Sequence record: PV261924.1
Reading direction: 5' to 3' (one strand)
DNA: 64,000 nucleotides
Position numbers and translations under genes: made by a program. Positions 1 through 64,000 of this stretch are shown piece after piece. Within the stretch, counting starts at the first letter, position 1, and every line of letters begins with the position of its first letter. The notes under the pieces were generated by a model. It was not told where the DNA came from. It ran no database searches and saw only the letters and a program-made list of their open reading frames with translations.

Positions 1-1243
1 CACTCATCTTTGAAGTACCAGAGACCATCTTACCACCCTCAGAACGGGAGTCGGCGTACTCTTTCTCAGACTGACCATGCTTACCCTTGTAGAGTTCATC
101 AAGTGCCATCTGAGTCATGATCTTTAGAGCTTCTGACTTAGAATAACCCTCTTCAATCAGAGAGTCAAACATCAAATCAAAATCTTCTTCTACACCCTTA
201 CCAGCTTTGTACAATGGTTTACCAGTCTTAACATTCTTCATACCAGCCTTGTAGTTCTGATATGCTTTGGTGTTACCCTTCTTGTCAGCCATGGTAACTT
301 CATACTCTTCTTTCTTCATCTTGGTCTTCATGGCAAGAGAAACACCACGTTTGTACTGTGTGTCTGCCTTATCATATTCACCACGAGCAATATGAATGTC
401 TTCCTTCTTCTTAACTGCTTCACGCTTACGAGCAACCTTCTCAGCAGGATAAGGCTTCATACCCTCTTCAACTTTCTCTTTCTTCTTGCCCATTGCCTTA
501 CCAATGGCCTTACGGCGCTTCATCAGATACTCGTCTGAAGAATCCTCGTCACCATCATTATCTACATCACCATCTTCCTTACCTACAGGGTCAAGTTTCT
601 TCTCATAGATAGATGCATATGCATCACCCCAACCCTTACGGATTTGTGATACTTCTTCGAAGTGTGGGTTCTTCATCTTAGAACCCATCTTCTCCATATC
701 CTTACGAGCCTTCTCGTTGTTCTCCTGTCTCTTCTTCATATCTGTCTCCAGATATGACTTATCAGCCTTCTCAACCAACTGAAGGAGAAGAGTCTTGACA
801 TTCAGTGACTCTTGTGCAACCAACTGACCATGAGTTCTTTGAACTCTTTTCTCTTGGTTGAATCTTGCTGACCAAGACTCCTGAAGTCTCTTGTTATATC
901 TGTACTTCCCAAACTCCTCAAGAGCAATCGTAGATGCCTTAGAATCAATTACATCAAATGCTTTGTTCAGGGACTCACACAGTCTATAAATCTTTGCCTG
1001 TCTACCAGCAATGGTTGACTCAACAAACATTTCACTGAAGATTGTATGTGCAGAGTCTACTGAGTAACCTTTCTGGAACATCTCTTCCAGAACACTCTCT
1101 ACAATCTCATCGAGATCGGTGTCAGTCAAAGCAGAGAGATTCATCTCAGAGATCTCATCTCTTACAGAAGTCAATTCTTCTTTTGCTTCGGTGTTATGGA
1201 CAGCAGCATATGCTTCCATAAAGTTACGCATTGATGAAGACAT
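1..1243 (-). CDS. Hypothetical Lys/Glu-rich protein with a DxDNDGD acidic loop; 3' end runs off the window
   Basis: Translated by hand (absent from the ORF track because there is no stop in the window): MSSSMRNFMEAYAAVH...KLDPVGKEDGDVDNDGDEDSSDEYLMKRRKAIGKAM...GTSKMS, open to position 1. TAAATA late-promoter motif at 1272-1277. Confidence 0.8.
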   Translation of the reverse strand, partial: MSSSMRNFMEAYAAVHNTEAKEELTSVRDEISEMNLSALTDTDLDEIVESVLEEMFQKGYSVDSAHTIFSEMFVESTIAGRQAKIYRLCESLNKAFDVIDSKASTIALEEFGKYRYNKRLQESWSARFNQEKRVQRTHGQLVAQESLNVKTLLLQLVEKADKSYLETDMKKRQENNEKARKDMEKMGSKMKNPHFEEVSQIRKGWGDAYASIYEKKLDPVGKEDGDVDNDGDEDSSDEYLMKRRKAIGKAMGKKKEKVEEGMKPYPAEKVARKREAVKKKEDIHIARGEYDKADTQYKRGVSLAMKTKMKKEEYEVTMADKKGNTKAYQNYKAGMKNVKTGKPLYKAGKGVEEDFDLMFDSLIEEGYSKSEALKIMTQMALDELYKGKHGQSEKEYADSRSEGGKMVSGTSKMS

Positions 1244-1254
1244 CTTTTTACAAA

Positions 1255-1479
1255 TTACTTTTTCTTATCTTTATTTATGTCTTCGAGGTATTCTCTTTCG
1301 TTTTCATAGATCGAAGAAGGGTTCATATAAAGATGAATCCCCTCTTGAATACCTGGTATCAACCACTCGTCTAGATTTTTACAATTGTCCCAATTGACTG
1401 GTTGAATACAATTCATCACTACCACAGACCAAAAGGCTGTGACATAATTAATAAACGTTGTCATAATTCCTGTTTCCAA
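1255..1479 (-). CDS. Hypothetical protein, 74 aa
   Basis: ORF track; fits the tightly packed minus-strand gene array. Confidence 0.7.
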   Translation of the reverse strand: METGIMTTFINYVTAFWSVVVMNCIQPVNWDNCKNLDEWLIPGIQEGIHLYMNPSSIYENEREYLEDINKDKKK

Positions 1480-1625
1480 ACAAGTTGATGGGCCATTTTG
1501 TCCCTCAACCCATTGATACGTTTTTCATCAAAATGAGCAAAGTTAGGATACTTCTCAACCTTTTTATAATAGTGAAGTGCATTGAGAATGATTGTGTAGT
1601 CCTCCATGCTCAAATCAAACTTCAC
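1461..1625 (-). CDS. Hypothetical protein, 54 aa, GTG start
   Basis: Hand translation MKFDLSMEDYTIILNALHYYKKVEKYPNFAHFDEKRINGLRDKMAHQLVWKQEL. The GTG overlaps the upstream TGA (GTGA coupling) and the ORF fills the gap. Confidence 0.7.
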   Translation of the reverse strand: MKFDLSMEDYTIILNALHYYKKVEKYPNFAHFDEKRINGLRDKMAHQLVWKQEL

Positions 1626-1891
1626 AATTTACCACCAACAAAACCACTATTCACAACTCTTGTGTATTGATCAAGAGTACCATCCTGTTCACACTGAAGT
1701 TGCCATCTTGTCATGTAGATGACACCATCCTTCTCCAGTCCTGTCAACATTTTACGACCTTCTTTAGTCATAGTGCTGTGAAGACCAAAACGTGTCTTCC
1801 AAACATAAAAGGTATCGTCAATAACTTCTGCATTTTCTGGAAGATCAAAAAATGCTTCAAGCTTGTTTACTGTAGATGTCTCAATCATCAA
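1622..1891 (-). CDS. Hypothetical protein, 89 aa
   Basis: ORF track; overlaps both neighbours in the coding direction. Confidence 0.75.
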   Translation of the reverse strand: MMIETSTVNKLEAFFDLPENAEVIDDTFYVWKTRFGLHSTMTKEGRKMLTGLEKDGVIYMTRWQLQCEQDGTLDQYTRVVNSGFVGGKL

Positions 1892-2123
1892 ACATACCTC
1901 GGTCTTTCATAAACTGTAAAGTCTCTTTCATGTTTCCAATATGTGTATAACCCAATGCAACCTGTGGGTAAGTTGCTTCTTTACCAAACTCAGACTCAAA
2001 CGCACGTTGTGTGAAATGATTATTCAGTTGATACTCTAAGATTTCAATCTGGAGACTCTTAAGAAGAGATGTGATTCTCTCACACTCCTGATTACCATTG
2101 GTATAGACTACAGCTTTAGTCAC
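1881..2123 (-). CDS. Glutaredoxin-fold protein lacking CxxC
   Basis: AVVYTNGNQECER...TYPQV...HIG...L matches the Grx pattern (cis-Pro TxPQV, IGG-like loop). Start moved to GTG at 2123, which overlaps the upstream stop. Confidence 0.65.
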   Translation of the reverse strand: MTKAVVYTNGNQECERITSLLKSLQIEILEYQLNNHFTQRAFESEFGKEATYPQVALGYTHIGNMKETLQFMKDRGMFDD

Positions 2124-2430
2124 GTTGCCTCCAGTCGTCGGGTTTGTCTTGTTTGAACCATTCCACAATTTCATCAGCAGAATCAAACCCCGTTTTGTAA
2201 TTAGATGGGTCGGGGTCTCCTAGTCCCATCCTATTCATAAAATCATCGATACTACCCTCTTCAATGTCTTGAGAGGAGTGTCTTCTAGCTTTCTTCAACA
2301 TCTCTCTGGCAGTTGTGTTAGCCTTAGATAACTTCTCTGCCCAGATCATGTCATCTAATTTTACCTCTTCACCGTTTGCTATACATTTGCAAATGAACTC
2401 TAGCCGAAGCCGATATTGAGTTGAAAGCAT
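2116..2430 (-). CDS. Hypothetical protein, 104 aa
   Basis: ORF track; TAAATA at 2451-2456 upstream. Confidence 0.8.
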   Translation of the reverse strand: MLSTQYRLRLEFICKCIANGEEVKLDDMIWAEKLSKANTTAREMLKKARRHSSQDIEEGSIDDFMNRMGLGDPDPSNYKTGFDSADEIVEWFKQDKPDDWRQRD

Positions 2431-2453
2431 ATGATTTTTTCTCTTTTGAATAT

Positions 2454-2663
2454 TTATTCTTCTGATTGATCTTTTTTATTAAACCCGAATGGTGCTTCTT
2501 TCTCCTCCAATGCTAACCTCAGAGCAACACCACCAACTGCTTCCATCACTTTCAGGATGTCTTCAGCAGATGCATCTTCACCAAGTTCTTTGGCAATGTA
2601 CCAATACTTTGGCCAGAATGTTTCACCAGCCTTTTCGTAGTCTTCAAGTGTAAGGATTTTCAT
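2454..2663 (-). CDS. Hypothetical protein, 69 aa
   Basis: ORF track; 4-nt overlap with the methyltransferase stop. Confidence 0.8.
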   Translation of the reverse strand: MKILTLEDYEKAGETFWPKYWYIAKELGEDASAEDILKVMEAVGGVALRLALEEKEAPFGFNKKDQSEE

Positions 2664-3778
2664 AGTTTAGATAGAACTTCTTTGTAAATGTTTTCTGCGA
2701 TTGCTTTCATCATGAGTGGAGGAACCATCCTACCAACACGTTCGGTTTGTTGTGAATGTGATCCTGTAAGGATGAAGTCATCAGGTAGAGATTGAATACG
2801 TTTTAGTTCCTGTACTGTCAGAACACGATCCTCACCCCAATGAATAAGTCCACCACTTGCAGTAAGTGTAGGAGATGGTTTGTAGATAGATGCTCTCTTG
2901 GTATTGAAACAATGTCCTTTCTCATGATAGTCCATACCAGTTAGAACTTTCTTAGGGTTCTTTGGCATCTTGTGGACTACACGTTGATAGATACCACTAT
3001 TCAACATATGTTCGGTGAGTTTCTTGACATTCTCTGGGTCGTTCTCCACACCACCAATAATATCACCAATGGTTGTTTCTTTAGAAGATGTAGGTGGGAA
3101 CAATGAAGATACTGTCAATACGTTTAGACCGACCTTCTCTGCAATGTCCTGACGAACAGCAATGAAGATAAGTCTTTCTCTACCCTGACCGACACCATGA
3201 TAAGATGCCTTCATTACCTTTGATGTAACAAGATAGCCAATACCCTCAAAGGCATTGGTGATCTTTGCATAATAAGTCTTAGCCTCTCCAACTGTCAAAC
3301 CTTTGACATTCTCACCAACAATGACCTTGGGTTGGATGCCTTTGGCGACACGGATGAACTCGAAGAACAAGTCTTCGATATTTTCAACCTTCTTACCATC
3401 AGAATAGTTTTTTGTCTTACCCCAACCGTCAGAGTGTTTTGCACCCTCACCACGACACATAGACCCAGCAACAGAGAATGCTGAACAGGGTGGTGACCCA
3501 TCAAGAATATCAAGTTCTCCAGGTTTGATACCTGTAATCTTTAAGAAGTCACCACCAGTCAGTTGTTTGATGTCATCAGGAACAATGTGAGTGGATGGAT
3601 AGTTTGCGGCATAAGTTTTTCTTGCCTCTTCAACAAACTCATTGATACACAGAATCTTACCACCTGCAAGGCGGTAACCAGTAGAGGAACCACCTCCACC
3701 AGCGAACGTAGAAATGACGGTGAACTTCTCTTGAGCCTCACCGTCATAAACATCTTGTAGATTATATGGAAATGTCAT
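2660..3778 (-). CDS. C5-cytosine DNA methyltransferase family enzyme; probable carboxymethyltransferase
   Basis: Motif I FAGGGG, motif IV GSPPC, motif VI ENVKG, motif VIII QGRERL, motif IX/X ELKRIQSLPDDF...GRMVPP (Arg where Asn is canonical). Start set at MTFPY (3778) because the longer ORF overlaps the CmoA-like gene and TAAATA lies at 3793-3798. Confidence 0.9.
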   Translation of the reverse strand: MTFPYNLQDVYDGEAQEKFTVISTFAGGGGSSTGYRLAGGKILCINEFVEEARKTYAANYPSTHIVPDDIKQLTGGDFLKITGIKPGELDILDGSPPCSAFSVAGSMCRGEGAKHSDGWGKTKNYSDGKKVENIEDLFFEFIRVAKGIQPKVIVGENVKGLTVGEAKTYYAKITNAFEGIGYLVTSKVMKASYHGVGQGRERLIFIAVRQDIAEKVGLNVLTVSSLFPPTSSKETTIGDIIGGVENDPENVKKLTEHMLNSGIYQRVVHKMPKNPKKVLTGMDYHEKGHCFNTKRASIYKPSPTLTASGGLIHWGEDRVLTVQELKRIQSLPDDFILTGSHSQQTERVGRMVPPLMMKAIAENIYKEVLSKL

Positions 3779-3803
3779 ATCTTTTTTTCTTTTATTTAGC
3801 CTA

Positions 3804-4499
3804 TCATTTGATAGCAATAACTCCAACAAACTGATGATTTCTCCAGAAGATCTGACAGTCCTTGAAACCAGCACAATATATCATAGATTTAAGTTCATCC
3901 CAAGTATTTGGTTTCAACATGTCACGAAGTTCTTTCTCCTTGTCCATGATCTCTTCTGGAGTGAAGGATTTACGTTTGTAATCATAGTGATTGAATGTCA
4001 ACAGTTCCTGGAAGAACGCATTTTGACACATCAACTTCTCTGCAAAGATGAATGCACCACCCTCATTAAGACCCTCGTAGATTTTATCGATGGTCTCTTG
4101 ACGAGTTGTCTTGGGCATGAACTGAAGAGTGAACAGTGAAGTCACCAGAGAACAGTTCTTGAACTCGTAGTTGGTGATATTACCACGTACAAACTCAAGA
4201 ATAGCCCAAGGATAGTCTTTACGGATCTCTTTGTACCTATCATCAAGATCATCATAGAACCCACCCGCAAGTTCAACACCTACGTATTGTGTATGTCTAC
4301 GATTTGGATTATTGGCAAGGATCATCTTGGTAAGTTTACCAGTAGAACAACCCACATCAACGACTTTGGTATGATCTTCCACAAAGTATCGAGAGAACGA
4401 TACAGTATCCTCTAGAAGGTTTGAGTAACCCCGAATAGATTTGTCAATGTGATTATCAAAACCTTCTGGTGAATGTGCGAAAGAAAAGTCGTATGTCAT
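3804..4499 (-). CDS. cmoA: CmoA-like carboxy-S-adenosyl-L-methionine synthase homologue
   Basis: FDNHIDKSIRGYSNL, DVGCSTG, FTLQF, GGAFIFAEK, HYDYKR and AGF...FW...F all track the CmoA family layout (SVPGYSNI, DLGCSLG, NFTLQF, GGALVLSEK, HHDFKR), from recall. Confidence 0.8.
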   Translation of the reverse strand: MTYDFSFAHSPEGFDNHIDKSIRGYSNLLEDTVSFSRYFVEDHTKVVDVGCSTGKLTKMILANNPNRRHTQYVGVELAGGFYDDLDDRYKEIRKDYPWAILEFVRGNITNYEFKNCSLVTSLFTLQFMPKTTRQETIDKIYEGLNEGGAFIFAEKLMCQNAFFQELLTFNHYDYKRKSFTPEEIMDKEKELRDMLKPNTWDELKSMIYCAGFKDCQIFWRNHQFVGVIAIK

Positions 4500-4726
4500 T
4501 TTCCAACTCCGTAGTCTGGTGCTGCTTCTGTTTCAAGTTCACTAATCTCCTTTGAAGCTTCTTCAATAGCAGATTCGATCTGTGTGTCCAGTGTACCGAT
4601 TACTTCACGAATGTCAACGATACGAGGAGGAACACATTTGGGATCGTAAGTATAACGTTCCTGTTCTTTATATAGCACCTGACGAATAGCAGCTGCTTGT
4701 CTTACATCCAATTCTAGTTTAATCAT
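4496..4726 (-). CDS. Hypothetical protein, 76 aa
   Basis: ORF track; ATGA coupling on both sides. Confidence 0.75.
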   Translation of the reverse strand: MIKLELDVRQAAAIRQVLYKEQERYTYDPKCVPPRIVDIREVIGTLDTQIESAIEEASKEISELETEAAPDYGVGK

Positions 4727-5130
4727 AGGTCTCCCTCCTTACGGTTTTCAGAGTAGTGAACATCAAATGTCCCTGCAGGATATCGTGCAGACAGTTTCTC
4801 AACATTCATCTCAAGAATTTCATCGAATGAAATGTCAAGGGCCATACATGCCTGAGCAACATACCACATGATGTCACCCAGTTCACGTTTCATGTGAAAC
4901 GCATTATCTTCGTTGTAAGGTTTGCCTTGAAGGAAGATCTTCTTCACAACTTCAGTAAACTCACCAGCCTCTGCACTAATACCAAGAGCAGCAGTCAATA
5001 GTTGAGTTACATTTGCATCATCACGAACCTCAAGTTCACTCAGTCGAGCAGACAGAGTGGGCCAGTCTAGACTTGGTTGACTGGTGGTCTGACGGACAAA
5101 TTCAATATATTTTTGAGGATCAATAGTCAT
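4723..5130 (-). CDS. mazG: MazG-family nucleoside triphosphate pyrophosphohydrolase
   Basis: LGISAEAGEFTEVVKK...ELGDIMWY...NVEKLSARY. Confidence 0.9.
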   Translation of the reverse strand: MTIDPQKYIEFVRQTTSQPSLDWPTLSARLSELEVRDDANVTQLLTAALGISAEAGEFTEVVKKIFLQGKPYNEDNAFHMKRELGDIMWYVAQACMALDISFDEILEMNVEKLSARYPAGTFDVHYSENRKEGDL

Positions 5131-5429
5131 AGTTCAAGTTCTTTAAGTTCAGATTGAGGAAGATTTTGTTGGATAGGGATCTCCTGACCCTGAATTTTAA
5201 TCGTAGGAAGTGCAACAGGATCTTCAATAGATGTTGCTCGTACTTCTACAGTTTGTGGAGGATGAGGAAGTAAAATCTTATTGTATACAGCATCAGGGTA
5301 GATACTCAACATACATTCAACATCCCTCATCGTACCACAATGTCTCTTACTTCCATTGGGTAAAGTCATCTCGAAGTAATGAGGAACATCTGACTTCACT
5401 AGTGCAGGTTCATTCTTTCGTAGTTTCAT
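5127..5429 (-). CDS. Hypothetical protein, 100 aa
   Basis: ORF track; coupled to gp41 and mazG. Confidence 0.7.
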   Translation of the reverse strand: MKLRKNEPALVKSDVPHYFEMTLPNGSKRHCGTMRDVECMLSIYPDAVYNKILLPHPPQTVEVRATSIEDPVALPTIKIQGQEIPIQQNLPQSELKELEL

Positions 5430-6802
5430 CAGAATTTGAATCCCTCAAAGGACTTCTTTGGTTTGTCTTCGTAAGTATACTCCTCTTCTTGTTTGTTGTC
5501 AAGAAGATCATTCTGTGCAACCTGTTCACAATCAAACAGTCTCATCTTAGCACGATCGATACCAACAACAAATCTCTTGTAGATACTCAGATCGTTATAT
5601 CTGTTCTTCAATTGTTTCACCAGTATCTGTCCCAAGGATTCGAGCTCCTCGGTAGAAATAAGGGCAAACATAAGATCAGCAGTAGCAGGGAGTCCAAAGG
5701 ACTCACTAGTATCAGTAAGCTCGACATCAGAGCTACCATAACCAGAACGAGTGGTCTGCGTGGCAGATACGATAGGGACGTTTGCCTCACAAGCCAATCC
5801 TCTAAGTTCTTCTGCAATAGACTTAATAATCGTATATGAATTAACATTGCTACCTCCCCGATACCTAGAGGAAGCACAAATATTAAGGTAGTCAATGAAA
5901 ATAATGTCAGGTCTAAATGACTTCTTAAGTGCAAGTTCGTTAAGAAGTGACTTAAAGTGTCCACTGTGTGCAGTAGCAGTTGGATATTCTTTGATTATAA
6001 GAGTACCCTGAGTCTTTTGTGCGAGGTTTGTCACCTTTTTCTCAAAAGTCTGTTTGGGTAGTTCAGTAATATCTTGAATATTTACGTTCAGAAGATTAGC
6101 ATCAATACGTTCTGCAATCTTCTCTTCTGCCATCTCACAAGTGATGTACAAGACATTCTTATTCTGAAGGAGACAGGACGATGCCATGTGACACATGAAC
6201 AAAGACTTACCAACACCTGTACCTGCAAGAGCGATGTTCAGAGTCTTATTGGGTAGACCACCCTTGGTGATCTTATTGAAGTACTCAAGATCGAATTCAA
6301 TCTTGTTCTCCTTCTTATGATACAACTCAAATCGTTCTTCATAATCATTCAGGTAATCGTGACCCACATGATTATCAAAACTGACACTAAGTGCATCAGA
6401 CAGGATAGAAGGAATTGCGTCAGGAGACTTTTTGTTATCCTGACCATCTGCAATCTGAATCGACTCCATCAGAGCAAGATAGATTGCACGTTCCTTACAC
6501 CACTTCTCTGTGGTGTCACACAACCACTCAAACTCCTGTGGTTCCTCAGTCAGGTTACTAACCAAGTGAACCAACTCTTTGAATGATTGTTCGTTGATAT
6601 CATTCCTCTTCTCAATCTCAATACTCAGAACTTCCTGTGTAGGTGTCTCATTGTATCGATTTACAAAGTCAACAATCTCTTCGAACACAATCTTCTGATT
6701 ATGATCTTGGAAGTATTCTGATTTGATAAAGGGAATTGTTTTTCTTAGGAACTCTTCATTGTGTAGAAGACTCTTGAGGACAAGAAATTCAACTCTCTCC
6801 AT
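5429..6802 (-). CDS. 41: Replicative DNA helicase gp41 (DnaB-like)
   Basis: Walker A AGTGVGKS, IDYLNI, SATQTTR, SESFGLPATAD, QLKNRY. Confidence 0.95.
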   Translation of the reverse strand: MERVEFLVLKSLLHNEEFLRKTIPFIKSEYFQDHNQKIVFEEIVDFVNRYNETPTQEVLSIEIEKRNDINEQSFKELVHLVSNLTEEPQEFEWLCDTTEKWCKERAIYLALMESIQIADGQDNKKSPDAIPSILSDALSVSFDNHVGHDYLNDYEERFELYHKKENKIEFDLEYFNKITKGGLPNKTLNIALAGTGVGKSLFMCHMASSCLLQNKNVLYITCEMAEEKIAERIDANLLNVNIQDITELPKQTFEKKVTNLAQKTQGTLIIKEYPTATAHSGHFKSLLNELALKKSFRPDIIFIDYLNICASSRYRGGSNVNSYTIIKSIAEELRGLACEANVPIVSATQTTRSGYGSSDVELTDTSESFGLPATADLMFALISTEELESLGQILVKQLKNRYNDLSIYKRFVVGIDRAKMRLFDCEQVAQNDLLDNKQEEEYTYEDKPKKSFEGFKF

Positions 6803-7796
6803 AACTAAATTCTTTCTTTGCGATTTGATCTAACTGTTCCATCACCTCAGGGGTGAAGTATTGTTCTGGGTCTTTCAGAATAGCCTTGGCATAAACCTTC
6901 TTACCATCAATCTCATACCGACCTGCAACATTCTTCCACAGACCACCAATTTCTCCAAGTTCTAACAGACCATAGTATTTGTCCAGTCCTCTCTCATCAT
7001 AATAGAGACGAACTGTGACATCTTTATTCTCTTTACTCAAACGCGACTTAGCAGTCTTTGCCTTGATAAGGTTTCCAACGATTTCTGTTCCATCCTTTTC
7101 TTTTTTCTTTGAGAGATATATGATAGTAGAAGCGGCGTACTTAAGGCCACTGCCTCCACCCATCTCTTTTGTAGGAACATAAGAACCGATGACATCGTAG
7201 GTATGATTGGTAACAATCATTGGAATGTTTGCTTGACCAAGTTTGAGGGTTAACATTCTGAATGCACCCTTGACAAGTTGAGATTTAGTCATGTCTCTTA
7301 CTTGTTTGTCATCAAGAGCATCTTTAATTTCTTTCTCAGTAGACAACATACCCAGAGAGTCTAACACGAACATACAGGGTTTACGTTCGTCTTCAGACTT
7401 TTTCAAGTATATATCTACAGCCCTAAGAGCTTTGGATCTAAACTCTTCAATTGTAACAACATTTACAACAACTAGACGACTTAGGTCAATACCACGACTT
7501 TCAAGAAGAGATTTATTAACTGCTGCTTCAGTGTCAAAGTACAAACAGTAACCGTCAGGATTACTGTCAAGAAAATTTTTAACGACAGCGAGAGAGAAGA
7601 AAGTTTTACCAGTAGAAGACTCACCAGCAATGGCAGTAATCTTATTCCCAGATACACCACCAAATATACTACCTGAAACGAGTCCGTTAAAAATGTATGA
7701 ACCCGTGTCCACATACGTTTCGGAGTCGTCGATGTCTGCGGCGAGTTTTGTGTAGTCATCTCCAATCTCTTTTACAATGTCTTTAAGGAAATCCAT
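6789..7796 (-). CDS. uvsX: UvsX RecA-like recombinase
   Basis: AGESSTGKT, FVLDSLG, MGGGSGLKYAAS. Confidence 0.95.
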   Translation of the reverse strand: MDFLKDIVKEIGDDYTKLAADIDDSETYVDTGSYIFNGLVSGSIFGGVSGNKITAIAGESSTGKTFFSLAVVKNFLDSNPDGYCLYFDTEAAVNKSLLESRGIDLSRLVVVNVVTIEEFRSKALRAVDIYLKKSEDERKPCMFVLDSLGMLSTEKEIKDALDDKQVRDMTKSQLVKGAFRMLTLKLGQANIPMIVTNHTYDVIGSYVPTKEMGGGSGLKYAASTIIYLSKKKEKDGTEIVGNLIKAKTAKSRLSKENKDVTVRLYYDERGLDKYYGLLELGEIGGLWKNVAGRYEIDGKKVYAKAILKDPEQYFTPEVMEQLDQIAKKEFSYGES

Positions 7797-10333
7797 CAGC
7801 CAAAAAATAGTTCAAGGTTTACAGTCTTTTCAACATTCCATCCGATTGCATCAAGGATTGTCTTGAGGGGTTCAAGGAAAGCTTTGTTGAATTGTAGTTC
7901 GTAGTCGATGTATTTGTCAACACCGATCTCCCGTGGGAACTCCGAGATGAATGAGATCACATTCTCTCTAATCGGGTTCGCCTTCTTGAGATAGATGAAC
8001 TTGATCTTCTCACCGTTATTGATCTCAGAGTATTTGTTCTGAAGACCATACTCTTTAATGTAGTGATTATATAGAAGAGCACCACGTACATGAATGGGAG
8101 AACCCTTTGCATAGATCGTAGAGTGACTCTTATGTTTCTTCACGTCAGATACTGAACGGGGGAATGCAATATCTTCAGGAGGTAAGTTGTTGAACTTCTT
8201 TCTTGCATCATCGATAAACTTGATCACATCATCTTCCGTACCATTCATCATCAACTTCAGTGCATCCTTAATCATTGTTCGACAAGGAGCAGGAGTTGAT
8301 GACTTTACAGCCTCGATACCCATGATCTTGAGTTTAGGTTCTGAATAACGAACACCTTCACTATCCCAGACATTGAGAATGTATCTCTTCTTTGCTGTCC
8401 AGATTCCACGGTCTGCAATGTTCTCCCGTTTCATCTGCATCTTCTGAGAATATGCGTTCACATACGTCGCCAACTCTTGATACGATGACTCGATAAAAGG
8501 TTCCAGTTTCTCCTCACAGACCTTGTTAAGTAACGATACAACTGTTGCTTTTTCGCCAGATTTAGAACTAAGAAATTTAGAAACAACAGGTCCAAAATTA
8601 ATATAGATTGAGTCAGTGTCGGATGCAATGACATAATCCGTATCTGTAGTTTGTAACAGGTTATTTAGATACCCATTTACCTTATTCTCAATCCAACGAA
8701 TAGATGTTTGTCCTGAAAGCGTGATAGCTTCTGCATTCGCAAGTTTGAAGAAACGGAAGTATTGATTACCAATTGCACCATAGCAAGAGTTCAGTGCGAT
8801 CTTACGAGCCATCTGAAAGTTGTTGAACTTGGCAATATCTTTGATTGCCTGATCCTTCATCTTGGTCAACGTAGGGTCATCACGGTTCTTGAGTTGACTT
8901 TCAATATCAACCAACTTTTGTTTTGCAGCCAACATCTTTTTCTTAAAGATCTTACGTTCTGCATACATCTTCTCCATCAACTCGGGCATGAACCCTTTGA
9001 TGTCCTTACGGAACATTGCACCATTAGCACAGACCGCATAGTCCTTGTACATCTCGAAGGTGATCTCCTTGTTCAGGATCCGATCGATGGTTGCAGAGGG
9101 GTGTTTCTCATCCACCAGGGTCTCAGGAGAGATGTTGTACTGCATCATCAAGTGAGGGTACAGGGAGTTCAAGTCAAACGACACCACCCAGTCATAGACA
9201 CCAGGAACAGGTTGTTTCACGTAGGCACCCTCATACCTCTCAGACTTCTCCGAACGGTCACGGGGAGGAATCACAATGTTTCTCTTCTTGAGATAGTTGT
9301 AGATGATCGTATCCCACATACGAACCTGATACATCACATCGACAAAGTTCACCTTGGCATCATATGCCATGGTCAATGCCAACTCAATCAGTTTCATCTT
9401 GTCTTCCAAACGGTCAACAAGTTCCACGTCAATGATGTTGTAGTCTACAAACTTCTTCCAGTTACCATTGTAGAAATCTTTAAAGGTATCAAACTCAGAG
9501 TGGTCGAGCTTCTTCTGACCAAGTTCTACCTGGGCAATATAATCCAGTCGATAACTCTCTTGGTTTGTGTAAGTGAACTTCTTATACAGTTCCAGATAAT
9601 CAAGTGTGGTGACACCAGCAATGTCAAAAGTATTGAACTCACGACCCATGATCGTAATCTTTTCTTCACTGATGATACCCCAGGGAGAAAGAAGTTTCAT
9701 CTTCTTAGTTCCCATGATCCGATCAATACGACCACAGAGATACGGAATGTCATATAGACGACAGTTCCAACCAGTCACAACTTCAGGAGGATTTGTGTTC
9801 CAATGGAATAGGAATGAGTTAATCATATCAACTTCATTCTCATAGTGATAGTAAGTCACATTCTCCTGTGTAGGAGTATAAGGTTTCCTACCCCAAGTCC
9901 TAATTTTTTTAGTCGCATAGTCCTGGATGGAGATGGTCAACAACTCCTCAGAACAAGAATCGGGATCAGGGAATCCCTCCTCAGATTTAACCTCGATGTC
10001 GATCGTTACAAGATTGATCTTCTTAATATCAAACTTGATCTCATCTTCAGGATATTTGTCAGAGATATACTGGAATACATAACGGTCATTACCGTAGATC
10101 TTGAATCCATCTACATCTTCATATTTCTTGTAAAATTCTCTACAATCTCTTACAGTACCTGGTTTAATGGCTTCTACATTTTCACCCTCAAGAGTCTGAT
10201 ACTCAGTCTCTCGTTTTGATTTGACAAACAGAGTAGGAGAATACTCTTCTTTAAAAGTGACACTCTGTCCGTTTTCATATCCACGAACCAGGAAGTTGTT
10301 ACCAACGACCTGGACATTAGTATAAAATCGCAT
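7796..10333 (-). CDS. 43: Family B DNA polymerase gp43
   Basis: Exo DIEV, SFDLNSLYP, KIALNSCYG, ASDTDS, KKRY; uninterrupted. Confidence 0.97.
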   Translation of the reverse strand: MRFYTNVQVVGNNFLVRGYENGQSVTFKEEYSPTLFVKSKRETEYQTLEGENVEAIKPGTVRDCREFYKKYEDVDGFKIYGNDRYVFQYISDKYPEDEIKFDIKKINLVTIDIEVKSEEGFPDPDSCSEELLTISIQDYATKKIRTWGRKPYTPTQENVTYYHYENEVDMINSFLFHWNTNPPEVVTGWNCRLYDIPYLCGRIDRIMGTKKMKLLSPWGIISEEKITIMGREFNTFDIAGVTTLDYLELYKKFTYTNQESYRLDYIAQVELGQKKLDHSEFDTFKDFYNGNWKKFVDYNIIDVELVDRLEDKMKLIELALTMAYDAKVNFVDVMYQVRMWDTIIYNYLKKRNIVIPPRDRSEKSERYEGAYVKQPVPGVYDWVVSFDLNSLYPHLMMQYNISPETLVDEKHPSATIDRILNKEITFEMYKDYAVCANGAMFRKDIKGFMPELMEKMYAERKIFKKKMLAAKQKLVDIESQLKNRDDPTLTKMKDQAIKDIAKFNNFQMARKIALNSCYGAIGNQYFRFFKLANAEAITLSGQTSIRWIENKVNGYLNNLLQTTDTDYVIASDTDSIYINFGPVVSKFLSSKSGEKATVVSLLNKVCEEKLEPFIESSYQELATYVNAYSQKMQMKRENIADRGIWTAKKRYILNVWDSEGVRYSEPKLKIMGIEAVKSSTPAPCRTMIKDALKLMMNGTEDDVIKFIDDARKKFNNLPPEDIAFPRSVSDVKKHKSHSTIYAKGSPIHVRGALLYNHYIKEYGLQNKYSEINNGEKIKFIYLKKANPIRENVISFISEFPREIGVDKYIDYELQFNKAFLEPLKTILDAIGWNVEKTVNLELFFG

Positions 10334-10587
10334 TACTTAACCAGGTCTTCGTACTTCTCGATCAGTTTACTATTGGGCTCTACGATAGTCAAGATCTTAT
10401 CGGAATGGATCATGAACGTATTCTGTCTCGTAAGGTCAACCAACCATGGAGACAACGTACCATCTTCACTTAGTTCAAATGGTTCAATCAATTTACAATC
10501 AGGTTCTCCTAGATCAGTGGTTACCTCCTCAATCTGAGTCAGAATAACTTTGTCAGTTGTTAGAATCAGAATTTTTAGGTTGTTCAT
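10333..10587 (-). CDS. Small conserved protein, putative Sm-like fold
   Basis: ORF track; shares the P...PW...ILT...L..KY pattern with 10553, 13934 and 25883. Confidence 0.75.
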   Translation of the reverse strand: MNNLKILILTTDKVILTQIEEVTTDLGEPDCKLIEPFELSEDGTLSPWLVDLTRQNTFMIHSDKILTIVEPNSKLIEKYEDLVK

Positions 10588-10882
10588 ATTTCTCTACTCC
10601 GTCAGCATACATTTTAGAAAGTTGTTCAATGGGTTCGGTGATAGTCACAACCCAGTCAGATACCACAGGGATCATCTTTTCTTTACTCAGTGGCATCCAT
10701 GGAAGAAGTTGAATCTTTGAAGGAACCCTAGAAGATCCTTCAGTCTCTGTCAGATCACTTACAAGATTGACACGACATGGATATTTAAGGTAGTAACCAA
10801 CAACCTTCTCCTCAACAACCATCTCCTGAACGTCTGCGACTACATCCTCTCCAGACTTCAGAAGTAAAAGTTTTACACTCAT
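10553..10882 (-). CDS. Small conserved protein, putative Sm-like fold
   Basis: KLLLLKSGEDVVADV...PWMP...WVVT; directly downstream of a consensus sigma70 promoter. Confidence 0.8.
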   Translation of the reverse strand: MSVKLLLLKSGEDVVADVQEMVVEEKVVGYYLKYPCRVNLVSDLTETEGSSRVPSKIQLLPWMPLSKEKMIPVVSDWVVTITEPIEQLSKMYADGVEKYEQPKNSDSNN

Positions 10883-10906
10883 GTTTCTACAATTTTTCCT
10901 AGACTA

Positions 10907-10935
10907 ATTATACCAACAAAAAAGGGAGGTGTCAA
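10907..10935 (-). promoter_or_regulatory. Consensus sigma70 (early-type) promoter
   Basis: TTGACA (10935-10930), 17-nt spacer, TATAAT (10912-10907). Confidence 0.85.
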
Positions 10936-10959
10936 ACTGGATTGTGCCAGTTACCTCCC
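10918..10959 (-). terminator. Intrinsic terminator overlapping the promoter
   Basis: GGGAGGT-AACTGG...CCAGTT-TGAC-ACCTCCC followed by T6. Confidence 0.75.
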
Positions 10960-10991
10960 CGTCTGCGGCGACGATATTCAGTTTTATTTAT

Positions 10992-11066
10992 TCAGTTTTT
11001 GGGAGTGAGCGAAAATGCCCCACCCATAACTACTCCGAAGATTGCGATTGTTGCTAAGATTTCCAT
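10992..11066 (-). CDS. Small hydrophobic peptide, 24 aa
   Basis: Hand translation MEILATIAIFGVVMGGAFSLTPKN; single TM-like stretch. Confidence 0.55.
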   Translation of the reverse strand: MEILATIAIFGVVMGGAFSLTPKN

Positions 11067-11079
11067 AGGTCAGGATGTA

Positions 11080-11163
11080 TTATGGTAGTACAGGTGAGAG
11101 AACTGCCCAACTAAAAAGAGAAGATACAGTTCCTAACAAAAGAGTGGCGGTAGTGAAATTCAT
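11080..11163 (-). CDS. Small hydrophobic peptide, 27 aa
   Basis: Hand translation MNFTTATLLLGTVSSLFSWAVLSPVLP; strong GGAGG RBS upstream and TATAAT at 11191-11186. Confidence 0.6.
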   Translation of the reverse strand: MNFTTATLLLGTVSSLFSWAVLSPVLP

Positions 11164-11201
11164 AATCCGTCCTCCAAGTTACATAATTATATAGAAAAAA
11201 G

Positions 11202-11229
11202 TGTATCATAGTGATACAATTTTGTATCA
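11202..11229. promoter_or_regulatory. Triple TGTATCA/TGATACA palindromic operator-like site
   Basis: TGTATCA-TAG-TGATACA-ATTT-TGTATCA. Confidence 0.5.
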
Positions 11230-11262
11230 ACGACTACGTATTAATACTTATCCTGTTTTGAT

Positions 11263-11688
11263 TTAAAGATAATCTTTCCTTTGGTGGTGTTCTGGAACAA
11301 CCTTTGTGAGGGTTACTGTAAGAAGTCCGTCCTCAAATACGACGTTGGAGACTTCAGTGTCTTCAGCAAGGGTCCAGGATCGCTCAAAGTCTCTTCGAGC
11401 CAAGCCCTTGTGGATAAACGTCCGTTCCTCATCGGAAATTGTCTTTTCCCCCCTGACAAAAAGTTTTCCATACTCTGTGTAAGCATGAACTTCCTCCTTC
11501 TTGAATCCTGCTAATGCGATTTCCAGTTGAGTTTCAGTACTATTTACCTGGATGACATTATATGGAGGGTAATTGTTTACAGAAGTATTAAAAACTCTGT
11601 CGAAGTATTCATCCATTCCGATCGAATTCTTTGCAATCCGATCCATTAGCTGATCCAAATTGGCAGCATTATACTTTGCTAGTGTCAT
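11263..11688 (-). CDS. hsp20: Small heat-shock protein (Hsp20/IbpA family)
   Basis: NYPPYNV, LEIALAGF, HKGLARRDFERSWTL, FEDGLLTV. Confidence 0.95.
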   Translation of the reverse strand: MTLAKYNAANLDQLMDRIAKNSIGMDEYFDRVFNTSVNNYPPYNVIQVNSTETQLEIALAGFKKEEVHAYTEYGKLFVRGEKTISDEERTFIHKGLARRDFERSWTLAEDTEVSNVVFEDGLLTVTLTKVVPEHHQRKDYL

Positions 11689-11759
11689 GTGACTTCTCCT
11701 TTAAAAGCGAGTTTGTGTTGTGTGGTCCCCGAAGGCAACCGTTATTAAAGGATAATACA

Positions 11760-11796
11760 TAAACCTTTAATAAGACAAATCCTTATTAAAGGTTTA
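11760..11796. repeat. Perfect 15-bp inverted repeat in the hsp20 leader
   Basis: TAAACCTTTAATAAG-ACAAATC-CTTATTAAAGGTTTA. Confidence 0.85.
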
Positions 11797-11824
11797 GATA
11801 TCCACTACTATTTAACCACAAAAC

Positions 11825-11858
11825 AAAAAAGAGAGGAACGGTAATAACCGAACCTCTC
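11825..11858 (-). terminator. Intrinsic terminator
   Basis: GAGAGG-TT-CGGT-TATT-ACCG-TT-CCTCTC then T6. Confidence 0.75.
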
Positions 11859-11911
11859 TTTAGGGTGTTCCGACAATCGTAGAGTCTGCACGAAAGACTC
11901 AGAGATATTTA

Positions 11912-12997
11912 TCAACAATCCTCAACTTGAATCAGTCTATGAGCCTTGCGAAGAGTTTCGTGAGTCGTATTGTTCAACTGAGGAATCACACCCAGAAGCT
12001 TCCAAGGTCGTTTAGCAGGAGGTTCAATCTTAATGTTGATACCAGCAGCAGATGCAGTGCGATTCACAATCTCAAAACACTCTTTGTATCGCATCTCAAT
12101 AAATGACATGAAGTCTTGATATCTGCTTTTGATTCTAGAAGGAATCTTGTCCGTAGTGTACAATACGACAAAACAATCTTCGGGAACATCCTTTGAAATT
12201 TTCGTCCAAAGACGACCACGGTTTGTTTCACCAGAAGAATAGACATAGACTCTCTTGCCATTGACACACTTACCTTTAAAGTAAGCATCTTTAGGAAGGT
12301 CAGGACACTTCTTCAGATAGGTCAAAACATCATCACGACTAGGATTCCATACTGCACGTTGTCCCCCTTTAACAGCATCAAAGATATTATCTACAAGGTC
12401 AGAAACTTGATCTTGTTTGATGAAACGTAATGCTTCAAATTCCTTGAGGAGCAAATCCGATATTGCGGTCTTATCGTGCTCAATACCACCGTCAGTAACA
12501 GCAGCAACAGCAGCTTCAAACAAGTCACCTTCTTTAGTGGGACGACTGATGAGGTCATCATTGCCAATTAGGGCTTCAGAGAGGTTCTGAACATAAGCAA
12601 CTGATGGATCTGAATCAGGATAGGAAAAAACTGCGACTGGAATGAACGTACATCCTGCAAGTATTGCAGCACGGATGCGAGTACGTCCATCTATAGTATT
12701 GAAGGATGTATCAACAATAGGGGGAAAAGGATCGTAACTCCAACCCTTTATTTCATATGAATATGCAATATCCTTATCTACATTATCTCTATTACCATCC
12801 TTACGAATGGCCATGTTATTCAGTTCTTCACAAACGATATCACCACCAAACTTTTTTAGATCAAGAAAAGCAAACTGAATGAACTTCCCTCGTTTGGAGT
12901 GTCTCTGAATTTCTTCATCAGACCACCGACCTTCATACTTAGTCAGATCGATATCTTGTTTTTGGGGACCAAATCCTCCTCTGAAATTAATACTCAT
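11912..12997 (-). CDS. Hypothetical protein with a ParB/Srx-like N-terminal motif
   Basis: PPIVDTSFNTIDGRTRIRAA resembles the ParB/sulfiredoxin DGxxR motif. Start could be 13018 or 12997. Confidence 0.6.
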   Translation of the reverse strand: MSINFRGGFGPQKQDIDLTKYEGRWSDEEIQRHSKRGKFIQFAFLDLKKFGGDIVCEELNNMAIRKDGNRDNVDKDIAYSYEIKGWSYDPFPPIVDTSFNTIDGRTRIRAAILAGCTFIPVAVFSYPDSDPSVAYVQNLSEALIGNDDLISRPTKEGDLFEAAVAAVTDGGIEHDKTAISDLLLKEFEALRFIKQDQVSDLVDNIFDAVKGGQRAVWNPSRDDVLTYLKKCPDLPKDAYFKGKCVNGKRVYVYSSGETNRGRLWTKISKDVPEDCFVVLYTTDKIPSRIKSRYQDFMSFIEMRYKECFEIVNRTASAAGINIKIEPPAKRPWKLLGVIPQLNNTTHETLRKAHRLIQVEDC

Positions 12998-13070
12998 GTG
13001 TTTTTCTGCTGATAGCAATTTATAATGAATAATGAAGTCTTGTACGCTTTAAGCGAGTGACTTCTCCTAA

Positions 13071-13110
13071 ATTATAACACAAAAAAAGAACCCGTCAACT
13101 GACGGGTTCT
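13071..13110 (-). promoter_or_regulatory. regA terminator overlapping a sigma70-type promoter
   Basis: Hairpin AGAACCCGTC-AGTT-GACGGGTTCT with a T-run; TTGACG (13098-13093), 16 nt, TATAAT with an upstream TG (13076-13071). Confidence 0.7.
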
Positions 13111-13117
13111 AGAGGAG

Positions 13118-13555
13118 TCATGACTCTTCTTCGGTCTTTCCTCTCTTACCAATGTTGTATTTCTGTTCCAGAGTCCAGTCTTGTTTATCTTTGTAAGACA
13201 GAACTTTGATCTGATTCAATGGTGCGATATCAATAATTGAATCTTCATTGAGGATAGTAATGAGTCCCCAATCAGAAAGAAGCTTAGTAATACGATTCCT
13301 ACGCTGAACATCATTAATAGTAAGGTTAGCGTATTTCCCATCTAGGGCAAACAGTTCCTTAAAGTGAACAATGTAATACTTACCTTGCTTATGAAGGATA
13401 TGGCAAGACTGATACAGCTTCTTTTCTTTCCTAGAAGCAACACCAATACGAGTCAGAGTCTCTCTTACTTTGAGAAAGTCATCAGGTTCATTCAACCTGA
13501 TCTCAACCATTTTTTCTTGAGACCAAGTTACCTGAGGTTCAGCAGTTTGGGTCAT
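13118..13555 (-). CDS. regA: Translational repressor RegA
   Basis: DDFLKVRETLTRIGVAS...LYQSCHILHKQGKYYIVHFKELF. Confidence 0.95.
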   Translation of the reverse strand: MTQTAEPQVTWSQEKMVEIRLNEPDDFLKVRETLTRIGVASRKEKKLYQSCHILHKQGKYYIVHFKELFALDGKYANLTINDVQRRNRITKLLSDWGLITILNEDSIIDIAPLNQIKVLSYKDKQDWTLEQKYNIGKRGKTEEES

Positions 13556-13932
13556 TTCGTTCCACCAGTGTCAAGTCGTTGTTTGATAAATTCAATTTGT
13601 TCATTAGACAGAATTTTCAGTACTTGAGATGCTTTCTCATTATTATAACCATAATAACGTTTTACATACTCTAAATCTGATACCTTCTCTTTTCTAAGCC
13701 AAGGAGAGAATCTTTTCTTCTTTCTCAGAATATTTATATAAAAATTATATTGCATGTCCTTATCTAAGAAATGATACCTATTCATTTCGTTAGCAAATAA
13801 CACACAATCCAAGTGACCTGACAGACACTTATTAATAATAAAGGGAGGATATTCTCTTGCTAGAGTGGGGTCTTCATCGAGAATATTCTCCTTGTTAAAG
13901 TTGATTGAATTCAACCAATCTTTCAATTCCAT
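13552..13932 (-). CDS. 62: Clamp loader small subunit gp62
   Basis: YPPFIINKCLS...RKKKRFSPW...VKRYYGYN; position next to regA. Confidence 0.9.
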   Translation of the reverse strand: MELKDWLNSINFNKENILDEDPTLAREYPPFIINKCLSGHLDCVLFANEMNRYHFLDKDMQYNFYINILRKKKRFSPWLRKEKVSDLEYVKRYYGYNNEKASQVLKILSNEQIEFIKQRLDTGGTK

Positions 13933-13933
13933 A

Positions 13934-14221
13934 TCAAAGAATCAACTTCTTACTAGGGGTTTTCAATGGAGAGAACATCTCCTCATATTGTTCTACCAGT
14001 TCGTCATTAACGTTGGCAGTATAGACAATCCACTTCTTATTGATCTCCAGTTCCTTCTCTTCACGTTTTAGGAGAGGAGCATAAGGTGCAAAACCAAGAC
14101 GACCATCACCTTGATTAAATGCAACAATAGGATTCATGATAACAAGACTATCCTCTTTATTCTCAAGGACATCTGCAACCACATCCTCACCAGAGGACAT
14201 ACGAAATACTTTAACGTTCAT
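13934..14221 (-). CDS. Small conserved protein, putative Sm-like fold
   Basis: VKVFRMSSGEDVVADV; N-terminus nearly matches the 10553..10882 product. Confidence 0.8.
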   Translation of the reverse strand: MNVKVFRMSSGEDVVADVLENKEDSLVIMNPIVAFNQGDGRLGFAPYAPLLKREEKELEINKKWIVYTANVNDELVEQYEEMFSPLKTPSKKLIL

Positions 14222-14366
14222 TATAATTTTGTTGAATAAGAGTTTTTACTGTTTCTGACATCTCACGGTATCCAGATCCAACATAGATCTGACCAGCAAC
14301 AACTGCAACTGTCGCAATACCCCAAAACACATAATACCAATTAGATTTAACCTGTTTCACAACCAT
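14211..14366 (-). CDS. Small membrane protein, 51 aa
   Basis: Hand translation MVVKQVKSNWYYVFWGIATVAVVAGQIYVGSGYREMSETVKTLIQQNYNER; fills the gap. Confidence 0.7.
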   Translation of the reverse strand: MVVKQVKSNWYYVFWGIATVAVVAGQIYVGSGYREMSETVKTLIQQNYNER

Positions 14367-14372
14367 ATCAAT

Positions 14373-14762
14373 TTAACCCCCATCAACCTGACACCCAATA
14401 AGGGCACCACCAACTACACCAGTTGGGATTGACCAGATCCAATTTTTCTTCGTGGCTAGAGTTCCACCAGCGGCACCACCAAGAATACCACCAATGATAG
14501 AACCTTCGACACACGAATTGTCATCTACATCACTCTGAGGAGTGTAAGGTTGTGTTCGAGCTTGGTTCTCACAAGGAACCTCAACTCTCTCATTAAACTT
14601 TTTTACGTACCCAGGACTATTACGTGTACCTGGAACATACTCTTCACGGTAAACATTCTTATAACATTTGGTTTGTTGTGACCCACCTGGTTGATAATAG
14701 TTCTCAGCCAAGACTGGGATTGGAACAAACAATAAGGCCATTACTGCGAATACTTTGTTCAT
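14373..14762 (-). CDS. Signal-peptide protein with a C-terminal glycine zipper
   Basis: N-terminal hydrophobic leader; GSIIGGILGGAAGG...GVVGGALIG. Confidence 0.8.
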   Translation of the reverse strand: MNKVFAVMALLFVPIPVLAENYYQPGGSQQTKCYKNVYREEYVPGTRNSPGYVKKFNERVEVPCENQARTQPYTPQSDVDDNSCVEGSIIGGILGGAAGGTLATKKNWIWSIPTGVVGGALIGCQVDGG

Positions 14763-15706
14763 TTGAAGTTACACTCCACCATGATTTCAGTTAGACAAGC
14801 CAACATATTTATTTCTTGATCCGCGACGAAAGAACTTTGATACTGATACTTAGCAATAATGAGAACAGCAGCAGCGATCCCACTACCATCCAACTTTGAA
14901 TATATTGCGTCGTAAACACTACGAAGAAGAACGTGAGGGTCATTATCAAGATTATCCACGACCCACTTCCTGACCTTTGGAAAATCTTTGTCCTTAAGGC
15001 TTTTGAATAAATCATCGGTTTTTACGTTACTAAAGGCTGCAAGGATACCAGAGTCAATCTTACCACTGACAGAGTATCGCTGAAGTTCATTAAGAACTCG
15101 TCTCCAATCAGGGAAGTGTTTCTGGATTAATTCGACAAGAACTTTCGGATCATATTCCACACTCTCTGTCTCAAGAATAGTCCTGAGACGCTGGAAAAAC
15201 TTGGCTGCGAGTTCTTGTCGTTCTTTTCCTTTGATAGAGAAATCGACAACGGCGCACCTGGAGTGGAGCGGTTCAATAATTTTGTTCTTGTAGTTACAGG
15301 TGAAGATGAATCGGCAGTTACCAATAAACTCCTCAGTAAATGCCCGTAGGCAGAGTTGTACATCTGGGGTCGTGTTATCTGCCTCATCAATGATGATGAC
15401 TTTGTGTTTTGCAGTTGATGAAAGTGAGACGGTCGAAGCGAAATTCTTCGCATTGTTTCTGACCGTATCGAGAAAACGTCCCTCATCGGATCCGTTGATG
15501 ACATAATAATCTACTCCAAGTTCATGACAAAGTGCTTTGGCCACCGTGGTTTTACCACAACCAGGAGGACCAGATAGAAGAAGGTTTGGAACCTCACCTT
15601 TCTCTACAAATTTTTGAAATGTATTCTTAATCCCATCAGGAAGAATACAGTCCTCAATAGTCTGGGGTCGGTAAGATTCAACCCAGACAAATTCATTACG
15701 ACTCAT
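14759..15706 (-). CDS. 44: Clamp loader large subunit gp44 (RFC-like AAA+)
   Basis: WVESYRPQT, GPPGCGKTT, IIDEAD, SRC. Confidence 0.95.
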   Translation of the reverse strand: MSRNEFVWVESYRPQTIEDCILPDGIKNTFQKFVEKGEVPNLLLSGPPGCGKTTVAKALCHELGVDYYVINGSDEGRFLDTVRNNAKNFASTVSLSSTAKHKVIIIDEADNTTPDVQLCLRAFTEEFIGNCRFIFTCNYKNKIIEPLHSRCAVVDFSIKGKERQELAAKFFQRLRTILETESVEYDPKVLVELIQKHFPDWRRVLNELQRYSVSGKIDSGILAAFSNVKTDDLFKSLKDKDFPKVRKWVVDNLDNDPHVLLRSVYDAIYSKLDGSGIAAAVLIIAKYQYQSSFVADQEINMLACLTEIMVECNFK

Positions 15707-15708
15707 AA

Positions 15709-16401
15709 TTAATTACGATGGTTTTTTCTGATAATCTTGTCCTGTAAATTGTGCAAGATAAAGTATGGATCTTTACTTGCGTCTTCTAGATTTTCATGAT
15801 AAGTTGGTTCAATATAGTTTAACGCACTTGTCAACCCCTGATACATATCATACTCAAACGGATCTTTGAGTTGTGAATGTGTCCAGAATATAACTGCATC
15901 TCTATGTCCTTTAGTGACAGTATTGACCCTATGAGGTGTTCCAGTTTTATACGTGACTGAACTACCTGCAGGTGGTTTGAATTTTACTTCTTCACCATTG
16001 ATCCACAAACATAGTTCTCCTCCCTCAAAGTCATCATTGAGAAATATCGTTGTACTAAAATCACCAAGTTGAGCATGATCATGATGAGGTTTATAAAACC
16101 CTCCAACTTCAGTTCTACTTACTAGTGGAGTTGCACTATTTCTTGCAACAGTAAACTCAATAAACTTAATCCTCGTATCCATTCTACTGAAGACAATATC
16201 AGACAAGGATTGGTTACCCTGTGAAGTAAACTCACATTGAAAGTTTGTCTTAATCTTTAATTTTTCTTCGTCACTACTATCAGATTGGACACTCTGATGA
16301 CCATCGACCCAAACAGACTCAATATCAATCAACCGATAGATTTCATTGATATCATTTTCAGTAAGATTATTTTCAATCAGAAGATAGTCTGTCATACCCA
16401 T
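15709..16401 (-). CDS. 2OG-Fe(II) oxygenase (PKHD/YbiX-like)
   Basis: FYKPHHD (HxD), TTIFLN..FEGGEL, HRVNTVTKGHR. Confidence 0.85.
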   Translation of the reverse strand: MGMTDYLLIENNLTENDINEIYRLIDIESVWVDGHQSVQSDSSDEEKLKIKTNFQCEFTSQGNQSLSDIVFSRMDTRIKFIEFTVARNSATPLVSRTEVGGFYKPHHDHAQLGDFSTTIFLNDDFEGGELCLWINGEEVKFKPPAGSSVTYKTGTPHRVNTVTKGHRDAVIFWTHSQLKDPFEYDMYQGLTSALNYIEPTYHENLEDASKDPYFILHNLQDKIIRKNHRN

Positions 16402-16916
16402 TCAGGTTTACGATCTGGGATACGAAGATAGTTATCTTTTACCCAGGGTTTAGATGCAATATACATTTTATACGCATCAAATGTAGAAATACTTGTATCG
16501 TACTTGAATTCTTCAGGCATGGCACGAACAAACGGTGTGTGTGTTCCACTTCTTCCTGTAGGATCACCTGTAGGAAGTATTTCTTTTGCTGCAAGAAGAG
16601 AATGAAAACAAGTATGAATTTTACCATACCTCATCTTGTATTCATCACACAAAGCGATACCGTGGTGAAGTAACCATTGCCAGTTCATCACGAACTCACT
16701 TGCCCAGATGGTACAGGGATGGTTACGGAAGGCACCCTTCTCGGTGCTGTAAGGGGTTCCGTCGGCCTTAGGGATGGTCCCAAACCCATGACCCCATTTG
16801 TCTGAACAGACGATAGACAACATCTGACAGGTCTCTAGAGGCATCTTGACAATATGTTTGTCAGGGAGAACTTTGGCAGACTCCCATGGACATTCACTGG
16901 TTACAAAGATATTCAT
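16392..16916 (-). CDS. Pyrimidine-dimer glycosylase (DenV)-related protein
   Basis: MNIFV...DKHIVKMPLE..QML...HPCTIW...L..EY..RYGK.H pattern. Confidence 0.7.
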   Translation of the reverse strand: MNIFVTSECPWESAKVLPDKHIVKMPLETCQMLSIVCSDKWGHGFGTIPKADGTPYSTEKGAFRNHPCTIWASEFVMNWQWLLHHGIALCDEYKMRYGKIHTCFHSLLAAKEILPTGDPTGRSGTHTPFVRAMPEEFKYDTSISTFDAYKMYIASKPWVKDNYLRIPDRKPEWV

Positions 16917-17248
16917 TCTAAAGGTCTCTTGAAAGTTTCAGAAACTAAATCAGTTGCACCCATTGCCTCGTACATATAAGTTGCACCAGACCTTGGGTTT
17001 GTGTGTTCACCGCATGTAAACACATCACAGACTGCCATACCATTCTCAGGCCATGTGTGGATTGAGATATGAGACTCTGCAAGTAGAGCCACGGCAGTAA
17101 CTCCTTGAGGTTGAAATTTATGGGATTGAATACCAAGGAGTGTACTCTCTGACAACGAGGCAGCATTCGCAAGAACGTTACGAATGTGAGCCTCATCATC
17201 TAATAACCCAAAAGGACAACCCTTCAACGTGAAGAGTATATGTCTCAT
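16913..17248 (-). CDS. speD: S-adenosylmethionine decarboxylase proenzyme
   Basis: LLAESHISIHTWPE (ES self-cleavage site), CDVFTCG. Confidence 0.92.
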   Translation of the reverse strand: MRHILFTLKGCPFGLLDDEAHIRNVLANAASLSESTLLGIQSHKFQPQGVTAVALLAESHISIHTWPENGMAVCDVFTCGEHTNPRSGATYMYEAMGATDLVSETFKRPLE

Positions 17249-17913
17249 CAGCCGAAAGTGGAATCAGGTTCCAGAGCAATATAATAGGTCACGTCGATGT
17301 TCTGATTCTGGAAACGGGACAGAAGTTTTTCTGACACAACCACGTCGTAGTTACCAGGAACAATCTTCAGGTTCTCTTCTTTGAAGTTGAATACGAAATC
17401 ATTGTCAGTCTCACCAACAACAATAGAGAAGTCATTAGAAGTATCGTTCTTCTTGTCACGAGCAACAAGTTTGATGACACCAGCTTCACCGATGACAGAG
17501 ATATCGGGAAGTTGATAGACAGATGCAGCCTTCTTCAGTTTCTCCAGTTGTTGACTGGTCAGTTGGAAACAAACATCTTCAGTCGGAAGAGTAATCTCTT
17601 TCTCAGGAGGTGCAACGATCACAGACGGATCTGCAAAGAAATACTTAGAACGGGAACGACCTTCTTTGATCACAACGTACTGATCATTGTCAAAATCAAG
17701 ATCGGGACTTTGATGAAGAGACAGACCATTGAGGAACTGGTTCAGATCGTAGATACCGAAGTCTTTAGGGAACTGTTCGGATACATTGGCTTCAACCAGG
17801 ATGTTCTTCATCACTGAGATAGAACGCAGTTTCTGTCCCTCTTTGAACAGGATAGACTGGTTGATCGAAGAGAAGTTCTTCAGGAGAGATACAGTAGATT
17901 CAGAAAGTTTCAT
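17248..17913 (-). CDS. 45: Sliding clamp gp45
   Basis: MKLSESTVSLLKNFSSINQS...FGIYDLNQFL...YYIALE; start trimmed to MKLS. Confidence 0.93.
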   Translation of the reverse strand: MKLSESTVSLLKNFSSINQSILFKEGQKLRSISVMKNILVEANVSEQFPKDFGIYDLNQFLNGLSLHQSPDLDFDNDQYVVIKEGRSRSKYFFADPSVIVAPPEKEITLPTEDVCFQLTSQQLEKLKKAASVYQLPDISVIGEAGVIKLVARDKKNDTSNDFSIVVGETDNDFVFNFKEENLKIVPGNYDVVVSEKLLSRFQNQNIDVTYYIALEPDSTFG

Positions 17914-18313
17914 AATTACCTTTTGGTTGCTTGTTGATGCCAGAGAAATGATAGAGGAGGATACAATAGTGGATTGCTTTGAGGATGTCAAGTTTAGACT
18001 TGCCTTCCTTCTTACCAAACCGTGAGAGATACTTTATAGCGTTGGATCGACAGAATGCTTCTGAGTCACCGATACTGTCGATCAGATCAAGTGTCTGAGT
18101 CTTGTTGTCGTTTGCGTAATGTGCTTTGTACGTACCACCAAGATAGTCACGGATTTCTTTTAGGATTACATCCTCCTCATATTTCCAGAAACCATTATCA
18201 TTATTCAAATTCAAATCCATTTTAAATTCATTAACAGGTGTAAGAGGAGTATACTCAAACCCCTCCTCAGGTAGCTCATTCATTACATCATACAATAAGG
18301 ACCATGAGATCAT
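17900..18313 (-). CDS. DUF3310-like protein
   Basis: HY...FCRSNAIKYLSRFGKKEG...DILKAIHY; start trimmed to follow the MoxR stop. Confidence 0.75.
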   Translation of the reverse strand: MISWSLLYDVMNELPEEGFEYTPLTPVNEFKMDLNLNNDNGFWKYEEDVILKEIRDYLGGTYKAHYANDNKTQTLDLIDSIGDSEAFCRSNAIKYLSRFGKKEGKSKLDILKAIHYCILLYHFSGINKQPKGNYETF

Positions 18314-18317
18314 TCTA

Positions 18318-19406
18318 TCAACTTTCCATAGTGTTGTCAACATTAAGGACATCAATACTGTCAGTATTCATGGTGAAGTCTGCGTCCACTTTGTCATACA
18401 GTTCCAGGAATGCAGACTTGGTTTCATCGTCGAATCGATTGATACAAACTTGAATGGCTTTGGCTTTATCACCAAAGATAGAGTATGCACGGACGATATG
18501 AACCAGACGACGGGTAGAGATAATCTCATCAATACCACCATCGTAGAAGGTCTTACGAATGATGTCAGCCCAGTCTACCAGGTGCTTACAGAAGTCTTTG
18601 TCATCACAACCAGACTCAAGAATTTTCTGTTCTGTAGCAGGAGTCGGGTAAGACTGTTCAAAGGTCACACAGAAACGCTCAAGGAATGCTTCGTTGAGAA
18701 CATTGGTACCAATGAACCGACCATCTTCAGAACCTTTACCCTTAGTGTTGGCAGTGGCAATGACTTGGAAACCTTCGGCAGGTTTGACAAACTTACCAAT
18801 CTTCTTAAGGAAGACACCCTTACCTTCGAGAATAGATTGGAGACACAGGATCTTGTTAGATGCCAGGTCAACTTCATCTAGAAGTAGTACAGCTCCCCTT
18901 TCCAGAGCCTCGATGACGGGTCCGTTATGCCAAACAGTTTCACCATTAACAAGACGAAAGCCACCAATAAGATCATCCTCATCAGTCTCGATCGTAATGT
19001 TGACACGGATCAGTTCCCTCTTGAGTTGGGCACAAGCCTGTTCAACCAAGAACGTTTTACCGTTTCCAGAGAGACCCGTAATGAATGAAGGGTAGAAAAG
19101 ACGGGACTTAATAATTTTTTTGATATCGCTGAAGTTACCAAAAGTGACGAAGGAATCATCTTTCTGAGGAATCAGGTCTTGTTCGATTGCAGGAAGAGCA
19201 GCAGGTGCTTGATAGTTTTGTTCCAGTTTCTCTTGAACCGTCAGGTTCCACTTACCACGACCAACTTTGTAGTCATTGAGTTTCTTAGTGACAGTCTGAT
19301 AACTTACGTCATTCATGGCACACCATCCACGAATATCACCAGTGGTGACCTCAGGTCCGTAGGTGTCTTGAAGAGAAGCAATGATGGAAGAAGTAGTGAG
19401 TGCCAT
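18318..19406 (-). CDS. MoxR/CobS-like AAA+ ATPase
   Basis: GLSGNGKT, LLLDEVD, ATANTKG, AFLERF, STRRL. Start at 19406 because the ATG at 19427 sits at the predicted promoter. Confidence 0.88.
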   Translation of the reverse strand: MALTTSSIIASLQDTYGPEVTTGDIRGWCAMNDVSYQTVTKKLNDYKVGRGKWNLTVQEKLEQNYQAPAALPAIEQDLIPQKDDSFVTFGNFSDIKKIIKSRLFYPSFITGLSGNGKTFLVEQACAQLKRELIRVNITIETDEDDLIGGFRLVNGETVWHNGPVIEALERGAVLLLDEVDLASNKILCLQSILEGKGVFLKKIGKFVKPAEGFQVIATANTKGKGSEDGRFIGTNVLNEAFLERFCVTFEQSYPTPATEQKILESGCDDKDFCKHLVDWADIIRKTFYDGGIDEIISTRRLVHIVRAYSIFGDKAKAIQVCINRFDDETKSAFLELYDKVDADFTMNTDSIDVLNVDNTMES

Positions 19407-19426
19407 AACGTGGTGTGTGTTCAACA

Positions 19427-19476
19427 TAGCTATAATACGACAAAACCACCCGTCTGACCGAGTGGTTGTGACAGTT
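19427..19476 (-). promoter_or_regulatory. Promoter-like element, copy A (AACTGTC box, hairpin, TATTAT)
   Basis: AACTGTCAC AACCAC..GTGGTT TTGTCG TATTAT AGCTA; near-copy at 21626-21675. Confidence 0.6.
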
Positions 19477-19487
19477 GTCCGATTGGC

Positions 19488-21608
19488 TCAACTGATGATG
19501 TCAACAAACTGACTCAATACCTTTCTATTTAGAGACTTGGCGTTAAGATTTTTAACAAAAGCAGATTTGATCTTTGCCTTGGTTGCTCCTTCTTCTACAT
19601 CAAACTCAGTGTCATTATCAAGAGAAGAAGAAAGAATACCAAAGTAAGAAGTGTAACCACTGGTCTTGATTACAATCGACTTGTCCTTTTTGACCTTCTT
19701 GTAAGACTCTTCAGTCATGGTCTTATCATAACGACGACAAAACCCTTTGAAATCAGAGTTACTTGACAGACGGAAACCAATCACATTGACACCAGGATTC
19801 ATTTGTTTCAAGTCCTCAAGAAGAATCTCAGTGAACTTGTAAAACTCTGAGTTAATTTGATAGGTATGTCCAGTTTTACGATTACGGATGAAATCACCCA
19901 TATAACAACGACCAGAACCCATACGTTCATCATCATAGTAATGATTTGTCTTGTAGTAAGGAAGGGGATTTGCCTCACCATCAGTCAGAATTACAGTGTT
20001 AACTTTTTGAACTTTATGTTTCTGTTGGAACTGAGGAATGATTTTGTGTAGACAAACGATAGCCTCATTCAAAGGTGTGCCAGAAAGACTATATCCGTGG
20101 GGAATCATATAATCTACCCAACGAACAGTAGCATATACAATACGCCACAGAGACTTCATCTGTTTATCAAGTTCTTTCTTATTCACATCACTGGTCAAGA
20201 AGTGAAGAAGATTGAAATCAGGGTTTACAATCATATCAAACTCTTTGACCTCTTGAATAGGACTATCAAGATACTCTTGAAACTTAGATTCTTTCAGGTA
20301 ACTGTTAGTAAAGGCATAAACATCAAAGGGAATATTGACCTTATTACAGAACATAACCAGATTGAACAACTGTTTGGTAGTTTCAAGCAAACAATCAGCC
20401 ATGGAACCAGACCAATCCAGAATAAAGATTAGACCGTGGTTTTTACCATCAGGAATGACATTCACCTTCCTGAAGAGATCTTCATTGTATTTGTAGGTAT
20501 GGAGTTTAGTACAATCGAGAGTACCAGTCTTAGACGTGAATGAACGAGAGTAAGCATCGGCAGACTTCTTACACTCAAACTCCTTCACAAGATAGTTGAC
20601 TTCTTTCTGTGCAGACTTCTTGTATTTTTCATACTCTTTGTCAGCAATATCAAAGTTTCTTGGTTCCGTCGTCCTCGTCTTTTCACAGTATGCATCGTAA
20701 TACTCTTTTAGAGTCAACTGATCGATCCAAGATTCATTCAGTTCTTCATGAATAGCTTTGTTAGATACAATAACCTTTTCAACATCAACAGATGGGACCT
20801 CAAGATAACTTGAAGATGGCATACCAGGTTTGATATCACCATTAAATTCTTCTTTACCAGACTCAAACATGTCGTCAGTATGAACTTCAAGATCGGGAGA
20901 GTTCTTATTCATACGACCCTCTGACATATCTTCAAGTTCACCAAAGTTCTCTTCATTCTCTTCTTCACGACGTTCAGCTTCTTCTTGCATCTCTTCATGA
21001 GTCATTTCCTCACCACCTGTATTAGACGGATTAGGAAGAGAAATTGCTTCAGGTTTTTTATTGTCAAAACCACCCTTCACAAACTTGAAGAGTTCTTCGG
21101 CAACCAGAACAGCATCGGCAAAGGTCTCAGTGTTTGCCATCATATCAATGAACTTCATCTCTTCATCAGAGATAGGAACCTCAGCAAAGTTACCAATCTT
21201 GAAGTAAAGGTTGGCACGGTCAGCCAGATTGTAAGTAGAAATATCATCATCCTCAAGACCAAAGAAATCGTCTTCTGCGAGTTCTTGATAACCTTTGTAA
21301 AAACTTTTCGCCAGACCAGGATACCGACGTTTCATCAGTTTCTCAATACGTGCATCTTCAACCACGTTGACAAACTGTTTAGGAATACGATCTTCCCATG
21401 ACCAGTCATTAGGAGTGAACAGAGCGTGTCCAACCTCATGACCCACCAACATATCGTATACAGTGTTAGACGCCCTCTTCCACATCGGGAGGGTCAACAC
21501 ACGACGTTCTACATCAAACTGTGCGGTCTCCACGTTACGGTTCTCAACCACCATGTTCTCAGTGGCTAGAAGTTTGGCAAGTTGGGATTTGATTTCGTAA
21601 TTGATCAT
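19488..21608 (-). CDS. CobT-like protein with an HExxH motif and a vWA domain
   Basis: HEVGH, NVVEDARIE, MIDAS FILDWSGSM, GTPL, LTDGE; paired with MoxR. Confidence 0.85.
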   Translation of the reverse strand: MINYEIKSQLAKLLATENMVVENRNVETAQFDVERRVLTLPMWKRASNTVYDMLVGHEVGHALFTPNDWSWEDRIPKQFVNVVEDARIEKLMKRRYPGLAKSFYKGYQELAEDDFFGLEDDDISTYNLADRANLYFKIGNFAEVPISDEEMKFIDMMANTETFADAVLVAEELFKFVKGGFDNKKPEAISLPNPSNTGGEEMTHEEMQEEAERREEENEENFGELEDMSEGRMNKNSPDLEVHTDDMFESGKEEFNGDIKPGMPSSSYLEVPSVDVEKVIVSNKAIHEELNESWIDQLTLKEYYDAYCEKTRTTEPRNFDIADKEYEKYKKSAQKEVNYLVKEFECKKSADAYSRSFTSKTGTLDCTKLHTYKYNEDLFRKVNVIPDGKNHGLIFILDWSGSMADCLLETTKQLFNLVMFCNKVNIPFDVYAFTNSYLKESKFQEYLDSPIQEVKEFDMIVNPDFNLLHFLTSDVNKKELDKQMKSLWRIVYATVRWVDYMIPHGYSLSGTPLNEAIVCLHKIIPQFQQKHKVQKVNTVILTDGEANPLPYYKTNHYYDDERMGSGRCYMGDFIRNRKTGHTYQINSEFYKFTEILLEDLKQMNPGVNVIGFRLSSNSDFKGFCRRYDKTMTEESYKKVKKDKSIVIKTSGYTSYFGILSSSLDNDTEFDVEEGATKAKIKSAFVKNLNAKSLNRKVLSQFVDIIS

Positions 21609-21625
21609 GGTGGTCTGTCTCGATG

Positions 21626-21675
21626 TAGCTACAATACAACGAAACCCACCTGTTTCACGGGTAGGTCGGACAGTT
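21626..21675 (-). promoter_or_regulatory. Promoter-like element, copy B
   Basis: AACTGTCC G ACCTAC..GTGGGT TTCGTTG TATTGT AGCTA; same 50-nt span as copy A. Confidence 0.6.
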
Positions 21676-21698
21676 TATATATTGGCACATGCACCAAA

Positions 21699-21720
21699 CC
21701 CGACCTTTTAAGGGGTCGGG
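21699..21720 (-). terminator. Probable terminator hairpin
   Basis: CCCGACC-N8-GGTCGGG with a short T tail. Confidence 0.5.
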
Positions 21721-21748
21721 TCTTCGGTCAGTATTCTCCGTTTAAAAA

Positions 21749-21919
21749 TTAATCTGTTGTTAGGACGTGTCTACAGAACCTCCTGGCGGAACTATCTATG
21801 ATACCACATTCTGAAATGCATTGGAAGTATTCGGATACTTGATCATATTTGTCATCAACAGTTAGTTTTTCATCCCACTCCCAGGATGCAAGTTCATTAC
21901 GTGAGACAAGATTTTTCAT
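21749..21919 (-). CDS. Small Cys-containing protein, 56 aa
   Basis: GGAGGT RBS before MKNLVS...QCISEC...RRFC; the ORF-track extension to 22027 overlaps gp46 and is unlikely. Confidence 0.7.
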   Translation of the reverse strand: MKNLVSRNELASWEWDEKLTVDDKYDQVSEYFQCISECGIIDSSARRFCRHVLTTD

Positions 21920-21992
21920 CATCACCTCCAAATCACATATTATATAGAGATGTTTGTGTAACTTCACGAACATTTGTGTTATTGTTACTTTA

Positions 21993-23702
21993 TTAAATTT
22001 TTCTTGAGAAACCTTTATGTTTTTCAAACTTGACTACATTTTCAAACTTATCGTCCATACCAGTTTTGTGACTGATAACGAATATGTTTGCGTCTTTGAT
22101 AGTGTATCGAATAATTTTGAGGAACTCATCCGTTCCAAAACCGTCTAGTGAACTATCGAAGACCTCATCCATAATGAGGAGATTTGTATTGACTGAGTTC
22201 TTGACCCTTGCAATTTCCCTCCAAGTGAATAGTAGTGCTAGGTCAATTCTCATTTTCTCCCCTTCACTAAATGACGGATAAGAAAAGTCTTCGTGAATGG
22301 GAGATTCTACAGTTTCGTTGAATTCTTCATCAAGTTTGAAATTAATGTAAAAGTCCATCATCTGTAGATACTTATTAACTTGTTGGTTGATAAGTGGTAG
22401 ATACTTTTTGATGATCTTTGCTTTTACACCACCGTCTTTGAGCAGACTATAGATGAAATCGTGGTAAGAAATATTGTCCTTGTGCTTTACCAGTTCATCA
22501 TATGTCTTATCAAGACTATCTCGTAAGGTTTCTAACTTCTCATGCTCAGAATTTCGGTTCTCGATCTGACTGGTAACAGTTTGAATTTCTGATTCCAGTC
22601 CCCTGATCTGTCGTTGAAAACCAGAGATCTGTACATTGAAAGAAGAAATGTCATTAAGTGTTTCTGAGATTTTAGTGGATACAGTTTTAAAATGTGATTC
22701 CCTCAGTTCTTCATCTTTAATCGCCGATTGGAGTTTTTCAAACCCTTCTCTGAGCTCTTCTGCCTTAGATTGGGAATCACTAATTCTATTTACTCTAAAC
22801 AACTCCTCAATGTCCTGATTACAGGTAGGACAAACCGTATTCTCAGTAAAAAATTTATGTTCCTTGACAATACTTTGTATACGTTGAGACAGTTTACCTT
22901 TGATACTACCAAACTCCCTCAATCTATCCTGGGCATTATCAACAGTTTTCAACTCCTTTTGAAGGTACTCCAATACTTCTTCTTGTTCAAAACTCTGTTT
23001 GAAGCATCTCTCAATTTCTTGATTCAGACCCTCAATCTTATCAGTCTTCTTCTTGATAGTATCCTTACTCTGACTCTCAATCTTTTCGATAAAGTCTTTT
23101 TGCATATCGACCTTATCTTTCAAGTTCTCCTTCTTCAGTTCTAGAGTCCTGACCTCATCACGAATACCACGTATCTTACCTTTGATGACATCATTCATCG
23201 AAGAGAAGATTTTGATATCCAATAGATCTTCTACCACTTCTCTACGTGCAGAGGTGGGGAGTTGCATAAACGGAACAAAGGTAGAAGAACCCAGGATCAC
23301 AATCTGTGTAAATGACTTGTAGTTCATCTTCAACACATTCTGTTCCAACCACTTCTGTTGATCTAATGCAGATGCAGATTGATCCAACTCTTCATCATTA
23401 CGATAGATCTTGAAGATGTTTGGTTTGATTCCACGTTGAATCTTCCACTGAACAGAGTTCACGTCAAACTCAATCTCCACAAGACAAGCCTTCTCGTTTG
23501 TAGAGTTAATCAACTGTGCTTTATTGATCTTACGAAAAGACTTACCATACAGAACAAAAGTCAGTGCATCAAGAATGGTGGACTTACCTGCACCATTCGA
23601 TCCAATGATTAATGTCGTACTTGTTTCGTTAAGATTGACTTCTGTTGGGTGGTTCCCCGTTGATAAAAAGTTTTGCCACTTAATCTTTTTGAAAACTATC
23701 AT
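21993..23702 (-). CDS. 46: Recombination endonuclease subunit gp46 (SbcC/Rad50-like)
   Basis: GSNGAGKST, CPTC zinc hook, FSEGEK, LLIMDEVFDSSLD. Confidence 0.95.
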   Translation of the reverse strand: MIVFKKIKWQNFLSTGNHPTEVNLNETSTTLIIGSNGAGKSTILDALTFVLYGKSFRKINKAQLINSTNEKACLVEIEFDVNSVQWKIQRGIKPNIFKIYRNDEELDQSASALDQQKWLEQNVLKMNYKSFTQIVILGSSTFVPFMQLPTSARREVVEDLLDIKIFSSMNDVIKGKIRGIRDEVRTLELKKENLKDKVDMQKDFIEKIESQSKDTIKKKTDKIEGLNQEIERCFKQSFEQEEVLEYLQKELKTVDNAQDRLREFGSIKGKLSQRIQSIVKEHKFFTENTVCPTCNQDIEELFRVNRISDSQSKAEELREGFEKLQSAIKDEELRESHFKTVSTKISETLNDISSFNVQISGFQRQIRGLESEIQTVTSQIENRNSEHEKLETLRDSLDKTYDELVKHKDNISYHDFIYSLLKDGGVKAKIIKKYLPLINQQVNKYLQMMDFYINFKLDEEFNETVESPIHEDFSYPSFSEGEKMRIDLALLFTWREIARVKNSVNTNLLIMDEVFDSSLDGFGTDEFLKIIRYTIKDANIFVISHKTGMDDKFENVVKFEKHKGFSRKI

Positions 23703-23961
23703 ATTCAGAATCAGGGGGAATCACAATGTCGTCTGAGGTTATTACAGTATATCTGTGATCATGCATCTCACAGGTCTTGATCATTATCTCATCATCTACT
23801 TCTAACACATTCATCTCAGGATAGTCAAGTTCTTCCAGTTGTATGGCATACCTTTCTGCGTCGTCTTCTTCACAGAAGATATAAAGAACCTGTTCACCCT
23901 GTTCATCAACTACAGAGTAGGCACCTTCTTTTTCTTTACCAGCAACTGTAATGATGAACAT
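23680..23961 (-). CDS. Hypothetical protein, 93 aa
   Basis: ORF track; lies between gp47 and gp46. Confidence 0.8.
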   Translation of the reverse strand: MFIITVAGKEKEGAYSVVDEQGEQVLYIFCEEDDAERYAIQLEELDYPEMNVLEVDDEIMIKTCEMHDHRYTVITSDDIVIPPDSEYDSFQKD

Positions 23962-25001
23962 TATACGACCTCACACGCCTCTTGGTATATTTCTTTGATG
24001 AGAGACTGAATTACTGTTTTATTTAACTCAGTTTCAGATTCATCAATATACCGACTCAGGATAGACATCGTATCTTCAGACTCTTCTGCTTCAAACTCCT
24101 CTGACTCATCGAGTTGGAAGTTCTCTACAATCTTCAGATCAGCAACACCAGAGGTATAGAGTTTGTCGATGAACTTCTCAAACTTCTTAGTGTCTGTCTT
24201 CTTTCTTACGATGACCTTAACGATTTTATTCTCATACTCAGAGGTATTGAATGTCTGATGGTCAGTGTCTTCGTAGAAGATCTTGTAGAACAGTCTATGA
24301 GGATTGTTTATGGATTGATGTTCCAGGGATTCAGTATCAAAAATAGTGAAGCCTCTGGGACTTTCGACATCATTCCAGAACATTTCATAGGGATTACCAA
24401 GATAGTACACGGTCCCATTGTCGGATCGAGAGTGATAATGTCCCGAAAAGACTTTCCTGAACTTATCAAAGGCTCTTGCGTCGTGACCGTGCTCCATGAT
24501 GTGGCCAGGGGTTGCGACAAACCCGTTAAGTTCGAGGTGTCCCATTGCGACTGGACACTTTGTCTTCTTGATAATGTTGTTGGTTTCTTTTTCGTTCTGT
24601 TCGTTGATCCAAGGAAGGAATAGAATGGGTAGATCACCCACAGATACTTCTGTAGGAGAAGAATAAACCTCAACATTATCATATTCTTTCAGGAGAAGAT
24701 CAACAGCATTGATTTCGTTTGTGTTCTTGTAGTATGCATCATGATTACCGACCATCAGATGCATCTTGATACCACGATCCTTGAGAGGATTAAACACAAC
24801 TCTCTTGGCCCACTTCAGTGATTTGAATTCAATACCCTTTCGGCTATCAAACGCATCACCCATATGAATGACAGTATCAATACCTTCTTTGTCTATGGTT
24901 GGAAAGAAGACATCGTTGTAGAACTTTTCAAAGTAATCGTGAAAGAGTTTAGAACCTTTACGAGCGCCGTAGTGAGTATCAGTTATTATCGCTACTTTCA
25001 T
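23961..25001 (-). CDS. 47: Recombination endonuclease subunit gp47 (SbcD/Mre11-like)
   Basis: DTHYG, GDAFD, GNHD, GHYH metallophosphoesterase motifs. Confidence 0.95.
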   Translation of the reverse strand: MKVAIITDTHYGARKGSKLFHDYFEKFYNDVFFPTIDKEGIDTVIHMGDAFDSRKGIEFKSLKWAKRVVFNPLKDRGIKMHLMVGNHDAYYKNTNEINAVDLLLKEYDNVEVYSSPTEVSVGDLPILFLPWINEQNEKETNNIIKKTKCPVAMGHLELNGFVATPGHIMEHGHDARAFDKFRKVFSGHYHSRSDNGTVYYLGNPYEMFWNDVESPRGFTIFDTESLEHQSINNPHRLFYKIFYEDTDHQTFNTSEYENKIVKVIVRKKTDTKKFEKFIDKLYTSGVADLKIVENFQLDESEEFEAEESEDTMSILSRYIDESETELNKTVIQSLIKEIYQEACEVV

Positions 25002-25296
25002 GTGGATGTCTAGGGTTAAACTCTTCCGTGGGTTGGGATTTGGTCAGATCTCTACGACCTTGGTTCTTGATGACAATGAATGCATCTTTGTTGTACTTAC
25101 GAGTACCAATAGGTGATTGCCACTTCTTATTGTACTCTTCACCAACATCAATACCAGAGACAGCTGTTCCACCAATCTCTACACTAATCTCGTCAAGTTC
25201 ATCCCAACCAAGGGTATTGATTGCTTCCAGTATTTGAGCTTTCACTCTCAAAGGGTTGTACATAACACGTTCTTCTGGATCCAGTTTTCCAATCAT
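24979..25296 (-). CDS. Hypothetical protein, 105 aa
   Basis: ORF track; coupled to the gp55 stop. Confidence 0.75.
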   Translation of the reverse strand: MIGKLDPEERVMYNPLRVKAQILEAINTLGWDELDEISVEIGGTAVSGIDVGEEYNKKWQSPIGTRKYNKDAFIVIKNQGRRDLTKSQPTEEFNPRHPHESSDNN

Positions 25297-25772
25297 GAAT
25301 TTCTCAGTTTTTGATGCACTGCATCTTTAATACTATTATAATCAGAGTAGTTACCAATGTCAAGGTCGTTGGCATCAAAGACTTCATCGAAGTCAGTTCT
25401 TTCTAGGATCTTGTTCTTGATCTCTAACTGTTTCTTCTCTTGAGAGATCCTTCTCAGGAATGCATAGTAGATGATCTGAGTAAAGTATGCAAAGGGGTTC
25501 TTTGACTTCTCAGGATTAAAGTTATGAATGTATCTCACACAGTTCTCAATACCATCACAAATCATGTCATCTTTGAACATGTAGTTGACAAAGTTTGGTT
25601 TGTATGACAAGTGATTTGCAATCTTCAGAAAGCACTCACCAATGTAACGAGGAATTTCTGGTTTGGGTTGATCATTGAGTTTTGCTTTCTCCACTCGTGC
25701 AAAGTAGTTCTCAAGTGCGTTCAGAAACTCCTTGTTATTTACATAGTGTTCTGCATTTCTGGGTTTAGGCAT
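25293..25772 (-). CDS. 55: Late-transcription sigma factor gp55
   Basis: HYVNNKEFL...NYMFKDDMICDG...NPFAYFTQIIYYAFLRRI; start trimmed to MPKP. Confidence 0.95.
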   Translation of the reverse strand: MPKPRNAEHYVNNKEFLNALENYFARVEKAKLNDQPKPEIPRYIGECFLKIANHLSYKPNFVNYMFKDDMICDGIENCVRYIHNFNPEKSKNPFAYFTQIIYYAFLRRISQEKKQLEIKNKILERTDFDEVFDANDLDIGNYSDYNSIKDAVHQKLRNS

Positions 25773-25794
25773 AATGGTTCTTTTTGTTGTCTTT

Positions 25795-25845
25795 ATTATA
25801 TCAGAGATATCAAGTGTTGACAAGGTATCAAAAGCCATATAGACT
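25795..25845. promoter_or_regulatory. Back-to-back sigma70-type promoters with overlapping -35 boxes
   Basis: Minus: TTGTCA (25823-25818), 17 nt, TATAAT (25800-25795). Plus: TTGACA (25817-25822), 17 nt, TAGACT (25840-25845). Confidence 0.65.
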
Positions 25846-25882
25846 AGGCTTGTCCAGGATGATAGATAAGTTATAGGTACTA

Positions 25883-26269
25883 CTAAGAGGACTTATAAAG
25901 CTTCTCCAAGACTTCCTTAGTATCCCTTACATTCCCTAAGTAACCCATCCTTCTATCTAACTTAGCAAAGTTACCTTGGTTTGTTTTTCTAATGTAGTCT
26001 TGATAGTTCATAATCATTTCAATGTTCTCTGATTCAGACATTGTGAGAACATCTTCTAGATTAATTACAAATAGATCTTCATGCGAAGTCTTTAACCATG
26101 GTTCAAACTTGTAACCAGTAATTGAACCTCTTGTTTTAATTGGTTGAACACAAATAGGATGAGAGATGAGAAGCATAGTTCTATCATCTTCATCAGATGC
26201 TGCTACCTTACAAAAGATTTCATCACCACATTTGAGTTTGATTGTTGCGTAAAAATCATCCTCTATCAT
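25883..26269 (-). CDS. Small conserved protein, putative Sm-like fold
   Basis: IKLKCGDEIFCKV...HPI...PWL...VLT...Y. Confidence 0.8.
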   Translation of the reverse strand: MIEDDFYATIKLKCGDEIFCKVAASDEDDRTMLLISHPICVQPIKTRGSITGYKFEPWLKTSHEDLFVINLEDVLTMSESENIEMIMNYQDYIRKTNQGNFAKLDRRMGYLGNVRDTKEVLEKLYKSS

Positions 26270-26283
26270 ACAATCTCCTTTTT

Positions 26284-27750
26284 CTAGTCTTTTATGTCAA
26301 TAGTATAAATGTCGTAATTGAACTGTTCTGAAACATAGATCTTCACTCTTTCAATAAAGTGATTCAATGTGTAATTCTTTCTTGATCCAATAGTAAAGTC
26401 ATCTGCAATATCATAAAGTTTTGCACTAACCTTATCTTTGCCTTTACGTAGGACTCTACCAATACTTTGTAAGTTTCTTACTCTAGATTTTGATGGAGAG
26501 GCAAATATTACGTTATGAAGGTTTTTAATATTAATACCAGTACTGAACGTTCCGTAAGATGCGACGATGATAGCGTCTTTTTCTTTTTCAGTAATCTCCC
26601 TTACTTGTTCTCTATCCTCGGCATCTACACCACCATGAATAAAAAATACTTTACGGTCTTCACTTACCTTTTTATTTATTAAGTCAAATAAGATGGCACC
26701 ATGAGCCTCCACTCTGGAATACAGCACCAGACTATTACCATCTAAATCTCTGACTAGATTCGTAATAAAATTATTCCTCTTCTCATGTGATATCAGATAT
26801 TGAATCTCATCTTCATAGGTATCAAACTTCTTAGGTCTATACTTCAGAACAAGACACTGAATATCAAGTTCAGCAAGGTGTCCTTCCTCTTGTAGTTTCT
26901 TTGTTTGAGTGACTTTATATGATGGACCAAAGAGTCCCTCTAACACCCATTTATGGGTCTGAGAGCCGTCTAGTGTCCCCGTAAACCCGTATCTATACTT
27001 AGCATGATGTAACTTGTCCATAATGCCAATAAGAGACTTACTCTTAAAAAGGTGGGCCTCGTCACCAATGACTACATCATACTCCTCAAAGAACTTACGA
27101 TCCAACTGATAGACAGATTGCCAAGTGGTAATGGTTACCTCATTTGTATTGACTCTCTCACGTCCAGCATAAATTCTGTGACAATGATTCTCTGCATCCC
27201 AACCATATTGTTGGAAGTCCTTGAACATCTGTTCTACAAGAGATGTGGTAGGAACAACCAATAGAATCTTATTACCACGTGCAACGTGATATCTCACTAC
27301 AGAGTAAATCATAAAAGATTTGCCAGAACCCGTAGGAGAGATGAGTAGTTTTCTGTTATACCTTAATGCTTCGTATACACCTTCTACCTGATAGTCACGG
27401 GGACTGATACCAGGTGATATACTTTCCATATAATCTTTAGTACCGCCTTGACTTACAAAGTCATTCACTTCAAATGGTGGACCGTAGAATTTATTATTTA
27501 AAAACTTATACGTATATCCTGCACTCTCACAGAATGCAATAATCTTATCAAGAAGACCCACATAGATTCTCTTGGTCTTCATGTTGAATAGATGAACAAA
27601 TCCATCCCAGTACTTACTCCGATACTGGGGCATGAATTTTTTATTTGGAACCTCAAAGGTGAACCTATCTCTCAGTTCATACTCGATGTGTGGTTCTGTC
27701 GTAATCTTTAGGTAAACTTCGTTTACCTTTTCTATAGTCAAATCAGCCAT
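26284..27750 (-). CDS. uvsW: UvsW SF2 helicase
   Basis: PRDYQ, SPTGSGKS, GDEAH, TGT, QSIGR. Confidence 0.95.
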   Translation of the reverse strand: MADLTIEKVNEVYLKITTEPHIEYELRDRFTFEVPNKKFMPQYRSKYWDGFVHLFNMKTKRIYVGLLDKIIAFCESAGYTYKFLNNKFYGPPFEVNDFVSQGGTKDYMESISPGISPRDYQVEGVYEALRYNRKLLISPTGSGKSFMIYSVVRYHVARGNKILLVVPTTSLVEQMFKDFQQYGWDAENHCHRIYAGRERVNTNEVTITTWQSVYQLDRKFFEEYDVVIGDEAHLFKSKSLIGIMDKLHHAKYRYGFTGTLDGSQTHKWVLEGLFGPSYKVTQTKKLQEEGHLAELDIQCLVLKYRPKKFDTYEDEIQYLISHEKRNNFITNLVRDLDGNSLVLYSRVEAHGAILFDLINKKVSEDRKVFFIHGGVDAEDREQVREITEKEKDAIIVASYGTFSTGINIKNLHNVIFASPSKSRVRNLQSIGRVLRKGKDKVSAKLYDIADDFTIGSRKNYTLNHFIERVKIYVSEQFNYDIYTIDIKD

Positions 27751-27779
27751 ACATGTAGGTTCTCACCTACAAGTATTTA

Positions 27780-27965
27780 TTACATATTTTCAAACTTATA
27801 TTGTAAAACAATCCGATATAGAAAGTCTTTCATAAAATTTAATCTTGCTTGTTCATCAGGATGACCACCAGGCCATTTCTCATAATGAAACTTCACAGAG
27901 TTGTAGATAAGATAGACATCTTCAATATCTAAATCTAATTCTACATAAGGTCTTTCTTCTTCCAT
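27780..27965 (-). CDS. Hypothetical protein, 61 aa
   Basis: ORF track. Confidence 0.75.
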   Translation of the reverse strand: MEEERPYVELDLDIEDVYLIYNSVKFHYEKWPGGHPDEQARLNFMKDFLYRIVLQYKFENM

Positions 27966-28471
27966 TAACCTAACCCTTTCTTCAAATGATTATGAATGGT
28001 TCCCTCAGACAAACCAAAGTATTCGGCTGCCTTGGTTTGACTTTCAAATTCAATCCCCCTATATACACACTTCTTTCTTCTGTTTTTATTACCTTTGGCT
28101 CTTTCTCTGGCATCATATCTAAATTCATCGGTTCTCTTCATACCAGAATTTGCTTTAGATATTCTATCTTTGTGTTGTTGGCTAAGAACTCTTCCAGAGG
28201 CACCTTCACCCCCATCAGTCATATTTCTTAGAATTCCTGTACCTATATCTTTACGACCAAAAATAGAAATCATATAAACTTCGTGTCTAAATGCGTCTTC
28301 CTCCAATTCAAAAGTTTTTAGAATTAATCTTCTATTTTCTTCAGGTAAGTTGATTTTTTTATTTTTTGAATTTATTCTTTGCGTCATTTTTTCACGAAAC
28401 TTACCTTTCCCAATATAGTAAGGCGTTCCATTTTCTCTAAGATAAGCATAGGTGTAAAAATTATTATTCAT
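27965..28471 (-). mobile_element. Free-standing GIY-YIG-like homing endonuclease with NUMOD3-like repeats
   Basis: FYTYAYLRENGTPYYIGKG, RNMTDGGEG, HKDRISKANSG; AT-rich; sits between uvsY and its downstream genes. Confidence 0.75.
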
Positions 28472-28902
28472 CCTAAACCTGAAGTAAATCTCATGAACTC
28501 AATGCTGTTTTTGATTTGATAGTTTCTTTGGTGCAGCATTTTTAGAATCTCTTCTATATATCTCAACATCACTTCGTAATACTCACACTTCAACGAAATT
28601 CCTGAGAGTCTCTCATCAGCGTCCAAATATTTTTGCATAGTGTCTTTATCTCGGATCTTTTTGGGAAACGGATCTTTGACATAAACATCAGGGTCTGCTT
28701 TACCCGAATAGTACTCATATCTTTCGTGCCTTACATTCTTTTTTTGTTGTTCTGCTTTTTTCCTCAACAACATGAGGTTATTATAAATGTCATAATATTT
28801 TGAGTGCAGAACTGGAATGTTCAGAGACTCGGTATGTAAGTTGTCAATGTCAATTTTAGAATCCTTTTCCCACATCTGTTGAAGTGTAGGTAGGTCAATC
28901 AT
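28468..28902 (-). CDS. uvsY: Recombination mediator UvsY
   Basis: WEKDSKID...LHSKYY...YYSGK...RNYQIKNSIEF. Confidence 0.9.
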   Translation of the reverse strand: MIDLPTLQQMWEKDSKIDIDNLHTESLNIPVLHSKYYDIYNNLMLLRKKAEQQKKNVRHERYEYYSGKADPDVYVKDPFPKKIRDKDTMQKYLDADERLSGISLKCEYYEVMLRYIEEILKMLHQRNYQIKNSIEFMRFTSGLG

Positions 28903-29451
28903 TTAGCAACACTCAAATGCTTCTATAGTATAGTTAGAATACTTGAAGGTGACATCAGCTGTCAAGTATTCTACATCAGTTCCTGTTGCGTCAAACTGAA
29001 TGTCTGACAATGTGGTAGGAAATAAGTCCTTAAACTTGACCGCAAACACTGGTCTATTGATACCGTTCAGGATAGTGAGGGTTCCATCAGAGAACAAGTT
29101 AATCTCGCTGTTGGGTGTCTGTTTGACGGGACCAGTCTTTTGGAATGCATAAATCTCATCAAGACTTTCAGGGAAACCAATACCTCTTAACCAGGTTTGT
29201 ATCTCCATATAATTCTCAAGACCCGCATCAATCAAGAAACGAATTCTTAAGTCATTGAATTCTAAGATATCACCAGGTCTTGGAATCTGTCTCAAATATG
29301 AGGGTTGAGTTGCAACACCCATCACAAGACCAGGCACATTGATTGCATTACCAAAGAATCCAAGTTTAGGTGCCCTGTTGACAGTGAAACTAAACCCAGT
29401 AGCCTGTAGAAAGTTTCTATCAGATATCTGGTTTGTAAGAGGTTGTGTCAT
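28903..29451 (-). CDS. 3: Tail completion / tube terminator gp3
   Basis: GDILEFNDL.IRFLID..LENYMEI..W; position next to uvsY. Confidence 0.85.
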   Translation of the reverse strand: MTQPLTNQISDRNFLQATGFSFTVNRAPKLGFFGNAINVPGLVMGVATQPSYLRQIPRPGDILEFNDLRIRFLIDAGLENYMEIQTWLRGIGFPESLDEIYAFQKTGPVKQTPNSEINLFSDGTLTILNGINRPVFAVKFKDLFPTTLSDIQFDATGTDVEYLTADVTFKYSNYTIEAFECC

Positions 29452-29452
29452 T

Positions 29453-29614
29453 TTATTCGTTTACTACAAGACCTGCATACCTGATATATTCTTCTCTGGC
29501 ATCAGCTTCAGTGGTGAATTGTTTTCTTTCTGAAAACTTATCAGTCCACTGTTCTCTACCTTTGTAATATACCTCTTTGTCACAGATCACTTTCTTTATA
29601 AAAGATGCCATCAT
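29453..29614 (-). CDS. Hypothetical protein, about 53 aa
   Basis: Hand translation MMASFIKKVICDKEVYYKGREQWTDKFSERKQF...; TAAATA at 29634-29639. Confidence 0.7.
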   Translation of the reverse strand: MMASFIKKVICDKEVYYKGREQWTDKFSERKQFTTEADAREEYIRYAGLVVNE

Positions 29615-29639
29615 CCTATAAGTGGTTTATGAGTATTTA

Positions 29640-31088
29640 TCAGTTACCTTGAAGTTCTGCAACTTGAGCTTCAAGGGTTTCGATGCGCTCCATTGCTTCT
29701 TGGAGGGCTTTAACTGCTTTCATGTAAAGGATGGATGCCTTAAAACTCAACACCTCATCTCCTTCTACTAAATTGTTAGTAGTATCAGCAATTTCTTCCT
29801 CGGAAGCAGGACGACGTGTAATAAGTCCAGGACTAACGGTTTCAAGTTCCTGTGCAATCGGGCCTAAATGTAACGTACCTGCAGGATCATTTTTGTAATG
29901 GAAGTTGGTGATGCGGACGTTTTTAATGTCACTCCATTGAGAATTAGCATCAACGATGTCCTGCTTTAAGCGTTCGTCGGAACTAATTGGACCATAACTA
30001 TTAGCCGCATTTTCAACTTGTCCATTAGTTCGGACTAAAAACACAAAAGTGCCGCTGGTCGTGCTGCTTGCATCTCGTAGCCCGCCAATAAGAATGTGAC
30101 TGGTGCTGGCTGCTTGAGAACTTCTAAACCCGTGACCGTCAGTTGAACTAGTAAAGCTTAGTAGTCTTCCATTACTCATAATCCTCATCCGCTCAGTCGG
30201 GCTGTTGTCACTGTCGGCGGTGGTGGAAAATACTAGGCGGCCTGGCATGTCATTAGCGCCAGGTGTGCCGTCTACTTCACCACGAATGCTTGCTGCCTGG
30301 ACAAACTCAGTGCCGTCAGAGCCCTGGAACTCGATACCGCCAACAGCATCTCCTGATTGCACAACAGTTGTGGAACCCACAACGGTTCCACGAGTTTTTG
30401 CAAGAGATAAAATTGAGTATCCAGTATTATTGCTATTTCTAATAATTGCCAGGTTAGCAGTGCTTGTATTTGTTCCTTCGATCAGAACTTGACTGGATTC
30501 GGTCGAGTTGAAGAAATTGCTACGCGCAGTAGCCGTACCAACCAACAGCCTGCCGCTGGTATCGATGCGCATTCTCTCAGAGGCTTTATCGTTGCCCAAC
30601 CAACGATGCGAACCATCAGAGGCATATACAAGATTACTACCACCAGCTGAGACACTATCTATCCCGATCCATGCTGTGGACACGTTGGAATTTCTATTGC
30701 CAGTTAATTCAATTGCAGGTCCAAAATCTCCCGTACTAGAAGTTTCAAAACGAGCTACGGGTTGATATTGTGTGTCCGCTAAAGATGACTCAACATGAAA
30801 TTCTCTATCTGGGGTAGAAACCCCTATTCCTATGCGGCCCGAGCTGTCAATACGTACACGTTCTGAAGAATTTGTATATAAACCTAACTCATTATTAGCA
30901 GGATTACCAATAGATGCCCCTGTACCAATTACTACACCTTGTCTAGCAGTAATGACACCAACAGAATCTACACTGGTGACATCTTCATAAGTGACTGTAC
31001 CTGAAATGGATACAGTGTCATTTACCCCACCAATAGTAATCTTATTACCACTTCTAGGGTTAATATTATTAGTGAGAATATTTGACAT
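29640..31088 (-). CDS. Tail-fibre-like protein with a C-terminal intramolecular chaperone (S74-like) domain
   Basis: Repeated ERMRIDSSG/TSG fibre motifs; SSDERLKQDI; GPIAQELE; C-terminal coiled coil. Confidence 0.8.
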   Translation of the reverse strand: MSNILTNNINPRSGNKITIGGVNDTVSISGTVTYEDVTSVDSVGVITARQGVVIGTGASIGNPANNELGLYTNSSERVRIDSSGRIGIGVSTPDREFHVESSLADTQYQPVARFETSSTGDFGPAIELTGNRNSNVSTAWIGIDSVSAGGSNLVYASDGSHRWLGNDKASERMRIDTSGRLLVGTATARSNFFNSTESSQVLIEGTNTSTANLAIIRNSNNTGYSILSLAKTRGTVVGSTTVVQSGDAVGGIEFQGSDGTEFVQAASIRGEVDGTPGANDMPGRLVFSTTADSDNSPTERMRIMSNGRLLSFTSSTDGHGFRSSQAASTSHILIGGLRDASSTTSGTFVFLVRTNGQVENAANSYGPISSDERLKQDIVDANSQWSDIKNVRITNFHYKNDPAGTLHLGPIAQELETVSPGLITRRPASEEEIADTTNNLVEGDEVLSFKASILYMKAVKALQEAMERIETLEAQVAELQGN

Positions 31089-31124
31089 CGATCAAAGATA
31101 CTTTTCTTCTATTTATCAACGCAT

Positions 31125-31149
31125 AAAAAAAGAGACCCTTGCGGGTCCC
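31125..31149 (-). terminator. gp23 terminator
   Basis: GGGACCC-GCAA-GGGTCTC then T7. Confidence 0.85.
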
Positions 31150-31173
31150 TTGGTTACGATCTCTTGTGATGGA

Positions 31174-32604
31174 TCACATGAGGTTCTTAACAGCAACACG
31201 TCTGTAGTAACGGTTGGAGTTAACTCTGAGTCTGCCAAGACCTTGGTCAATACCTTCAGCGAATGGGTTAGCAACGAGACCGTAACGGGTCTTGAAGCCG
31301 ATTTTTGGCTGGAAGGTGTTCTCACCGACGGCACGAACCATCTGGAGAGGAACATAAGGACAATAGAACAGACCAGCGTCATAAGGTGAAGAACCCTTAT
31401 AACCGACGACATAGTACTGGTTACCACCGTTGGTTGCAGCGTTAGCAGCAGACAGGTTAGCAGAATATGGGTCGATGTAGACGCGGAACTTACCGTTGAT
31501 GGTACCAGCGAAGGTGTTGCCAGTGTCGTCAACGTTCAGGTTAGCGTTGAGTGCTGGGGTGTAGTCGAGGATACCAGCCATGGTCAGTGCGGAAGCAACG
31601 TCTGCGGAACACAGAATCATGTTGCCCTTGCCACGACGAGTTCTTTGAGCAATCGCGTTAGCGTCTCTCTCGATCTGGAACAGAAGACCCTTGAACTTCT
31701 CAACAGACCAACGACCGTTGGAGTCAACGTCGAGGTCAAATACACCAGCAGTTGCAGTGTTAGAAACGGCACCTTGCTCAGCAGTCTTATAGATGGTTCT
31801 GATGACTTCGCGGTTGATTTCAGCAAGAATCTCAGTTGAGAGAATGTTTGCCAACTCAGCCTCAGCATTCAGACCATGGATTGCCTTGAGGTCTTGTGCC
31901 AGTTCCAAGGAGTACTCAGCCTTGAGTGCTCTTGACTTAGCGGTTACAGTGACTTTCTCGATCGAGAATGCCATCTGGTTGAAGTGATCGCCAGTGCCTG
32001 AACCCAGGTTCTCAGCGTCACCAGTTACCATACCCTGGCCTACGTTGTAGCCAGTGGATGATGCAGAACCAACAGGGTTCAGAACTGATGGGTTAGTACC
32101 AGACTGTGAGGTTGTACCCAGACCAGCATTAGCATCAGACATGCCTGCGGTCAGGTTGAAGCCGTCATCCTGACCAGAGAATGCGGTATCGACTTCGTTG
32201 TAGAAGGTCTCGGAACCAGACTGGTTCTCGTAGCGAGATCTCATTGCGAAGATCAGGCCAGTAGGACCGTTCATTGGCTGAACGCCTGCGAGGTCATATG
32301 CGACCAGGTTAGGCATTGCACGTCTGATCAATGAGATCAGAACAGGGTCGAAACCTGCGGTAGGACCAGCAGCTGGTGAACCAGCACCAAAACCACCAGA
32401 TGCACCAGCAGCGTTAGCAGCGTTGGTTGGGGTTTCCATCAGGTTGATACCTGACTGGAATGCTTGCTCCTCGCGGAGGAATTTTTCTTGGTTTTCGAGC
32501 AGGACTGCGGTTACAGCTCTTCTGTGAGTATCCTTGATTGGATCAAGACCTTCATAGTCGAGAAGTGGACTCCACTTTTCCTGCAGATGTTCGGATTGAA
32601 ACAT
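31174..32604 (-). CDS. 23: Major capsid protein gp23
   Basis: LIRRAMPNL...VQPMNGPTGLIFAMR, KSRALKAEY, YCPYVPL, FKTRYG. Confidence 0.98.
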   Translation of the reverse strand: MFQSEHLQEKWSPLLDYEGLDPIKDTHRRAVTAVLLENQEKFLREEQAFQSGINLMETPTNAANAAGASGGFGAGSPAAGPTAGFDPVLISLIRRAMPNLVAYDLAGVQPMNGPTGLIFAMRSRYENQSGSETFYNEVDTAFSGQDDGFNLTAGMSDANAGLGTTSQSGTNPSVLNPVGSASSTGYNVGQGMVTGDAENLGSGTGDHFNQMAFSIEKVTVTAKSRALKAEYSLELAQDLKAIHGLNAEAELANILSTEILAEINREVIRTIYKTAEQGAVSNTATAGVFDLDVDSNGRWSVEKFKGLLFQIERDANAIAQRTRRGKGNMILCSADVASALTMAGILDYTPALNANLNVDDTGNTFAGTINGKFRVYIDPYSANLSAANAATNGGNQYYVVGYKGSSPYDAGLFYCPYVPLQMVRAVGENTFQPKIGFKTRYGLVANPFAEGIDQGLGRLRVNSNRYYRRVAVKNLM

Positions 32605-32645
32605 TTGCTTTTACCTAATAGTTGTTGTTTGAATGAATGTTAAAT

Positions 32646-33707
32646 TCACTTTTTGAATGCACCAAGTGCTCTCATGTACTGTTCCATACCTGTAGAGGTA
32701 GGAGCAGGGGTTGAATCTACACTTTCAGAGATTGTCTGAGGTGCTTCAGATTTCGCGGAAGGTGCCTTGGAGAAGTATGACTCCTTCAGGGTCTCCAGCT
32801 TTTCACGATATTCTTCTTCACTTTCAAACTCTACACTTTCAGCAAGTGAAGCGAGCTTCTCTTTCTGGGTCTCAGCAAGACCTTCAGAGACAACTGAAAG
32901 AACGATGTCTGCAGTGGACTCAGCGAGTCTCTTATTCAGACCAATGTTCTTCTCAATCTGCTCATTGAGTTTAGTCTCCATATCATCAAGTTTTTCTACC
33001 ATGCTCTCAAGTACATCATATTTTTCTTCAGGGATAGTTACATAATGCTCTTCAAAAAGACCCTTCATGCCAGACAGGAAGGATTCAGTCATTTCGGTCT
33101 TGAGACCATGTTCGATAGCCAACTCATTCTCGGTCATCCACTCTTCGCAGACGTACTCAAGATATGCGTCAACTCTCTCGGTGAGCTCACCCTTAAGGGC
33201 TTGTCTCTCCTCGTCCAGACGCTCAGCGTACTGGATTTCCAGGGATTCCTGGATTTCTTTGATTTTTGAGGTTAATGCAGCTTCAAAGATGACACGTGCC
33301 TTTTCTTTGAATTCTTCGGAGAGCTCTTCACCACCGAGGAGTGCATTTACGTCCTCTTCGATGTCAACAGTCTCTTCGGTAACTTCTTCGGATTCGGATA
33401 CAATCTCTTCCTCTTCGAGGACTTCCTCTTCGGTTTCGATTTCTTCCTTAGCCATTTTCTTCATTGGATCAGCAGCTTTTGCACCCTTATTAACTACATC
33501 CTTGACAGTAGCGATCTTAGGCTCTCTGAGCTTTGCAGAATCGTTGTCAGGCTTGTAGTTCTCAGGGGTAGGACCACCGAGATCTTCGTAGGAAGTTGAC
33601 AGGCCTTCGCCTGGGCTGGAAAGCTTAGGCATACCTTCAGCAGGTTTAGCGTTCGCGTTCACAGCAGTTTTAGATTGCTCCATTTCTTGTAAATCTCCAC
33701 GAGACAT
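32646..33707 (-). CDS. 22: Prohead core scaffold gp22
   Basis: Acidic coiled coil; YLEYVCEEWM..NELAIE.G; position before gp23. Confidence 0.92.
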   Translation of the reverse strand: MSRGDLQEMEQSKTAVNANAKPAEGMPKLSSPGEGLSTSYEDLGGPTPENYKPDNDSAKLREPKIATVKDVVNKGAKAADPMKKMAKEEIETEEEVLEEEEIVSESEEVTEETVDIEEDVNALLGGEELSEEFKEKARVIFEAALTSKIKEIQESLEIQYAERLDEERQALKGELTERVDAYLEYVCEEWMTENELAIEHGLKTEMTESFLSGMKGLFEEHYVTIPEEKYDVLESMVEKLDDMETKLNEQIEKNIGLNKRLAESTADIVLSVVSEGLAETQKEKLASLAESVEFESEEEYREKLETLKESYFSKAPSAKSEAPQTISESVDSTPAPTSTGMEQYMRALGAFKK

Positions 33708-33744
33708 TTGAAGTTACTCCGATTAACCTTTTTTAATCTATATT

Positions 33745-33752
33745 TATTTATA
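33745..33752 (-). promoter_or_regulatory. T4-type late promoter TATAAATA
   Basis: Full consensus upstream of gp22. The TAAATA core also occurs in intergenic gaps near 1272, 2451, 3793, 11809, 27774, 29634, 31110, 35005, 35253, 36968, 37626, 40105, 45238, 46238, 46504, 48340, 49263, 50716, 53093, 62531 and 63895. Confidence 0.85.
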
Positions 33753-33774
33753 AATTGTATATTTCAATAACTTA

Positions 33775-34425
33775 TCAAAGATTGTTTAAAAAGTCATTGA
33801 ACAAATCAAGTTTCTTCTCATCAAGTTGACCTTGAGTTACAAGAGTGTTGATCTGCTTGTAGGTTTTCTTGGCGGCCTGTTCTCTAAGGATGCCACCATC
33901 CCAAATCCACTCTTTTCCTTCCATGATACCTTCAACGAAAGCATCAGGTGCAGAAGGATCAGCAACGATATCAGCAGCAGTTGCTAACATGAAGTCGTCA
34001 CCAACAATGTTTACACCTTCTCTGGTTTGTTTGAGTGACCCAATACCTCTACTAGAAACACCCAATTTAACTCCTTCTCCGATGAGTGACTTCGCAATGT
34101 TACCCATTGGTGTTGATAAGATTTTTGCCTTACCAATGAAGTTATTTCCGTCTTCTTTGAGAGAAATAATTTTGTGACTGACGCGATCAAGATTAACAGT
34201 CGGGCCGTCTGGGTGTCCGAGTTCTCCAAGAGCCCTCCCAGAATTAATATGGTTTTCTGTGTATCTTTGGACTTCCTTTCTCAGGCCTTCCATTTGATAC
34301 ATTCTGCCATTACGATTACAGATGTTACCCTGAAGGAAGATACCCTCAATGTACATATGCTTCTTACCGCCTTTCTCCTCGACGATAAAATCAACTGACT
34401 CGATTTCTTCTCTGATTAGTTTCAT
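33775..34425 (-). CDS. 21: Prohead protease gp21
   Basis: GELGHP, GVSSRGIGS, DIVADPSAPDA. Confidence 0.95.
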   Translation of the reverse strand: MKLIREEIESVDFIVEEKGGKKHMYIEGIFLQGNICNRNGRMYQMEGLRKEVQRYTENHINSGRALGELGHPDGPTVNLDRVSHKIISLKEDGNNFIGKAKILSTPMGNIAKSLIGEGVKLGVSSRGIGSLKQTREGVNIVGDDFMLATAADIVADPSAPDAFVEGIMEGKEWIWDGGILREQAAKKTYKQINTLVTQGQLDEKKLDLFNDFLNNL

Positions 34426-34430
34426 TGTTC

Positions 34431-34979
34431 TCAGGATCTTTGTACTTGTTGGATAAAGGCCTTACCTGTTCCAGATTCTGTCTTGACTGCAACTTTGAAA
34501 GACTTTCTCAATGTTGCGTCAGGTGATGTAAATACATCGGTAACAGAACTAGAGTTATAGTTAACAGTAATTCTTGTGCTGAAATAACCACCAACACCAG
34601 AAGTATTGTTGACAGCAGTAACTTCTTGATGCTCAAAGTCAAAGTTAGACTGACCTGAGACTGTAAGTGTAACCATGTCACCTACATCAAATGGGCTTCC
34701 AGTTCCCTGTGGGAAATCAATAGTAGTTGTAGTACCAGTTGTGATACCAACAACTTTCTGTGCTGATACAGGACCAAGAGAAATTTCTGCCGTATCAAAA
34801 GTAGGTACGTAGAAATGCTCGTTGGTTGCAGTAGGGTTTCCACCATACGTGACATAAACACCAGCAGTTTCTGCTACAATCCTTAGTGAATCGCATTGCT
34901 GTTGAATTGCACTAGATTGAGTAGAACCAGTGCCAGTGGTTAATGTAGTATTGATCCCTACGGGTCTAGAAGCTGACAT
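34431..34979 (-). CDS. Hypothetical Thr/Gly-rich (probably virion) protein
   Basis: ORF track; beta-rich composition; lies in the head operon. Confidence 0.75.
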   Translation of the reverse strand: MSASRPVGINTTLTTGTGSTQSSAIQQQCDSLRIVAETAGVYVTYGGNPTATNEHFYVPTFDTAEISLGPVSAQKVVGITTGTTTTIDFPQGTGSPFDVGDMVTLTVSGQSNFDFEHQEVTAVNNTSGVGGYFSTRITVNYNSSSVTDVFTSPDATLRKSFKVAVKTESGTGKAFIQQVQRS

Positions 34980-35010
34980 TATGTTTCAATAGTTCTATAA
35001 TACTTATTTA

Positions 35011-35229
35011 TTATTCTTCGGTCTCTTCTTCAGCTTCACCATAAGAAGCTTCAGTTTCGATCTCTTCTTCTGCCTCAACTTCAGGTGCATCAAAGATAGA
35101 TGCTGCTACGTTGGGACGGTTTGCTTCAATCTTTTCTGCACTTTTAGCAAAAAGGATATCCTTGATTTTATCACTAATTTGTGATGAAGACTCGTCGGGA
35201 CTGACGAGCATATCCATAAGTTCGTCCAT
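35011..35229 (-). CDS. Small acidic prohead-core-like protein
   Basis: Position after gp20 (gp67-like slot); acidic tail. Confidence 0.65.
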   Translation of the reverse strand: MDELMDMLVSPDESSSQISDKIKDILFAKSAEKIEANRPNVAASIFDAPEVEAEEEIETEASYGEAEEETEE

Positions 35230-35255
35230 AAAAATAATGTATCTACAATTTGTAT

Positions 35256-36938
35256 TTAGATTTCACCACCAGGAGGATTCTTAGTTGTCCCAGGAGCCTC
35301 TGGATCTTTAGGTGAAGTTGGTGCCTGCATTGGGTCAATTGGTGCACCACCTGCAGGAGGCATACCAGGTGCTGGTGGCATACCTGTCATTGGATCAACC
35401 ATAGCATTAGGATCAGGAATTACACCATTTTCAATTTCCTTCTCAATCAATTCATCCTGTTCAATAATCTCTTCATCAGTCTGACGGAGAATATTTCTTC
35501 TTACATAATCCTGTGAGTAATACTTACCAACATAAGGTTCTGCAAGAGCAGCAAGGTTCAGTCTTTCAGTAGTGAGTTCTGCATTCTTGAGTTCTGCAAA
35601 ATGATTGTCATACAGGAAGTCATACTGAATATGATCCGCCATGTACTCCCAATCTTCAGGAGTGACAATATTCTTCAGAATCAATTGTGTTCTCAACATG
35701 TCACTGAACATTGCTGAGAATCTCTTTCTCATTCTACCAACAAACTTGGAGAACTTGATTTCATCTCTCAAGATTTCGGAAGAACGACCCATTGAAAAAC
35801 CAGTGTCACCTTCGATTCTGGTCTCAGGAACATTCAGAGCTCTGTAGAGTTTTCTCTGGAAGTAGTTAATATCAGTAATTTCACCAAGATTTTGACCACC
35901 TGGAAGTGTAGTAATCTCAGTACCACGACCACCTTCTCTTCTAGGAAGCCAGAAGTCTTCCATCATGGACATAAACTTCTTGTCATCACGCATCTCACCA
36001 GTGTTTGCGTCATAGACCATCTTGTTTCTATAACGCATCATGACATCACGAAGGTATTGTTCTGCCTTTACCTTAGGAAGATTGCCAACGTCAATGTAGA
36101 AAATTCTACGTTCTGGTGCTCTTGAAAGTCTGTAGATAACCAATGAATCCTCAATCATCATTAACTGATTGAGTGGTTTGATTGCCTTATGCATCCAGGA
36201 CAATGTGATTCCTTTGTTTCTATCTACCAAACCAGAAGTACAATAGGTGACAGAATCACGGGTCATCTTGATACCCTTTTGTGGATTCCCACCATAACCA
36301 GCACGGGATGTTCCCATGTCTGGTGTGTACATGAAGAACTCTTCTACCTCTGGAAAGTTAAATGCAAGATTGTTTGATGCACCAAAGTCATCTCTTGCCT
36401 GTTGAAGACTATCTTTACCCTGTTTCTTCAACTTACGGACATATCTAATCTTAGATGCGTCAATATATCTGAGTTCTTGAATACCTTCTTGAGGATTCTT
36501 TTGGTCGATGACCTTGTTATAGTAGAGTCTTCCGTCAATATACCAGTTACGGAAAATCTCATGTGCCTTCTTATCAAAGTCAAGAAGTTCGAGAATATAA
36601 CTAAACTCTTCTCTTACAATCTTTTTGATTTTATCACTGGCATTCAGATTGGACAGTTCAATCTTTACAGGTGAATCGTTTGTATCAGATACAATTGCTT
36701 CGTTTACAATATCTTCAATCGCACTATCACACTCTGGATAGAGTGCCATCTGTCTATATCTTCTGATGAGATCGGTCTCATTTTTGTAGAGACCCTCAAT
36801 ATCTAAGTTATAACTACCAAAAAACCCACTACTAGCGAAGTTCTCAGATCCATCTTGATTAGAGGGTGGAATCGGAGAGACTACGCCAGAAGGGGTCTTT
36901 TCGCTATCTTCAATTGAAAAACCAAATAATCTGGCCAT
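35256..36938 (-). CDS. 20: Portal protein gp20
   Basis: WYIDGRL, RAPERRIFYIDVGNLP, EDFWLPRREGGRGTEI. Confidence 0.97.
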   Translation of the reverse strand: MARLFGFSIEDSEKTPSGVVSPIPPSNQDGSENFASSGFFGSYNLDIEGLYKNETDLIRRYRQMALYPECDSAIEDIVNEAIVSDTNDSPVKIELSNLNASDKIKKIVREEFSYILELLDFDKKAHEIFRNWYIDGRLYYNKVIDQKNPQEGIQELRYIDASKIRYVRKLKKQGKDSLQQARDDFGASNNLAFNFPEVEEFFMYTPDMGTSRAGYGGNPQKGIKMTRDSVTYCTSGLVDRNKGITLSWMHKAIKPLNQLMMIEDSLVIYRLSRAPERRIFYIDVGNLPKVKAEQYLRDVMMRYRNKMVYDANTGEMRDDKKFMSMMEDFWLPRREGGRGTEITTLPGGQNLGEITDINYFQRKLYRALNVPETRIEGDTGFSMGRSSEILRDEIKFSKFVGRMRKRFSAMFSDMLRTQLILKNIVTPEDWEYMADHIQYDFLYDNHFAELKNAELTTERLNLAALAEPYVGKYYSQDYVRRNILRQTDEEIIEQDELIEKEIENGVIPDPNAMVDPMTGMPPAPGMPPAGGAPIDPMQAPTSPKDPEAPGTTKNPPGGEI

Positions 36939-36973
36939 TATGATTAAACTAGACTGTCTTGTCTAGTTATTTA

Positions 36974-37606
36974 TCACTCAATCAGAACTTCACCAGCGTT
37001 AGAACCAGTAGACTGCAGTGAGTTGCCGATAGTGAAATACTGAATATCGAATTCAACATCGAAAGTTTCGAGTTGATCACCGTCGTCATAGCTCAGTGCA
37101 ATCTCACTAATTCTGGTTGGGAAGATGTCATAGAACTTATAAGTTCTCAGGACTGCTGAATTACCACCTTCATTAGTGGTGGCAAATCTCTCAGCACCTC
37201 TACCCAGTTGAGTGACATATGCATCAGTCATATAAGATGATGGGTTGGTAACACCAGTTGCATCATCCAGTTTACTGATGGTATTTGCCCATCTTTCAAA
37301 CGCAGTTCTGAGTTGGAAGTCCTCATCATTGATGATTGTAACTGTCCAGGCATCAAACGTTCTGTCACCAGCAACCTTCAGATTTCTACCTCTGAAAGGA
37401 ACTTGGAAAGAGCTGGTGTTTGAAGCAGGAAGTTGTGCAGCCTTACAAAGGAACTTGAAGGTTCCATTTTCTGACTGATCACCACTACCCCATGCATCAG
37501 CAATTGCTGATGGGAAGGTAGGAATCGAGACTTCGAATAGGTTGGGGCGGGCCCCTCCGCCCGCCAGTCTTGATTTAAATTGTGATAGGGTTTTTGTTTC
37601 TGCCAT
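36974..37606 (-). CDS. 19: Tail tube protein gp19
   Basis: GGARPNLF, FRGR.LKVAGDRTFD.WTVT.IND. Confidence 0.95.
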   Translation of the reverse strand: MAETKTLSQFKSRLAGGGARPNLFEVSIPTFPSAIADAWGSGDQSENGTFKFLCKAAQLPASNTSSFQVPFRGRNLKVAGDRTFDAWTVTIINDEDFQLRTAFERWANTISKLDDATGVTNPSSYMTDAYVTQLGRGAERFATTNEGGNSAVLRTYKFYDIFPTRISEIALSYDDGDQLETFDVEFDIQYFTIGNSLQSTGSNAGEVLIE

Positions 37607-37637
37607 TGGTAAATCCTCCTTTTATTATTTACTATAA

Positions 37638-40067
37638 TCAAACAGTCCCTACAACTTCCTGGAAGTCAACACCAGTTCTGGTGGCAACGAATGTCAGGGT
37701 GATGTAGTTGATGGACTTGGTTGGCTTCAGGAAGATGTCAGCTCTGAACTCATTGTTATCAATGATGTCAGGTGTGTTGTTTGTTTCGTCACAAACTACG
37801 AGGAAGTCATACAGACCTCTCTTCGCCTGAACATCTCTAAGGTATGGTTCAACAATGTTCACGAAATTAGCTCTCGTGTTGTCATCATTGAGTTCAAAGA
37901 GTTGTGAGTTAGCAGCACCCTCAAGTGCTTGTTCTACTGTAAGGAACAATCTTCTTACGTTGATTCTGTCGAACGCAGATGAGTAAGCCAGAGCTGTCTT
38001 ATCACCAAAGAGAACAATACCAGAACCCCTCTGAGAAATGATGGAGTTGATTCTTGCTCCGTAGAGCTCATCTCTTTGATTCTTCGATGGGTTATATGCC
38101 ATCTTGACTGCGTTATTCAGGTTTCCTCTCTGGAGACCAGCAGGTGAGAACCATGGATAAGCTTCAATAGAAGTTCTGACACAAAGACCAGCAACGTCAC
38201 CGTTAGTTGGGATGTAACGGAATTGGTTGTTGAATCTGTCGAAGGTGTACTTATAACCTGTGTCGAAGATCGCGTAAGACGAAGATGACAATGGGCTATA
38301 GAACTGAAGTACGTTCTGTGTTTGAGTAGCAGAGCTGGTTACATTAACAACGTTATCTCTGTGTGGGGAGATAGTTGCAATACAATCCTTTCTACCTTCT
38401 GCAAGAGAAATCAGATAGTTAGCTTTTGCTTGTGACTGACTTTCGACTGCAAGACCTGGACCCATGAGGAGGTAGTCAACGGCAATCTCATCCTTATCAG
38501 CAAACAGTTGGTAACCATTTACCAAGTCAGAAAGGTCAGCACTCATACCCTTGTTAGCACTGTAGTCAACACCACCCAAGAGTGTGTAACTTACATTACC
38601 GATAGAGGAGAACTTAGTAGCTAAAGCTTCCTGACCCCAGAGACCTTCGGATACGGTATATGGAGTGAAGTTAGTAGAGAACCCAGATGCAGTTGGAAGT
38701 GTATTCCAATAAGTATCTTCAGCTTGTGATGGGTTATAACCAGCAAAGATGAAGTTGGAGTTCAGTGCGATGTAATCCTTATAGTAGGTCTTAGTTGGAT
38801 TGTCGCCATCCGCGACTGCGTCTTGTGCTTTAGACAGAGATGTGAAGGTCTCAAGGATGTTACCCTGAACACCAGTTACGTCTCCAGTGTCATCAACAAC
38901 AACGACGTGAATACCATCATTCTTACCACCTCTAGAGGTGACATACTGGTTATCAACAGGTCTCTCTGCAACGTTTCTCCAGTAAACTGTTGAGTTGGTA
39001 AGACCCAGTGTCTGTTCACCGTACCAATCCTTAACTGCGCCAGCGGTAACTGTACCACTTGCCGTTCCCGAATTGTTGGTAACATTAAGAATGTCAGCTT
39101 CAACGAATGATGCTGCTTGGTTGTACTGTTGATAAGTAACAGGAGTAACTGTACCAGCGGTAGAAACCAGGTTCTGGAAGGTAACTGCTGTACCTACAGT
39201 TGGGAGTGAAGCTGCAATACCAGCAGACAATGTGACTGAAGTGTCAGCAACGAAACCAGTAATTTTGATTGAACCACTACCAGGAGCCAAGAAATAATTG
39301 CCAGTTGTAATACCTGATGTGCTGTTTACACTAACGATTGTAGTACCAGCAGCTCCAGTTGCAGAAGTAGTTGTAACACCGATAGTCAGATAATCTTCGG
39401 AGGTTGGGAATACTCTCTCAAGAACTCTAACTTCGATTGTGCTGTTACCGTTCTGTGCGTCAGTGTTAACACCTGTGATGATACCCTTGAGGTGACCAGA
39501 GAAAGAATTAACTGCACCAGCTTCAGGGATTGATATGCTGTTTCTAGCAGCAGATACACCGTAACCAACAACCAGGTTTGATGCACCAGGGTTAGTAGTA
39601 GCAACACTGACGATTTGGTCAGACTTGTTATCGATGGTACAAACCTTCAGGCTGTTAGCCCATGTACCAGGGTTTCTTGATGCCCAGTAGTAACTTGTGT
39701 CACTTCTATGATTGAGTTCATAGTCATCAACGTTTTCGATAATAAGACCAGTTGTTGATGCTGCACCAACACCTGCATTACCGTTGTTCAGACTTGTGCC
39801 AGATACTCTGACAACTTTGAGGATTCCACCATAAGAGAGGAATGAATTACCTGTCATCCAGTACTCATACTGTCTGTCAGTGCCAATTGGCTGACCAAAA
39901 GTATCCAGGAATTGTTGTTGTGTCTCAATGGTAATTGGTTCGTTTACAGGTCCGATTGGGAATGGACCAGCAATTGCACCAATGTTGTCAAGAACGTTCT
40001 CAGCTCTTCCAACAGTTAAGTCAACTTCCCTGACTAATACTCCTGGAGATAATTGAGGAGTAGCCAT
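37638..40067 (-). CDS. 18: Tail sheath protein gp18
   Basis: SPGVLVREVD, PWFSPAG, FDRINVRRLF, FLKPTKSINYI. Confidence 0.96.
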   Translation of the reverse strand: MATPQLSPGVLVREVDLTVGRAENVLDNIGAIAGPFPIGPVNEPITIETQQQFLDTFGQPIGTDRQYEYWMTGNSFLSYGGILKVVRVSGTSLNNGNAGVGAASTTGLIIENVDDYELNHRSDTSYYWASRNPGTWANSLKVCTIDNKSDQIVSVATTNPGASNLVVGYGVSAARNSISIPEAGAVNSFSGHLKGIITGVNTDAQNGNSTIEVRVLERVFPTSEDYLTIGVTTTSATGAAGTTIVSVNSTSGITTGNYFLAPGSGSIKITGFVADTSVTLSAGIAASLPTVGTAVTFQNLVSTAGTVTPVTYQQYNQAASFVEADILNVTNNSGTASGTVTAGAVKDWYGEQTLGLTNSTVYWRNVAERPVDNQYVTSRGGKNDGIHVVVVDDTGDVTGVQGNILETFTSLSKAQDAVADGDNPTKTYYKDYIALNSNFIFAGYNPSQAEDTYWNTLPTASGFSTNFTPYTVSEGLWGQEALATKFSSIGNVSYTLLGGVDYSANKGMSADLSDLVNGYQLFADKDEIAVDYLLMGPGLAVESQSQAKANYLISLAEGRKDCIATISPHRDNVVNVTSSATQTQNVLQFYSPLSSSSYAIFDTGYKYTFDRFNNQFRYIPTNGDVAGLCVRTSIEAYPWFSPAGLQRGNLNNAVKMAYNPSKNQRDELYGARINSIISQRGSGIVLFGDKTALAYSSAFDRINVRRLFLTVEQALEGAANSQLFELNDDNTRANFVNIVEPYLRDVQAKRGLYDFLVVCDETNNTPDIIDNNEFRADIFLKPTKSINYITLTFVATRTGVDFQEVVGTV

Positions 40068-40148
40068 GTTTTCTCTCTCCTATGGGTCTCAGTTTAACTA
40101 CTAATATTTAGAAATTTGACTGTTTTGAGAGGGTAAACATGACGTAAA

Positions 40149-40379
40149 CTACCAATCTGGATATTCCCACCGAGACTTTGGACACTTATCCTTCTTTCTC
40201 TCTTTGACACCTTCAATAAAACACTCTTTACAGATATAAGAATACGACGATGGGACTGCTCCTCTATCCTTCCTTGTTCTATAAAAACCATCCACAAGGT
40301 TCTTGACTTCGCCACAACTCTTACACTTTCTATCAGTCAGAAAGAGATGATTGAGTTCTAGTTGTTCGTCAAGGTTCAT
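40149..40379 (-). CDS. Small CxxC...CxxC zinc-finger protein
   Basis: RKCKSCGE...ICKEC. Confidence 0.75.
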   Translation of the reverse strand: MNLDEQLELNHLFLTDRKCKSCGEVKNLVDGFYRTRKDRGAVPSSYSYICKECFIEGVKERKKDKCPKSRWEYPDW

Positions 40380-42046
40380 TAGTAATTAGTCCAAAGTGTC
40401 CATCCACCAGCATTGGTACCATACTCATCATATGGACTTGCTGTAGACCACCTATCACCATCTGTGTCAACGAAAGACCCTTCATCGAGACCATCATTCA
40501 TAAAACCAAATGGTGCCATGTCTTGTTCAATCTGGTTCTTCTGTTCTTCATATAATCTCTTTCTAACATCCTGGTCAGTCAACTCTTTGAAGTAGTCCTG
40601 AGCAACTAACCATGCATAGATAACCAGACACATTGCAAGGTCATCATTACAACCTTCTTCTGCCTCGAATGAGTTTCCTTTAGAGATAAAGGTTGTCAGT
40701 TCTGAGATAATCTCATAGTCATTGAATATGAGTTTATTCTCCTCAATCATTGTCTTGAGGTTAAGTGCACCAACCTTTTTGACAGTCTTTGACATCTTGA
40801 CACCAAGTTGGGTTTTTGTACCAGAGAAACCCTGACCAACAACCTGACCTGCTCTACCTCTCATTGCACACATGAGTAAGTTCTGATATTCTAAGTCGTA
40901 CTGAAGAATTGACGCAATCTGGTCTCCGATATCATTGACCTCACAGAGAATGAATGCATTGTTATATGACTTTGCAATCTCCCAAATAATGTTGGGAAAC
41001 AACATCGGTTTGATGGTATTATTACGATACTTTGCTACTATCTTATGGGGAAAAGTTGTGATATCAGCGACGATAAATGCAGAGTAGTCTTCTCCAACAC
41101 CTCTAGCGACATCAACAGTAACCACATAGTCATGGTCTGATTTTGGTTCTTCATGGACATCTAATCCAGCACTCTGTTTGATTGGGTTATCGTATACAAG
41201 AGTTTTCAGTTTACTGGGTGCAATCAGTGTATCGACAGAACCAAGGAACTCACACTCAAACTCAATTTTGAATTGTTGTTCAGACGTGTTCTTAATAGTC
41301 TGTTCTTTCCAGACTTCGTCCCTTCCAGGGACTTCAGACCAATGAACGTCTGTTGGTATATATTCATTCTTACCTTTTTCGGCATCATGCCACATACGGT
41401 AGAAATGATTCATACCGTGTGGGGTAGAGACGATAATTACTTTCGTTGATTTACCAGAAGTAATAGTAGGATAAACAGAGGCAAAGAAGGCATCTGCAAT
41501 ATGGTTTGGAACGAACGCAAATTCGTCGAGGAAGAGAATGTTAAACGACATGCCTCGGACAGCACTTGCAGACGTAGAAGCAGCCAGTATCTTTGAGCCA
41601 TTTTCTAATTCAATGTTACCTTTGTTCCATACAAGAATACCTTGTTGCATCCATTTAGGAAGGTTCTCATATGCTGTTGCTAGTCTACCTAACAATTCAC
41701 GAGCTGTCGTGGCTTTGTTTGCTAGGATACCAATATTAACACTATCGTTGAAAATAGCATAATGTAAAAGATAAGATACACAAGTAGTGGACTTACCTGT
41801 CTGTCGTGGCATTTTACAGATGTTAAATCTGTTGTTGTGGAAGTTGTTGATAAGTTTTTCTTGGAATTCATAAGTCTTAAATGGTTGAAGACCATGGTCC
41901 AAGGTCACAATCTGTACATAGTTTTGTGCAAAGTAAACTGGGTCTTCCTTACACTTAATGTATTCCTCAATCTGTTCTTTAGTAAACTCAATTGGGGTAT
42001 TCGCCTTCTTGAGAAGAGGATTACCCAAATATACATCATTACTCAT
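40379..42046 (-). CDS. 17: Terminase large subunit gp17
   Basis: PRQTGKST, LDEFAF, STPHG, VDVARG, DDLAM. Confidence 0.97.
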   Translation of the reverse strand: MSNDVYLGNPLLKKANTPIEFTKEQIEEYIKCKEDPVYFAQNYVQIVTLDHGLQPFKTYEFQEKLINNFHNNRFNICKMPRQTGKSTTCVSYLLHYAIFNDSVNIGILANKATTARELLGRLATAYENLPKWMQQGILVWNKGNIELENGSKILAASTSASAVRGMSFNILFLDEFAFVPNHIADAFFASVYPTITSGKSTKVIIVSTPHGMNHFYRMWHDAEKGKNEYIPTDVHWSEVPGRDEVWKEQTIKNTSEQQFKIEFECEFLGSVDTLIAPSKLKTLVYDNPIKQSAGLDVHEEPKSDHDYVVTVDVARGVGEDYSAFIVADITTFPHKIVAKYRNNTIKPMLFPNIIWEIAKSYNNAFILCEVNDIGDQIASILQYDLEYQNLLMCAMRGRAGQVVGQGFSGTKTQLGVKMSKTVKKVGALNLKTMIEENKLIFNDYEIISELTTFISKGNSFEAEEGCNDDLAMCLVIYAWLVAQDYFKELTDQDVRKRLYEEQKNQIEQDMAPFGFMNDGLDEGSFVDTDGDRWSTASPYDEYGTNAGGWTLWTNY

Positions 42047-42052
42047 AAAAAA

Positions 42053-43612
42053 TCAATCCTCAATAAAAGTAACAGCACATTCTGCCCTTTGTAGGTTAGA
42101 ATCAGAAGAAATTGCCATTGTAAGTGTTCTTTGTGGTGGTAAAACAATTCTTAGTGACTCAAGATCAATTGTTTCTGGAGCACCGTTTGTGACACAAAAT
42201 ACTGCTATTGGTTCTCCACCAATAATTTGAGCATCAGATCTTGAATATGATGATGCATTTCCAAGAGGTTCATAATCAAGAGGATTGTCAGTTGGAGCAT
42301 CAAGATATAAGTATAGAAAACAAGGTGCTGTTGATGATGCTGTTGTTAGAGCACTTACTTTTTTGATTAAGAGTTCTCTCTGATTAATTTTATTATTGTC
42401 AATCAAACCACTCTTTAAACTTAAAAGATGGTATTTTATGTTAGTGGTATTCATTCCACCAGTCTTTGATCTAAAGGCAGCGATTGGATTAGTTGTTGTA
42501 TTCACAAGACCTTCAATCGCACCCATCATAGATGCGCCAGATACTGTTACACCAGTACCAGTATTGCCATCTAATTCAGCAGCTACATAACCAATTTTGA
42601 GTGATGGATTATCTAAGTGGACATTATTATTTTGGTTAGTATAATGAATATGATGGACAGGCATAATATCGCCAGTTTGTTGATTCTCAACAGCTAGTCT
42701 TATTTCACCAACACCCAACCAACGATAATTAATTTGATATACATTTAACTTTGTTGGATCTATTTTCATATTAGATGGATTTGTACTTCCACCAACACCA
42801 GTTAAAGTATCGTGATTCCAATCTTCTTGGTATGTCCATTCATTTGTTTGATTTACTCCTACCTGAGAGGTTGATCCTGTTGCTACAAGATCACCATCAC
42901 TTACGATTGAAAATGTTCCTGATAATGGACCAACAGTTGTAGATAAGAAATCTAGATATCCATTTTTACGATCAACTATCCATCCATTATATGTGTGTGT
43001 TCCAATACCAGTTGCATTTTGAGTTGATGTTCCTGCACCAATACTAACAGTGGTTGCAATTCCAGCAAGTGTTACTGTAATATTTTCTGTACCACTCGCT
43101 GGTGTTGTGATGAGAAATCTGTGAATATGTGCCTTACCACCATTCGCTCTTAAAAAACCAAACTTTCCTTCAGTGCTGTATCCGACCTGAAGTGCTTGTT
43201 CTTGAGAGAAGAAACCTGCTCTTTGTGTATACCCTGTTGCAATACCAGAAAACTGTGCTGTAAATCTTCCAAGAGCACCTTGTCCTGGACGATATCTTAC
43301 TGCTCTTTTAGAACGAATAACACCATACCCATAAGCACCAGTTCCACTTTCAACTTGCATGAGAGTTGAAGAAGTGGTTATACCAGTCCCATTTGTAAAT
43401 AATTCAAACCTATCTGAGTTTAAACCATATATGGCATCAAGTTGAAATATTGGATAAATTTGAGAGACAATTTGTTCTCCAAATGCACCACTTCCACTTG
43501 CAGTTCCACCACAGTTATCAATGTTGCCGTATCTGTCGGCACACATGTATACTTCAAATAAACTTCTTTCTTGGTTTAGATAATCTTGATTAATCTTATT
43601 CCACTGAGCCAT
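42053..43612 (-). CDS. Hypothetical beta-rich (probably virion) protein, 519 aa
   Basis: ORF track; Gly/Thr-rich; located in the gp16-gp17 insertion. Confidence 0.75.
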   Translation of the reverse strand: MAQWNKINQDYLNQERSLFEVYMCADRYGNIDNCGGTASGSGAFGEQIVSQIYPIFQLDAIYGLNSDRFELFTNGTGITTSSTLMQVESGTGAYGYGVIRSKRAVRYRPGQGALGRFTAQFSGIATGYTQRAGFFSQEQALQVGYSTEGKFGFLRANGGKAHIHRFLITTPASGTENITVTLAGIATTVSIGAGTSTQNATGIGTHTYNGWIVDRKNGYLDFLSTTVGPLSGTFSIVSDGDLVATGSTSQVGVNQTNEWTYQEDWNHDTLTGVGGSTNPSNMKIDPTKLNVYQINYRWLGVGEIRLAVENQQTGDIMPVHHIHYTNQNNNVHLDNPSLKIGYVAAELDGNTGTGVTVSGASMMGAIEGLVNTTTNPIAAFRSKTGGMNTTNIKYHLLSLKSGLIDNNKINQRELLIKKVSALTTASSTAPCFLYLYLDAPTDNPLDYEPLGNASSYSRSDAQIIGGEPIAVFCVTNGAPETIDLESLRIVLPPQRTLTMAISSDSNLQRAECAVTFIED

Positions 43613-43615
43613 AAT

Positions 43616-43933
43616 TTATACCCAATCTAATTTTGCTGGATGATACCTTTTATCGTCTTTAATCTTTATTGATTTATCAGAGTTTTCTCTCACATAAATC
43701 TGTTGAACAATTGCACCAGGATACTCATCTTGAAGAAACTCTGCAAGTTGATTTCTTGATGGAATACCATTTTCAGTAACCATAGAAATTCTATGAATAC
43801 TACCTTGATACATTACATCTGCAGAAAACTCTTCACCTACACTTTGAGTGTTTGAATCGGAACCATTTACGATAAGTGTGTCAACATGTTGAATATTGAC
43901 ACTTTCTTGAAGAAAATCTTGAAAACTTTTCAT
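43616..43933 (-). CDS. Hypothetical protein, 105 aa
   Basis: ORF track; MKSFQDFLQES start. Confidence 0.75.
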   Translation of the reverse strand: MKSFQDFLQESVNIQHVDTLIVNGSDSNTQSVGEEFSADVMYQGSIHRISMVTENGIPSRNQLAEFLQDEYPGAIVQQIYVRENSDKSIKIKDDKRYHPAKLDWV

Positions 43934-43934
43934 A

Positions 43935-45227
43935 TCAACAGTTCCATGCTCTAAGGGACTTATTGATTCTGCTATCGGGATCGTTAGCAGTTTTGGAAGA
44001 AGTCAATTTCTTCTTCATACCTTTCATTCTTGCACAGAAAGATGCTCTTCTCTTATTACCAACTTTCTTTGATGGTGCTTTTAAATCAGAGCCAGGGTTA
44101 TCTCTCTCGTAGGACTTACGACCCTTCTCATTTAATCCTCCCTCTTTGTTTTGTCCCTCTTTACGAGTCCAGGCTGCTCCTTCCGAGACTTCCATAGAAC
44201 CATCATCATTAGTGCTTACTTCTTTAGCATTCTCATCCCAGTAGGAACCACCATATGTACAGTCAGATCTAGTTTCCAACTTCTTACACTTTGGACAATA
44301 CTTTAACTCACTCCCTTCTTTTACACCAACATTCAGAACTGCATCTGTAGGTTGGAATGTTGTAAGGTCAAATCTTTGAACCATACAACCTGGATAGACT
44401 TTTGCAAGTGCATCCTGAACTTCATTTCTTGATGGTTTCTTCACTTCAGGGAAGAAGAGCTTCATCATCATATACTTACCTCTCCAGGTAAATGCTACAG
44501 CATAAACATTGCCAGTCTGTGCTGGAACTCTGGTTGACTCCTCAATGGCATCTTTGAGTGGAAGTTCACCTTTGAGTTTTGCAATAACTTGTTCTCTCAC
44601 ACTTCCCTTTGGTACACAGTTAGGGACCATACGGTTACCCTTTTTCTTCATACCTCTTTGTTCGTGGGTTTTCCAACAAGCTTCATCAACAACTTCTACT
44701 TCAATACCATTCTTTCTCATGGCATCGATTTGGAGTTCTGTGAACTCAGGGAGTGCCAAGAACTCTTCTTTCTTGGTTGAACTACCCCAGTTTTTAGCAC
44801 CCTTCTTGCGACACTTTACCAATGCCCCAGAAGCATATGCAGAAGGCCATACGGAATAACGTGACTTGACCTTATGGTAACAAGCATCTTTCTTGCCCGA
44901 ACCCTTACCCTTCTTATCCTCTTCGTTAAAGGTTTCTTCTTTCATTTTCTTCTTAGGTTTGTCGGTTGAAACGTAAGTTGGTTTTGCAGCACCACTCTTT
45001 TGTTGTTGATTGGGGTCTGCAGCCTTCTTTCTTCTTTGAGCAGATTTTCTTTCTGCAGGAGTCATACTCGCTCTTTTAGATGAAGAAACACACTTTGGTG
45101 TACCCTCACCAGGTTCATCACTTGCACAGGTACCACCTGTCACAACATTAACCCAACCACTTTTACCATCTTTAGATTTGGATCCTTTGAACCACTTGTG
45201 GAGATTACCTTCCTGCATTTTGATCAA
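43935..45227 (-). CDS. Modular Lys-rich hypothetical protein, 430 aa
   Basis: Short basic modules (WPSAYASGALVKCRK; CWK...VPNCVP; GGLNEKGR...SFCARM) separated by EE linkers. Confidence 0.8.
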   Translation of the reverse strand: MIKMQEGNLHKWFKGSKSKDGKSGWVNVVTGGTCASDEPGEGTPKCVSSSKRASMTPAERKSAQRRKKAADPNQQQKSGAAKPTYVSTDKPKKKMKEETFNEEDKKGKGSGKKDACYHKVKSRYSVWPSAYASGALVKCRKKGAKNWGSSTKKEEFLALPEFTELQIDAMRKNGIEVEVVDEACWKTHEQRGMKKKGNRMVPNCVPKGSVREQVIAKLKGELPLKDAIEESTRVPAQTGNVYAVAFTWRGKYMMMKLFFPEVKKPSRNEVQDALAKVYPGCMVQRFDLTTFQPTDAVLNVGVKEGSELKYCPKCKKLETRSDCTYGGSYWDENAKEVSTNDDGSMEVSEGAAWTRKEGQNKEGGLNEKGRKSYERDNPGSDLKAPSKKVGNKRRASFCARMKGMKKKLTSSKTANDPDSRINKSLRAWNC

Positions 45228-45243
45228 AGATTTTAATTATTTA

Positions 45244-46191
45244 TCAGATACCGATTGATGTATAGGTATTCAGTTCGAATGCTAATGATTTCCATTCAGA
45301 ACCAAGATACATCTGTACTTTGTTCTCGGTCGTATTAAAAATCAATGCACCTTGAGTTACAGTTAATGCATCTCTCTCGGACGTTGTTAGTGTTGGTGGA
45401 TAGAACTGTGAAGATGCAGTAATGATTCCTGAGACAGTGGTGTTTGATGACACATTTTCAGTACCACCTGCACCAGCAGAAATACCAGTTAAATTAGAAC
45501 CATCACCATAATATGTGTCTGCATATACATTTGCAAACCTAGTACTATTTGTTCCTATATCTACAGTACTATCAGAATTTGCTAAGATATTTCCAGTAAA
45601 TGTTGAACTTCCATTTACTGTAAGACTTGTACCATTTAAGAGTTGAAGACTATCACTTCTGAATCTTGCAGAAATATTTTGTGACCCACCTTTAATGTGA
45701 GCAAATTCAATGATACCATCTTCGGTTCCATTACTGGCATCTAAGATCTTACCAGTAATCTTAGCGTAATTTCTTTCTACACCAGTATCACTTTCACCAG
45801 CAAACTTAATCTGTCCCAGATAATCTCCATCATCTGGGGAAGCACTATTCCTATAAAGTTTGAATTCTGGTGCAGCGGAGCTTCCTGTGTCTGTAGAGAC
45901 AATAGTAACGTTGGATGTTATGTTACCATTAAAATTTACGTTGTTATTAAACGTTGTGATGCCAGATATGTTTATTCTTCCATCATAACTGATACCAGTT
46001 GCACCATAATTTTCAACCCATGGGTTGACGACAGATACTGTGGTTCCAATACCAATACCACCAGTATCGACTTTTAAAAATAATTTACCATCATAAGTAT
46101 TAAGTGCTAATTCACCCGTCTCCAGATTCGAGAGTGCAGGAATCTTTCCCGCTACAGATGAGCGCTTAAACTTTACCTTTGGAGCCGCCAT
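45244..46191 (-). CDS. Fibre-like protein with an Mtd-N-like N-terminus
   Basis: KVKFKRSSVAGKIP....L.TGELALNTYDGKLF; YYGDGSNLTGI; LIFNTTENKVQ.Y.G..W. Confidence 0.75.
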   Translation of the reverse strand: MAAPKVKFKRSSVAGKIPALSNLETGELALNTYDGKLFLKVDTGGIGIGTTVSVVNPWVENYGATGISYDGRINISGITTFNNNVNFNGNITSNVTIVSTDTGSSAAPEFKLYRNSASPDDGDYLGQIKFAGESDTGVERNYAKITGKILDASNGTEDGIIEFAHIKGGSQNISARFRSDSLQLLNGTSLTVNGSSTFTGNILANSDSTVDIGTNSTRFANVYADTYYGDGSNLTGISAGAGGTENVSSNTTVSGIITASSQFYPPTLTTSERDALTVTQGALIFNTTENKVQMYLGSEWKSLAFELNTYTSIGI

Positions 46192-46240
46192 TATAACACC
46201 TGGTATATACCGTAAAACACTTATATAAGTGTATTAATAT

Positions 46241-46477
46241 TTATTCGAACGTTCCACCGTCACCCGCGGTCTTCTTTGTTCTAGTTGTCTTGGGTTTTTG
46301 GTCCACAGACTTTAAAGATTCTATCTGTGCTTCTTGTTCCCTCACCTTTGTTGTCAACGCTTCAACCAAATCAGTCAACTGTCTAATTTTTGCATTAGTT
46401 GCAATTGATTGAGTGAACAAATCATTAGAAGTAGTTTGATATGATGAGATCAAATACTTTATATCATTTTCATTCAT
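46241..46477 (-). CDS. Small coiled-coil protein ending GDGGTFE
   Basis: ORF track. Confidence 0.75.
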   Translation of the reverse strand: MNENDIKYLISSYQTTSNDLFTQSIATNAKIRQLTDLVEALTTKVREQEAQIESLKSVDQKPKTTRTKKTAGDGGTFE

Positions 46478-46479
46478 AG

Positions 46480-46504
46480 AAAAAGAGGGTATTGCTACCC
46501 TCTT
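46480..46504 (-). terminator. Intrinsic terminator
   Basis: AAGAGGGTA-GCAA-TACCCTCTT-TTT. Confidence 0.8.
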
Positions 46505-46525
46505 ATTTATTTTGTTATCTTAGGT

Positions 46526-48295
46526 TCAGAATGTACCACCGTCGATGGTTGCGTTCTCAATCAGAACCTCACCACTCGAACACTTGATAACTTCCTGAAC
46601 TCCACTACATCCACCGATGTGGAGAGAACCTACTTCAAGTGCACCAGCTGCATTTGAAGTCAGAACACCTGAAGATTCAGATACATCGGAAGAAACAACG
46701 ATTCTTGAAGTCGAGTCATCCCAATATACAGCAGCCTTCTTAGCAGAAGACGTGAAGTAGTTGAAGATAACACCGATATCCTTATCGAGGTCAGAAGATG
46801 GTGCAGAACCATCAACCATACCCAGTTCCAAGAGTTGGTCTTCAATGGTTGTTTGTGATGTATTAACCTGAGTGGTTGAACCATTGACAATCAGGTTACC
46901 CTGAACTGTAAGGTTTTGGTTACAAGCAACAGCACCAGTTGAATTGGTGATTGTAATTGCGGTAGTACCATCATTGGCCTGAAGATTAGTAGCCTTTACA
47001 GTTGGAGTTGTAAGTGAAGTTGTGACTGTAACTGCATCGGGGAGTCCGACAGTAAGAGTCTGTCCAGAAGCAGAAGTCTCAATCTCATTTGCGGTACCAG
47101 AAATAGTCAGAGATTGGGAGTCGAGGTCAACAGCACCAGTTCCAGAATCACCAGCAAGGTCAAGATCTTGTGCAGTAATGTTTGTATCAACGTAGTCTTT
47201 TACTGCAGCAGATGTTGGGATGGTAGTATCATTGTCATTAGATGCGATACCCTCAGACTCAATAACAATTGCAGCTGCTGCAAAGTCAGCTACAGCCAAA
47301 TTGGTAATTGAGTTACCAGTACCATCAGCATCAAAAGTCTTATTGGTTAAGGTATCAGATGATGATGCCGTGATGAAAGCAGATGTTGCATTACTATAAT
47401 TTGCAAGATCATTATCAACTACAAAGTCATATTCTCCATTCGTATCATCATATGAAACAGTGATACGAGTTTGTGTACCAGCTGTAATTGCAGCACCAAC
47501 AATATCCTCAATTCTTTCTGCTTGAAGTGTTACTGCACCTGAAGTAACTGAGAAGTCAGTTGCATCGAAAGAAGCAACACCCTTATTTGAAGTTGATGCA
47601 TCTTCACCTGCAACCGTGATAGTAGCACCAGAGTGAGTAACATCAACTCCTTCACCACCAAGGATTGAGAATCCGTGGGATGTTGCAGTCGTGATACCAC
47701 TATCAGTCGTCACATACTTGACAACGTTGTCAGTTAATGAAACGGCACCGCTAGAGACACTGAAATCATTACTGTTGAAAGAAGCAACACCCTTGTTTGA
47801 AGTAGATGCATCTTCTGCAGAAATAGTTACTGTGTCATTAGTAATAGCAGTATCAATGCCTTCACCACCTGTGAAAGTCAGAGTACCACCAGTGCTAAAT
47901 GTGTCAGATCCACTATCACCAGTGATTGTGAAATCGGATGCAGCTGGAGCAGCAAATGACAGTCCACCATTACCATCACTGGTAAGTAAGTCTCCGTTAT
48001 TGCCATCATCTGCTGGCATTGTCAGAGTATAACTTGCTGCCAGAGAATCTGGTGATTTAATGGTTACTGAGTTAGTACCATTGTTTGTGCCTTCGACAAG
48101 CTTTACACCACTACCAGTGGATGCAGTACCTACTGACCAATATCTACCAGAACCAACGAATTGGTTCAATGCAGTAGTAGAATTTACACCAACATACAAA
48201 TCATATGAATCGGTTGTAAAACCAGGCTCACCCGCACGAAGGGCAGGGAGGTTGGCTAATACACCTCTCTTAAACTGAATTACTGGTGCTGCCAC
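46526..48295 (-). CDS. Fibre-like protein with an Mtd-N-like head, internal repeats and an IDGGTF tail
   Basis: IQFKRG...GEPGFTTD...LYVG; EDASTSNKGVASF twice. Confidence 0.8.
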   Translation of the reverse strand: MAAPVIQFKRGVLANLPALRAGEPGFTTDSYDLYVGVNSTTALNQFVGSGRYWSVGTASTGSGVKLVEGTNNGTNSVTIKSPDSLAASYTLTMPADDGNNGDLLTSDGNGGLSFAAPAASDFTITGDSGSDTFSTGGTLTFTGGEGIDTAITNDTVTISAEDASTSNKGVASFNSNDFSVSSGAVSLTDNVVKYVTTDSGITTATSHGFSILGGEGVDVTHSGATITVAGEDASTSNKGVASFDATDFSVTSGAVTLQAERIEDIVGAAITAGTQTRITVSYDDTNGEYDFVVDNDLANYSNATSAFITASSSDTLTNKTFDADGTGNSITNLAVADFAAAAIVIESEGIASNDNDTTIPTSAAVKDYVDTNITAQDLDLAGDSGTGAVDLDSQSLTISGTANEIETSASGQTLTVGLPDAVTVTTSLTTPTVKATNLQANDGTTAITITNSTGAVACNQNLTVQGNLIVNGSTTQVNTSQTTIEDQLLELGMVDGSAPSSDLDKDIGVIFNYFTSSAKKAAVYWDDSTSRIVVSSDVSESSGVLTSNAAGALEVGSLHIGGCSGVQEVIKCSSGEVLIENATIDGGTF

Positions 48296-48348
48296 GAGCT
48301 ACCCTCCTTCTTCGTATAAAGATACACTTTTTATATTATTATTTAGAT

Positions 48349-48588
48349 TTAGAAAGACCCACCGTCATATGATCTTGTGGTGATTTTATCCACCTCAAGG
48401 AGGGATTCAACTTGATCTATAAAAGAATCTTCTAAATCATTATCTTCAGCTGCTGATATTAAAATAGGTGAATTATTGATAATATCCCTCAATCTAAATC
48501 TTCCTGCTGCTGCATCGTATTGAAGTACTGCAGGAATAGTCTTATCCTCTGGATTTAAATCATCAGTATCGATTACTCTTAATGGCAT
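48349..48588 (-). CDS. Small acidic protein ending YDGGSF
   Basis: ORF track; paralogous to 48588..48911. Confidence 0.75.
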   Translation of the reverse strand: MPLRVIDTDDLNPEDKTIPAVLQYDAAAGRFRLRDIINNSPILISAAEDNDLEDSFIDQVESLLEVDKITTRSYDGGSF

Positions 48589-48911
48589 CAGAAGCCACCT
48601 CCATCAATATCTCCACCCTCAATATTTCCAAGGTTTATTTCATCTTCAAGTTCTCTTATAAATGAATCCGCAATGTCACCATCTTCGGCTGCTCTTTCAA
48701 GTAAGACATCTGCTGTAGTCAATTCAAACTTCTTAGTTATATTATTAAAGGTAACAAATAGACCATCTTTTGTATCATCAAGAACACCAAAACTGGTATC
48801 ACCCATATCACCAAGAGTGGTGGGTTGTCTTACGTTTTTAACTAAAGTTTTGGTTGTTTGTTTTTTAGAGATACTTTTGGCACCAGAGGCACCTTTTCTT
48901 ACAGTTGCCAT
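48588..48911 (-). CDS. Small protein ending IDGGGF
   Basis: ORF track; AAEDGDIADSFI motif. Confidence 0.75.
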   Translation of the reverse strand: MATVRKGASGAKSISKKQTTKTLVKNVRQPTTLGDMGDTSFGVLDDTKDGLFVTFNNITKKFELTTADVLLERAAEDGDIADSFIRELEDEINLGNIEGGDIDGGGF

Positions 48912-49246
48912 TAGGTTGAAATACCAGCGGTTACCATAGCAGACCCCTCTACCATTCTTGAAACCGAACCACTACCAGATGTCAATACTACATCATAATA
49001 ATATCTACCTGGTTTCAGATTTACGGTTTTGCCTGCTGTCATTGCAATTGAAACTTCACCAGTCAGTCCAACAATAGAGACAGAAAATGATTCGGATGAT
49101 GGTGAACCTGGATACTTTTTAATTTTAGATACACCAGAGAATCCACTCAAATTAGAAGCACTTCCATCAGATTCAGTAGAAGTAAAACTTTCACTGAAGT
49201 CTGTGCCTTGAGCAATGACTATGTTGACAACAGGAGTAGCGGCCAT
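48911..49246 (-). CDS. Ig-like / BppU-N-like small virion protein
   Basis: NIVIAQGTDF...GEVSIAMTA..T..LKPGRYYYDV...RMVEG. Confidence 0.7.
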   Translation of the reverse strand: MAATPVVNIVIAQGTDFSESFTSTESDGSASNLSGFSGVSKIKKYPGSPSSESFSVSIVGLTGEVSIAMTAGKTVNLKPGRYYYDVVLTSGSGSVSRMVEGSAMVTAGIST

Positions 49247-49257
49247 CTCTTATTTTT

Positions 49258-49686
49258 TTAACTATTTAGATCTTTGTTGACGTTTTTCAACATTTTTTGC
49301 AAATCTGCTGTACTGCCAACAAAAAGTGCATTATTAGTTACAGAAGTAGGTCCCTTCTTATCTTCCTCATTTACATCTTTAAGTTTTTTCTGTAAATCCA
49401 TCAATTTATCAGTTGCGTCAGAGACATTCTTAATCAACTGACCTGCAACTTCATATGCACGAGGCATTTCACTCTCTTGAGCAAGTTCTAAGATACCATT
49501 GATTGCTTCTTGTCCTTTTTCAATGATCGAATATAAATTACCCCTAGTATACTCGTAGTCTTTACGGATATCTTCGTTGGAGTTTTCAAATTTTGTGATT
49601 TGTCTTTCGACATCATCCTTCTTTTCTGTCTTAACTTCAATCGGTTCGACATCAAATGTTTCGTTGAGCTTTTCATACTTATCCAT
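49258..49686 (-). CDS. 16: Terminase small subunit gp16
   Basis: DYEYTRGNLYSIIEKG...PRAYEVAGQLIK...NNALFVGSTADL; follows gp15. Confidence 0.9.
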   Translation of the reverse strand: MDKYEKLNETFDVEPIEVKTEKKDDVERQITKFENSNEDIRKDYEYTRGNLYSIIEKGQEAINGILELAQESEMPRAYEVAGQLIKNVSDATDKLMDLQKKLKDVNEEDKKGPTSVTNNALFVGSTADLQKMLKNVNKDLNS

Positions 49687-49695
49687 GGGTTAACC

Positions 49696-50694
49696 TCAGA
49701 AGACATTACCATCAAACCCGAAATCGTCTCCAAGTTCTATCTGTACATTGTCATTGTTATTAATAGTGTACACCTTGGAACCAAGAACGTGGTTCTGAAG
49801 AGGAGACTTATCTTCAGCTCTCCTTACCACCAACTTATTGTCTGCTACGGTCTCAACATACATCTCTTCTTGGTCAATATAGATGTAAGAACCTTCTGGA
49901 ATTGCTGAACCATTTTCAACATCAATCACAGTTTCATTCATATCAACATTTTCAGCAAGTAATGTTGCTACTACACCATCATAATCTTTGATAGCTCTTG
50001 GTGTGACCTGATAAGTAACATCTCTCTCATACTTATTGGACTTGGATCCAGCAATGTATCCAACAGTAACCTTCTTAATGATATCGTTAGAGACATCCTT
50101 CAGAGGACCGAAGACATAGGTCTTTGCAGTAAATGTGAAAGTATAGAGTAGAGCTCTTCTTGTATCAAAGTTACCTTCATACTCATCAGTCATGTCAATG
50201 TTGTCAAGTACAACGGGGACATTCATAACTTCTTTGAAGTTACCTAAAAACTTGATAGGGAGAGTATAACCAGGTTGGAAATATGGAACAATCTGTTCAA
50301 CAATTTGAAGCATATCATCATTCAGTTTTGTATAAACTGAAAGAGTGATTGTCATATTATATGGTACTGGGAGATATGACTTCCTTTCTTCTGTACCATC
50401 AGCTGATGTTACAACAAACTGCTGTGTTTGAGTAGACTTTCTTGACGGATCGTATGCGAGATTCGTAAATTCAAATGACATCCTGGGAAGTGTCATTTGA
50501 ACTGGATGATTCAAATCAGGATTCTGTTTCAGTCTTGCCAAAAACTTCTGAGTTGGTCCATAAGCAAGAGGAACTTTGATAATACTCTGAGTATCATCAT
50601 TCTCATCCTTATGTTTGATTTGAATACCATTAAAAAGGGAACCAAATCCAATAATTACGGATCTAAAGATCTCGTTGTAAAAATACTCAAACAT
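49696..50694 (-). CDS. 15: Tail sheath stabiliser gp15
   Basis: FGSLFN, VPLAYGP, LPRMSFE, QIVPYFQP. Confidence 0.93.
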   Translation of the reverse strand: MFEYFYNEIFRSVIIGFGSLFNGIQIKHKDENDDTQSIIKVPLAYGPTQKFLARLKQNPDLNHPVQMTLPRMSFEFTNLAYDPSRKSTQTQQFVVTSADGTEERKSYLPVPYNMTITLSVYTKLNDDMLQIVEQIVPYFQPGYTLPIKFLGNFKEVMNVPVVLDNIDMTDEYEGNFDTRRALLYTFTFTAKTYVFGPLKDVSNDIIKKVTVGYIAGSKSNKYERDVTYQVTPRAIKDYDGVVATLLAENVDMNETVIDVENGSAIPEGSYIYIDQEEMYVETVADNKLVVRRAEDKSPLQNHVLGSKVYTINNNDNVQIELGDDFGFDGNVF

Positions 50695-50718
50695 TATTTT
50701 GAAGCACTATACCTTTAT

Positions 50719-52188
50719 TTAGGGCATACCGAATGGATTACTTGATGAGAAGTCTATAATTACATCTGCTTCGGACTCAATTGTATCATTATCAGCATAA
50801 GGTGTGACTAAATCATCGGTATTATAACCACCAATCACGTACTTTGCACCCGACTCTTGACCTGTTAATACTTCACCAATCTGGAAGTATCCATCAACAA
50901 TACTGACTTCCATAATATCATTGACACCATCCCATTCCTTGACTCTTGCTGTTGTACTTGAGATAGAACCAGTTACAACTTCGTTAAAGATAAATGTTCC
51001 ACCAATAGACACTACATTAGATACTGCAGGACCAGATAATGTGACGATTGGGGTAGAATCATAACCCTCACCACCATCAATTACATATACTGCAGTTACG
51101 ATACCAGATGCACTGATCGTCGATACACCAACTGCCTGTCTAGACGGACGTGGGAATGCAGAATCAAATGTATAAGAGGTAGAATCGAATGTGTAGAATG
51201 AGGAATCCCAAAGAGGATAAGCACCTGAGGTATTACCAATAGTAACAGTTGGTGCTGCTGAATAACCAGACCCACCATCTGTAACTCTAATGGATTGAAT
51301 AGAACCTGCTGTAGAGATACCTGTTGTTGCTGCAAATCCAGTACCACCACCTCCATATACGGTAATCATAGGTGGTTCTGTATAACCACAACCAGCATTG
51401 GTTATCAGAATTGTTGGGATAACACCAGACTTACCCTTACAACCTGGATACTCATAGGATACTGACGCAATGCCTGTTGCAGTTACACCACCTGGAGGAG
51501 CTGAAGAGAAACCTACAACTGGTTGGGCAGTATATCCTCTACCCATATTAGAGATTGTAATCTCATTGACTGCACCAGATGCACACCAATCCGCTTCTGC
51601 AGTTGCAGTAGAACCGACACCAATCAGGTTGAGTGTTTGAATATAACCAATTTGTGCGATCTCATCATCAATGGTGTCAACACCTGTGTCGATAACTTCG
51701 TCTTCATATCTGAAGAGTTCACATCTCAATTCATAGACATATGTCTTCTTGAGTTGGTAGAAAGGTTGTTCATGTTCAACGAACTTGATCTCGAATAATC
51801 TATCCCCCAATGGGAAATAAATCAAATCACCTTCCTTTGGTCTGGAGGTCAATTCCATATTAGGAAGACCTTCAGTCAATGGTGCAATATAGTTCTCAAA
51901 TCTCTCTTTTGAGATAATTAATTGAAGATCATCTCTATTTTCAATACCAAATTTTGACAGGATAGACCCCTGTCCAGTATATCCTTCGTAGTTATCAATG
52001 TATGCTTCTAAAGGATATGCATTCTTGAATTCAGATTCAATGACCTCATGAATAATTGTATTTGTCGTGGCATATGTTCTTGGAAGATAATATACTTCCA
52101 CACCATACATCTGCAACTGTTCGTTGACAAGACTCTGGATTAGGTTTTGTTCGGATCTTGTACCGTTAAGAAAGAAGGGATTTAACAT
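50719..52188 (-). CDS. 14: Neck protein gp14 with a large insertion
   Basis: SKFG, RPKEGDLIYFP, FEIKFVEHEQPFYQL, CELFRY; C-terminal DFSSSNPFG. Confidence 0.9.
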   Translation of the reverse strand: MLNPFFLNGTRSEQNLIQSLVNEQLQMYGVEVYYLPRTYATTNTIIHEVIESEFKNAYPLEAYIDNYEGYTGQGSILSKFGIENRDDLQLIISKERFENYIAPLTEGLPNMELTSRPKEGDLIYFPLGDRLFEIKFVEHEQPFYQLKKTYVYELRCELFRYEDEVIDTGVDTIDDEIAQIGYIQTLNLIGVGSTATAEADWCASGAVNEITISNMGRGYTAQPVVGFSSAPPGGVTATGIASVSYEYPGCKGKSGVIPTILITNAGCGYTEPPMITVYGGGGTGFAATTGISTAGSIQSIRVTDGGSGYSAAPTVTIGNTSGAYPLWDSSFYTFDSTSYTFDSAFPRPSRQAVGVSTISASGIVTAVYVIDGGEGYDSTPIVTLSGPAVSNVVSIGGTFIFNEVVTGSISSTTARVKEWDGVNDIMEVSIVDGYFQIGEVLTGQESGAKYVIGGYNTDDLVTPYADNDTIESEADVIIDFSSSNPFGMP

Positions 52189-52194
52189 GTGTCA

Positions 52195-53067
52195 TCACCC
52201 GATCATATCAAGAGGTGGTAACTCATATGTACTCATCATTCTTTCCTGAATCCTATCTAATTCTGCTTGTGCATCATCATATAGTTGTCTACCATTGAAC
52301 TCAATACCACCAGGAAGTTTTACACCCTGGAATTTAATTAAGTTCTGACCCCACTGTCTCTTAATCAGTGCAGTCAGATATGGTTTAATGAATGAATCGT
52401 TGTAAATTCTTGCATAATCATTAGGATCATTCATTGCCCAACAATCAAGAATTAAAAACTCACCAGCATTAAGATCACTGTAATCAACATCGATATATAA
52501 TCGATCAGTTCTTTGATTGAATCGAATCTGTTTATGTGTGTTTAGAATAAAGTTAATTGTCTCAAGGTAACCCATTGTCATTGAGTATGACAACAGATCA
52601 AAACCACCAGCACCCCAACCATTCAATCCGATAAAATCATTCAACATATACTGGTATCTTACGTTGAACATACCAGCACCCATTCCTGCAGGATATTGGT
52701 AGATCTTATTAACACCAATAATTGATGGAGGAATCTGAATGTAATTACTGTTCTGATAATAAGTGAACGTGGTTGCAGTACCAGCAACACTCGCAGATGC
52801 TGTTATTGATGTGATACCAGTGGTTCCATTTTCATTCTGAGGTGCACCAGGTGGTCTTGCTCTACCTCTCTTGATATCCTCCTCGGTAAGTTCGTACTTC
52901 AAATAAACCTTAGTGACACCATCAAAGTGTCTCTCCTGGAAATACTGAATGGCATCATCTACAAGATCTTCAATTTGTTCATCTGCAACGTTGATCTCCA
53001 ATACTGGAGCACCCAATTGTCTTAAACAATAATCAATCAGTTCTTGTCTAGTACTAGGCTGTGCCAT
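52195..53067 (-). CDS. 13: Neck protein gp13
   Basis: YCLRQLGAPVLEINV, KRQWGQNL.KF.GV.LPGG. Confidence 0.93.
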   Translation of the reverse strand: MAQPSTRQELIDYCLRQLGAPVLEINVADEQIEDLVDDAIQYFQERHFDGVTKVYLKYELTEEDIKRGRARPPGAPQNENGTTGITSITASASVAGTATTFTYYQNSNYIQIPPSIIGVNKIYQYPAGMGAGMFNVRYQYMLNDFIGLNGWGAGGFDLLSYSMTMGYLETINFILNTHKQIRFNQRTDRLYIDVDYSDLNAGEFLILDCWAMNDPNDYARIYNDSFIKPYLTALIKRQWGQNLIKFQGVKLPGGIEFNGRQLYDDAQAELDRIQERMMSTYELPPLDMIG

Positions 53068-53091
53068 CTATAATGAGACCTACTTATATGT

Positions 53092-53325
53092 CTATTTATT
53101 TAATAAATCGGTGATAGTATTAAGCATATTCTTAATATCTGTCACGTCAGTTTTTAAATTACTTACCTCAGACTGAAGAGAGTCAAATTTCTTTTTATCC
53201 TCTCTCAGTTTTTCTCGATTTCTCACATAGGTTTCATAATCAATGTTGTTTGTGTTAACAATGGCCCCAGAATGGATGTCTCTATAATATCCATCCATTC
53301 CATCAACGGGAATCATATTGTCCAT
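53092..53325 (-). CDS. Hypothetical coiled-coil protein, 77 aa
   Basis: ORF track. Confidence 0.75.
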   Translation of the reverse strand: MDNMIPVDGMDGYYRDIHSGAIVNTNNIDYETYVRNREKLREDKKKFDSLQSEVSNLKTDVTDIKNMLNTITDLLNK

Positions 53326-53326
53326 A

Positions 53327-56300
53327 TTATGCGAATGAAAGTACTCTCAGGTTTCTGATCATTGGTACAGTAGACTGATCTGTCGAAGTACCAATGATCT
53401 TAATTCTAAATGTCTTGAATGGTTTTACTTCATCAATAGTAAACTTGTACTCTTTATATTGATCTTGAGTTGGTTCTGGAACATAAGCATCAACCTTAGG
53501 AACTCTCTTATCGGGAGTACCATTGTTTGATGAAATGTCAAGAATAGCACCGTTAATATCAATATTCTTATAACCAGGGAAAGGAACAAAGATTGTCTCT
53601 TCTACTGGTACATCTTGATTAAGTGCATAGAATACTCTAATATCACTGTAGTTTGATACGTAACCATCAAGTAGAACTTGTAATGATGATGCTGGATTCT
53701 CAAGAGTTACATTCTTAGATACATATGTGAATCTGTTAGGATCATCTTCAGTACCATTAACTCTAAAGTCAGCAACATAATCTGTAACGGGGCGACTGAT
53801 TCTGTTCATTGTATAAACAACAGATGCATTATCCAGGTCAATGACAGGACTGATTCTAGAGTTTCCAGACAGTAAAGTGAATTGCATTTCGAATGACTTA
53901 TTACCAGCAAAGGTATCACCATTCAACAGATTACTTTCGTTTTGTGCCGAAGCAACCATTCTTTGACCATCAAAATAGTTCTTATCAAAGATTGTGACTT
54001 GTTTATATCCCTTGTCGAGATATGACTCCTGATTGCCAGATACACTCGAAGCAGAAATCGTTCTAACTTGTGAGATGAGGTTTGTGCCTTGTGGTGTAAT
54101 AGTGGTAACCTTAGGAGTAATCAAGTTATATGGTAAGTTGTAAGTACCCTTGACCAATGGTCCGCCTGCAAGTTTGTTTTCCTTGAAGTAGAGTGGTGGA
54201 AATCCTGCAGCATTAGCAGGTGCTCTATTCGTACCATTTGCATTCATCTGAACCTTGACATAATAGTAGTCAAGTCCAATAGGTGCTTCATCTAATTCAC
54301 TTGAAACTACATTTGCAAGTAGATGTGAAGTATTGATTCTTCTAAGAGATACACCATTCAACTCATACTTGTAGATAAGTTCACCAGAGGAGTGTGTTGC
54401 GATGGTTGTATTATCAATACCTCTTGTAACACCAGTCAGAGTTCTACCATTTACACCAGTGTAAGAAATAATCTCATCACCAATCTTCACATAACCTGGG
54501 TTGGTACCACCTACACCAAGATTTTCAAAGGTTTCAAAGTCTGTCGCCAAACCTTCGATTGTGATGAAGGTTGTGGTGTCAAAACCATATTCTTGTGAAA
54601 GAGTATTAGGAACAAGATCACTTCTAACGTCAGAGATTGTTACTCTGTTTACGTTAGAGTAGAGACCATGATTTCTCTGGAATACTCTGATGTAGTTACC
54701 CTGTTCAGTAACATTGATAGGCGATACAGGAATAACATTTCCACCAACATCATTAAGTTCAGTTGTAAATCCAACACTATTTTCATAATAAAGTGGGTAT
54801 GCAGAGTTGGTTGTAAAGTTACCCTGTACGTTATCAAGTACAAGTGTGTTATTACCGAGAAGTTCGTTGACAGAAAGTTGAATACCAGAACCTAGATTGA
54901 CACTTCCAACTTGTACAGGTGTCAATACATCACCAACAACATAACCAGTACCACCTGCTCTAACTACTGCTTCAGTTGCAACACCATTTTCAATTGTAAT
55001 ATCAGCGGTGGCGTTCACACCCTTACCAGTAACAGCAGTAAGTGCTACACCAGTGTAGGTGAAAGTTGCTGAAGAAGGTGTGTATCCAACACCAGCATTT
55101 GTAATCGTAAAGTTAGAAGTTACAGATCCTGCGAATGCAACCAGAGTACCTTGTGCTCCATTACCCAACTGTTTGACAGTTCTACCGACAACGAGACCAC
55201 TATCACTTACAGTTGTTCCAAGACCAACTCTGATTTCTCTTGAGTTGACTGTCAAACCATTAGGATCGATCTGTGCAAGATCTGATGGAAGTTCTGGGTT
55301 GTAGAATGAAACAGAACCCTGTGACTTGAAGTTTGCCACATAAAGATTGAACTTAAGATCCTCATACTGAGAAGGTGTCCACACAGAAGCATTCTGAGAC
55401 TTAAAGAGAGAACCAAGAAGTGGTTGCTCGGTAACCAGAATCTGACCTGCTTCTTGTCCCAATGTTGTTACATCAGCCTCACCAAGTCTACTAATCCAAA
55501 CTCTGTATTCTGTAGAATGTGAGAGAAGAACCATTGCGTATTCTTTCTCAGGGTTCAGATAAACTGGAGCATCAAGTGTAATAGTTGTTGCTACAGTACC
55601 ATCATCACTGAGGTTTACATCTTTAGGATCTACACTCTTGAATGAGAAAGGAAGAACTTTGTCGGTTGGGGTACCAAGATTAGTCTCTCTAATTTCGAAG
55701 AGAACAGGAATATTTTCATCCTTAGTTACAAAGAACAAATCAACTTTAGTGATGAATACCCCAGTTGGATCATCAACTAAGAACGTTTGTGCAAGTGGGT
55801 CAATGCGTGGTGGAATGACACGTACAGATGTAGTAGATGTGGATTGTGTATCGGTGTTTGTATCTGTAATTGTAATCGTATTTGATGTTGCTGTATCTCC
55901 GATATTTCTTCTCTGAGTTAGATCAGCTCTTCTTACTGTTGCATTTCTAACAGAGAGAGTTGTTTCTTGAGTCGTATCAACATCACCTTGTGAATAGAAG
56001 ATTGATTCACCAGCAGTTGATACAAGTCCTTCAATTGTACTGTTAGTTCTACTACTGGTGAGTCTGAAACTTGATCTACCAGTTTCAAAGATTGGGTTTG
56101 CGGGATTGTTAGGACTTGGGACAAAGTATGATGCTTGGAGTGTACCCACTCTATCAGTAATAAGTCTTACATTAGAAACCCTAGCCTGTGCACCACTAGA
56201 TGCTCCAGTCAGGATCATTGATCTAGAAATCCATCCACTAAATTGTGGGAAGTCTTGTGACTGAAGACTAAATGTATCAATGTTCAGAATCGTTGATGAT

Positions 56301-59300
56301 GCAGAGTAGATAGCTGGAATTGAAATATCCCTATTGTATGGATTACTATCATATACATCTGTTGGACTATTGAATGGTCCATACTTATGGTTGGTTGTGG
56401 CAACTCTAAAGTCAATCGTAGGGATTGTAGAACCATTGGTGACCTGAGAACCACCATCATCCATTCTACCTCTTACTGTCTCACCAACGACAAATGTTCC
56501 ATGAATCATCTCAATTTCAATGAGTTTTGGTGTCACATAGTTGTTAACATCAACATCATCAAAGAATGAATAGACTCTTGTAAATGGTTTGAATGATGTT
56601 GCAGTTACATCAATATTACGAGATCTCATAAAGTTGATGATCTCTCTTCTTACAACTCTACTACCAAGAGATTCTGTATCAATTCTCTCATTAACAAAGA
56701 ACTGTCTTCCAGTTCTATTCTGTGAAAGATTGACAGACGTTGTTGCTCTTATATTATTGTCTGTAGTTGTTGTATTTGTTCTCTGAGTTGTTGTATTTGT
56801 AGTTCTTACTTGACCCGTTCTTCTTGAACCTTGAGTATTAGTATTGGATGTTTGTCTTGTTGTAGAACTTGTCTGAGTTGATTGATTGTTTGACAATGAG
56901 GTGTTTACATCTACACCAACAGTCTGCCAAGAATTCCAAATAACAGGAGAAACACCTGCTCTTGAACCATCTCTTCTTGTTCTAATATCTGCACCCAGAG
57001 CTTCAGCAACACCTCTGAACGAACCCTCCATCATTACATCATTGACTTCAAGTTCGTTTACATCAATCCAAACGTCAACTTCGGGAGTAAGTTCAATATT
57101 ACCTTGCCAGAACTGAACCAGATATGGAGTTACATTTTCAGCTCTTGTTGCAAATGGTTGTTGTAACCAAGTTTCATCAGTATAATCAAGAGTCAGGATT
57201 CTACCACTCTTCTTGACATTTGCACCAACAACTTCTGCAAAGTTTGAATCTTGATTTGCGTCAGATGTAGTACCAATACCAGTTACTGCAGTTGTTCCCA
57301 GTTGAAGATTGAGTGCAGTAGTGTAGTGAGATGGTCTAAGAACACCTCTCTCAGTGTCAATACTGTTTCTGATACCAATACTTGTATCTTGAGGTTCAAG
57401 AGTTGTGAAGTTATCTACAAAGATACCAGACTTGAATCTGTTGTTTCCATTTGCGTCTTCAACGAAGAGATTGAGTGTATTCGTCTCAAGTTGATTTAAT
57501 GAAGTATAATACTCAAGATTCTTGATTCTCTGTTCAAGTTTAGAGATATCACTCATTTGATATCTCTTATGTTCAATAAACTTAATTTCAGCGTCTGTAG
57601 TGTCGAAAAGATATGCTGGGAGGAATACATTAGCAATATTCATCACACCACTCAGACTATCTGGAAGTCTAGGATCATCGTCTGGTGCACCTTCAAGAAC
57701 ACTAAGAATACCTTCTTTATCGATGAAGACTCTATCTGCTCTTGGTAAGTAATAGTCATATGTCACCGTCAGTGACTCGTCAGAAGCAATGATGTGACTT
57801 GATGATTGGAGATTACCATTCTGACCATCAGCAAAGTTTCTACCATCAAACTCAAATGGTGACCTTACATTTTCAGCAACCACATAATCAGTGAGTCGTG
57901 GTCTTACATCAATAATATCAGATACTCTTACATCTTGGACTCCTCCAATTTCTGTTCCATAATTATACCCAACATAAGAGTTGATAGTTGTAATATCACC
58001 CTCGTCTGCATTATCATAAGAAGATGATGCAAAGTATACACGAAGTTTTCTAGCAGGAATCTGTGCTTCTCCTCTTCTCTCAATTCTAGAGTAATCGTAG
58101 AATGTTCCTCTTTGACCATTGAAGAATTTAAAGTCAGTAGTAACTTCTTTAGAACCCAGTTTTACATTTGATGAGACACCATTAACTGTTGAAGACTCAA
58201 AACTAATTACTTCTGAATTCTGGAATGTTGTGTCATTCAAATATGTGAAGTAAATCGCAGTATCATCAAGTTTCTGGAGATAAATTGCTTTTGCACCACT
58301 GGTTTGACCTGTGAGAATTTCTCCAATAATCAGGTCATTTGTCGTAGCAGTAATACCATCAAGTTGTGATAATGTCATGTTAGGACATACTGGATCAGAA
58401 TTGTCATCTGACTCAAAGATGCCGTAGATCTTATAGACATCAACAGTATTCAGTGAGATTACTTCATCCTGAACTCTTGTACCATAAGGATAGTTACCAG
58501 TTGTTAAACCATCATCTAATGTAGTTGAACCAATACCAGATGCAGCCCTACTAGACTTATTGATAATCAAATCTTGGGACACGTTCTTCAGTTTTGTTTT
58601 TGAAGTAACGTCAGTCTTTCTGATTGTAGTAATCAGTTTGGTATTGGTATCATTAGAACCAAGACCATTGATTTGAAGTGACTTTGAACCATTCGTAAAT
58701 TCAAATCTATCTTCAGTCAGAACTTCAGTAGAACCATCAGATCTAATCAGAGTATATCTCTCCTCATCAAATGGTAAGAATACTTCCTTATCCTCAGTAT
58801 TAATGATAGGAGTAGAATTATTAGTAATGGAAGTTGTATATTGTCTTCTAATTACTAATTCAGACCCAATAAGATTTACTGATGAGATATTGGTCTTAGG
58901 GAAAGCACTGTAAAGAGTGTCATTATTGGCCAAATTACCTGAACCAGGACCACCAACCCCTTTGGTGGAGAGGAGTTCAAAGTTCTGAATAGTCTCTACA
59001 CTGGTTGGAAGAGCACCATTACAAATACCAGAAACAGTAGTTACGGCTTCAACAGTAATATTAGTCTGACCAACACCTGTTACTCTTGCAAAACTTGCTA
59101 CATCTAAAGTTGGTCTAGAATATCTTACAATATTACCAACAGTAACGATGCCAACGAACGAAAAACCAGGATCTGCAGGAATTGAAATCAGTGATGTGCT
59201 ACCAGATTCTGCAGAAATATTTGCTGAACCAAAATTACGAACTCGTGACTGAATAGTATCTCCAGTAAAGGTTGCAGCAGTTCCAACTACACCAAATACT

Positions 59301-60946
59301 GACTTAACATCAGATAATGAGAAATTTTTATCACTTGTAACAAATCTTGCATCATCCAATATCCCATTGAAGAGAAGTCTCTCCCCTTTATGGAATTCAC
59401 CTTCAACATTATAAGCAGTTAGTGCAGTACCTGCTGTTACATTATGCTTAAGATAACCCTTTGCACCACTTGACTCACCCTTGATAAAGGTTGACGTGGT
59501 AAGTGTGATTGGTTCGTTGAGTGTGATGTCAGTATATGTCTGAACATCAAATAATGATAAATCCCATGTATTCAAGTTGGGGAATGCAGTATCATACGAA
59601 CCACCTTCTAAAACAAAGTCATATACTCTTGCAATACCAATTTCTTTACCTGAGGAGGTCAATGAATTAACACCAACTCTCTGATCTCTCAAACTCAGAG
59701 TCAAAGATGTATTAATACCAATTGTTGCAGATCCACTAACTCTGTTTAAGTTGAGAGTTGGTCCAAAACCGAAATTAACTGCTTGATCTTCAATAGTTCT
59801 TGTAGTTCTTGGCTTTCTAAAGTCAATTAAAGTAGGAGCAATGGTTTCTACCTCATATCCCCTTACATAAGCCTTACCAGGAGAGATTTTGTAGATACCA
59901 AGGTCGTCACTAGGAACATTACCAGATTGAGTGACTTGAGTCGAATTATAGATACCTCTATTTCCTTCATTGTTGTTAAGACTATTCTTAACTGAAGTTA
60001 CAAACTCTTTTACGTAATAATCGCCAGATTCATCAAAAGTTCTACGTGCAAATTCGTCACCTAAGAAGTTATAATCAGTATTTTTGTTAATAAGACGTAA
60101 AACACCGTCTTTTACTTCCGATAATTGAACAAAATTCGACTCATCAAAACTATCAAGTGGCTTTTTCGACAAAGTTGTCGAAATTTTCAATCTATCGGCA
60201 CCAGGAGCCGTAAAATTGTTAAATCCTTGGGCATTATCATTAAGTGAAGGGTCAACATCAGAAGAAACGATCTCTTCAACAACATCTAAACCTACTCGAT
60301 AGGATGGGACATTAGAATATTGGTCAAGAATCAGTGTTTGGGCACTAACATTGACAAAATACCCTCTCAGAAAGTAAACACCCTGAGATAAATTGAATGA
60401 TGAACCAATAATTGCTGCATTTTGTGGAATTGTTGTTGCAAAACCTTCACCAGCAGAAATAAAGGTAGATGCATAAGTGATATTCTTACTAGTAAGGAGA
60501 ACTTCACTGTCTAAAAACGTACTTACATCCTCATCAGAGTTTGCAGAATTCTCATAGTTCAAATAAAGGGTATATGTGCCTCTTTCGGACTCTTCGTCTG
60601 TGATATATGTGACAACTTTTGCGGTTACGCCAGATGTTGCACCAGTAATTGTGGTACCAACAATTTGATCGAGATAAATGCCAACAGGAACACCCAAGAA
60701 TTCGGGCTCAATCTGTACACCATAAAAATTCTGAATATATGTCAGATCACCAGGAATTACTTTTGCACCTTCTTTGAAGAAGTGGTTACCCATCTCTTCA
60801 ACTTGGTTTTGCAGAATAGACTGCAGACCAGTCAGTTCTCTTGCTTGAACAGGAAAACCAGGTTTGAATAGAACCTTATAATAATTCGACTGGGGATCAA
60901 AGTCGTCAAAATATGGGGCGACATTGAGATTAGTTTCCTGTGGCAT
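53327..60946 (-). CDS. Giant virion structural protein (DUF4815 / VrlC-like), 2539 aa
   Basis: PYFDDFD...VLFKPGFPVQARELTGLQS.LQNQ N-terminus; DPLAQTF; located between gp8 and gp13. Confidence 0.85.
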   Translation of the reverse strand: MPQETNLNVAPYFDDFDPQSNYYKVLFKPGFPVQARELTGLQSILQNQVEEMGNHFFKEGAKVIPGDLTYIQNFYGVQIEPEFLGVPVGIYLDQIVGTTITGATSGVTAKVVTYITDEESERGTYTLYLNYENSANSDEDVSTFLDSEVLLTSKNITYASTFISAGEGFATTIPQNAAIIGSSFNLSQGVYFLRGYFVNVSAQTLILDQYSNVPSYRVGLDVVEEIVSSDVDPSLNDNAQGFNNFTAPGADRLKISTTLSKKPLDSFDESNFVQLSEVKDGVLRLINKNTDYNFLGDEFARRTFDESGDYYVKEFVTSVKNSLNNNEGNRGIYNSTQVTQSGNVPSDDLGIYKISPGKAYVRGYEVETIAPTLIDFRKPRTTRTIEDQAVNFGFGPTLNLNRVSGSATIGINTSLTLSLRDQRVGVNSLTSSGKEIGIARVYDFVLEGGSYDTAFPNLNTWDLSLFDVQTYTDITLNEPITLTTSTFIKGESSGAKGYLKHNVTAGTALTAYNVEGEFHKGERLLFNGILDDARFVTSDKNFSLSDVKSVFGVVGTAATFTGDTIQSRVRNFGSANISAESGSTSLISIPADPGFSFVGIVTVGNIVRYSRPTLDVASFARVTGVGQTNITVEAVTTVSGICNGALPTSVETIQNFELLSTKGVGGPGSGNLANNDTLYSAFPKTNISSVNLIGSELVIRRQYTTSITNNSTPIINTEDKEVFLPFDEERYTLIRSDGSTEVLTEDRFEFTNGSKSLQINGLGSNDTNTKLITTIRKTDVTSKTKLKNVSQDLIINKSSRAASGIGSTTLDDGLTTGNYPYGTRVQDEVISLNTVDVYKIYGIFESDDNSDPVCPNMTLSQLDGITATTNDLIIGEILTGQTSGAKAIYLQKLDDTAIYFTYLNDTTFQNSEVISFESSTVNGVSSNVKLGSKEVTTDFKFFNGQRGTFYDYSRIERRGEAQIPARKLRVYFASSSYDNADEGDITTINSYVGYNYGTEIGGVQDVRVSDIIDVRPRLTDYVVAENVRSPFEFDGRNFADGQNGNLQSSSHIIASDESLTVTYDYYLPRADRVFIDKEGILSVLEGAPDDDPRLPDSLSGVMNIANVFLPAYLFDTTDAEIKFIEHKRYQMSDISKLEQRIKNLEYYTSLNQLETNTLNLFVEDANGNNRFKSGIFVDNFTTLEPQDTSIGIRNSIDTERGVLRPSHYTTALNLQLGTTAVTGIGTTSDANQDSNFAEVVGANVKKSGRILTLDYTDETWLQQPFATRAENVTPYLVQFWQGNIELTPEVDVWIDVNELEVNDVMMEGSFRGVAEALGADIRTRRDGSRAGVSPVIWNSWQTVGVDVNTSLSNNQSTQTSSTTRQTSNTNTQGSRRTGQVRTTNTTTQRTNTTTTDNNIRATTSVNLSQNRTGRQFFVNERIDTESLGSRVVRREIINFMRSRNIDVTATSFKPFTRVYSFFDDVDVNNYVTPKLIEIEMIHGTFVVGETVRGRMDDGGSQVTNGSTIPTIDFRVATTNHKYGPFNSPTDVYDSNPYNRDISIPAIYSASSTILNIDTFSLQSQDFPQFSGWISRSMILTGASSGAQARVSNVRLITDRVGTLQASYFVPSPNNPANPIFETGRSSFRLTSSRTNSTIEGLVSTAGESIFYSQGDVDTTQETTLSVRNATVRRADLTQRRNIGDTATSNTITITDTNTDTQSTSTTSVRVIPPRIDPLAQTFLVDDPTGVFITKVDLFFVTKDENIPVLFEIRETNLGTPTDKVLPFSFKSVDPKDVNLSDDGTVATTITLDAPVYLNPEKEYAMVLLSHSTEYRVWISRLGEADVTTLGQEAGQILVTEQPLLGSLFKSQNASVWTPSQYEDLKFNLYVANFKSQGSVSFYNPELPSDLAQIDPNGLTVNSREIRVGLGTTVSDSGLVVGRTVKQLGNGAQGTLVAFAGSVTSNFTITNAGVGYTPSSATFTYTGVALTAVTGKGVNATADITIENGVATEAVVRAGGTGYVVGDVLTPVQVGSVNLGSGIQLSVNELLGNNTLVLDNVQGNFTTNSAYPLYYENSVGFTTELNDVGGNVIPVSPINVTEQGNYIRVFQRNHGLYSNVNRVTISDVRSDLVPNTLSQEYGFDTTTFITIEGLATDFETFENLGVGGTNPGYVKIGDEIISYTGVNGRTLTGVTRGIDNTTIATHSSGELIYKYELNGVSLRRINTSHLLANVVSSELDEAPIGLDYYYVKVQMNANGTNRAPANAAGFPPLYFKENKLAGGPLVKGTYNLPYNLITPKVTTITPQGTNLISQVRTISASSVSGNQESYLDKGYKQVTIFDKNYFDGQRMVASAQNESNLLNGDTFAGNKSFEMQFTLLSGNSRISPVIDLDNASVVYTMNRISRPVTDYVADFRVNGTEDDPNRFTYVSKNVTLENPASSLQVLLDGYVSNYSDIRVFYALNQDVPVEETIFVPFPGYKNIDINGAILDISSNNGTPDKRVPKVDAYVPEPTQDQYKEYKFTIDEVKPFKTFRIKIIGTSTDQSTVPMIRNLRVLSFA

Positions 60947-60951
60947 ATCTC

Positions 60952-62511
60952 TTAGAATTGCAAGATAACTTTAACGTCTTCTTTCTGTGAAGATGATCTG
61001 GTGACTGATGGCCTATTATCAACATAAATGATGTCACCAGAGTACTTTTGAGACTCTGGATTTGAAATTCCACTATTGAATTCCTGACCCAGATAGTAGG
61101 TACGACTATTTATTGTCGTAGATACACCTGAAAAGTTTTGGTCAATATTGAGTGTGTTACCTGAAGTTGGTGAGATTTGGATACTACCACCTGTTGTAGG
61201 TGATGATGTAAACTTCAATTGTTCAAAACCATATACAGGAACAACGTTCTGAGTGCCATCAGTATTGAATCCTGCAGTCCTTCTGTCCTGCCAATACTTC
61301 AAAATACCAGTCTGTTGGTCATAAGAAACAACTCTACCGATGGCTGTTGAACCTAAACCAACGGTTTGTGTAACAAAACTGTCTGCGGTAAAGACTGCTT
61401 CACTGTAACCAGTACCAACAAGCTTCAATGCATAGAGTGCACTGGCTTTATCTTTGGTCAAATTGGTTGTTGAGTTGTAATTTGTTGGATTTTTGACGAT
61501 TCCAACCTGTGCAAACTGGTTTCCAGTGATAAAATCGGGATTTTGGGTGTCATTTTCAAATCTAGCATAAGAAAGTACGTTATAAGCACCCAATTCACGA
61601 TAAATATCGGCACCATGACCACCTGGAGGAGGAATAATTACGTTAAAAACGGGTGCGACACTGCCATTTGGGACACCACCATTCTCTAAATCGAGAGTTC
61701 CGAAGGAATATCCACTTCCTCCTCTTGAAATTGTCACAGATTCGACTTTTGAGTCGTTATTGATGACAACTGTAGCCTCTGCACCACGTCCATCGCCTAA
61801 AATTGGCACTCTTGTGTAGGTAACATTGGCAGTTCCGATGCCAACTCCACGATTTCTGATGGTAACAACCTTTAATTGACCACTTGTGCCTGCATTTTCT
61901 CTTACAGCAGAGTAAGAACTGTTGGTTTCCCAGTCAGTTGGGACTGCAATATAGTTTGTTGAGTCAAATTTGATGATTTGATTCGGCTTAATCGTATAAA
62001 GATACTTCCAAATATAACCATCACCACTGCTTCCAGCCTCTCTTGGCTCCAAATCTGTGAAATTTGGCTCGTCAAGAGAAGGACCACCTCTAAAACTATT
62101 CTCTGGATTAGCGTTATTGAACAGACAGATATAAACTTTATACTCACTATTCATTACATAATAGTTGGAGTCGTAAATGTCATACGATCCAGATGGTTGA
62201 GATGGGTTATCTCTATCAATATCATTCCTCCACATGTCATATGTGGTACCAGATTGCCAGGTAATTTTCCTTATAACCTGGCTTACATCACCCGAATTAA
62301 TCTTTTTAAGGGCCAACATGGTGTCCCAGTAATAGTTGGAGTCATCCAAACTATCTTTTGGGGCAGGTGGATTCGAGTTCCAATCACTCTGAAACTCAGG
62401 AGCATCTGGTAGACCAATCCACGCATAGTAAGAATTAGAAGAATCTTGTACAGAATCGACAAAATTCTTCGCATTCAAGATACGCAGTTGATCAGTAATT
62501 ATCGCAGCCAT
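60952..62511 (-). CDS. 8: Baseplate wedge protein gp8
   Basis: YYVMNSEYKVYICL, DGYIWKYLYTI, YVDNR...RS..QKED.K.ILQF. Confidence 0.88.
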   Translation of the reverse strand: MAAIITDQLRILNAKNFVDSVQDSSNSYYAWIGLPDAPEFQSDWNSNPPAPKDSLDDSNYYWDTMLALKKINSGDVSQVIRKITWQSGTTYDMWRNDIDRDNPSQPSGSYDIYDSNYYVMNSEYKVYICLFNNANPENSFRGGPSLDEPNFTDLEPREAGSSGDGYIWKYLYTIKPNQIIKFDSTNYIAVPTDWETNSSYSAVRENAGTSGQLKVVTIRNRGVGIGTANVTYTRVPILGDGRGAEATVVINNDSKVESVTISRGGSGYSFGTLDLENGGVPNGSVAPVFNVIIPPPGGHGADIYRELGAYNVLSYARFENDTQNPDFITGNQFAQVGIVKNPTNYNSTTNLTKDKASALYALKLVGTGYSEAVFTADSFVTQTVGLGSTAIGRVVSYDQQTGILKYWQDRRTAGFNTDGTQNVVPVYGFEQLKFTSSPTTGGSIQISPTSGNTLNIDQNFSGVSTTINSRTYYLGQEFNSGISNPESQKYSGDIIYVDNRPSVTRSSSQKEDVKVILQF

Positions 62512-62536
62512 GTTTAGAGGACTTTTTTCTTATTTA

Positions 62537-63868
62537 TTATGATAATGTGAGACTTGTGGAACCGATACCAGCAACTGTAAATGTTAGAGTAGTTCCAGAG
62601 AACGTAATCTGAACACCTTGAGTAGATGCCGCACTTACAAATCCACCAATTGCAGTAACAATACCAGTGTTATACTGATTAGTTGCCGTAACAACACCTA
62701 ATGTCGATACACCAGTAACTACTAATGAATCTGCATTTATATTTGCAGTGTTTGCAACACCAGTGTAACTAATTGTCGAAATACCAGAATTTGTGGTAAC
62801 ACTTATATTGGATCCAGCAGAGATAAGTGTAGTAATTCCTGTTACATTAGAAGCATCAGCACCAGTCAGAGTGGTGACTACACCAGTCATTCCTGAACCA
62901 TCAGCACCAGTCAGAGTGGTTACAACACCAGTCATTCCTGAACCATCAGCACCAGTCAGAGTGGTTACAACACCAGTCAGGTTCGATCCATCACCATAAT
63001 ATGTTGCACCAGTTACGATTCCAAGAGTAGAAATACCAGATACTTTGAAATAACCTAATACATCAGCACCACCATGTTTTGTTTCAAATCTCTTATTGTT
63101 GTTATAATACAGCTCAACACCATAGTTTCCGTCAACGTTAGTTGACATTACTTGTGTTGTTCCAGCACCACTAGTAAAGTTTTGGGTATCTGCCTTAATA
63201 TTTAAAGCACCTGTATTAGCTCTAATGACATTCCCATCAGAGTCATTATGGAAGATAGTAAATTCTGATTGTTCTCCTAAGATAAATTGTTTGTCATCAG
63301 TCATCAATAAAGATGAACCAAGACTTACAGTACCCGTAAGTGTGGATACTCCTGAAACATTAATACTTCCTGCAGAATGACCTGCACCAACAAACATTGA
63401 TCCGAAAGTACCAACACCCGTGATATTAATATTTCTACCTGTTACTTCATCATAGACAATATCATCAGACACATAAAGATCACCACCAACATACAAATCA
63501 CCACCAGTGGTAGTAATACCGCCTTGACTTGCAAGTGTTGTGATACCAGAAGTAAGAAGTGTAGTTACGGTAGTTACACCTAACGTTGTAATACCAGCTA
63601 CCTTTAGATTTCTAGAGATATCTACATCCGTCGTCGCAATGGAGACTGGAGTAGGTGCAGAAATTTCAACGTATCCTGTTGTTGTATTTACAGCAACATT
63701 TGTTCCTGCAGTGATGGTGGTTACAACACCTGTAGCAAGTGATGAACCGTCACCAATGAGATTATAGATCTCACTAAAGTTACTGTTGATTTTAATACCA
63801 CCAGAAACTAGTGAATCACCTGTCCCATCATTAGGAGCTGAGCCAGTGTTAATACCTTGGTATGCCAT
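62537..63868 (-). CDS. Baseplate/fibre protein with a gp9/gp10-like N-terminal motif
   Basis: INTGSAPNDGTGDSL..GG.KIN.NF.EIY; GITT-rich fibre body. Confidence 0.75.
   Translation of the reverse strand: MAYQGINTGSAPNDGTGDSLVSGGIKINSNFSEIYNLIGDGSSLATGVVTTITAGTNVAVNTTTGYVEISAPTPVSIATTDVDISRNLKVAGITTLGVTTVTTLLTSGITTLASQGGITTTGGDLYVGGDLYVSDDIVYDEVTGRNINITGVGTFGSMFVGAGHSAGSINVSGVSTLTGTVSLGSSLLMTDDKQFILGEQSEFTIFHNDSDGNVIRANTGALNIKADTQNFTSGAGTTQVMSTNVDGNYGVELYYNNNKRFETKHGGADVLGYFKVSGISTLGIVTGATYYGDGSNLTGVVTTLTGADGSGMTGVVTTLTGADGSGMTGVVTTLTGADASNVTGITTLISAGSNISVTTNSGISTISYTGVANTANINADSLVVTGVSTLGVVTATNQYNTGIVTAIGGFVSAASTQGVQITFSGTTLTFTVAGIGSTSLTLS
62854..62988. repeat. Three tandem 45-nt in-frame repeats
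   Basis: CATCAGCACCAGTCAGAGTGG units start at 62854, 62899 and 62944; they encode GVVTTLTGAD(GSGMT). Confidence 0.9.
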
Positions 63869-63902
63869 CTACTGTAGGATCCTTTTCTATGTTTTATTTA
63901 TT

Positions 63903-64000
63903 TTAAGTTTGATAGTTATTAAACTTCAAAGGTCTGAATCTCTGAACCAATGGTGAGCTAGTAATACCTGTGTATGAATTAGGTGTAAACTCAAGTGCAT
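63903..64000 (-). CDS. C-terminal end of the upstream baseplate protein (gp7-like by position); truncated
   Basis: Hand translation ...ALEFTPNSYTGITSSPLVQRFRPLKFNNYQT*. Confidence 0.55.
   Translation of the reverse strand, partial: ALEFTPNSYTGITSSPLVQRFRPLKFNNYQT

Follow-up and report, generated by a model that had tools for sequence, protein, structure and literature searches.

The closest described relative of the locus analysed here is the three-enzyme system of the Synechococcus phage S-B43 (Yang et al., Nat Commun 2025, PMC12783734), in which CmoA generates carboxy-SAM (Cx-SAM), CmoX writes 5-carboxymethylcytosine (5cxmC) at GpC, and the ligase CmoY turns 5cxmC into the glycine amide 5gcxmC. 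For the S-B43 orthologue, the biochemistry, the crystal structure, the GC motif, LC-MS of virion DNA, and recombinant and mutational tests are all published (PMC12783734), and the published survey extends over 5,615 sequences. Wild-type SpCmoX accepts only Cx-SAM (and not SAM), the Cx-SAM synthase activity of SpCmoA was measured (kcat 2.33 per s), and in the virion DNA, where about 10% of the cytosines and 75% of the GC sites are modified, LC-MS detected a carboxymethyl-derived base but not 5cxmdC itself (PMC12783734).

We analysed a window of 64,000 nucleotides (sequence record PV261924.1, to which all positions refer) from the Synechococcus phage RN05-S, to which it is a 100% match and whose genome spans 206 kb. 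Taking the evidence together, we consider it very likely that the locus is a cyanomyovirus CmoA-CmoX DNA carboxymethylation system, in a two-gene form without ligase. A preliminary description of this DNA had pointed to a Synechococcus phage precedent and had supposed that the system might already be known, and S-B43 is indeed that precedent. Since this orthologue was published in 2025, the RN05-S system is not new; its CmoA-CmoX pair is a near-copy of that of S-B43, the difference being the absent ligase gene. The two phages share the host strain (MW02), and in both the locus has a MazG-like gene on one side and a small, conserved ORF on the other, with almost identical flanks. Where S-B43 carries cmoY (816 nt, 271 aa, an asparagine-synthase-like glycine ligase), RN05-S has a 25-nt spacer instead.

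The cmoA and cmoX genes

Both genes lie on the minus strand, cmoA (3804-4499; putative carboxy-SAM synthase, 231 aa, TGA stop) upstream of cmoX (2660-3778; 372 aa from MTFPY), for which the profile and structure matches given below predict a DNA cytosine C5-carboxymethyltransferase with a C5-methyltransferase fold. They are separated by an A-rich spacer of exactly 25 nt (3779-3803), running from the cmoA stop to the cmoX start and occupying the position of the ligase gene in relatives; ORF calls and translation thus agree with the preliminary description, which had placed a CmoA-like gene 25 nt ahead of a C5-methyltransferase gene. Searches with both proteins (phmmer) found no paralogue of either in the RN05-S genome. 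The pair is surrounded by replication genes. A promoter and terminator scan around it was uninformative (15 promoter-like sites, as against 11.5 ± 3.2 in shuffled sequence). Because ParBc proteins have been linked to CmoX (Yang et al., PMC12783734), we also examined the ORF annotated as 'ParB/RepB/Spo0J' (11912-12997), which gave no Pfam, NCBIfam or PHROG match.

The CmoA protein matches the CmoA model TIGR00740 (E 4.1e-33) as well as PRK15451, in both cases under the NCBIfam equivalog cut-offs (115 vs 193.3 bits and 101 vs 285 bits, respectively), and the phage CmoA clade is divergent from bacterial CmoA. The match to the E. coli CmoA structures 4GEK and 4IWN is full-length (residues 11-231) at about 7e-28. 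With two differences in 231 residues, the protein is 99.1% identical to SpCmoA, an enzyme that diverges equally from bacterial CmoA and is nevertheless active.

CmoX covers the complete PF00145 profile (residues 19-366 to positions 1-324 of 324, E 1.8e-51) and matches TIGR00675 (dcm, E 4.1e-45), while the structure of SpCmoX (PDB 8YF3) is matched from end to end (residues 1-372 to 1-372, E 1.4e-228) at 89.5% identity, that is, with 39 substitutions. None of these touches the Cx-SAM-contacting and catalytic residues of SpCmoX, which are all kept (F25, E47, F48, D69, S95-P96-P97-C98 and R350). The SPPC tetrad (codons at 3485-3496, minus strand) would form the motif IV catalytic loop with Cys98 as nucleophile, a role taken from SpCmoX; it is nearly invariant in the methyltransferase alignment, and its presence with the catalytic Cys was a selection criterion of Yang et al. 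(PMC12783734). The ENV (E156, N157, V158) and QxRxR (Q198, R200, R202) motifs are likewise conserved. Residues 208-317, which form the variable target-recognition region, hold 20 of the 39 substitutions (p = 0.003 for enrichment), so that GpC specificity of the RN05-S enzyme is likely but not certain.

The residue on which the predicted activity turns is Arg350 (codon AGG, 2729-2731, minus strand), set in a VGRMVPP context, where it replaces the motif X Asn (GN.VP) of canonical 5mC methyltransferases. Translation bears out the earlier reading of GRMVPP with Arg at residue 350, and the proposed equivalence with the motif X Asn holds as well: in the HMMER alignment Arg350 pairs with the Asn of M.HaeIII (GNAVP), and superposition of 8YF3 on M.HhaI equates R350 with N304 (PMC12783734). 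In the 8YF3 crystal structure this Arg contacts the Cx-SAM carboxylate (PMC12783734).

Among the closest IMG/VR relatives the Arg is kept in 80 of 80. Across 11 aligned isolate-phage methyltransferases, all six that bear it have an adjacent CmoA-like gene, whereas none of the five with Asn, Met or Leu at this position has one within 3 kb (Fisher p = 0.002); the preliminary description had suggested testing this co-occurrence, and these counts tell us that the pairing of CmoA with an Arg-bearing methyltransferase is not by chance. One alignment row (L099:5293-6324) was disregarded as a non-methyltransferase ORF with 16% identity, and no cmoX was found in the 12-kb piece of the Erwinia phage concerned.

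The junction between cmoA and cmoX

In the alignment of the two loci, 23 nt of the spacer (3780-3802) stand opposite positions 5381-6186 of the S-B43 locus, which make up the body of cmoY. Neither SpCmoY nor a 465-aa GATase/Asn-synthase ligase gave any tblastn match in RN05-S, and profile HMMs of both ligase types, run with filters off on every ORF of 40 aa or more from the 206-kb genome, returned a best E of 0.02, to ORFs of 47-59 aa (positive control S-B43, E 4.6e-181). Neither method found cmoY remnants or a relocated ligase in the genome, and no ligase is annotated anywhere in it. The AMP-forming amide ligase needed by the three-gene CmoA-CmoY-CmoX (5gcxmC) system is thus missing at the locus and, by homology, genome-wide.

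The same empty junction, with its spacer conserved, occurs in 6 of 65 close IMG/VR metagenomic contigs (L005-L009 and L074; roughly 9%), and since these are independent contigs, the ligase-less junction is a real minority haplotype. The other 59 carry some ligase in this position, and cmoY is identical in S-B43, S-B05 and RB11-B, three sister isolates from one host. In some contigs the slot also holds a 448-aa ORF (no Pfam, PHROG or PDB match) or a 334-aa ORF (a sub-threshold LRAT match only). The cmoA/cmoX junction behaves as an exchangeable slot, which is either empty or occupied by a ligase that may be long, short or accompanied by extra genes.

The empty junction sits in a recombinant patch (2760-3920) that extends from the 3' end of cmoA across the spacer into cmoX, most of which it covers. 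Inside this block identity to S-B43 drops to 72-88% from the 97-100% of both flanks, while the environmental contig L005 matches the block at 94-96% and the flanks more poorly. The RN05-S cmoX belongs to an allelic lineage different from that of S-B43, and the contents of the slot are shuffled as co-circulating phages recombine. One contig (L074) had appeared in a neighbour-joining tree (no bootstrap) as a second, independent ligase loss; we rejected this, since it has the spacer and cmoX start of RN05-S followed by an S-B43-like cmoX body, and is thus a recombinant.

Predicted end product and competing explanations

We reason that CmoA would convert SAM and host prephenate into carboxy-SAM, the activity known for its 99%-identical orthologue SpCmoA. 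CmoX would then flip out the cytosine at GpC in phage DNA, Cys98 would attack C6, and the carboxymethyl group of the Cx-SAM held by Arg350 would pass to C5, giving 5-carboxymethylcytosine, as is known for SpCmoX. This is the route outlined in the preliminary description (synthesis of Cx-SAM, transfer of the carboxymethyl group to C5 of cytosine, Arg as determinant), and the S-B43 orthologues support it (PMC12783734). GpC context holds 12.6% of C, so that up to about 12.6% of cytosines would lie in the CmoX target context, which fits the modification levels published for S-B43 (PMC12783734). The next step in S-B43, amidation of the carboxyl with glycine by CmoY, would have no counterpart here and, considering that cmoY and any other homologous ligase are missing, bare 5cxmC is probably the final mark on RN05-S DNA. 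The preliminary description had offered two purposes for the mark, anti-restriction and a handle for hypermodification; the latter is not supported in RN05-S, which lacks the gene for the ligase acting on the handle in S-B43. Extended to its relatives, we regard it as reasonably probable that RN05-S and roughly 9% of its close environmental relatives package DNA ending in un-derivatised 5cxmC. Protection from restriction is a likely role; in vitro, 5cxmC blocks HhaI (PMC12783734).

The chemistry of CmoA and CmoX could be as described and 5cxmC still be modified further, by an unrecognised, non-homologous enzyme of phage or host. S-B43 consumes its carboxymethyl handle fully, leaving virion 5cxmdC undetected (PMC12783734), the great majority of close contigs (59/65) have some ligase in the slot, and RN05-S contains many unannotated ORFs; moreover, given the extra slot ORFs of 448 and 334 aa in some contigs, the handle may undergo more chemistry than has been described. 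On the other hand, the tblastn and profile searches of the whole genome found no ligase homologue, the modifying gene of relatives is always located in the cmoA-cmoX slot, which in RN05-S is the conserved 25-nt spacer, and two other phages, S-CRM01 and Mcat8, also have the bare two-gene arrangement. We hence hold such a hidden step to be unlikely. That RN05-S is naturally a three-gene phage whose cmoY was deleted in the laboratory or dropped during assembly, as the identical cmoY of S-B43, S-B05 and RB11-B from the same host might suggest, is highly improbable. Six independent metagenome-derived contigs from different samples show the same junction and spacer, and a simple deletion would not yield a 1.1-kb block around the junction that is 12-28% different from S-B43 and 94-96% identical to those contigs.

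Nor is there much to recommend the view that CmoX is an ordinary 5mC methyltransferase and that CmoA, incidentally adjacent, serves tRNA cmo5U synthesis. This is the classical role of CmoA, and RN05-S does encode, outside the window (within which no tRNA genes occur), tRNAs for Pro, Ser, Val, Ala and Thr whose anticodons have U34, the very set that carries cmo5U in E. coli. Yet no CmoB match was found among the three other annotated methyltransferases of the genome (NCBIfam), the window has no other annotated methyltransferase, CmoA is without a paralogue in the genome, and the Arg goes with a CmoA-like gene in six of six cases, against none of five without it. In addition, wild-type SpCmoX uses Cx-SAM only, and S-B43 DNA contains a carboxymethyl-derived base (PMC12783734), so that the published orthologue already largely refutes this explanation, to which we assign a very small chance.

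Relation to other systems

The freshwater phage S-CRM01 (NC_015569, annotated pair g149/g148) likewise has two genes, with cmoA directly abutting cmoX (4-nt overlap), no ligase and the motif X Arg. It differs in the much lower identity of its proteins (CmoX 66%, CmoA 82%) and in its neighbours, which are clamp-loader and regA genes. The second bare two-gene arrangement is that of Moraxella phage Mcat8.

The engineered enzymes M.MpeI N374K and M.MedI N377K share with CmoX the C5-methyltransferase fold, a basic residue in place of the motif X Asn that confers Cx-SAM use, and the product 5cxmC, but they carry Lys rather than Arg and are CpG-specific; furthermore, it was a mutation that enabled the M.MpeI variant to use Cx-SAM, whereas wild-type SpCmoX takes nothing else. 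The preliminary description had invoked M.MpeI N374K, a comparison also drawn in the literature, and it is on the literature that the equivalence of R350 and N374 rests, since the phmmer match of CmoX to M.MpeI (4DKJ) is confined to residues 88-233 (E 7e-4). With the E. coli CmoA/CmoB pathway of tRNA cmo5U the locus shares a homologous CmoA (4GEK, 6.9e-28) and the cofactor. The acceptor enzyme there is CmoB and the target tRNA ho5U34, as opposed to a DNA C5-methyltransferase homologue and, as predicted, DNA cytosine in RN05-S.

The locus establishes no new principle, as the use of the tRNA cofactor carboxy-SAM by an Arg-bearing C5-methyltransferase to write 5cxmC is already published, with a structure. 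Its interest lies in the cmoA-cmoX junction as a recombination-driven slot diversifying the DNA chemistry of marine phages, and in a natural, putatively GpC-specific enzyme that would stop at 5cxmC; enzymes with this kind of activity are currently being engineered as tools for mapping epigenomes. If our reading is true, RN05-S would be the first cultured phage with bare, negatively charged 5cxmC as its final genomic mark, and four phages on one host strain would differ in cytosine chemistry through recombination at one slot. Above all, RN05-S and S-B43 offer a natural comparison: they infect the same Synechococcus strain, have near-identical flanks, and differ in the presence of the ligase and in the cmoX allele, so that the pair would set bare 5cxmC (the final base predicted for RN05-S) against the glycine amide 5gcxmC of S-B43.

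Genomic setting of cmoA and cmoX

The window, a T4-like cyanomyovirus region with replication and structural genes, was found to match Synechococcus phage RN05-S (PV261924.1; host Synechococcus sp. MW02) at 100% identity, record position 124001 corresponding to window position 1. On the minus strand, the genes run from a DNA polymerase (7796-10333) through a UvsX/RecA-like gene (6789-7796), a gp41-type helicase (5429-6802), a 100-aa ORF, a MazG-like pyrophosphatase (4723-5130; PF03819, 1.5e-9) and a 76-aa ORF (4496-4726) to cmoA (3804-4499), which is followed, after a 25-nt spacer, by the C5-methyltransferase (MTase) homologue cmoX (2660-3778) and a 69-aa ORF (2454-2663). As read from the sequence, the cmoA and cmoX ORFs are both intact, share one orientation and lie inside the replication module; the 25-nt gap and the MTFPY start, reported in the preliminary description, were both confirmed by coordinates and translation, which place the start at 3778.

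Homology to the sister phage S-B43 stops at window 6392, within the helicase gene, whose S-B43 counterpart (7813-8776 of locus L001) is annotated 'DNA primase-helicase', spans 939 nt vs 1374 nt and is followed by unrelated small opposite-strand ORFs, which suggests a rearrangement or insertion in S-B43. A SAM decarboxylase gene (16913-17248, minus strand; PF02675, 9.1e-34) is located 12 kb from cmoA, and thus the phage carries two SAM-consuming enzymes. The 361-aa ORF at 11912-12997 (minus strand), labelled 'ParB/RepB/Spo0J family partition protein' in GenBank, had no match in Pfam, NCBIfam or PHROG. ParBc-domain proteins occur on many CmoX contigs (PMC12783734), and ParB-like nuclease genes lie immediately upstream of cmoX in Pseudomonas phage PaBG and Streptomyces phage TurkishDelight.

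Cofactor and target sites of the encoded enzymes

The MTase matched PF00145 end to end (1.8e-51) as well as TIGR00675, and its closest solved structure was PDB 8YF3 (1.4e-228, residues 1-372 in both). The window CmoA was matched by CmoA equivalog models under their cut-offs (115 vs 193 bits) and, over its full length, by the E. coli CmoA structures 4GEK/4IWN (about 7e-28).

The corresponding system was described for Synechococcus phage S-B43 by Yang et al. (Nat Commun, published December 2025; PMC12783734), which bears out the Synechococcus phage precedent mentioned in the preliminary description. There, SpCmoA is a carboxy-SAM (Cx-SAM) synthase (kcat 2.33 per s; PMC12783734). SpCmoX acts at GC (GpC) motifs, where, both in vitro and in E. 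coli, C5 of the cytosine receives the carboxymethyl group of Cx-SAM in a reaction that requires CmoA (PMC12783734). In the 1.9-Å structure 8YF3 this group is touched by Arg350, the counterpart of Asn304 in M.HhaI; the wild type takes Cx-SAM only, and R350N has no activity with either cofactor (PMC12783734). SpCmoY, an asparagine-synthetase-like ligase whose gene lies between cmoA and cmoX, couples glycine to 5-carboxymethylcytosine (5cxmC), yielding 5gcxmC; in S-B43 virion DNA, 5gcxmdC is present and 5cxmdC undetected, with about 10% of C and 75% of GC sites modified (PMC12783734).

Residue 350 of the window MTase is also Arg (AGG at 2731-2729, context VGRMVPP), as had been noted beforehand, and stands opposite the Asn of GNAVP in M.HaeIII in the HMMER alignment. 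Between the two phages, CmoA differs at 2/231 residues and CmoX at 39/372, with F25, E47, F48, D69, S95-P96-P97-C98 and R350 identical, and all catalytic and cofactor residues of the window pair are intact. Considering that orthologues this similar were shown to do so, the initial proposal that Cx-SAM is used to make 5cxmC is supported. Of the 39 CmoX substitutions, 20 are concentrated between motifs VIII and IX, at residues 208-317 (p = 0.003), so that a sequence specificity equal to that of SpCmoX is no more than probable. The 1,598 GpC sites of the window hold 12.6% of all C, a share that agrees with the published extent of modification in S-B43. Relative to base composition, GpC and CpG are each under-represented in the window (1-64000; observed/expected 0.64 and 0.55, respectively); since CpG is depleted alongside GpC, the GpC deficit is not readable as avoidance of CmoX targets.

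Three observations contradict the reading of the pair as an ordinary 5mC MTase next to a CmoA that serves tRNA: the SpCmoX orthologue uses Cx-SAM strictly, no CmoB match was found among the three other annotated methyltransferases of the genome, and Arg co-occurs with CmoA. In an alignment of 11 MTases from isolated phages, from which a twelfth ORF that is not an MTase was left out, the Arg is present in the window, S-B43, S-CRM01, PaBG, TurkishDelight and Moraxella phage Mcat8, in all of which a CmoA-like gene adjoins the MTase, vs none of the five non-Arg MTases (6/6 vs 0/5, Fisher p = 0.002), an association that the preliminary description had proposed to examine. These five carry Asn (Aphanizomenon phage CL131), Met (GMSVP; Flavobacterium, Cellulophaga and Bacillus phages) or Leu (GLMVA; Methylophilales phage Melnitz), with no cmoA within 3 kb; the canonical motif X Asn is replaced by Met or Leu in several phage C5-MTases lacking a nearby cmoA. 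Among the best 80 of 363 IMG/VR relatives of the window CmoX (86-98% identity), the Arg is kept in 80/80. RN05-S has 10 tRNAs outside the window (L089 10085-12876 and L088 1176-1259, record about 108-111 kb and 50 kb), its U34 tRNAs including Pro(UGG), Ser(UGA), Val(UAC), Ala(UGC) and Thr(UGU). The cmo5U tRNAs of E. coli cover the same amino acids, an overlap that is probably a coincidence, since no CmoB was found among those annotated methyltransferases and a phage that is AT-rich, with a host of higher GC content, is expected to carry U34 tRNAs.

In the temperate-type Mcat8 (KR093632.1; L091 2938-4645), the Arg-bearing C5-MTase is 45% identical to the window CmoX and is directly followed by a divergent CmoA-like gene (TIGR00740, 2.2e-17), both annotated as hypothetical; no ligase was found within 3 kb of this pair.

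The ligase slot and its exchange

S-B43, S-B05 and RB11-B share the order cmoA-cmoY-cmoX, in which stop codons overlap the starts that follow, and the window/S-B43 alignment breaks precisely at the cmoA/cmoX junction (23 nt at window 3780-3802 vs 806 nt of cmoY). By tblastn, SpCmoY matched S-B43, S-B05 and RB11-B only, not RN05-S, and the longer GATase-plus-Asn-synthase ligase common among relatives matched no Synechococcus isolate. Unfiltered profile HMMs for both ligase types, run on all ORFs of at least 40 aa in the 206-kb genome (six pieces), gave a best E of 0.02, in ORFs of 47-59 aa (positive control S-B43, 4.6e-181), and the GenBank annotation of RN05-S lists no ligase of the CmoY/Asn-synthase kind. 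By these homology searches, the ligase has not been relocated elsewhere in the genome.

Within the best 80 of the 363 IMG/VR relatives, 65 loci carry both genes, and the slot between them holds a 465-aa GATase/Asn-synthase ligase (38 contigs), a short SpCmoY-type ligase (19), that short type together with a functionally uncharacterised 448-aa ORF (2) or no more than a spacer of 23-25 nt (6). This spacer has the conserved sequence GGCTAAATAAAAGAAAAAA(A/C)GAT in the window and contigs L005-L008 and L074, with a variant form in L009; cmoA abuts cmoX also in S-CRM01 and, in the order cmoX-cmoA, in Mcat8. That cmoY is missing through an assembly error or a deletion in the laboratory is contradicted by the divergent sequence around the junction and by its recurrence, equally empty, in six contigs of independent origin; the empty state is a haplotype that occurs in nature.

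Identity profiles show that the window has a mosaic structure: it shares 97-100% identity with S-B43 in the flanks (positions above about 3920 and under about 2760), and the cmoA 3' end, spacer and most of cmoX show 72-88% identity to S-B43 vs 94-96% to the L005 group. Together with L074, which joins a junction as in the window to an S-B43-like cmoX body, these profiles indicate that the slot and adjoining cmoX are exchanged via homologous recombination. The ligase types are interleaved in a CmoX neighbour-joining tree (no bootstrap, indicative only), and MTFPY is the cmoX start in all empty-slot loci, a signature tracking slot state. In ligase-bearing loci the cmoX start overlaps the upstream stop (ATGA; window 3776-3778 vs L001 5376-5379), and thus the second codon must begin with A (MK...). 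In some IMG/VR relatives cmoA and cmoY are separated by an additional gene (L056 3846-5192 and L081; L051 1102-2106, also L048 and L078). The 448-aa ORF had no match in Pfam, PHROG or PDB and a 334-aa one had a sub-threshold LRAT/NlpC-P60-like match only (17.6 bits); both may act on the carboxymethyl handle as additional tailoring enzymes.

Expected end product and relation to known systems

Following the steps shown for the orthologues, CmoA would form Cx-SAM, and Cys98 of CmoX would attack C6, with carboxymethyl transfer onto C5 at GpC. In RN05-S the modification is predicted to end at 5cxmC, which may serve as protection against restriction. A hidden, non-homologous enzyme modifying the carboxymethyl group further would be missed by homology searches, and we regard its presence as improbable.

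The likeness of CmoX to the engineered M.MpeI N374K was drawn by Yang et al. themselves (PMC12783734) and repeated in later work; M.MedI N377K is another, related engineered enzyme. The tests proposed in the preliminary description are already published for the S-B43 orthologue: the HhaI alignment, expression in a strain deleted for cmoA, LC-MS, the nanopore motif, the R350N change and co-occurrence. The paper makes no mention of ligase-less phages, RN05-S or S-CRM01 (PMC12783734). The window locus is a ligase-less member of a system already known from a sister phage, not a new system, to which bare 5cxmC as the terminal mark in RN05-S would be a modest, testable addition.

Follow-up and report, generated by a model that had tools for sequence, protein, structure and literature searches.

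A shared C-terminal peptide marks a conserved accessory-fibre module of T4-like cyanophages and may serve as a docking tag

In phage DT57C, a dodecamer of LtfC anchors the fibre protein LtfA, which donates short terminal strands to the LtfC sheets (PMC10713586). The T5 protein p132 forms the same kind of collar as LtfC and has been linked to BppU-N (PMC10038345). An Ig-like collar ring carrying whiskers is also found at the connector of phage Bas63 (PMC12609058). In cyanomyoviruses, T4 wac and the T4 proteins gp10, 11, 12, 34, 35 and 37 have no recognisable counterparts (PMC2984593). T4-like cyanophages are among the sea's most abundant viruses, and few of their accessory fibre and neck proteins have been given a role. 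Here we delimit and name an accessory-fibre module that is conserved, expressed late and present in the model phages P-SSM2 and P-HM1/2.

The window analysed, a stretch of 64,000 nucleotides (PV261924.1), matches Synechococcus phage RN05-S at 100% identity; this phage is a T4-like cyanomyovirus with a genome of 206.5 kb. Four consecutive minus-strand ORFs, encoding 107, 79, 589 and 78 aa, end in D-G-G-x-F, with the C-termini ...IDGGGF, ...YDGGSF, ...IDGGTF and ...GDGGTFE, respectively (Table 1). A first-pass annotation of the DNA had pointed to this pattern, and both the ORFs and their ends were confirmed. Among six-frame ORFs of at least 40 aa, DGGx[FYW] ends were found in 4 of 354 in the window and the tag in 4 of 1,210 in the whole RN05-S genome, in both cases these same adjacent genes; amino-acid frequencies lead one to expect ~0.13 tagged ORFs in the genome. 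The five codons of the tag differ among the four genes which, together with its rarity in the genome, argues that the motif is kept at the protein level. Many related viruses have kept the tag, nearly always next to an Ig-like gene, and it persists across proteins sharing only 20–40% identity. Its position at the extreme C-terminus, its near invariance while the remaining protein diverges, and its confinement to one fibre module are what a conserved, functional terminal peptide would show, in partial support of the terminal docking peptide proposed earlier.

The four tagged proteins had been called otherwise different. This stands for three unrelated sequence families, which have only their last 5–8 residues in common, but not for the 107-aa and 79-aa proteins, which are, judged by sequence, paralogues of one new small-protein family without a Pfam model (the S family). 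The common peptide is [I/V/L]-D-[G/A]-G-x-F-COOH, which reads as a short strand, a Gly turn and a terminal Phe. Residue -3 (G or A) matches between small proteins and fibre A within genomes (Fisher p = 0.004, uncorrected for phylogeny). The end of gp15, FGFDGNVF, was considered as a fifth tag and rejected, as its form across contigs does not track the presence of the module.

Table 1. Features of the accessory-fibre module and its neighbours in the window
Feature	Position	Strand	Remarks
Fibre B, 315 aa: Mtd_N-like head, no tag, usual last module member	45244..46191	-	
78-aa coiled-coil-like protein, basic linker	46241..46477	-	DGGTF encoded 46247-46261, then one Glu
Hairpin resembling a bidirectional terminator, in the interval from fibre A to the 78-aa gene	46483..46504	.	
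Fibre A, 589 aa: Mtd_N head, variable middle, conserved C-terminal ~70 aa	46526..48295	-	DGGTF encoded 46529-46543
79-aa small tailed protein, S family paralogue 2	48349..48588	-	tag DGGSF encoded 48352-48366
107-aa small tailed protein, S family paralogue 1	48588..48911	-	tag DGGGF encoded 48591-48605
111-aa LtfC/p132/BppU-N-like Ig β-sandwich, first module gene, candidate collar/socket	48911..49246	-	
gp16 small terminase subunit, immediately upstream of module	49258..49686	-	phrog_445 E = 1.4e-56; RN05-S annotation
Neck/terminator genes gp15, gp14, gp13	49696-50694, 50719-52188, 52195-53067	-	

The S family, a large small-protein family defined here, surfaced only when an alignment of locus-derived members was used as the query; a word-indexed search with the 79-aa protein alone returned only relatives at ≥87% identity. 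The profile matches both window proteins (E = 1e-19 and 1.5e-15) and yielded 663 matches in a word-indexed search and 1,225 representative clusters in an exhaustive one, with no Pfam domains among the S-family matches listed. Members are laid out as a β-hairpin, two helices, an acidic run and a terminal D-[G/A/S]-G-x-F. Among the best 120 of the 663 matches, where mean column identity is 35%, 118 have an exact D-[A/G]-G-x-[F/W] end, the tail columns holding D in 118, G in 118 and F in 115 (W in 3). Of the representatives from the exhaustive search, 64 of the 70 small proteins keep the tag, as do all 14 of those of middle size. In P-HM1/2 and P-SSM2, it is retained although the helices of the small protein are lost. 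When cultured phages were searched by tblastn, the three small proteins found only the S-B43/RN05-S/RB11-B/S-B05 clade, and a DAG-type member of the family found DSL-LC02 only. A PDB sequence search with the family returned nothing useful and no whisker-like match. The AF2 model of the 107-aa protein, built on an alignment of 115 sequences, has a disordered N-terminus, a β-hairpin (residues 51–66) and helices at 67–76 and 82–91; the last 16 residues (92–107) are of low confidence. Foldseek with this low-confidence model gave noise only.

The module runs from the Ig protein through one to three small tailed proteins, fibre A and a coiled-coil protein of 57–89 aa, usually to fibre B. In complete loci, tailed small proteins and tailed fibre A either co-occur or are both absent. 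The module follows gp16 in the window and in most contigs, and stands directly before gp13 in DSL-LC02 and P-SSM2; contigs without it have a 126–131-aa LtfC-like paralogue directly before gp13. The likeliest site of the assembly in the virion would be the neck, in a collar- or whisker-type structure, because the module adjoins neck genes. In P-HM1/2 it lies between VrlC/GC112 and a gp7-like baseplate gene, neighbours that leave some room for a baseplate location. All four P-HM2 homologues (PHM2_090-093) are classed as 'Late (E)' in transcript data (PMC5082946 supplement). A search turned up neither a structure nor a proteome of a carrier phage: cyanomyovirus proteomes have been published for three phages, which do not have these gene clusters, and T4-GC 211 and 508-510 are listed only as hypothetical.

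The 111-aa protein at the head of the module had been taken for Ig-like, and structure prediction agrees. Its AF2 model (pLDDT 89.4) is an all-β sandwich of seven strands whose fold looks complete. Foldseek returned Ig-like collar and baseplate proteins, with the Bas63 connector as the top match (9mt4 chains G/H, E = 3e-5, TM 0.64-0.69), and the BFVD matches include BppU-N proteins. In PHROG, the protein matches phrog_3304, 'L-shaped tail fiber protein assembly' (E = 2e-24), and phrog_1084 (E = 4e-24). A PDB sequence search with the single 111-aa sequence gave nothing useful; the top PDB sequences for a profile of its homologues were DT57C LtfC (8hqz, E = 0.002) and T5 p132 (7qg9, E = 0.012). 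The window protein itself has no Pfam match at E ≤ 0.1, PF23926 is found on some homologues at 68–69% identity, and an Ig-fusion relative scores 21.3 bits against the PF23926 cut-off of 27.

Could this protein receive the tag, as had been suggested? It appears to be a fibre-anchoring domain of the LtfC/p132/BppU-N type, and an LtfC-like ORF is fused to, or lies ≤1.5 kb upstream of, the small-family ORF in all 39 of the 39 retrieved loci that hold one. P-SSM2 is an exception, with LtfC-like genes ~70 kb from the tailed genes. Fusions of an Ig domain to the small domain that keep the tag occur in at least seven representative clusters, and also in loci L100, L105 and L108. In loci L031 and L041, LtfC-like genes 68–69% identical to the window's are followed by no small-family gene, and the next gene in L031 encodes an entirely different, untagged protein of 1,167 aa; more distant LtfC-like genes retain the tailed module. 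The Ig protein is therefore not specialised for the tag. Only the pairing of closely related Ig-like genes with entirely different partner proteins suggests that the fibres or adaptors may be 'swappable', as the first-pass annotation had proposed.

The four genes are part of a conserved, late-expressed accessory-fibre module of T4-like cyanophages. Our preferred explanation, which we hold tentatively, is that their common peptide is a docking tag. It would fasten the different components into one assembly, either by adding a strand to the β-sheet of the Ig protein or by plugging a pocket. We infer each of the three parts, namely docking by the tag, the Ig-like protein as socket and the neck as site. 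By analogy with DT57C LtfC–LtfA, the putatively ring-forming Ig-like protein is the likeliest socket; the Mtd_N heads of the fibres, for which only their adjacency speaks, are a weaker candidate. The hypothesis, which can be checked, is that the parts are joined through the terminal tag that they share, with an Ig protein of LtfC type as the anchor. Were the tag indeed a common plug, one could understand how a constant mount takes interchangeable fibres that range from 371 to 925 aa and have unrelated middles, and the tag would provide a useful sequence marker for annotating accessory fibres in metagenomes. A bolder version, which we regard as rather unlikely, makes the tag a general 'address label': unrelated adaptors, a fibre and a coiled coil would all fit one type of socket, an Ig ring of LtfC type at the neck, and marine T4-like phages would have a rack whose occupants are exchangeable by recombination. 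Were this true, accessory fibres would be exchanged with the socket unchanged; phages would have their own equivalent of donor-strand assembly, and the module would stand in functionally for the collar and whiskers that these phages, without wac, are missing.

The fibres themselves could offer another binding site. Their N-terminal heads had been noted as matching, and they are 40% identical over 43 aa (E = 2e-6). Pfam Mtd_N (PF18454) is passed by fibre A only, at residues 6–36 (35.1 bits against a cut-off of 26.3); fibre B has no Pfam match at E ≤ 0.1, Mtd_N included, and its first ~45 residues match the N-termini of PHROG tail-fibre families. Conservation of fibre A is 0.72 over the first 70 residues, 0.34 in the middle and 0.67 over the last 70; D, G and F are each present in 27 of 27 tails. 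Residues 374–568 have PHROG fibre and baseplate matches, and a PDB sequence search with fibre A found nothing useful and no whisker-like match. The S-B05 homologue of fibre B is 517 aa long and matches it at both ends.

If the trimeric Mtd_N-type heads bound the tag, as the first-pass annotation had also suggested, the tail of fibre A would plug into the head of fibre B and make a fibre of two jointed segments. The small tailed proteins would then serve as caps or bridges for the heads, like gp35/gp36 at the knee of the T4 long fibre. We consider this improbable. Fibres A and B are the only ORFs with this head in the whole RN05-S genome, and they adjoin its only four tags, yet tags (3–5) outnumber heads (1–2) per module. 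Fibre B comes next after the coiled-coil gene in 16 of 22 loci, but fibre A keeps its tag without a nearby fibre B in DSL-LC02, L085, L105, P-HM1/2 and P-SSM2. T4-type distal long-fibre subunits join another fibre protein, and the head of the 315-aa fibre resembles their N-termini in PHROG; the same resource puts such heads at the N-terminus of the tail-fibre families of other phage groups, none of them linked to the tag. In favour of the reading, fibre A is split in L096 into two genes, one with the head and one with the tail. Fusions again favour the Ig protein, since those of Ig and small domains are recurrent whereas none of head and small domain is seen among the top representatives. Literature on T4 long-fibre joints and on Mtd_N yielded nothing relevant.

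A further reading, which we likewise think has little chance of being right, sees the tag as the last residues of a C-terminal cap with an intrinsic role in folding or trimerisation, a foldon-like nucleus exchanged among fibrous proteins. Block-like conservation over the final ~70 residues of fibre A speaks for such a cap; against it, the three unrelated families have no more than their terminal residues in common. The S-family hairpin recurs 4–21 times as a repeat unit in large fibre-like proteins, of which only 2 of 62 have the tag. In the P-HM2 small protein, the tag comes directly after the hairpin, and in P0227, a distant large relative (1,234 aa) with no LtfC-like gene in its context, a Pfam Fibritin_C foldon is immediately followed by IDGGSY. 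In the 107-aa protein, by contrast, AF2 leaves the tail unstructured despite the depth of the alignment, and in the 78-aa protein the tag stands on a Lys-rich stretch past the coiled coil, outside any domain.

The 78-aa protein, which has sub-threshold coiled-coil matches only in Pfam, bears on a third alternative. In all 22 of 22 loci a homologue is encoded downstream of fibre A, with a strict tag in 5 of the 22 lineages and an acidic and aromatic end in 17 of the 22. T4 gp57A is a small coiled-coil fibre chaperone, and the protein may resemble such chaperones. Instead of occupying a fixed socket on the Ig-like protein or the heads, the tag could be recognised transiently, by a chaperone or a processing or quality-control factor, or tags could gather in an acidic cluster, homotypic or bridged by metal. 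The latter would fit the presence of the same motif on all partners and the strongly acidic S-family tail, in which a D-x-D-x-D-type run precedes the tag. This is less probable still: PHROG and Pfam detected no chaperone or protease families in the module, and a partnership that is structural and stable is indicated by the recurrence of Ig fusions and by the strict synteny. Chance, or a side effect of a DNA repeat, ribosome-binding site or recombination box at gene ends, can be dismissed: in the 107-aa gene, the codons of the tag do contain GGAGGT, a short way upstream of the start of the 79-aa gene that overlaps it, but the other three tagged genes are followed by 48–53-nt spacers, use different codons and have unrelated flanking DNA, and the excess of adjacent tags over expectation and their conservation among divergent proteins refute chance.

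How does the module, with the tag docking on the Ig protein as we propose, compare with known systems? Chaperone-usher pili offer an analogy only, without homology: in donor-strand complementation, a short terminal strand in which hydrophobic residues alternate links one Ig-like subunit to the next, but this strand comes from the pilin N-terminus and fills in a fold that would otherwise be incomplete, whereas the predicted 111-aa sandwich looks complete. The BppU N-terminal domain of TP901-1-type siphophage baseplates has the same Ig-like anchoring fold as the 111-aa protein; it is, however, the N-terminus of a larger baseplate protein, from phages of Gram-positive hosts, with no terminal tag system known. 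T4 fibritin (wac) is an accessory fibre set of a T4-type neck, as the module would be. The T4 wac gene lies directly upstream of gp13, so that the copies in DSL-LC02 and P-SSM2 are in a wac-like position, unlike the window's copy after gp16. Fibre A resembles fibritin in having conserved ends and a middle of variable length; the module differs in having multiple components, an Ig-like protein among them, and Pfam found no Fibritin_C or coiled-coil fibritin signature in its proteins in the window.

The best structural match of the 111-aa model, 9mt4 chains G/H, presumably represents the collar of Bas63 (Felixounavirus; also Sf14, podophage GP4 and XM1 gp40), a dodecameric Ig-like ring on a myovirus neck with accessory fibres; in the published description the collar is the Ig-like component. 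The likeness is at fold level only (10–12% identity). In Bas63 a 'rope' formed by the N-terminus of the collar protein carries the whiskers threaded along it, unlike the arrangement proposed here, and neither a relative of the whisker protein nor a D-G-G-x-F tag is known there. LtfC and p132 of DT57C and T5 share the fold of the 111-aa protein and are probably its relatives in sequence, and each is likewise a small stand-alone Ig-like β-sandwich protein encoded next to a fibre gene. Their collar is at a siphovirus tail tip, whereas the window is from a T4-like myovirus with the genes beside neck genes, and no p140-like partner was identified in its module. It is the fibre N-terminus that docks in T5 and DT57C; in the window the tag is at the C-terminus, and fibre A carries, in addition, an attachment head of the conventional kind at its N-terminus. 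Unlike the T5-like docking segment, the tag is common to three protein families. The fixing of LtfA to LtfC by strand extension is nevertheless the mechanism that we propose for the tag.

Positions 45200-49300 of the window match Synechococcus phage RN05-S at 100% identity (window coordinates equal RN05-S coordinates minus 124,000), RB11-B and S-B43 at 99.8-100%, and S-B05 at ~89%. All four are T4-like cyanomyoviruses (Kyanoviridae) isolated on Synechococcus MW02. Four adjacent genes here encode proteins with a C-terminal tag, D-[G/A]-G-x-F in its family form, and the ends reported for them in the first-pass annotation were borne out by translation: the 107-aa protein ends in IDGGGF, the 79-aa protein in YDGGSF, the 589-aa protein in IDGGTF and the 78-aa protein in GDGGTFE. 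The fibres of 589 and 315 aa are called fibre A and fibre B below.

Genes and sites of the region in order of transcription, followed by loci on retrieved contigs
Feature	Position	Strand	Remark
gp13 (gp13-gp15: neck and tail terminator)		minus	
gp14	50719-52188	minus	489 aa
gp15	49696-50694	minus	
gp16		minus	small terminase
Ig-like protein	48911-49246	minus	111 aa
Small tailed protein	48588-48911	minus	107 aa, tagged
Small tailed protein	48349-48588	minus	79 aa, tagged
Fibre A	46526-48295	minus	589 aa, tagged
Fibre A, middle segment	47518-47827		~310 nt
NATAAATA box	46511	minus	resembles T4-type late promoters
Terminator-like hairpin	46483-46504		bidirectional
Coiled-coil protein	46241-46477	minus	78 aa, tagged
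NATAAATA box	46245	minus	resembles T4-type late promoters
Fibre B	45244-46191	minus	315 aa
NATAAATA box	45245	minus	resembles T4-type late promoters
DUF6321 protein	43935-45227	minus	430 aa, Lys-rich, domain C-terminal
105-aa protein		minus	
519-aa structural protein		minus	
gp17		minus	large terminase
Ig + small-domain fusion	L105:6345-6923		192 aa
Split fibre A	L096:4434-8771		985 and 454 aa
Hairpin-repeat protein P0227	L110:6001-9705		1,234 aa
LtfC-like paralogue	L026:5094-5480		
Alternative partner	L031:10817-14320		
Alternative partner	L009:10785-11090		
Alternative partner	L012, ORF after 900-1235		322 aa
Alternative partners	L026, L043, L082, ORF after TerS		

Every gene of the module region lies on the minus strand. 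The hairpin separates fibre A from the 78-aa gene, and the promoter-like boxes lie 18-54 nt upstream of the 78-aa, fibre B and DUF6321 genes. In contigs without the module, DUF6321-type proteins directly follow the small terminase gene.

The 111-aa protein matches phrog_3304 ('L-shaped tail fiber protein assembly', E = 2e-24), which is also the RefSeq name of its homologues in many cyanomyoviruses. Homologues are found in 101 phage records, and some of them (68-69% identity) carry PF23926. The best two PDB sequences for the homologue profile were DT57C LtfC (8hqz, E = 0.002) and T5 p132 (7qg9, E = 0.012). AF2 gave a confident seven-strand sandwich (pLDDT 89.4), whose best structural neighbours in the PDB were Bas63 connector chains, a marine siphophage portal-adaptor complex, and the 80alpha and Douge baseplates; those in BFVD include BppU-N proteins. 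The protein is a member, or near member, of the LtfC/p132/BppU-N-type anchoring domains. LtfC and p132 form dodecameric collars (PMC10713586; PMC10038345), and Bas63 has on its connector a dodecameric Ig-like collar that bears whiskers (PMC12609058).

This Ig protein stands first in a conserved, late-expressed module with recurrent fusions of Ig and tailed domains. The contig sample comprised 80 contigs around the small terminase gene, 18 found via the family profile, and several long metagenomic contigs. The recurrent order is a ~110-aa Ig-like protein, one to three small tailed proteins, fibre A, a coiled-coil-like protein of 57-89 aa (after fibre A in 22 of 22 loci), and usually fibre B, with a head of the form MA.P.I.IKRS. 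The first 80 contigs contain 29 strictly tagged ORFs, all on the coding strand; 28 lie downstream of the terminase gene, and the other is the C-terminus of gp15 in L021 (...FDGGFF). Reduced versions occur in cultured phages. In P-HM1 and P-HM2 an LtfC-like gene is accompanied by genes for a 73-aa hairpin protein (...NGGSF), a 559/561-aa fibre (...IDGGTF) and a 68-aa protein (...DDF); P-SSM2 has a 75-aa protein (...INGGNF), a 527-aa fibre (...LDGGTF) and a 72-aa coiled coil. Transcripts of all four P-HM2 genes (PHM2_090-093) are classed as 'Late (E)', as are those of structural genes (PMC5082946 supplement).

The tag is nearly invariant in two families unrelated in sequence, the small proteins and fibre A, and a minority of the coiled-coil proteins have its strict form. 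The 107- and 79-aa proteins align only weakly with each other; once 24 counterparts from metagenomic cyanophage contigs are added, they fall into a single family with a conserved core and a terminal tag. A search with this alignment returned 663 proteins at E <= 1e-3, and none of the 120 listed matches had a Pfam domain. Among these best 120 of the 663, 118 have D-[A/G]-G-x-[F/W] as their exact C-terminus, with I at -7 in 106, D at -6 in 117, L/V/I/F/M at -5, D at -4 in 118, A (90) or G (28) at -3, G at -2 in 118, and F (115) or W (3) at the last position. An exhaustive profile search gave 1,225 representative clusters at E <= 1e-3; in the top 150 the tag is kept by 64 of 70 small proteins and all 14 proteins of 140-300 aa. 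The 62 proteins longer than 300 aa have only a beta-hairpin in common with the small family, as 4-21 repeats, and two of them carry the tag. One hairpin-repeat protein, P0227, has a Pfam Fibritin_C foldon followed at once by a terminal IDGGSY; it lies on an unrelated 50-kb contig, and no LtfC-like gene was found nearby.

The length of fibre A varies between 371 and 925 aa, and both of its ends are conserved: the mean share of the commonest residue is 0.72 in the first 70 residues, 0.67 in the last 70 and 0.34 in the middle. All 27 of its tails have D(-4), G(-2) and F(0), with G (18), A (7) or C (2) at -3. In complete loci the small tailed proteins and tailed fibre A are both present or both absent, and their residue -3 agrees within genomes (Fisher p = 0.004, 21 lineages, uncorrected for shared ancestry). 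For the coiled-coil proteins of 22 loci, the strict tag ends only five, and an acidic then an aromatic residue ends 17. In L096 fibre A is split into a gene with the Mtd_N head and another with the conserved C-terminal block and tag. The middle segment of the window's fibre A shows 73% DNA identity to tail-fibre genes of Methylophilales phages Melnitz, and a shorter stretch matches Pelagibacter phage HTVC103P, which suggests that fibre segments may be exchanged among phages of unrelated marine hosts.

What links the tag to the Ig-like protein? At each of the 39 loci with a small-family ORF, that ORF is either preceded immediately by an LtfC-like ORF or fused to one; the tag is present in 58 of 60 small-family ORFs there, and in 37 of 38 clusters at ~80% identity. 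In L100, L105 and L108, and in at least seven representative clusters with mutual identity <=50%, a single polypeptide runs from the Ig domain into a complete small-family core and tag. Such fusions, we infer, usually unite proteins that work in contact. The L105 fusion ends in two tandem tags (..DAGNF then ADSGEF). Against a socket specialised for the tag, L031 and L041 have LtfC-like genes 68-69% identical to the window's with no small-family gene after them (an unrelated, untagged 1,167-aa protein follows in L031), and the LtfC-like copies of P-SSM2 lie ~70 kb from the tailed genes. The alternative partners, whose genes follow either the LtfC-like gene or, in L026, L043 and L082, TerS itself, start with short acidic/aromatic motifs (MDNLGDFF..., or ..DLPSI[N/D][D/E].. 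in repeats), and that of L012 ends in IDYGEFE. Such motifs may represent docking peptides of a different type that use this same mount.

Taken as a whole, we tentatively prefer to read the tag as a docking tag in an LtfC-anchored module. It would act as a docking strand with a Phe plug, joining the module's components to a common acceptor, most likely a ring of the Ig-like protein. The first-pass annotation had proposed a plug-in system with either this protein or the Mtd_N-like heads as socket; this proposal is partly supported, as it seems correct on the tag and on the Ig-like neighbour, and the heads are the weaker option. The two fibres do have a common N-terminal head (40% identity over 43 aa, E = 2e-6). 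Fibre A passes Pfam Mtd_N; fibre B falls below its pass level, and its head matches the N-termini of PHROG tail-fibre families. We consider it unlikely that these heads are the socket. Equally unlikely is an intrinsic folding cap. For the 107-aa protein (115 sequences, mean pLDDT 66.8), AF2 predicts a disordered N-terminus, a hairpin (51-66), two helices (67-76 and 82-91) and a low-confidence tail (92-107), and this seemingly unstructured yet invariant end looks like a linear interaction motif. A transient or homotypic role is less probable again. Chance can be dismissed: these four are the only ORFs ending in DGGx[FYW] among 354 in the window (>=40 aa, all frames) and 1,210 (>=40 aa) in the whole 206.5-kb RN05-S genome, ~0.13 are expected from residue frequencies, tag codons vary from gene to gene and the downstream sequences are unrelated (an overlap with the following start codon occurs in the 107-aa gene alone), so the motif is maintained at the protein level.

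If the docking reading is right, the assembly would most likely be a collar/whisker-type accessory at the neck, a site assigned by synteny only. The module follows gp16 in this phage and most contigs. Its neighbours in DSL-LC02 and P-SSM2 are a small 'virion structural protein' (T4-GC112) and gp13; this position, directly before gp13, is that of wac in T4. Several module-less contigs (L026, L043, L070, L073, L082 and others) place a 126-131-aa LtfC-like paralogue between T4-GC112 and gp13, immediately before the latter. Cyanomyoviruses lack wac, S-PM2 shows no collar, and whiskers are reported for another isolate (PMC2984593); this patchy occurrence matches the patchy distribution of the module. 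P-HM1/2 carry the module between VrlC/GC112 and a gp7-like gene, an arrangement under which the assembly may instead sit at the baseplate. Published virion proteomes are those of S-SM1, S-PM2 and Syn9, and the module's clusters fall outside their coverage.

The PDB holds no cyanomyovirus neck structure, and gp14 and gp15 of the window match only T4. gp14, compared with 256 aa in T4, matches T4 gp14 only at residues 2-170; residues ~188-323 match fibre and baseplate-type PHROG families, and therefore appear to be an extra fibre-like domain on a neck protein. gp15 is ~80 aa longer than T4 gp15, with a PDB match spanning only residues 1-251. Its C-terminus (...FGFDGNVF; in related contigs FGF[D/S/N]G plus 1-3 residues, often with a final Phe) is tag-like, but its form is independent of module presence, and we do not count it as another tag.

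In the libraries, structures and literature that we searched, we found no description of a C-terminal D-[G/A]-G-x-F tag shared by several different proteins of one module, of the Pfam-less small tailed family, or of a module of this kind next to neck genes in T4-like cyanophages. The anchoring domain family (LtfC/p132/BppU-N) is already known. So is the fastening of a fibre by terminal strands: in DT57C, the lateral fibre is held by short terminal strands that extend the beta-sheets of LtfC (PMC10713586).
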